NCBI GenBank assembly: GCA_019057795.1
Contig: JAHLWS010000085.1
Span: 1-15,493, forward strand
From: Promethearchaeota archaeon
GTDB lineage: Archaea; Asgardarchaeota; Lokiarchaeia; Sigyniarchaeales; SOKP01
DNA length: 15,493 nt
Direction: 5' to 3'
Of this stretch, positions 1-15,493 are shown in pieces (the stretch's first letter is position 1; the number at the start of each line of letters is the position of its first letter). Made by a program: the position numbers and the translations under genes. The notes under the pieces were generated by a model that ran no database searches, had not been told where the DNA came from, and was given only the letters and a program-made list of their open reading frames with translations.

Positions 1-137
1 CTTCAGAATTTAACTTTATCATTGAAGGAAATTATCTTGTTATCAATAAAGATACTGTAAACGAATTTGTCGATGCTTTAGATGACCAATTTAGGGAGTG
101 GGAAAAAGTAAAGAAGGGTAAAGATAAAAAATTCTAA
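1..137 (+). CDS. 3' end of a hypothetical protein, truncated by the window edge
   Basis: Open frame from position 3: SEFNFIIEGNYLVINKDTVNEFVDALDDQFREWEKVKKGKDKKF, ending at TAA 135-137. Confidence 0.7.
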   Translation, partial: SEFNFIIEGNYLVINKDTVNEFVDALDDQFREWEKVKKGKDKKF

Positions 138-270
138 AGAATGTATTTACAATTTAAAGACATTAGAAGCGAATAAAAATTTATAGTACAGAAGACTTCC
201 TAAGGAAATTGCCAAAGACAACCTTAGAAAAATGGTTGTAGTCCATTTAAAGCTTATATTGAAAATTAAA

Positions 271-2580
271 TTATTCATGAATTAGTTTTTTTAATAAAAA
301 TAATGCTCCTGCTTTATCTAATGGATCATTGTTGCTTCCACATTTTGGAGACATTATGCACGCTGGGCACCCATTAGAGGATTTACAACTACAAGATTCA
401 ATTAATTTGAAAGAAAGATTTAATAATTCGGTTAAATTGAAATAAAGTTGTTCTGATATTCCAATACCTCCCCTATATGCATCATAAATGTATATTACGG
501 GTTGTTGTTTCACGGGGTCGAAATCAATAGAAACACCCCCCAAATCCCATCGAGAAATCTGGGCTAATGCTGGTGCCATAGCTATCATTGCATGTTCAAT
601 TGCGTGAATGGTACCACCTAAGTCGAAACCTTCCAGTTCTAATTCTTTTTGGAATTCGAAAGGGATCGTAAACCAAACTGCTTGAGACTCAAACTCAATA
701 ATAGGGATGTTTTCTAGCGGATGTCGCGAAATAATTTCCTGTGTTAGCGTATCTATAACTTTATAGGAATAGTACTCGTGCTCAACTTTTACTCTACCGT
801 AAAATTTCTCAATATCTTTATTGGAGCCTGCTTTCCCTTGAGCTTGCTTATCAAGTGGCGTTATTTCAGTGTGTTTAAGCGATTGAGTGTAAAACTCAAC
901 ATCAGCTCTTAAAATCCTTACAATTTTTTCTTCGAGATCTAGGTCTTCCACAACATAAGATTCAGCTTCATAGAGGTACACGGCTCCAGGATGTAAGTCC
1001 CGAAACACATAGCTCTCATCTTCAACTGTTAAAAGTTCATCTTTACCAGTTCTTCTGAGAATTACTTTATAGCTCCTGTTAGAAAGAGAGTTTAATCCAT
1101 ACTTCTCGTTAGGGTAAAATTCTCCCTTCCAATAGTATTTGTCTCCTCTTTTCATCAATAACTTATCTGAAATTAAATCTTCTATATAAGCTTTAAATAA
1201 TTCTTTTTCTTCTACTCCAAATTTTATATACTCATCAATATTTAGTGGAATCTCTTTAGCGGCGCAACAGAGGTGGTTCTTTATAATATATTTATTTTTT
1301 AACGTAATAAGAATTTCTTCTTGAATTTTTCCAAATAACTGATCCGGATTATGAACATAGAATAAATCCAAGGGGTTTTGCATAGGTATGAAGGTTGAAA
1401 TTGATAATTCAGAGCCCCTACCAGAACGGCCTATTTGCTGTTTAAAGCTAGAGAGCGTCCCAGGAAAACCAGAGCAAATAGTGGCATCCAGAGAGCCTAT
1501 GTCTATACCTAACTCGAGGGCATTTGTGGAGCTAATGCCTAAAATTTTTTTGTTCTTAAAGTTTTGTTCTATTTCTCTTCTTTTAGTTTTGCTAATGCCT
1601 GCCCTATAACTATATATCTTGTTTTTTAGCAAAGGTAAAGCTTTCCTTGCCCAGATCGCTTGTAATTCTGCCATCTTTCTTGAAAGAGTGAATGTTAAAG
1701 TTTGAATCCCGTTCTTATATTTTAAGTGTGTAGTAAATAAATTTTTGGTTTCTTGATGGGCAGATCTATACTTTCCTGAGACTTTATCGTAAGGCAAATC
1801 CCATAAAATAACTTGTTTAGCTCCTGATGGAGAATCATCCTTGTCAATAACAACGAACTCTTCGCCAATTAACTTTTCACAAAATTCTTTTGGTTTATTG
1901 ATTGTAGCACTTGACAATATCCAAATTGGTTTAACATCGAAAGTATCGAGAATACGTTTTAAGCGTCTCAATAGCAACGCATAATTAGAGCCAAAAATCC
2001 CTCTATATATATGAATTTCGTCAAGTATAATATATTTTAAGTTATTACATACCCTTCTCCATTTTTGCTTAAACCACGGTAGATAGAAATGCAATCCATA
2101 AGGGTTTGTGATTATTATATTGGCATTTGTTAATACTTGTCTTTTTTCATTTGGGGTGATATCACCATCGTAAACGCCAATTCTGTTTTGTTTTATATTT
2201 GTGTCTGCTAAAATCTTTTTTAAATTCATATACTGGTCTCTAGCTAATGCTTTTGTAGGGAAAATGTATAGCGCCGTGGATTTCTCGTTATTTAATAGAG
2301 AATCTAATACGGGCAAGTTGTAACACAAAGATTTTCCTGAAGCTGTAGAAGTCACAACGACGGTATTATTTCCTTTCCTAATAGAATTAATGGCATCTGC
2401 CTGGTGGCGCCATAACTTTATGTTGTTGTTATTTAACCATCGCTCTAATCTTTTCCTTAGTGGCTTGTCCAAATTCTCAAAACGAGCCCTCAATTCTGGA
2501 ATGTGTTCAATGTGAGATATTTGATCACAATAAAAATCTTGAGACTTGATAAACTTTAGAAAATCTTCAAAATCAACCAT
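271..2580 (-). CDS. SF2 DEAD/DEAH-box helicase with C-terminal DUF1998 (MrfA/YprA/SftH/Hrq1 family)
   Basis: Motif I TSTASGKS, Ia PTKALARDQ, II DEIH, III SAT, V STNALELGIDIG, VI QQIGRSGR. C-terminal HAIEHA, IYDAYRGGIG and Cys cluster CSC..GCPAC..SPKC. Confidence 0.95.
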   Translation of the reverse strand: MVDFEDFLKFIKSQDFYCDQISHIEHIPELRARFENLDKPLRKRLERWLNNNNIKLWRHQADAINSIRKGNNTVVVTSTASGKSLCYNLPVLDSLLNNEKSTALYIFPTKALARDQYMNLKKILADTNIKQNRIGVYDGDITPNEKRQVLTNANIIITNPYGLHFYLPWFKQKWRRVCNNLKYIILDEIHIYRGIFGSNYALLLRRLKRILDTFDVKPIWILSSATINKPKEFCEKLIGEEFVVIDKDDSPSGAKQVILWDLPYDKVSGKYRSAHQETKNLFTTHLKYKNGIQTLTFTLSRKMAELQAIWARKALPLLKNKIYSYRAGISKTKRREIEQNFKNKKILGISSTNALELGIDIGSLDATICSGFPGTLSSFKQQIGRSGRGSELSISTFIPMQNPLDLFYVHNPDQLFGKIQEEILITLKNKYIIKNHLCCAAKEIPLNIDEYIKFGVEEKELFKAYIEDLISDKLLMKRGDKYYWKGEFYPNEKYGLNSLSNRSYKVILRRTGKDELLTVEDESYVFRDLHPGAVYLYEAESYVVEDLDLEEKIVRILRADVEFYTQSLKHTEITPLDKQAQGKAGSNKDIEKFYGRVKVEHEYYSYKVIDTLTQEIISRHPLENIPIIEFESQAVWFTIPFEFQKELELEGFDLGGTIHAIEHAMIAMAPALAQISRWDLGGVSIDFDPVKQQPVIYIYDAYRGGIGISEQLYFNLTELLNLSFKLIESCSCKSSNGCPACIMSPKCGSNNDPLDKAGALFLLKKLIHE

Positions 2581-2867
2581 AGGTTAGTTCAAGAGAATTA
2601 ATGAAATATATTAATTAAAAATTTCAAAAGATAATTGGTTTTATAATTTATATGATATTAGATTAATTTTAAAATCCATGTCTATGTAAATAAAACAGTT
2701 TTTTTTTACCATAATCAAAGCAGGAAGCTACATCCTTTAGCTTTAGAGCGTGGATGAATGCTTATAAATTATTAAATTGATTAAGTTTTCATAAATATAT
2801 AGTACCTAATTAAAATAATCATAATGCTGTATCATCGAGAACCCCATAAAGTCTATTCGCTAATATA

Positions 2868-4058
2868 TTGAAAAACAACGGGGGAGAATTGCTCATAAAG
2901 TTTAATCAAGCGATCAAGATGCGAATTTATCCCACAGGAGTTCAAAAGGAGATGTTAAAAAAAACTTTTGGCTGCTGTCGTCTTTTATGGAATCAAATGT
3001 TAGCAGAACGCAACGGAGTATATCAACTGCTTAAAGAAAACTCAGAAGCTTTAAGAGAACACAAGTATAAAACGGAAAAAGAATACAAAATGGAATTCAA
3101 ATTCATGAAAGAGGTGGACAGTAAAGCGTTACAATCTACTACCCGACATCTATTAGAAGCATTCAACAATTTTTTTAAAGGTCTAAAGGAAACCCGAAAG
3201 GTGGGGTATCCCAAGTTTAAATCAAAGAGAAATAAGCAATCATACACTACATATAACATTAATGCAAATATTAAAATTGATTTTACTAATAAGCGAATTA
3301 AGCTCCCTAAGCTCAAGACATGGATCAAATATCGAGATGATAGGACCTTCGCTGAGCCGATTCGCCACGTAACCGTCTTGAAAACCAAAAGCGGAAAATA
3401 CTTCGTAGCGATTTTAATTGAAAAAGAACTTGATATTGCTCCAATGATCGAGCTTCGGGAAGATCGCATTGGTGCATTTGACATGTCTGCTTCCGAGTTC
3501 TTGGTAGGGGAAGGCGAGGATTTCTGCAATCCACGCTTTTATCGCTCTTCGGAAGCAAAACTTAAACGATTGCATCGTCAATTATCCCGTAAGAAAAAGG
3601 GTTCTCAAAATCGATGGAAAGCCAGACTACGCTTAGTCCGTTATTACGAAAAGATTTTAAATCAAAAACATGATTGGGTACATAAAACTACCTTTAACCT
3701 TGCTAAAAAATATGATGCTGTGATCTTAGAAAATCTCAACATTCAGGCGATGCAGCAATTTAATAGTGGGCTATCCAAATCCGTGTCTTTAGATTTTTCA
3801 TGGCATCAGTTTATAACGATATTGAAATACAAGCTCGAATGGCGGGGAAAATTTTATCAAGAAGTGGGTCGTTTCTTTCCCTCAAGTAAATTATGTTCAA
3901 CCTGTGGATATAAAAATAAGAGTTTAGAATTAGCAGAACGCGAATGGATCTGTCCCGAATGTAGTGTTCATCATCTACGGGATGAAAACACTTCAATTAA
4001 TCTCAAGAAGGAGGGCATTCGTCTCTTACAAGAAAAAGGAATCGTAATCATCACTTGA
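2868..4058 (+). CDS. tnpB: RNA-guided endonuclease TnpB (IS200/IS605 OrfB)
   Basis: N-terminal KMRIYPT..FGCCRLLWNQML (HTH_OrfB_IS605-like), GYPKFKSK, RuvC I (AFDM), RuvC II (ILENL), Zn ribbon CSTC..CPEC, RuvC III (RDENTSINL). The true start may be the in-frame TTG at 2889, after GGGGAG. Confidence 0.96.
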   Translation: MKNNGGELLIKFNQAIKMRIYPTGVQKEMLKKTFGCCRLLWNQMLAERNGVYQLLKENSEALREHKYKTEKEYKMEFKFMKEVDSKALQSTTRHLLEAFNNFFKGLKETRKVGYPKFKSKRNKQSYTTYNINANIKIDFTNKRIKLPKLKTWIKYRDDRTFAEPIRHVTVLKTKSGKYFVAILIEKELDIAPMIELREDRIGAFDMSASEFLVGEGEDFCNPRFYRSSEAKLKRLHRQLSRKKKGSQNRWKARLRLVRYYEKILNQKHDWVHKTTFNLAKKYDAVILENLNIQAMQQFNSGLSKSVSLDFSWHQFITILKYKLEWRGKFYQEVGRFFPSSKLCSTCGYKNKSLELAEREWICPECSVHHLRDENTSINLKKEGIRLLQEKGIVIIT

Positions 4059-4171
4059 TGTACCGTGGGAACCACGGGAAGTCACGCTTGTGGAGATCGT
4101 GTAAGACACCTTTTAGGGGTGCGGTGGTCGAGGAAGCAAGAATCCAGCCACTTTAGGGGCTGATAGTTCAA
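4055..4171 (+). ncRNA. TnpB omega-RNA (reRNA) scaffold at the element right end; the guide would be the flank starting at ~4172
   Basis: GC-rich structured island after the tnpB stop: CCGTGG-GAA-CCACGG (4063-4077), CACC-TTTTAG-GGGTG, and terminal CAGCC/GGCTG hairpin, then an abrupt return to AT-rich sequence after TTCAA. The 5' boundary is uncertain. Confidence 0.75.
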
Positions 4172-4249
4172 CTACTAAAATATAAAAATAATTATCCTTT
4201 ATTGTGATCAAAAGATTTCTGAATAAATGAATTATCTTTCATTTGAAAA

Positions 4250-5257
4250 ATGTCTGATTCTAATTGGGATAAAGTAGAATTTCAAGATTTTATAAATAAG
4301 TATAACAAGAAAATTATCGTTGATAACGCGCCTGTTATTTTATATACGAAGAAGGATAAGGAACACGAAGCGTTTGACTCGTTGATAGCATTTTTCTTTA
4401 TAACTGGAGGGTTGTTTATTTTTATTTCTCTATCAATAATTTTTAAGCTTATAGAGTTTAGTTTAGTTATATTTATCGCAGTAATCGTCGTCGCAACTAC
4501 CGTTGATATTGCTTTAATTATTATTTACCTCCGCTCTCATGTACAGATCAAACCTATAGAAAATTGGATGGAGGTTTATAAAGGAAGAACTCAAGGTGAT
4601 ATAGTTTTTTATTGTATTGCTTATTATCCCGTGTTTTCAGGAAAATGCCACCCAAATAGAGCAAAAAATGTTTTATACAAATTATTTCAAGAAGAACTTT
4701 TAAAAAGTAAGGTAGACATCACCCAAATTGAAGTTTATTTACGGTTTTACTTAAGCGATCCAGATAAATATGAATTAATTGGCTATTATCTCCAATATGC
4801 TGAAGGAACTCCATTCAAAAGCGAAAAGATTGATAGAAATTCATGGAAATTTTTCCCTTACGATAAAACTAAAGATGATAATTTTCTTGCGATTGCTAAT
4901 TGGGATCACCAATTTGAATGGCGAGACGATTTAGAATTAGATTATGACAAACTACATAATTACGCACCTTGGATTATCCAAAAGTGGGACAAATATAGCT
5001 TAAAACCCCTAACTCAGGCTTTTAAAAACGAAGTCAAATGGGATTTAAGAGGTATAGAATCTGTCCCTAAGTTAAAACCTTGGGAGCCTAACTTTGAAAC
5101 TACTACTTACGATAATTTTAGAGCATATAAAGATTTACAGCTAATGAACGATGCTATTGAAAGAGTTATTGGTAAGGATATAAAAATAGAAAAGTTAAAA
5201 GATATTAAGAAATATATATTAGAATTTAAAGCCTATATAAGAGATTTAGATTCATAG
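4250..5257 (+). CDS. Hypothetical membrane protein (2 N-terminal TM helices, Trp-rich soluble C-terminal domain)
   Basis: 335-aa ORF with two hydrophobic segments (about aa 45-95); no motif recognised. Confidence 0.85.
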   Translation: MSDSNWDKVEFQDFINKYNKKIIVDNAPVILYTKKDKEHEAFDSLIAFFFITGGLFIFISLSIIFKLIEFSLVIFIAVIVVATTVDIALIIIYLRSHVQIKPIENWMEVYKGRTQGDIVFYCIAYYPVFSGKCHPNRAKNVLYKLFQEELLKSKVDITQIEVYLRFYLSDPDKYELIGYYLQYAEGTPFKSEKIDRNSWKFFPYDKTKDDNFLAIANWDHQFEWRDDLELDYDKLHNYAPWIIQKWDKYSLKPLTQAFKNEVKWDLRGIESVPKLKPWEPNFETTTYDNFRAYKDLQLMNDAIERVIGKDIKIEKLKDIKKYILEFKAYIRDLDS

Positions 5258-5313
5258 TTATTTAGGTTAATAAATAAATTTATTATTTAATAATAAAATT
5301 AGAGGAAAATAAT

Positions 5314-6744
5314 ATGGAGTCTTTACAAACAATTAAAAAACTTAAAATCGAAACAAACAAAATCTTTTATGATAAAAAGACTGAGATTTTATCTATCTAC
5401 ATTTTTGATTTTATCTTTATTGGAAATTATAAAAAGACTACAAGGATTAGTAGAATTTTAGATGATATCTACAGATCGCTAGGAGATACACAGTTAAACC
5501 GAGAAGATGTTTCCTTCGTTGATTTCGTTACACTTACGCCTATATCTGAGAAAACTAAATTAAAAAATTTAAATTTAATCTCCAAAAAAGAGAAAGAAAA
5601 AAAAAAAGAAATAAAAGAAGAAGCTCCTCCTGCTAAGAAGGACGAAACAAGCGTTAAATACGGGAAAAAATTAGAAGATAAAGAATTAAGCAGAGATGTT
5701 GCAAAACAATTCCAAGTTGAGGAAAAAAAAAAGCGCTCGATGATTGCTCCCAAAGCTAAAAAGAAAGCTAGAGCAAAAGAAGCTGAAGAAGAGGATATGT
5801 TTTCAGAAGAATCTAAAGCATTTGAGGACGAATCAGAATTAGAAATGATAAAATCTGCCCCTGCTCCCCCACCGAAACTTTCACGGGCACCTTCATCTGC
5901 ACCACCTGGTGCTGGTGCACCGGTACCAGTTAGTGCACCTAAAGATCTTAGAGACGAATTAGGTGGACTTGGAGAAGCGCCCGAATCAGAATTACGCGCC
6001 CCACCTAGGAGGTTAGAAACAGCCCCAGCAGAGCCAAAACCAACAGTTTATGAAATTAATATGGGGCTTCAATATTATTCTGTTATGATGGAACAAACTA
6101 GCTATCTGTTTTACATTTATTTCTCTCATAAGGAATTGAAAATCATCAACGAGGAAGGAAAGACCGTTTTCGAAACTTCATTTAGAATAGAGACAACGAA
6201 AAAAGAACCGCCGATAGTGGATTTAAAAGTTGAGGGAGAGGGGTTTGAAGTCCACCCTTTACACGGTAAAGTAGAAATTAAAAAAAAAGCAATAAACCCT
6301 CCAGTAATGATCTTCTCGGTACTTCCCATAAAAAAGGAGAAAAGAACTAAAAAAGATAAAAAAGAAGGAGAAAGACGATATTTACACGTATATATCGAAT
6401 ACGAGAAAGAAACAATAAGTCATTCCGTATTATCGATAATCGTTCAACCAAAACATTTTCACGTAGATATTGGACCGTTGCATCTAGATATAAGTAAGAA
6501 AGCAGCAATGATAGTTTCTATTATTTCTGTAATAATCTCCTTAGGTTCTTTGATTTATACTGTTTTTTCTTTAGATCCCTCGTCAACTTTAGTTGATGTT
6601 ATGAGTAATTTTGCTCCGGGATTAGGTTCGATTATCTTTATAGGGATATTTCTTTTCACTCTTTTTAAAGAAGGACTATATCCACTTAAAGAGAAGGTTA
6701 GTTATTTCCTTAATTTCGACAAAACGGGGATGCTAATAAAATAG
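5314..6744 (+). CDS. Hypothetical membrane-anchored protein with Lys/Glu-rich and Pro/Ala-rich linkers, beta-rich domain and 2 C-terminal TM helices
   Basis: 476-aa ORF with RBS GAGGA upstream; low-complexity middle (APAPPPKLSRAPSSAPPGAGAP); hydrophobic segments near the C-terminus. Confidence 0.85.
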   Translation: MESLQTIKKLKIETNKIFYDKKTEILSIYIFDFIFIGNYKKTTRISRILDDIYRSLGDTQLNREDVSFVDFVTLTPISEKTKLKNLNLISKKEKEKKKEIKEEAPPAKKDETSVKYGKKLEDKELSRDVAKQFQVEEKKKRSMIAPKAKKKARAKEAEEEDMFSEESKAFEDESELEMIKSAPAPPPKLSRAPSSAPPGAGAPVPVSAPKDLRDELGGLGEAPESELRAPPRRLETAPAEPKPTVYEINMGLQYYSVMMEQTSYLFYIYFSHKELKIINEEGKTVFETSFRIETTKKEPPIVDLKVEGEGFEVHPLHGKVEIKKKAINPPVMIFSVLPIKKEKRTKKDKKEGERRYLHVYIEYEKETISHSVLSIIVQPKHFHVDIGPLHLDISKKAAMIVSIISVIISLGSLIYTVFSLDPSSTLVDVMSNFAPGLGSIIFIGIFLFTLFKEGLYPLKEKVSYFLNFDKTGMLIK

Positions 6745-6749
6745 TACAT

Positions 6750-7664
6750 CTATAACTTATTGATTTTTTTTATTTTTTTTTTAATATATTCCCAAAAATC
6801 TTTCTTTAACTCACTTAGTTCCTTTTCTCTTAATTTTATAAAATATAGAGGTCTTCTAACAATTTCGGGATAACCTTTAATCTCCAAAATCTTAATTAAA
6901 CCCGCTTTTTCAGCATTATCAGCCATGTATTCGCTCATTATGCTAATATAATTTGATTCGCTTACTGTTGAAATAATAGAATCGTTATCGTTTATTTCAA
7001 GTTTAATATTCAACTTATTATACTCTGAAAATTGGTGTTCAAAGGTGTCCCTCATTCCTGAACCTTTTTCGCGCCACACAAACGGATATTTAAGGAGATC
7101 AGCAAAATTTATTATATTCTTCCCGTTTTCTAATAGCTCATGGTTAGGAGAACAGATAAACTTAAATTCATCCTCTCCAATTTTGATGGAGTCAAAATCG
7201 TTTTCATTGTAGTTTATAAAACTACCAATACCTGCAAAATCTGCCAACCCTTTAGCTATGTTTTCAATTGATTCTTGTGAATTACTAATTTTAACTTTAA
7301 AATTTACGTTTGGATTCTTGTTTCTGAATTTCGCGATATATCTCGGTAAGATATGAGAGCCTGGAATCGTTGATGCTGAAATCACGATATCTTCAAATTT
7401 ATGTTTACTGTATTTTATTAATTCCTCTTCGCAAGAATCGTATAGCTTTATAATCTTTTGTGAGTAATCTAACAAAACTCTTCCAGCTTCAGTTAATTCA
7501 AACTTCTTGGTTGTCCTATCTATTAAAACTACTCCAAAATCTTTTTCCAATAGTGAAATTTGATGAGATAATGTACTTTGAGAAATTGGAATGTCTTTTA
7601 CTAATCCTGAGAAACTTTTATATTTAGTTAGTTTAACGAAGTTTCTTAGATATTCAATTTTCAT
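6750..7664 (-). CDS. LysR-family transcriptional regulator (CysL/YeiE-like, sulfur/selenium-associated type)
   Basis: N-terminal HTH SFS..ISQSTLSHQISLLEKDFGVVLIDRTT..LTEAG; substrate domain ASTIPGSHILP and WREKGSGMR; RBS GGTGA upstream. Confidence 0.93.
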   Translation of the reverse strand: MKIEYLRNFVKLTKYKSFSGLVKDIPISQSTLSHQISLLEKDFGVVLIDRTTKKFELTEAGRVLLDYSQKIIKLYDSCEEELIKYSKHKFEDIVISASTIPGSHILPRYIAKFRNKNPNVNFKVKISNSQESIENIAKGLADFAGIGSFINYNENDFDSIKIGEDEFKFICSPNHELLENGKNIINFADLLKYPFVWREKGSGMRDTFEHQFSEYNKLNIKLEINDNDSIISTVSESNYISIMSEYMADNAEKAGLIKILEIKGYPEIVRRPLYFIKLREKELSELKKDFWEYIKKKIKKINKL

Positions 7665-7690
7665 ACTTTCACCGCGCTTTTTTTTAATCT

Positions 7691-7780
7691 TTATTTAAGG
7701 AAATTACAAATATTTTATATTCTATAAAATGTCGTCCAAATTAATTAATTTATCGAAATTATAGATAAATTATTGCGAAA
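7691..7780. repeat. Copy 1 of a ~90-bp duplicated promoter segment (copy 2 at 8471-8560)
   Basis: Ungapped alignment at offset 780 gives 69/90 identities by manual count. Confidence 0.8.
7746..7772. promoter_or_regulatory. Putative LysR operator upstream of lysR
   Basis: Perfect inverted repeat TAATTTATC-N9-GATAAATTA containing the LysR T-N11-A core (T7753..A7765). Confidence 0.7.
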
Positions 7781-7787
7781 GATTTCT

Positions 7788-8414
7788 TTAAGAATCCAGT
7801 TTAGAGATAATGACTCGGATAATTCCAGTTGGGTCAAGGCTCCATTGATGGGTTGTTTCAAATCCAGCAATTTTAAGATTTTTTAAAGTATTCCTAGTAA
7901 TATGAAATCCTCGCCATTTGACCATAAATGGATCAAAAAACTTCATAAAAAAGTTAATGAATCTAAAATTACTTAATCCGTGCTCAATTTGAACTAAAAA
8001 TCCAGATGGTTTTAATATTTTTGCGATTTCGTGGAGCCCTTTTATTGGATCAGGAACCGAACAAAACACGCATGTAGATGTAACAAAATCATAAGTATGT
8101 GGTTTGAAGTGTTTATCCAGTTCCATTATATCTCCTACGACAATTTTTTTTACATGATGAAGTCTAAGTCTTCTGACTTTTGCCCTAGCTTGATTAACCA
8201 TTTGAGAACTCCAATCAAGAGCGGTCACATTAGTAGAAGGATGATAGTAAGAAAGATTTAAACCTGTTCCCACACCTAATTCTAGTATATTTCCTCGTAA
8301 TAAAGAGAAAACTTTCCTTCCTTTAGAAAAGAAACGCTCCATTGGAGAATTCATTGTATCGTAATAATTAGCTTGCTTATCATATACCCTTAAAGTTGGA
8401 TGTACTTTAGACAA
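7788..8414 (-). CDS. Class I SAM-dependent methyltransferase (Methyltransf_11; PmtA/METTL7-like)
   Basis: Motif I ILELGVGTG, post-I ALDWSSQM, GDIMEL, YDFVTSTCVFCSVPDP, ILKPSG..EH; RBS GAGGT upstream of the TTG start. Confidence 0.92.
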   Translation of the reverse strand: MSKVHPTLRVYDKQANYYDTMNSPMERFFSKGRKVFSLLRGNILELGVGTGLNLSYYHPSTNVTALDWSSQMVNQARAKVRRLRLHHVKKIVVGDIMELDKHFKPHTYDFVTSTCVFCSVPDPIKGLHEIAKILKPSGFLVQIEHGLSNFRFINFFMKFFDPFMVKWRGFHITRNTLKNLKIAGFETTHQWSLDPTGIIRVIISKLDS

Positions 8415-8470
8415 AGGTTGTACCTCTAAAAGGAATTATTTTCATATCTAAGATCAGTTAATTTTATTCC

Positions 8471-8560
8471 CTATTTAAAGAAATATCAAATATTTTATAA
8501 TAAATAAGACTACATCTAGTTAAATGAGTTTATCGAAATTATGAATAAATTATTACGAAA
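8471..8560. promoter_or_regulatory. Copy 2 of the duplicated promoter with an imperfect LysR box, between the divergent methyltransferase and dsrE-tusA
   Basis: TTTATCGAAATTATGAATAAATTATTACGAAA (8529-8560) versus TTTATCGAAATTATAGATAAATTATTGCGAAA (7749-7780). Confidence 0.7.
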
Positions 8561-8631
8561 AAATTAATAAATATTTTTTAATTTCCTATACTATAATTAA
8601 TCATCTTAACATAATTAAAAAGGAAACCTAC

Positions 8632-8991
8632 ATGACAGAAAAGAAAAAGACTTTTACGATTGTAATTGGAAGTGGTGCCTATACTTCTGAAAGACCTTAT
8701 ACCATGTTACGATTTGCCTATACCTCTTTATTAGAAGAACATAAAATCAATATCTTTTTAGTCGAAGATGGTATCTTTGTGGGCATGAAAAACCAAAACC
8801 CATCCACATATGATAATGTCGGGAAATGGATGGCTGATGTTATTGAAGAGGGGGCTAAAGTGTTAGCGTGCGGAGTGTGTATGAAAGCAAGGGGTTTACG
8901 TGACGAAGAATTAATGACAGGGATATCAAAAACAACAATGAAAGGGTTCGTTGATATGTGCGTGGAAGCAGATAACATTTTGTTCAGTTAA
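8632..8991 (+). CDS. DsrE/DsrF/TusD-like sulfur-relay protein
   Basis: 119 aa; GAYTSER, IFLVEDGI, ACGVCMKARG and terminal ADNILF are typical of the DsrE family. Confidence 0.9.
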   Translation: MTEKKKTFTIVIGSGAYTSERPYTMLRFAYTSLLEEHKINIFLVEDGIFVGMKNQNPSTYDNVGKWMADVIEEGAKVLACGVCMKARGLRDEELMTGISKTTMKGFVDMCVEADNILFS

Positions 8992-9013
8992 AACTAAATG
9001 GTGAATTATAGAA

Positions 9014-9241
9014 ATGAGCAATAATTACAAGCTAAAATTAGACGGGTTGGTCTGTCCATTACCAGTTGCCAGGACTAAAAAAAAATTAAATGAAATGCTA
9101 AGCGGAGAAATTTTGGAAGTTTCTGGAGATTTTGGTGAATCGGGCGAGAATATAAAGCGATATGTAGAAAACCATGGCGATACAGTTTTGGAGTTTAAGA
9201 TCGAAGGAGAAGATTATTACATAAAAATTGAGAAAGCGTAA
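9014..9241 (+). CDS. tusA: TusA/SirA-family sulfur carrier protein
   Basis: 75 aa; LDGLVCPLPV (CPxP motif), GEILEVSGD and C-terminal IKIEK; RBS GGTGA at 9000-9004. Confidence 0.9.
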   Translation: MSNNYKLKLDGLVCPLPVARTKKKLNEMLSGEILEVSGDFGESGENIKRYVENHGDTVLEFKIEGEDYYIKIEKA

Positions 9242-9352
9242 TTAAACTACAAAATAGATTTTAAATCTGATGTATATACTCTTGGAGAGCAACTTCATTC
9301 AATAAACTTGAATAAAGATTAATTTTAAATACATAGAATAGATTAATGAATT

Positions 9353-10243
9353 ATGAATGGTAATACGCGGAAGGTCTATTTATTCTTCATAATCCTTTAT
9401 GCTGTGTTGATTATTCTTTCGATCGTAGCTTTTTCTTTTATGCCAGACCCAGACCCCATACCAAACCCAGAAGGGAATTTTATTACTCCTGGAAATGTTC
9501 AAATTGAATGGATTTTTGCGATATTAATGGCGGGGGTATGTGGTACAATTGCAGGATTAATTTCAATATTTTTTGTTTCGACAATTTTTATAAAGAGATA
9601 TGTTAAAATACTTAGTAAAAAACATAAAGTAGGACTTGTAGATATGGAAAAAATAAGCGGATCTTTTTTATTCCGTAAAATTTGGATAAGATCGATCATT
9701 TTGGGATTTTTTGTTGGTAATATTTGTTTTACACTAGCAGGACAAGAAAATATTGTAGAATTTATGAGAAGCGTAAACCCATCAATGATATATTCGTTAC
9801 CTGACGTTGAAACATTGTGGCAATTAGCTTGGATCATAACAATCCCTTGCGCTCTAATCGTTATTCCTATTTGGGTTATGATGGATTCTGGTCTTGTAAC
9901 AACTAAAAAAATTAAAGGTGTTCAATTTGAAGCCGTTAACTTAGCAAGTAGTCCATTATATAAAGTAATTAAAGGATATGCCGGGATTGGGTTTGTGTAT
10001 AATTTAATTATAATGATTATTTTTTGGGTAACCCCTGTAATACAAAGAGGTATATTCGAAATGGCGATAATAATACAAATTATAAGCCCTCTTATTGCAG
10101 CAGGTTCAGCTTTCCCTGGCGTGATGATTCTTGAATATTTTAAACCCCGCATCAGAACACGCGTAGAAAAAACATTGATTAAGCTAGATATGAATAAAGA
10201 TCTAGTCTATAGTGTAGAATTAAAGGACCGCGTTTCTAAATGA
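9353..10243 (+). CDS. Hypothetical polytopic membrane protein (~6 TM)
   Basis: 296-aa ORF with multiple hydrophobic segments; no family recognised. Confidence 0.85.
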   Translation: MNGNTRKVYLFFIILYAVLIILSIVAFSFMPDPDPIPNPEGNFITPGNVQIEWIFAILMAGVCGTIAGLISIFFVSTIFIKRYVKILSKKHKVGLVDMEKISGSFLFRKIWIRSIILGFFVGNICFTLAGQENIVEFMRSVNPSMIYSLPDVETLWQLAWIITIPCALIVIPIWVMMDSGLVTTKKIKGVQFEAVNLASSPLYKVIKGYAGIGFVYNLIIMIIFWVTPVIQRGIFEMAIIIQIISPLIAAGSAFPGVMILEYFKPRIRTRVEKTLIKLDMNKDLVYSVELKDRVSK

Positions 10244-10683
10244 ATTAAGTAAGAACTCTTCTTTTTTTTAAATATCAAATATTTATGGACTCTTGAGCAT
10301 CAAATACTTGTAGACTCTTGGATATGTTTAGATAAGGAGTAAATATAAAAAGAAAATTGAAATAGAAAACAAATTTTTTACCTTTTTTTTTAAGTTTACT
10401 TAAACCCTCGATTTAGAAAACCTCGATTAATTTTAGAGGTGGTTTATGTTGTTATTAAAAGAAGATCAAAAACACTTTCATTATTAAAAAGATTAAATTA
10501 TTTAGATACCAACTACTCGGTTGATACTTTTTTAACAAATTTTCAAATAATTTTTAACTAATTGTTTGCTAATAAAACATCACCAGAAATTAAAGGTAGA
10601 TGTAATTATGCAAAATTATTTAATGCATTATAAATACATTAGTTATATCGTTAAAAAAATTAAAATAGTAAGATTGTATTAAA

Positions 10684-10878
10684 ATGGAAAGGAATAAATT
10701 GATACAATGGCTAATAATTATGAGTGCAGTTATCGTATGTTCATTAATAATCATAATTAGTTATCTCTTAAATTTATATGATAACCAATTATTAATTGTA
10801 GTAGGTATAATCGGGGGCATTCATGGCATTGCACTTGCGATATTTAGGATTAAATATATTCAAAATAATCAATCTTAA
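10684..10878 (+). CDS. Small 2-TM hypothetical membrane protein
   Basis: 64-aa ATG ORF with two hydrophobic helices and basic ends. Confidence 0.65.
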   Translation: MERNKLIQWLIIMSAVIVCSLIIIISYLLNLYDNQLLIVVGIIGGIHGIALAIFRIKYIQNNQS

Positions 10879-11111
10879 GACTTAGTCTTATCGCCTTCAA
10901 GCTTCAATTTTATAAACTTATTCCTCTTAACTAATTTAAGTATTTTACACGCGCTGAGCATACATGTCCATCATTTCTTTCTTCTTAGAGGCTCATATTT
11001 ATTTAAATAATCTAATCAATCGATCATCCATAGAGAAATCGCAAAAAGTATTAAATGATATTTTTCTTTATTTTTATAGTAAAAAATTCAAATTTATGAT
11101 TATTAATCAAA

Positions 11112-11729
11112 ATGATGAAAAATAGAATTATTAATTTATTGTCAATTATCGCATTGATTCTATTATTTAGCGCCTTTATATTTCCATTTATAAATTATGA
11201 AACCAGTTTTTATTCTGGACCAGGTATTTGGATTTGGGGGTTTCCATACAACCCGTTGGAGTATATTAATATTCTTGATATTCCCTTCAAGCTACTTTCA
11301 ATAGGCATGATAGTTGAGATAGTATTCTTATTAAAATCACATTTCATTTTAAGAAAGGATAATACAAAATTAGACGACATATCAAGGGAATGGTTAAATA
11401 GAGGAATTGTTATAATTGTTCTCGAATTTTTTTGGATTGTTTGGCTATTTGTATTGATTTTTACAGGATTGTTAGACACATATTATACAAAATATTATAT
11501 TGACATTCCAATATTTTTTCCGTTGATTTGTGGAATAATGCTAATTACTGCGAGAATATTGTTCAATAGATTAACCTTTAGAGAATCTAAAAATAAAGTC
11601 TATACTGATTTACAATGGTTAGAAATACAACACTATGAGTTAAAAAAAAGTATTCAAGAAATTGCCAACGAACAGAATGTAAGCATGATAACTATAAAGA
11701 AATATATCGAAAAAATTGATAGAAAGTAA
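11112..11729 (+). CDS. Hypothetical 4-TM membrane protein with a C-terminal helix-turn-helix-like domain
   Basis: Four hydrophobic segments followed by YTDLQWLEIQHYELKKSIQEIANEQNVSMITIKKYI (HTH pattern). Confidence 0.8.
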   Translation: MMKNRIINLLSIIALILLFSAFIFPFINYETSFYSGPGIWIWGFPYNPLEYINILDIPFKLLSIGMIVEIVFLLKSHFILRKDNTKLDDISREWLNRGIVIIVLEFFWIVWLFVLIFTGLLDTYYTKYYIDIPIFFPLICGIMLITARILFNRLTFRESKNKVYTDLQWLEIQHYELKKSIQEIANEQNVSMITIKKYIEKIDRK

Positions 11730-11815
11730 AAGGATTTATAGAAATTCATATTAATACGGAGTTACAAAATTTTAAACAATAAATAAAAAAAGAAGGAAAT
11801 TAATAGTAATAAGTT

Positions 11816-13006
11816 TTATTTCTTAAGTCTTGCTGAAACCCAATCATAATAGCCTTTATCTTCCATAACTTTTGGAATTTCGGCAAAGAATTGAGCGGTA
11901 ATCTCTTTAACGTGTTTAGCGGCAATTGGGTGGAACATCATGGCAAGATCTAACCCTACAAGCGTCAGAGAAAGAGCATTGATGATTTCCCAAATAGGAC
12001 CTCTGTATTTTCTTAAGCCCCATTGAGGCATTCGCTTCTCGCTCATCCAAGCTTCACGAGCACCCCATGCGTTTGTTGTACCTCCGCTTATTGGATAAGC
12101 TAAATCTGTTTCTCCCAATAATCCCGCTATGCGCATTCTTTGATAAATGCTGAAACTATACTCCATCCCGTATCCTAATTTCGCAGCTACATAAGAATTT
12201 TATGCGTTTTAAGCTGTTGCGCAGGTTGGATCCATGACGATCCTATTACGGGGGAGTCCTAGTTCTAAAGCGTCTTTATTCATCTTAATCTGATTATTTA
12301 AGTCTAAGCTCGTCCAGAGCAAACAATTGTGGTCGTATTTAACTGCTAAGGGAATTACTTCTTCCCAAGTCGCCTTATCTGCAGCTGAAAGCATTAAAAC
12401 TTCGCTTTCTGTCGCAGCGGCAGTAGCTTTAAATAACTCAACATCTTTTTCTTTATTTCCTGAACAACCAATTATGACTGGAACATCAACAGCTTGTAAT
12501 ATCTCTTCTAAGTATTTTACAGATTGTGAAACTGGTGCGTCTCCCATACCTGGATCGATTTCTAACGAGTGGAAAGTAATGCTTTCAGCGCCGAATTTCT
12601 CAACGGCAAATTTTGCCCATTCGGCTGGATCTGCTAAAACTTCTCCGTATGCTTCTTTAATCGGTTTAGGTAACATCATTTTGGAGCCCATGTCAAATAC
12701 ATCGTAAGTAACTAAAGGTGGATTAGGGTTTCTTTTGTCTAAACCAAGAAAATTGTAAAAAGGTGGAACCTTTTCTCCGCCTATTGTTGCTTTCTTTCCG
12801 TTAGAGCGTACAAATTCGACCGTTTCAATGTGTCCGGGAAATTCTATATCAAGAGAGAATTTAGTTGGTGTCCATTCCGCTTTTCCAATTCCAGGTAGGA
12901 CTGCTTGAGCCGCAGCTGAGACAATTCCAGGGAGCATCTGAAACTCTAAGTATTCTGCAAATAATTCTACATCTTGCAATTCAATTTCTTCAGTTTCTTT
13001 CATCAA
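11816..13006 (-). CDS. cdhD: Acetyl-CoA decarbonylase/synthase (CODH/ACS) complex delta subunit (corrinoid Fe-S protein small subunit), intron-interrupted: join(13006..12216,12179..11816), 384 aa from TTG 13006
   Basis: CdhD/AcsD motifs IGGEKVPPF, DPAEWAK, AVDVPVIIG, RIVMDPT-x-LGYGMEY, NAWGAREAW, RGPIWE and AMMFHP. The two track ORFs (12209-13006 and 11816-12166) are in the same frame, separated by a 36-nt insert. Confidence 0.93.
12180..12215 (-). other. Putative 36-nt bulge-helix-bulge (tRNA-type) intron in cdhD mRNA
   Basis: mRNA: CCUG-CGCA-AC^A-GCU...AGC-UGCG-AA^A-UUAGG. A 4-bp helix CGCA/UGCG with two 3-nt bulges; cleavage after the 2nd nt of each bulge yields UGC GCA ACA UUA GGA (C-A-T-L-G). 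Confidence 0.85.
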
Positions 13007-13383
13007 TTTAGCTAATTTTTTACTAATATCATCAAACGAAATTTTGTATCACTTTACTTTATTTATCTTTATTTATATTAATTCGATAGATAGGCTATTG
13101 TTGAATTGAATATAAAATTAATTGATTGGAATTGATCAAGGATCGCCCAAAACATTGTTTTTGCGCTTTTTAGACCAAAAATGCAAGGTAAAATTTTCGA
13201 AAATCGTCATTATTTAAATACTACTCGTGTAGGAATTTCGTCACAAATGATAGATTTTTTATTATAAATATATAAATAGTATTGGTTAAAAAAATGGTTT
13301 CTGGATGCGAGCTATTAAAAGAAGGAGGGTTGGGTGGAGAAAAAATTAAAGTATAGAACATATTGATGAAAATTTCCTTGTTG

Positions 13384-13964
13384 AAGGGCAGAGACTACTT
13401 TAAGATAAGATTAATAGAGAGAAATTGCCCAAATCAATATGTGCAACTCCAATATTGGAGAAGAAGCGTTATATTTAAAAGAATAATAAACATTGTTCTT
13501 AATTGACAAAAATGAATGAAAAAAATGATGAAAAATTACCAAACGAAAATGGTCAAAAACCTTCAAAACCTAAATGGTGGAAACCGTTTTGGATATTGAT
13601 CGCTATTTCGATGGTTGGTTCGGGAGTTTTTATTTATTATATTTTATTACATGGAGAATTTGTACGCTTTATTATTAGCTATGCAATTATAGTTTCTTTA
13701 GTCTTTGGTATCGGTATTTATATGCGCGTAAGACCCTCTAAGAAGAAAAATAAGGTATTTTATATTTTATTTGGAATAACTCCAATAGGATTTGGATTTT
13801 CCATGTTTTTTGTTTTAATTTGTAGAATAACTAATTTTGGTAAATTTATAGTGAGTATCAAACCTTTTGGTTTTTGGTTAATAATAGGTATTATAATAGG
13901 GCTCCTCACTATTGGTGGTTTTATTGGTAATTGGATTGGTAAAAAAAGAGATTATAGACTTCCT
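13384..13964 (+). repeat. Direct repeat copy 1 (~580 bp: upstream region plus membrane-protein gene)
   Basis: Matches 14582-15151. 13384-13525 is identical to 14582-14718 apart from a 5-bp AAGAT duplication; 13883-13964 is identical to 15070-15151. Confidence 0.95.
13447..13460. promoter_or_regulatory. Perfect 14-bp palindrome upstream of a TATA-like box (second copy at 14640-14653)
   Basis: CTCCAATATTGGAG is its own reverse complement and is followed by AAGAAGCG-TTATATTTAAAA about 25-35 nt before the ORF start. Confidence 0.5.
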
Positions 13965-13982
13965 GGGATTACCACCTTTTAG
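13503..13982 (+). CDS. Hypothetical 4-TM membrane protein, paralog A
   Basis: 159 aa; PKWWKP, four hydrophobic helices, WIGKKRDYRLP. The start could be ATG 13512. Confidence 0.85.
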   Translation: MTKMNEKNDEKLPNENGQKPSKPKWWKPFWILIAISMVGSGVFIYYILLHGEFVRFIISYAIIVSLVFGIGIYMRVRPSKKKNKVFYILFGITPIGFGFSMFFVLICRITNFGKFIVSIKPFGFWLIIGIIIGLLTIGGFIGNWIGKKRDYRLPGITTF

Positions 13983-14093
13983 GTGATCATTAAATTTAAG
14001 TTTTTACTCATAGGCGCTTTACTTTTAAAAATTAATTTGAATCTGTGTCATAATATCTATAAGAACCTATTAATTTATTTATTTTGAGATCTT

Positions 14094-14581
14094 ATGTATT
14101 TTGCATTTATTGATGAATCAGGGAATCCCTATCCTAAAGATACAAATAATAAGTTCTATGTTTTATTAGCCCTTATCATGCATGAAAAAGGCTTTCCCTA
14201 TCTTAATGGGTATACTAAATATCTAAGATATGATATTTGGGATTTAGTTAAGGGCGATGAAAATAATGGTAAAATTCCTGAGGATTTTGAGCTTCATATT
14301 AAAGAAATAACAAATAGAACCAATTATTACATAAATTTAAAATAAGATGATGAAACACTCGTCAAGGTGTTAGATAAAATTTACGATTTTATTTCTCACC
14401 TTTATGCTAAGGTTATTGCCGTCATAATCCCAAAGGAGACGTTTTATAGCATTTATTCTGAAGGGATAACTACTTGGGCATTTAAATTGCTAGTTGAGCG
14501 TTTACATAGCTATATATTGCTCCGAAAAAAGCATAGGGAAGAATTCGTCTTGCTTGTGATGGATAGTGTGGGTGAGGAAGA
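14094..14581 (+). pseudogene. DUF3800-family (RNase H-like fold) pseudogene
   Basis: N-terminal YFAFIDESG, ELHIKE and LVMDS motifs. In-frame TAA at 14343-14345 (ORF 14367 is in the same frame). Truncated at ~14581 by repeat copy 2, so the C-terminal QxAD motif is missing. Confidence 0.75.
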
Positions 14582-15151
14582 AAGGGCAGAGACTACTTTA
14601 AGATTAATAGAGAGAAATTGCCCAAATCAATATGTGCAACTCCAATATTGGAGAAGAAGCGTTATATTTAAAAGAATAATAAACATTGTTCTTAATTGAC
14701 AAAAATGAATGAAAAAAAGGATGAAAAATTACTAGACGAAAATAGTCAAAAACCTTCAAAACCTAAATGGTGGAAACCACTATGGATATTGACCGCTATT
14801 TCGATGGTCGGTTCGGGAGTTTTTTCTTATTTTTTATTACCTGGAGAATTGGTACTCATTATTATTTTAGAAATTATATTTTCATTAGTCTTGGGTGTTG
14901 CCTATTATATCCGCGTAAGACCATCAATAAAAGTTAATAAATTGGTCTACATTTTTTTTGGAATCACTCCAATCGGATTTGGATTAGTCATATTATATGC
15001 TTTAATTTGTGGAATAACTAATTTTAGTAAATTTATTATGAGTTTCAAACCTTTTGGTTCTTGGTTACAAATAGGTATTATAATAGGGCTCCTCACTATT
15101 GGTGGTTTTATTGGTAATTGGATTGGTAAAAAAAGAGATTATAGACTTCCT
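14582..15151 (+). repeat. Direct repeat copy 2
   Basis: Matches 13384-13964 (see copy 1). Confidence 0.95.
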
Positions 15152-15166
15152 TTAAGCCCATATTAA
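14696..15166 (+). CDS. Hypothetical 4-TM membrane protein, paralog B
   Basis: 156 aa; clear paralog of 13503-13982. Confidence 0.85.
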   Translation: MTKMNEKKDEKLLDENSQKPSKPKWWKPLWILTAISMVGSGVFSYFLLPGELVLIIILEIIFSLVLGVAYYIRVRPSIKVNKLVYIFFGITPIGFGLVILYALICGITNFSKFIMSFKPFGSWLQIGIIIGLLTIGGFIGNWIGKKRDYRLPLSPY

Positions 15167-15266
15167 AATTCTAATAAACATTTACTAAATTTTATTAAAG
15201 GTCTTTCTATCATTATTTCTTTTGTTTATTTAAAGGTGGCTTATAACATTTTATTTTCTATTTTGT

Positions 15267-15416
15267 AATTGTCCTCTATACAAGTTTTATGATACATTCA
15301 CTGATTTCAAGAATGTTCTCATCCGAGCTTTAAGGCGCAAGAACAACTCCGAGTATATTAGGTCTTTATTTAACAAAAGAAAATATTTATATGAAGAACT
15401 CCTAATGGAGGAATAG
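15267..15416 (+). pseudogene. Startless C-terminal gene remnant, possibly from an IS630-like transposase
   Basis: Open frame NCPLYKFYDTFTDFKNVLIRALRRKNNSEYIRSLFNKRKYLYEELLMEE*. The family resemblance is from memory only. Confidence 0.3.
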
Positions 15417-15453
15417 AAAAACACTTTAATAAGATCGCATCATACTTTTTATC

Positions 15454-15493
15454 ATGACAGATGAAGGGAAAGAAGTATCAAAAGGGAAGTTTA
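15454..15493 (+). CDS. Possible 5' start of a gene running off the window
   Basis: ATG at 15454, MTDEGKEVSKGKF..., purine-rich and open to the window edge. Confidence 0.45.
   Translation, partial: MTDEGKEVSKGKF

What the first reader, a model, noticed from the sequence alone, without database searches (positions are those of the whole stretch)
12180..12215. Bulge-helix-bulge (tRNA-type) intron inside the mRNA of the Wood-Ljungdahl gene cdhD
SEEN: the minus-strand mRNA reads GAU CCA ACC UGC GCA AC^AGCUUAAAACGCAUAAAAUUCUUAUGUAGCUGCGAA^A UUA GGA UAC GGG AUG GAG UAU. The 36-nt insert holds two in-frame UAA stops and sits in the conserved CdhD motif DPTxxxLGYGxEY. It folds as a BHB: central 4-bp helix CGCA (12221-12218)/UGCG (12185-12182), 3-nt bulges ACA (12217-12215) and AAA (12181-12179), intron-side helix GCU/AGC extended by GCAUAA/UUAUGU, and an imperfect exon-side helix CCUG/U(U)AGG. 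KNOWN: archaeal splicing endonuclease EndA cuts after the second nucleotide of each bulge and RtcB ligates; BHB introns are typical of tRNA/rRNA, and the classic mRNA case is crenarchaeal cbf5. Applying that rule independently gives the in-frame product DPTCATLGYGMEY, and both exons are otherwise undamaged. INFERENCE: this is a spliced protein-coding gene for central carbon metabolism in a probable Asgard archaeon, which pipelines would call a split gene or pseudogene. It may flag a wider hidden class of EndA-spliced mRNAs.
Basis: partly seen in the sequence, partly recalled or inferred. Interest (0 to 1): 0.95.

Follow-up and report, generated by a model that had tools for sequence, protein, structure and literature searches.

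The report
tRNA-type intron splits Asgard cdhD
The only gene for the delta subunit of the acetyl-CoA synthase complex in this Loki-type Asgard archaeon is broken by a 36-base insert shaped like a tRNA intron, so its message almost certainly has to be cut and rejoined by the tRNA-splicing enzymes; the papers I could search document this inside an archaeal coding sequence for only one other gene (cbf5).

Summary
Observation confirmed; interpretation supported by comparative evidence, but splicing of the RNA itself is not shown.

Window 12215-12180 (minus strand) is a 36-nt insert with two in-frame TAA. It sits between adjacent CdhD profile positions, inside DPTCAT|LGYGMEY.

- **Sole copy.** This is the only cdhD in a Promethearchaeota MAG scored 100 % complete. 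cdhA, cdhC and cdhE are intact elsewhere.
- **Orthologues.** 89 of 100 orthologous loci have no insert and read exactly DPTCATLGYG. Nine genomes and 13 metagenome contigs carry a 36- or 32-nt insert at this site.
- **Cut rule.** Cutting after the second base of each 3-nt bulge restores Thr-Leu in every allele. Two tRNA introns of this genome obey the same rule.
- **Structure.** 99.5 % of cells pair, five pairs show compensatory changes, and 0 of 500 shuffles match.
- **Exon constraint.** The pairing exon bases (YUG CGCA…UUR) occur in 9/9 insert alleles and 0/72 insert-free ones (7/7 independent pairs).
- **Selection.** Both exons are under purifying selection (dN/dS 0.05-0.08).
- **Enzymes.** Two EndA paralogues and one RtcB are encoded.
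- **Weak points.** The exon-side helix is weak, and the one RNA contig lacking the insert comes from an unidentified relative.

This scan has flagged similar mRNA introns before on other DNA of this genome and others. I re-verified one of them (elf1).

The parts
12216..13006 (-). cdhD exon 1 (TTG 13006 or ATG 13003 to ...GAT CCA ACC TGC GCA AC); encodes residues up to DPTCA plus the first two bases of the Thr codon
   Evidence: ORF 12209-13006; Pfam CdhD profile 7-180; TIGR00381 match 11840-13018
12180..12215 (-). 36-nt bulge-helix-bulge intron, AGCUUAAAACGCAUAAAAUUCUUAUGUAGCUGCGAA, with two in-frame UAA
   Evidence: absent from 89 orthologous loci; homologous 36- or 32-nt inserts at the same site in 8 other genomes and 13 metagenome contigs
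11816..12179 (-). cdhD exon 2 (A UUA GGA UAC GGG AUG GAG ... stop); supplies the third base of the Thr codon, then LGYGMEYSFS...
   Evidence: Pfam profile 181-227; the LGYG codons vary only synonymously among insert alleles; the spliced frame ends in the conserved WVSARLKK
12218..12221 (-). central helix H, 5' strand CGCA (exon 1: third base of the Cys codon plus the Ala codon GCA)
   Evidence: pairs with 12182-12185; CGCA is present in 9/9 insert alleles and 7/72 insert-free alleles
12182..12185 (-). central helix H', 3' strand UGCG (intron)
   Evidence: invariant except the UACG allele (L038, L131, L142, G274)
12215..12217 (-). 5' bulge AC|A; predicted cut between 12216 and 12215
   Evidence: the same AC|A bulge occurs in the tRNA-Ala intron and the elf1 insert of this genome
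12179..12181 (-). 3' bulge AA|A; predicted cut between 12180 and 12179 (other alleles have AU|U, AU|A or AG|A)
   Evidence: the third bulge base completes the Thr codon ACN in every allele
12186..12214 (-). intron-side helix h' (GCU 12214-12212 with AGC 12188-12186) extended by the hairpin GCAUAA 12205-12200 / UUAUGU 12194-12189, with loop AAUUC
   Evidence: MFE folds; 5 pairs with compensatory double changes and 100 % of cells paired
12222..12225 (-). exon-side outer helix h, 5' strand CCUG
   Evidence: pairs with 12174-12178 (U[U]AGG); 100 % of cells paired, with two one-sided changes (C-G to U.G, U-A to U.G); weak, and the register is ambiguous
12174..12178 (-). exon-side outer helix h, 3' strand U(U)AGG

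Best explanation
The 36 nt at window 12215-12180 (minus strand) are a bulge-helix-bulge intron in the pre-mRNA of cdhD. This gene encodes the delta subunit of the acetyl-CoA decarbonylase/synthase complex (the corrinoid Fe-S protein small subunit) in a Promethearchaeota (Lokiarchaeia-type Asgard) archaeon.

Inferred mechanism: in the transcript, exon bases CGCA pair with intron bases UGCG to form the 4-bp central helix. That helix is flanked by the 3-nt bulges ACA and AAA, an intron hairpin, and a weak exon-exon helix. The heteromeric splicing endonuclease (two EndA paralogues) cuts after the second base of each bulge. RtcB then joins ...GCA AC to A UUA GGA..., giving DPTCATLGYGMEY and a full-length CdhD of about 384 aa. 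The intron is probably released as a 36-nt circle.

Shown here: the anatomy, conservation of the site and the cut rule across alleles, covariation, selection on both exons, and presence of the enzymes.

Inferred only: the cleavage and ligation themselves.

The intron is old or mobile within one family (two genera) and has been lost or gained at least 7 times on the gene tree.
For: 1. Exact site: the Pfam CdhD profile runs 7-180 and then 181-227 across the break. The TIGR00381 model reads through it at 335.5 bits with 2 TAA inside.
2. 89 of 100 orthologous loci have no insert and read DPTCATLGYG(M/L)EY.
3. Nine genomes and 13 metagenome contigs carry an insert at the same site. It is 36 or 32 nt, with at least 13 distinct sequences. 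The 32-nt form shifts the frame, so read-through is impossible there. Cutting after the second bulge base gives AC+N UUR (Thr-Leu) in all of them, with 3' bulges AAA, AUU, AUA or AGA.
4. The rule was calibrated in this genome: tRNA-Thr (CUUG UA|U...CAAG AC|A) and tRNA-Ala (CUUG AC|A...CGAG AU|U) obey it, with boundaries taken from the cloverleaf model.
5. Structure: 99.5 % of cells pair versus 17-42 % when partners are slid. Five pairs show changes on both sides, and 0 of 500 shuffles reach any measure. The BHB conformer is the MFE in 7 of 9 single-sequence folds.
6. Exon constraint: YTG CGCA..TTR is found in 9/9 insert alleles and 0/72 insert-free ones. On the gene tree 7 of 7 independent pairs go the same way, p = 0.0156.
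7. Selection: after excision, eight of the nine alleles give 398-409 codon frames ending in the conserved C-terminus; the ninth (L038) stays open until its locus ends two residues short of it. dN/dS is 0.046-0.084, including between two insert alleles at dS 0.4. The LGYG codons between the junction and the next ATG change only synonymously.
8. Necessity: this is the only cdhD in a genome scored 100 % complete. cdhA, cdhC and cdhE are intact.
9. Machinery: two EndA paralogues of about 200 aa. One is closest to the crenarchaeal catalytic alpha subunit (3p1z_B, 4e-34). The other is 32 % identical and lacks the aligned His. One RtcB is present. The literature assigns Asgard a broad-specificity (alpha-beta)2 EndA (PMC5829648).
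10. Chance: the exact-register core occurs at 5e-4 per random segment.
Against: - No RNA-level proof. The only RNA contig that skips the insert (run X16) is 91.5 % identical to the window and matches no DNA allele in hand, so it may come from an insert-free relative.
- The central helix shows no compensatory change. One allele, seen in at least 3 assemblies, carries a C:A mismatch in it.
- The exon-side helix is weak and its register is ambiguous, so the 3' bulge may be 4 nt. RNAalifold prefers a competing pairing of the bulge bases CA with UG of H'.
- The co-occurrence of the exon bases with the insert could partly reflect co-transfer of flanking sequence by recombination rather than structural constraint.
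- Cutting after the third base of both bulges would give the same protein, so the exact cut position is not fixed by the comparative data.
Confidence: 0.85

Rival explanations
1. Programmed translational bypassing of the phage T4 gene 60 type. The ribosome takes off at the Ala codon GCU (12214-12212), which is followed by UAA. It lands on the GCU at 12187-12185 and continues GCG AAA UUA GGA, so the mRNA is never cut.
For: A GCN codon followed directly by UAA, and a GCU further downstream, are present in all alleles, with a hairpin between them. A hop does not need a multiple of three, so the 32-nt alleles do not exclude it.
Against: - The matching codons follow automatically from the BHB helices (GCN/NGC plus the U of UGCG).
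- The product would carry 3 extra residues (AAK, AAI or similar) inside DPTCAT-LGYG. That stretch shows no length variation in 89 insert-free orthologues or in the solved homologue 4djd_D.
- In the 32-nt alleles the take-off codon (GCA or GCG) and the landing codon (GCU) differ.
- Bypass does not explain CGCA/UGCG complementarity, the constrained exon synonymous bases, or the 3-nt bulge geometry shared with tRNA introns of the same genome.
Confidence: 0.04
2. Split gene. The two ORFs are translated separately: an N-terminal fragment ending ...DPTCATA, and a C-terminal fragment starting at ATG 12166 (MEYSFS...). The two pieces then assemble into a functional CdhD.
For: The downstream ORF starts with an ATG 13 nt after the insert. 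Both halves are under purifying selection, which a split protein would also show.
Against: - The four codons LGYG lie between the insert and that ATG. They stay in frame and change only synonymously across alleles, so they are translated as part of exon 2.
- The ATG is simply the Met of the conserved GYGMEY motif, and some orthologues have Leu there.
- This model does not explain the BHB geometry, the covariation or the exon-base constraint.
- The break lies in the middle of the most conserved motif of the TIM barrel.
Confidence: 0.04
3. Inactivating insertion. This is a pseudogene, or a gene recently disrupted by a small insertion, and it is not expressed as functional CdhD.
For: Two in-frame stops; automatic pipelines would call it broken.
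Against: - It is the only cdhD in the genome, while cdhA, cdhC and cdhE are intact.
- The same insert persists in 9 species of two genera with no other lesion.
- dN/dS is 0.05-0.08, including between two insert-bearing alleles separated by dS 0.4.
- Compensatory changes maintain the insert's helices.
Confidence: 0.02
4. Assembly or sequencing artefact, or a DNA-level polymorphism without biological meaning.
For: Two assemblies (G019, G023) break exactly at this site. In G019 a 77-nt overlapping contig continues without the insert, which suggests mixed populations.
Against: The insert appears in independent assemblies from different studies and assemblers: 9 species-level genomes, 13 JGI/ENA metagenome contigs, and a Logan contig of run X6 at 99 % identity. 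These carry diverged but homologous sequences.
Confidence: 0.01

Closest known systems
BHB intron in the cbf5 (pseudouridine synthase) pre-mRNA of Crenarchaeota (Watanabe 2002; Yokobori 2009, PMC2738675)
   Same: A short intron inside an archaeal protein-coding sequence, with a bulge-helix-bulge fold at the exon-intron boundaries. It is removed by the tRNA-splicing endonuclease and a ligase, occurs in organisms with (alpha-beta)2 EndA, and shows lineage-specific presence and absence with inferred secondary losses.
   Different: Different gene (a metabolic enzyme subunit rather than an RNA-modification enzyme) and different phylum (Asgard rather than Crenarchaeota). It is patchier, present in about 9 of 96 genomes of two genera and needing at least 7 changes on the gene tree. 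Splicing of cbf5 was shown by RT-PCR and in vitro; here it rests on comparative evidence only.
BHB introns of archaeal tRNA genes, especially the heavily interrupted tRNA genes of Asgard archaea (PMC11291895; bioRxiv 10.64898/2026.10.13.758758)
   Same: Same motif and same cut rule. The tRNA-Ala intron of this genome has the same bulges, AC|A and AU|U. Sizes are similar (tens of nt), and the same enzymes are expected.
   Different: [quoted passage not shown] No sequence similarity to other introns of the genome was found.
BHB intron in the 5' UTR of Haloferax volcanii HVO_1309 mRNA (PMC7714728)
   Same: An mRNA substrate of archaeal EndA, where removal appears to matter for expression.
   Different: It lies in the untranslated leader rather than the coding sequence, in a euryarchaeon with homodimeric EndA.
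IRE1/RtcB unconventional splicing of HAC1/XBP1 mRNA in eukaryotes
   Same: A protein-only endonuclease cuts an mRNA at two structured sites. An RtcB-type ligase rejoins the ends, and removal changes the reading frame or product.
   Different: The nuclease family and the recognised structure differ (twin stem-loops rather than BHB), and that event is regulated by stress. No regulation is shown here.
Translational bypass in phage T4 gene 60
   Same: A short non-coding gap with a stop codon directly after a take-off codon, a hairpin, and a matching codon downstream.
   Different: The predicted bypass product does not match the orthologues (3 extra residues), and the helix and bulge geometry and exon constraint are not explained (see rivals).

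Membership tests
Archaeal bulge-helix-bulge (hBHBh') intron / EndA substrate | 4-bp central helix between the two cut sites | tested here: met
   CGCA (12221-12218) pairs with UGCG (12185-12182). It is intact in 12 of 13 distinct alleles; one has a C:A mismatch.
Archaeal bulge-helix-bulge (hBHBh') intron / EndA substrate | Two 3-nt bulges on opposite strands, each 3' of its strand of the central helix | tested here: inconclusive
   The 5' bulge ACA is clear-cut. The 3' bulge is 3 nt (AAA) only if G12222.U12178 pairs and U12177 bulges out. With the contiguous outer helix CCUG/UAGG it is 4 nt. This fits a relaxed BHB (HBh').
Archaeal bulge-helix-bulge (hBHBh') intron / EndA substrate | Flanking helices h' (intron side) and h (exon side) of at least 2 bp | tested here: met
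   h' is GCN/NGC plus a 6-bp hairpin with compensatory changes. h is 4 bp but weak, and varies only through one-sided changes to G.U.
Archaeal bulge-helix-bulge (hBHBh') intron / EndA substrate | Symmetric cuts in the bulges give a functional joined RNA | tested here: met
   Cutting after the second bulge base restores DPTCAT|LGYG in every allele (9 genomes and 13 metagenome contigs), identical to the 89 insert-free loci. The same rule fits tRNA-Thr and tRNA-Ala of this genome.
Archaeal bulge-helix-bulge (hBHBh') intron / EndA substrate | Host encodes the splicing endonuclease and an RtcB ligase | tested here: met
   Two PF01974/PF02778 proteins (C69, C74) and one RtcB (C70).
Archaeal bulge-helix-bulge (hBHBh') intron / EndA substrate | Intron is absent from the mature RNA (spliced junction, circular intron) | tested here: inconclusive
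   One metatranscriptome contig (run X16) lacks the insert, but it is 91.5 % identical to the window and of unknown DNA state. No raw reads were available.
CdhD / AcsD, delta subunit of acetyl-CoA decarbonylase/synthase (TIGR00381) | Scores above the equivalog cut-off over the full length | tested here: met
   The locus scores 335.5 bits over profile 3-388 of 389, and the insert-free orthologue L005 scores 350.5 bits, against a cut-off of 252.9. PDB 4djd_D matches at 2e-44.
T4 gene 60-type translational bypass | The bypass product corresponds to the functional protein | tested here: not met
   The hop would add 3 residues to a motif of invariant length.
Group I / group II self-splicing intron | Ribozyme core of hundreds of nucleotides | tested here: not met
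   The insert is 32-36 nt.

The most novel reading that the evidence does not exclude
This intron is one visible member of a genome-wide population of EndA/RtcB-spliced micro-introns (about 28-60 nt) in ordinary protein-coding genes of Lokiarchaeia-type Asgard archaea. These introns come and go between closely related species. Under this reading, the closest prokaryotic relatives of eukaryotes would routinely express split protein genes through a protein-only splicing pathway, and current annotations would systematically miscall such genes as pseudogenes or fragments. I verified a second case in this genome (elf1). Earlier notes of this scan list many more, including one with RNA support in another genome. 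My own unbiased scan could not quantify the class.
Probability: 0.55. Interest if true: 0.92.

Novelty: new member of a known kind. Interest (0 to 1): 0.78.

Why it matters
In the papers I could search, archaeal protein-coding genes count as uninterrupted, with cbf5 of Crenarchaeota as the single documented exception (PMC7714728, PMC2738675). Here a central carbon-metabolism gene, and the only copy of it, can give a functional protein only if its mRNA is spliced by the tRNA-splicing enzymes. The organism belongs to the lineage closest to eukaryotes.

- **Annotation:** pipelines will call cdhD broken and under-estimate Wood-Ljungdahl capacity in such MAGs.
- **Evolution:** the presence/absence pattern among close relatives gives a tractable system for studying intron gain and loss in prokaryotic mRNAs.
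- **Cell biology:** together with elf1, and with the other cases noted by this scan, it points to protein-catalysed mRNA splicing as a regular step of gene expression in Lokiarchaeia. That bears on how split genes could be tolerated before the spliceosome existed.

Tried and rejected
1. **RNA evidence.** Of four runs laid, RNA run X16 has a 424-nt contig joining 12178 to 12216 with Thr codon ACU. It is only 91.5 % identical to the window. No DNA allele in hand matches its variants (best 13 of 18; best 9 of 18 among insert alleles), so it may come from an insert-free relative. It is not counted as evidence either way. Run X6 (probably DNA, same study) carries the insert at 99 % identity.
2. **Genome-wide scan for BHB motifs whose excision fuses two open frames of at least 50 codons.** There were about 9000 hits at the correct cut and at each of four shifted control cuts. 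No excess appeared overall or for any bulge, length or helix subset. The scan recovers the cdhD intron but cannot count the class.
3. **Search for sequence copies of the intron in the genome (blastn-short):** none found.
4. **"A second intact cdhD on C54" (my own early reading).** Rejected. That protein has an Fe-S domain and matches the gamma-subunit equivalog NF003195 at 453 bits, and TIGR00381 finds only the window locus.
A structured pattern over 400 Asgard genomes found only the CGCA/UGCG type.
6. **Contig ends of G019 and G023 at the site.** G019 shows a 77-nt graph overlap with an insert-free continuation. This suggests mixed strains but does not show insert polymorphism.
Pfam matches 1-624 of 645 in one open frame. 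The lead is neither confirmed nor refuted.
8. **RNAalifold's alternative pairing.** Kept as a possible competing conformer, not as the functional fold, because it leaves the constrained exon bases CGCA unexplained.
Full report
**1. Observation.**
The minus strand of the window reads GAT CCA ACC TGC GCA AC|A GCT TAA AAC GCA TAA AAT TCT TAT GTA GCT GCG AA|A TTA GGA TAC GGG ATG GAG TAT. The 36 nt 12215..12180 contain two in-frame TAA. They separate a 265-codon ORF (12209-13006) from the rest of the gene (to 11816). Pfam CdhD (PF03599) matches profile positions 7-180 in the first piece and 181-227 in the piece starting at 12178, so the interruption falls between adjacent profile positions.

**2. 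What the gene is.**
- A full-length insert-free orthologue (L005:1138-2292, 384 aa, 95 % identical) scores 350.5 bits on the CdhD equivalog TIGR00381 (cut-off 252.9). It aligns to the corrinoid Fe-S protein small subunit 4djd_D at 2e-44, with the site inside [20 protein letters not shown].
- Searching the whole genome (4.95 Mb, 87 contigs, completeness 100 %, contamination 7.5 %) with TIGR00381 finds exactly one locus. It is this one, at 335.5 bits over profile 3-388, with 2 TAA inside.
- The other strong PF03599 hit, on contig C54, initially looked like a second cdhD. It is the gamma subunit CdhE: an Fe-S domain plus the barrel, NF003195 at 453 bits.
- cdhA (1056 bits) and cdhC are intact on other contigs.
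- The cdhD gene stands alone among hypothetical membrane proteins, a methyltransferase, a LysR regulator and a TnpB gene.
- Record titles of close relatives name the organism as Promethearchaeota, that is Lokiarchaeia-type Asgard.

**3. Comparison with orthologues.**
- Among 100 orthologous loci, 89 have nothing between TGY and GGN except GCN ACN YTN, and they read DPTCATLGYG(M/L)EY.
- Eleven loci (nine genomes) have an insert at the same place, either 36 nt or 32 nt.
- A pattern scan of JGI/ENA metagenome contigs added 13 more contigs and four new sequence variants.
- A structured pattern run over 400 Asgard genomes found the insert in 9 genomes, all in one family: 5 of 42 in the window's genus and 4 of 54 in a second genus. 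The reversed control pattern gave no hits.
- The 32-nt form is not a multiple of three. Stop-codon read-through, or any in-frame reading of the insert, is therefore excluded for those alleles.

**4. The cut rule.**
The RNA is written H(4) - b1 b2 | b3 - intron - H'(4) - b1' b2' | b3'. The window has CGCA AC|A ... UGCG AA|A. Other alleles have AU|U, AU|A or AG|A as the 3' bulge. In every allele the joined product is ...GCA AC+N UUR GGN, giving Ala-Thr-Leu-Gly.

I calibrated the rule within this genome rather than from memory. Two tRNA genes have intron boundaries that come from the cloverleaf model, and both obey it with four paired central bases: tRNA-Thr(UGU) on C10 and tRNA-Ala(UGC) on C53. 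The tRNA-Ala intron even has the bulges AC|A and AU|U.

One caveat: cutting after the third base of both bulges would give the same protein. The comparative data therefore fix the symmetry of the cuts but not their exact position.

**5. Structure.**
- Single-sequence MFE folds recover the central helix, the ACA bulge, the intron helix GCN/NGC and a 6-bp hairpin in 7 of 9 alleles.
- On 13 distinct alleles, the proposed 17-pair structure is paired in 99.5 % of cells, against 17-42 % when the 3' partners are slid by 1-3 columns. Five pairs have changes on both sides, and none of 500 shuffles reaches any of the five measures.
- All compensatory changes lie in the intron-internal helices.
- The central helix is invariant, apart from one allele with a C:A mismatch (UACG). 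That allele recurs in at least three independent assemblies, so it is not an error.
- The exon-side helix is weak. It is either CCUG/U(U)AGG with a G.U closing pair and a bulged U, or a contiguous CCUG/UAGG that leaves a 4-nt 3' bulge.
- RNAalifold prefers a competing pairing of the bulge bases CA with the UG of H'.
- I therefore class the motif as a relaxed BHB (HBh'-like). The literature says that Asgard archaea have the (alpha-beta)2 EndA with the L1 loop associated with broad specificity (PMC5829648). This genome has two EndA paralogues of about 200 aa. One is closest to crenarchaeal catalytic subunits (3p1z_B, 4e-34). The other is 32 % identical and lacks the aligned His. There is also one RtcB.

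**6. Exon constraint.**
The exon bases that must pair are synonymous positions.
- Insert alleles always have Cys TGC and Ala GCA (9/9), Thr ACC or ACT before them, and Leu TTR after the junction.
- Insert-free alleles use TGC in 25/72 and GCA in 21/72.
- The full pattern YTG CGCA..TTR occurs in 9/9 insert alleles and 0/72 insert-free ones.
- On a maximum-likelihood tree of 81 distinct coding sequences, the insert alleles are scattered and need at least 7 changes. The three 32-nt alleles form one clade.
- In 7 of 7 phylogenetically independent pairs, the insert allele has the pairing bases and its insert-free partner does not. The sign test gives p = 0.0156, the minimum attainable with 7 pairs.
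- Co-transfer of short flanks by recombination could contribute to this association, so I treat it as strong but not exclusive support for the central helix.

**7. Selection.**
- After rule-based excision, eight of the nine genome alleles give open frames of 398-409 codons ending in the conserved C-terminus (WVSARLKK or similar). The ninth, L038, stays open (399 codons) until its locus ends two residues short of that point.
- dN/dS is 0.063 and 0.084 between the window and its insert-free sisters, 0.075 for another insert/insert-free pair, and 0.046 between two insert-bearing alleles that differ by dS 0.405.
- The four codons LGYG lie after the junction but before the next ATG. They change only synonymously among alleles.
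- This excludes a decaying pseudogene. It also argues against separate translation of a C-terminal fragment starting at ATG 12166.

**8. Chance and artefact.**
In this 31 % GC genome a random 36-nt segment has four Watson-Crick central pairs plus three intron-helix pairs in the exact register at 5e-4, and at 9e-5 with an outer helix. The insert is seen in independent assemblies from several studies and in a Logan contig of run X6 at 99 % identity, so it is not an assembly artefact.

**9. RNA.**
- Six metatranscriptome runs hold part of the gene. All are kept as contigs.
- In run X16 a 424-nt contig (depth 57) joins 12178 to 12216 with Thr codon ACU. A spliced AUU-bulge allele would give exactly this.
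- However, that contig is 91.5 % identical to the window. Its variant letters match no DNA allele I could obtain: best 13 of 18 for an insert-free locus, and 9 of 18 for insert alleles.
- The RNA-level question therefore stays open.

**10. Rivals.**
- *Gene 60-type translational bypass* (GCU UAA ... GCU) cannot be excluded by frame arguments. But its matching codons are a by-product of the BHB helices, and its product would add three residues to a motif of invariant length. It also leaves the helix and bulge geometry and the exon constraint unexplained.
- *Split-protein, pseudogene and artefact* readings are contradicted as described in sections 7 and 8.

**11. Wider context.**
- Earlier notes of this scan list candidate BHB introns in other protein genes of this same genome: rpl11, hppA, acs, a 4Fe-4S protein, a chelatase, a thiolase, elf1 and a V4R gene. 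They also list cases in other Asgard genomes, including cdhD at this same motif and a cdhA case said to have RNA support.
- I re-derived one case from sequence. The only Elf1 gene (C70) reads ...UGC CCA AAC|A GGUAA...UUACC UUGG AU|U GUG GGG, with helix CCAA/UUGG, bulges ACA and AUU, and a 32-nt insert. Excision restores the zinc-ribbon motif FTCPNCGEK.
- The rpl11 region shows the expected pieces in three frames, but I did not re-derive its helices. The hppA lead was neither confirmed nor refuted.
- My own unbiased ORF-fusion scan gave about 9000 hits at the correct cut and at every shifted control cut, so it is uninformative about the size of the class.
- ARAGORN finds only 18 tRNA genes in this complete-looking genome, 10 of them with intron calls. 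This is in line with published reports of heavily interrupted Asgard tRNA genes (PMC11291895; bioRxiv 10.64898/2026.10.13.758758).

**12. Literature.**
In the searchable library, a BHB intron inside an archaeal coding sequence is documented only for cbf5 of Crenarchaeota. In addition there is a 5'-UTR case in Haloferax (PMC7714728, PMC2738675). The Asgard papers I found deal only with tRNA and rRNA.

**13. Verdict.**
This is a genuine, selectively maintained insert with the anatomy, cut rule and host machinery of a BHB intron, in the sole cdhD gene of an Asgard archaeon. I put the probability that it is spliced from the mRNA by EndA and RtcB at about 0.85. It is a new member of a known but very rare kind. 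Its main interest is that it is probably one member of a larger, unpublished class.

Noticed in passing
G000:C70:101318-101480 (+), locus L125: The only Elf1 (PF05129) gene of the genome is split by a 32-nt insert with helix CCAA/UUGG and bulges AC|A and AU|U. Excision restores FTCPN|CGEK.
   Followed up: yes
G000:C73:108650-109000 (-), locus L124: The uL11 N-terminal domain is spread over three frames (..GGSASGGPP / GPAVGPTG / INIKDVVDAVNEKT..). I did not re-derive the helices.
   Followed up: partly
G000 whole genome: ARAGORN detects only 18 tRNA genes in a genome scored 100 % complete, 10 of them with intron calls and several clearly mis-bounded. Most tRNA genes are probably too interrupted for standard detection.
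   Followed up: partly
G019:C10 end / G019:C36:1-77 (L128, L129); G023:C83 start (L130): Two independent assemblies end at exactly ...TGYGC inside the intron site. In G019 a contig with an exact 77-nt overlap continues without the insert, which suggests co-assembled strain variants that diverge right there.
   Followed up: partly
L038, L131, L142, G274:C24 (L270): One 36-nt allele has UACG instead of UGCG, giving a C:A mismatch in the central helix. It appears in at least three independent assemblies, and its exons are still intact.
   Followed up: partly
window 12018-12477 (RNA run X16): A metatranscriptome contig (424 nt, depth 57) lacks the insert and reads Thr ACU at the junction. It is 91.5 % identical to the window, and its source allele is unknown.
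   Followed up: partly
window 2868-4058 (+): TnpB / IS605 OrfB-type gene (HTH_OrfB_IS605, OrfB_IS605 and Cas12f1-like TNB domains).
   Followed up: no
G000:C31 (+) about 4642: A scan candidate: a 45-nt segment with helix CCGU/AUGG and bulges AC|A and AU|G, between open frames of 480 and 456 codons. Not checked for homology.
   Followed up: no
G000:C56:31605-33584 (-), locus L126: hppA matches Pfam H_PPase positions 1-624 of 645 in one open frame without stops.
   Followed up: partly
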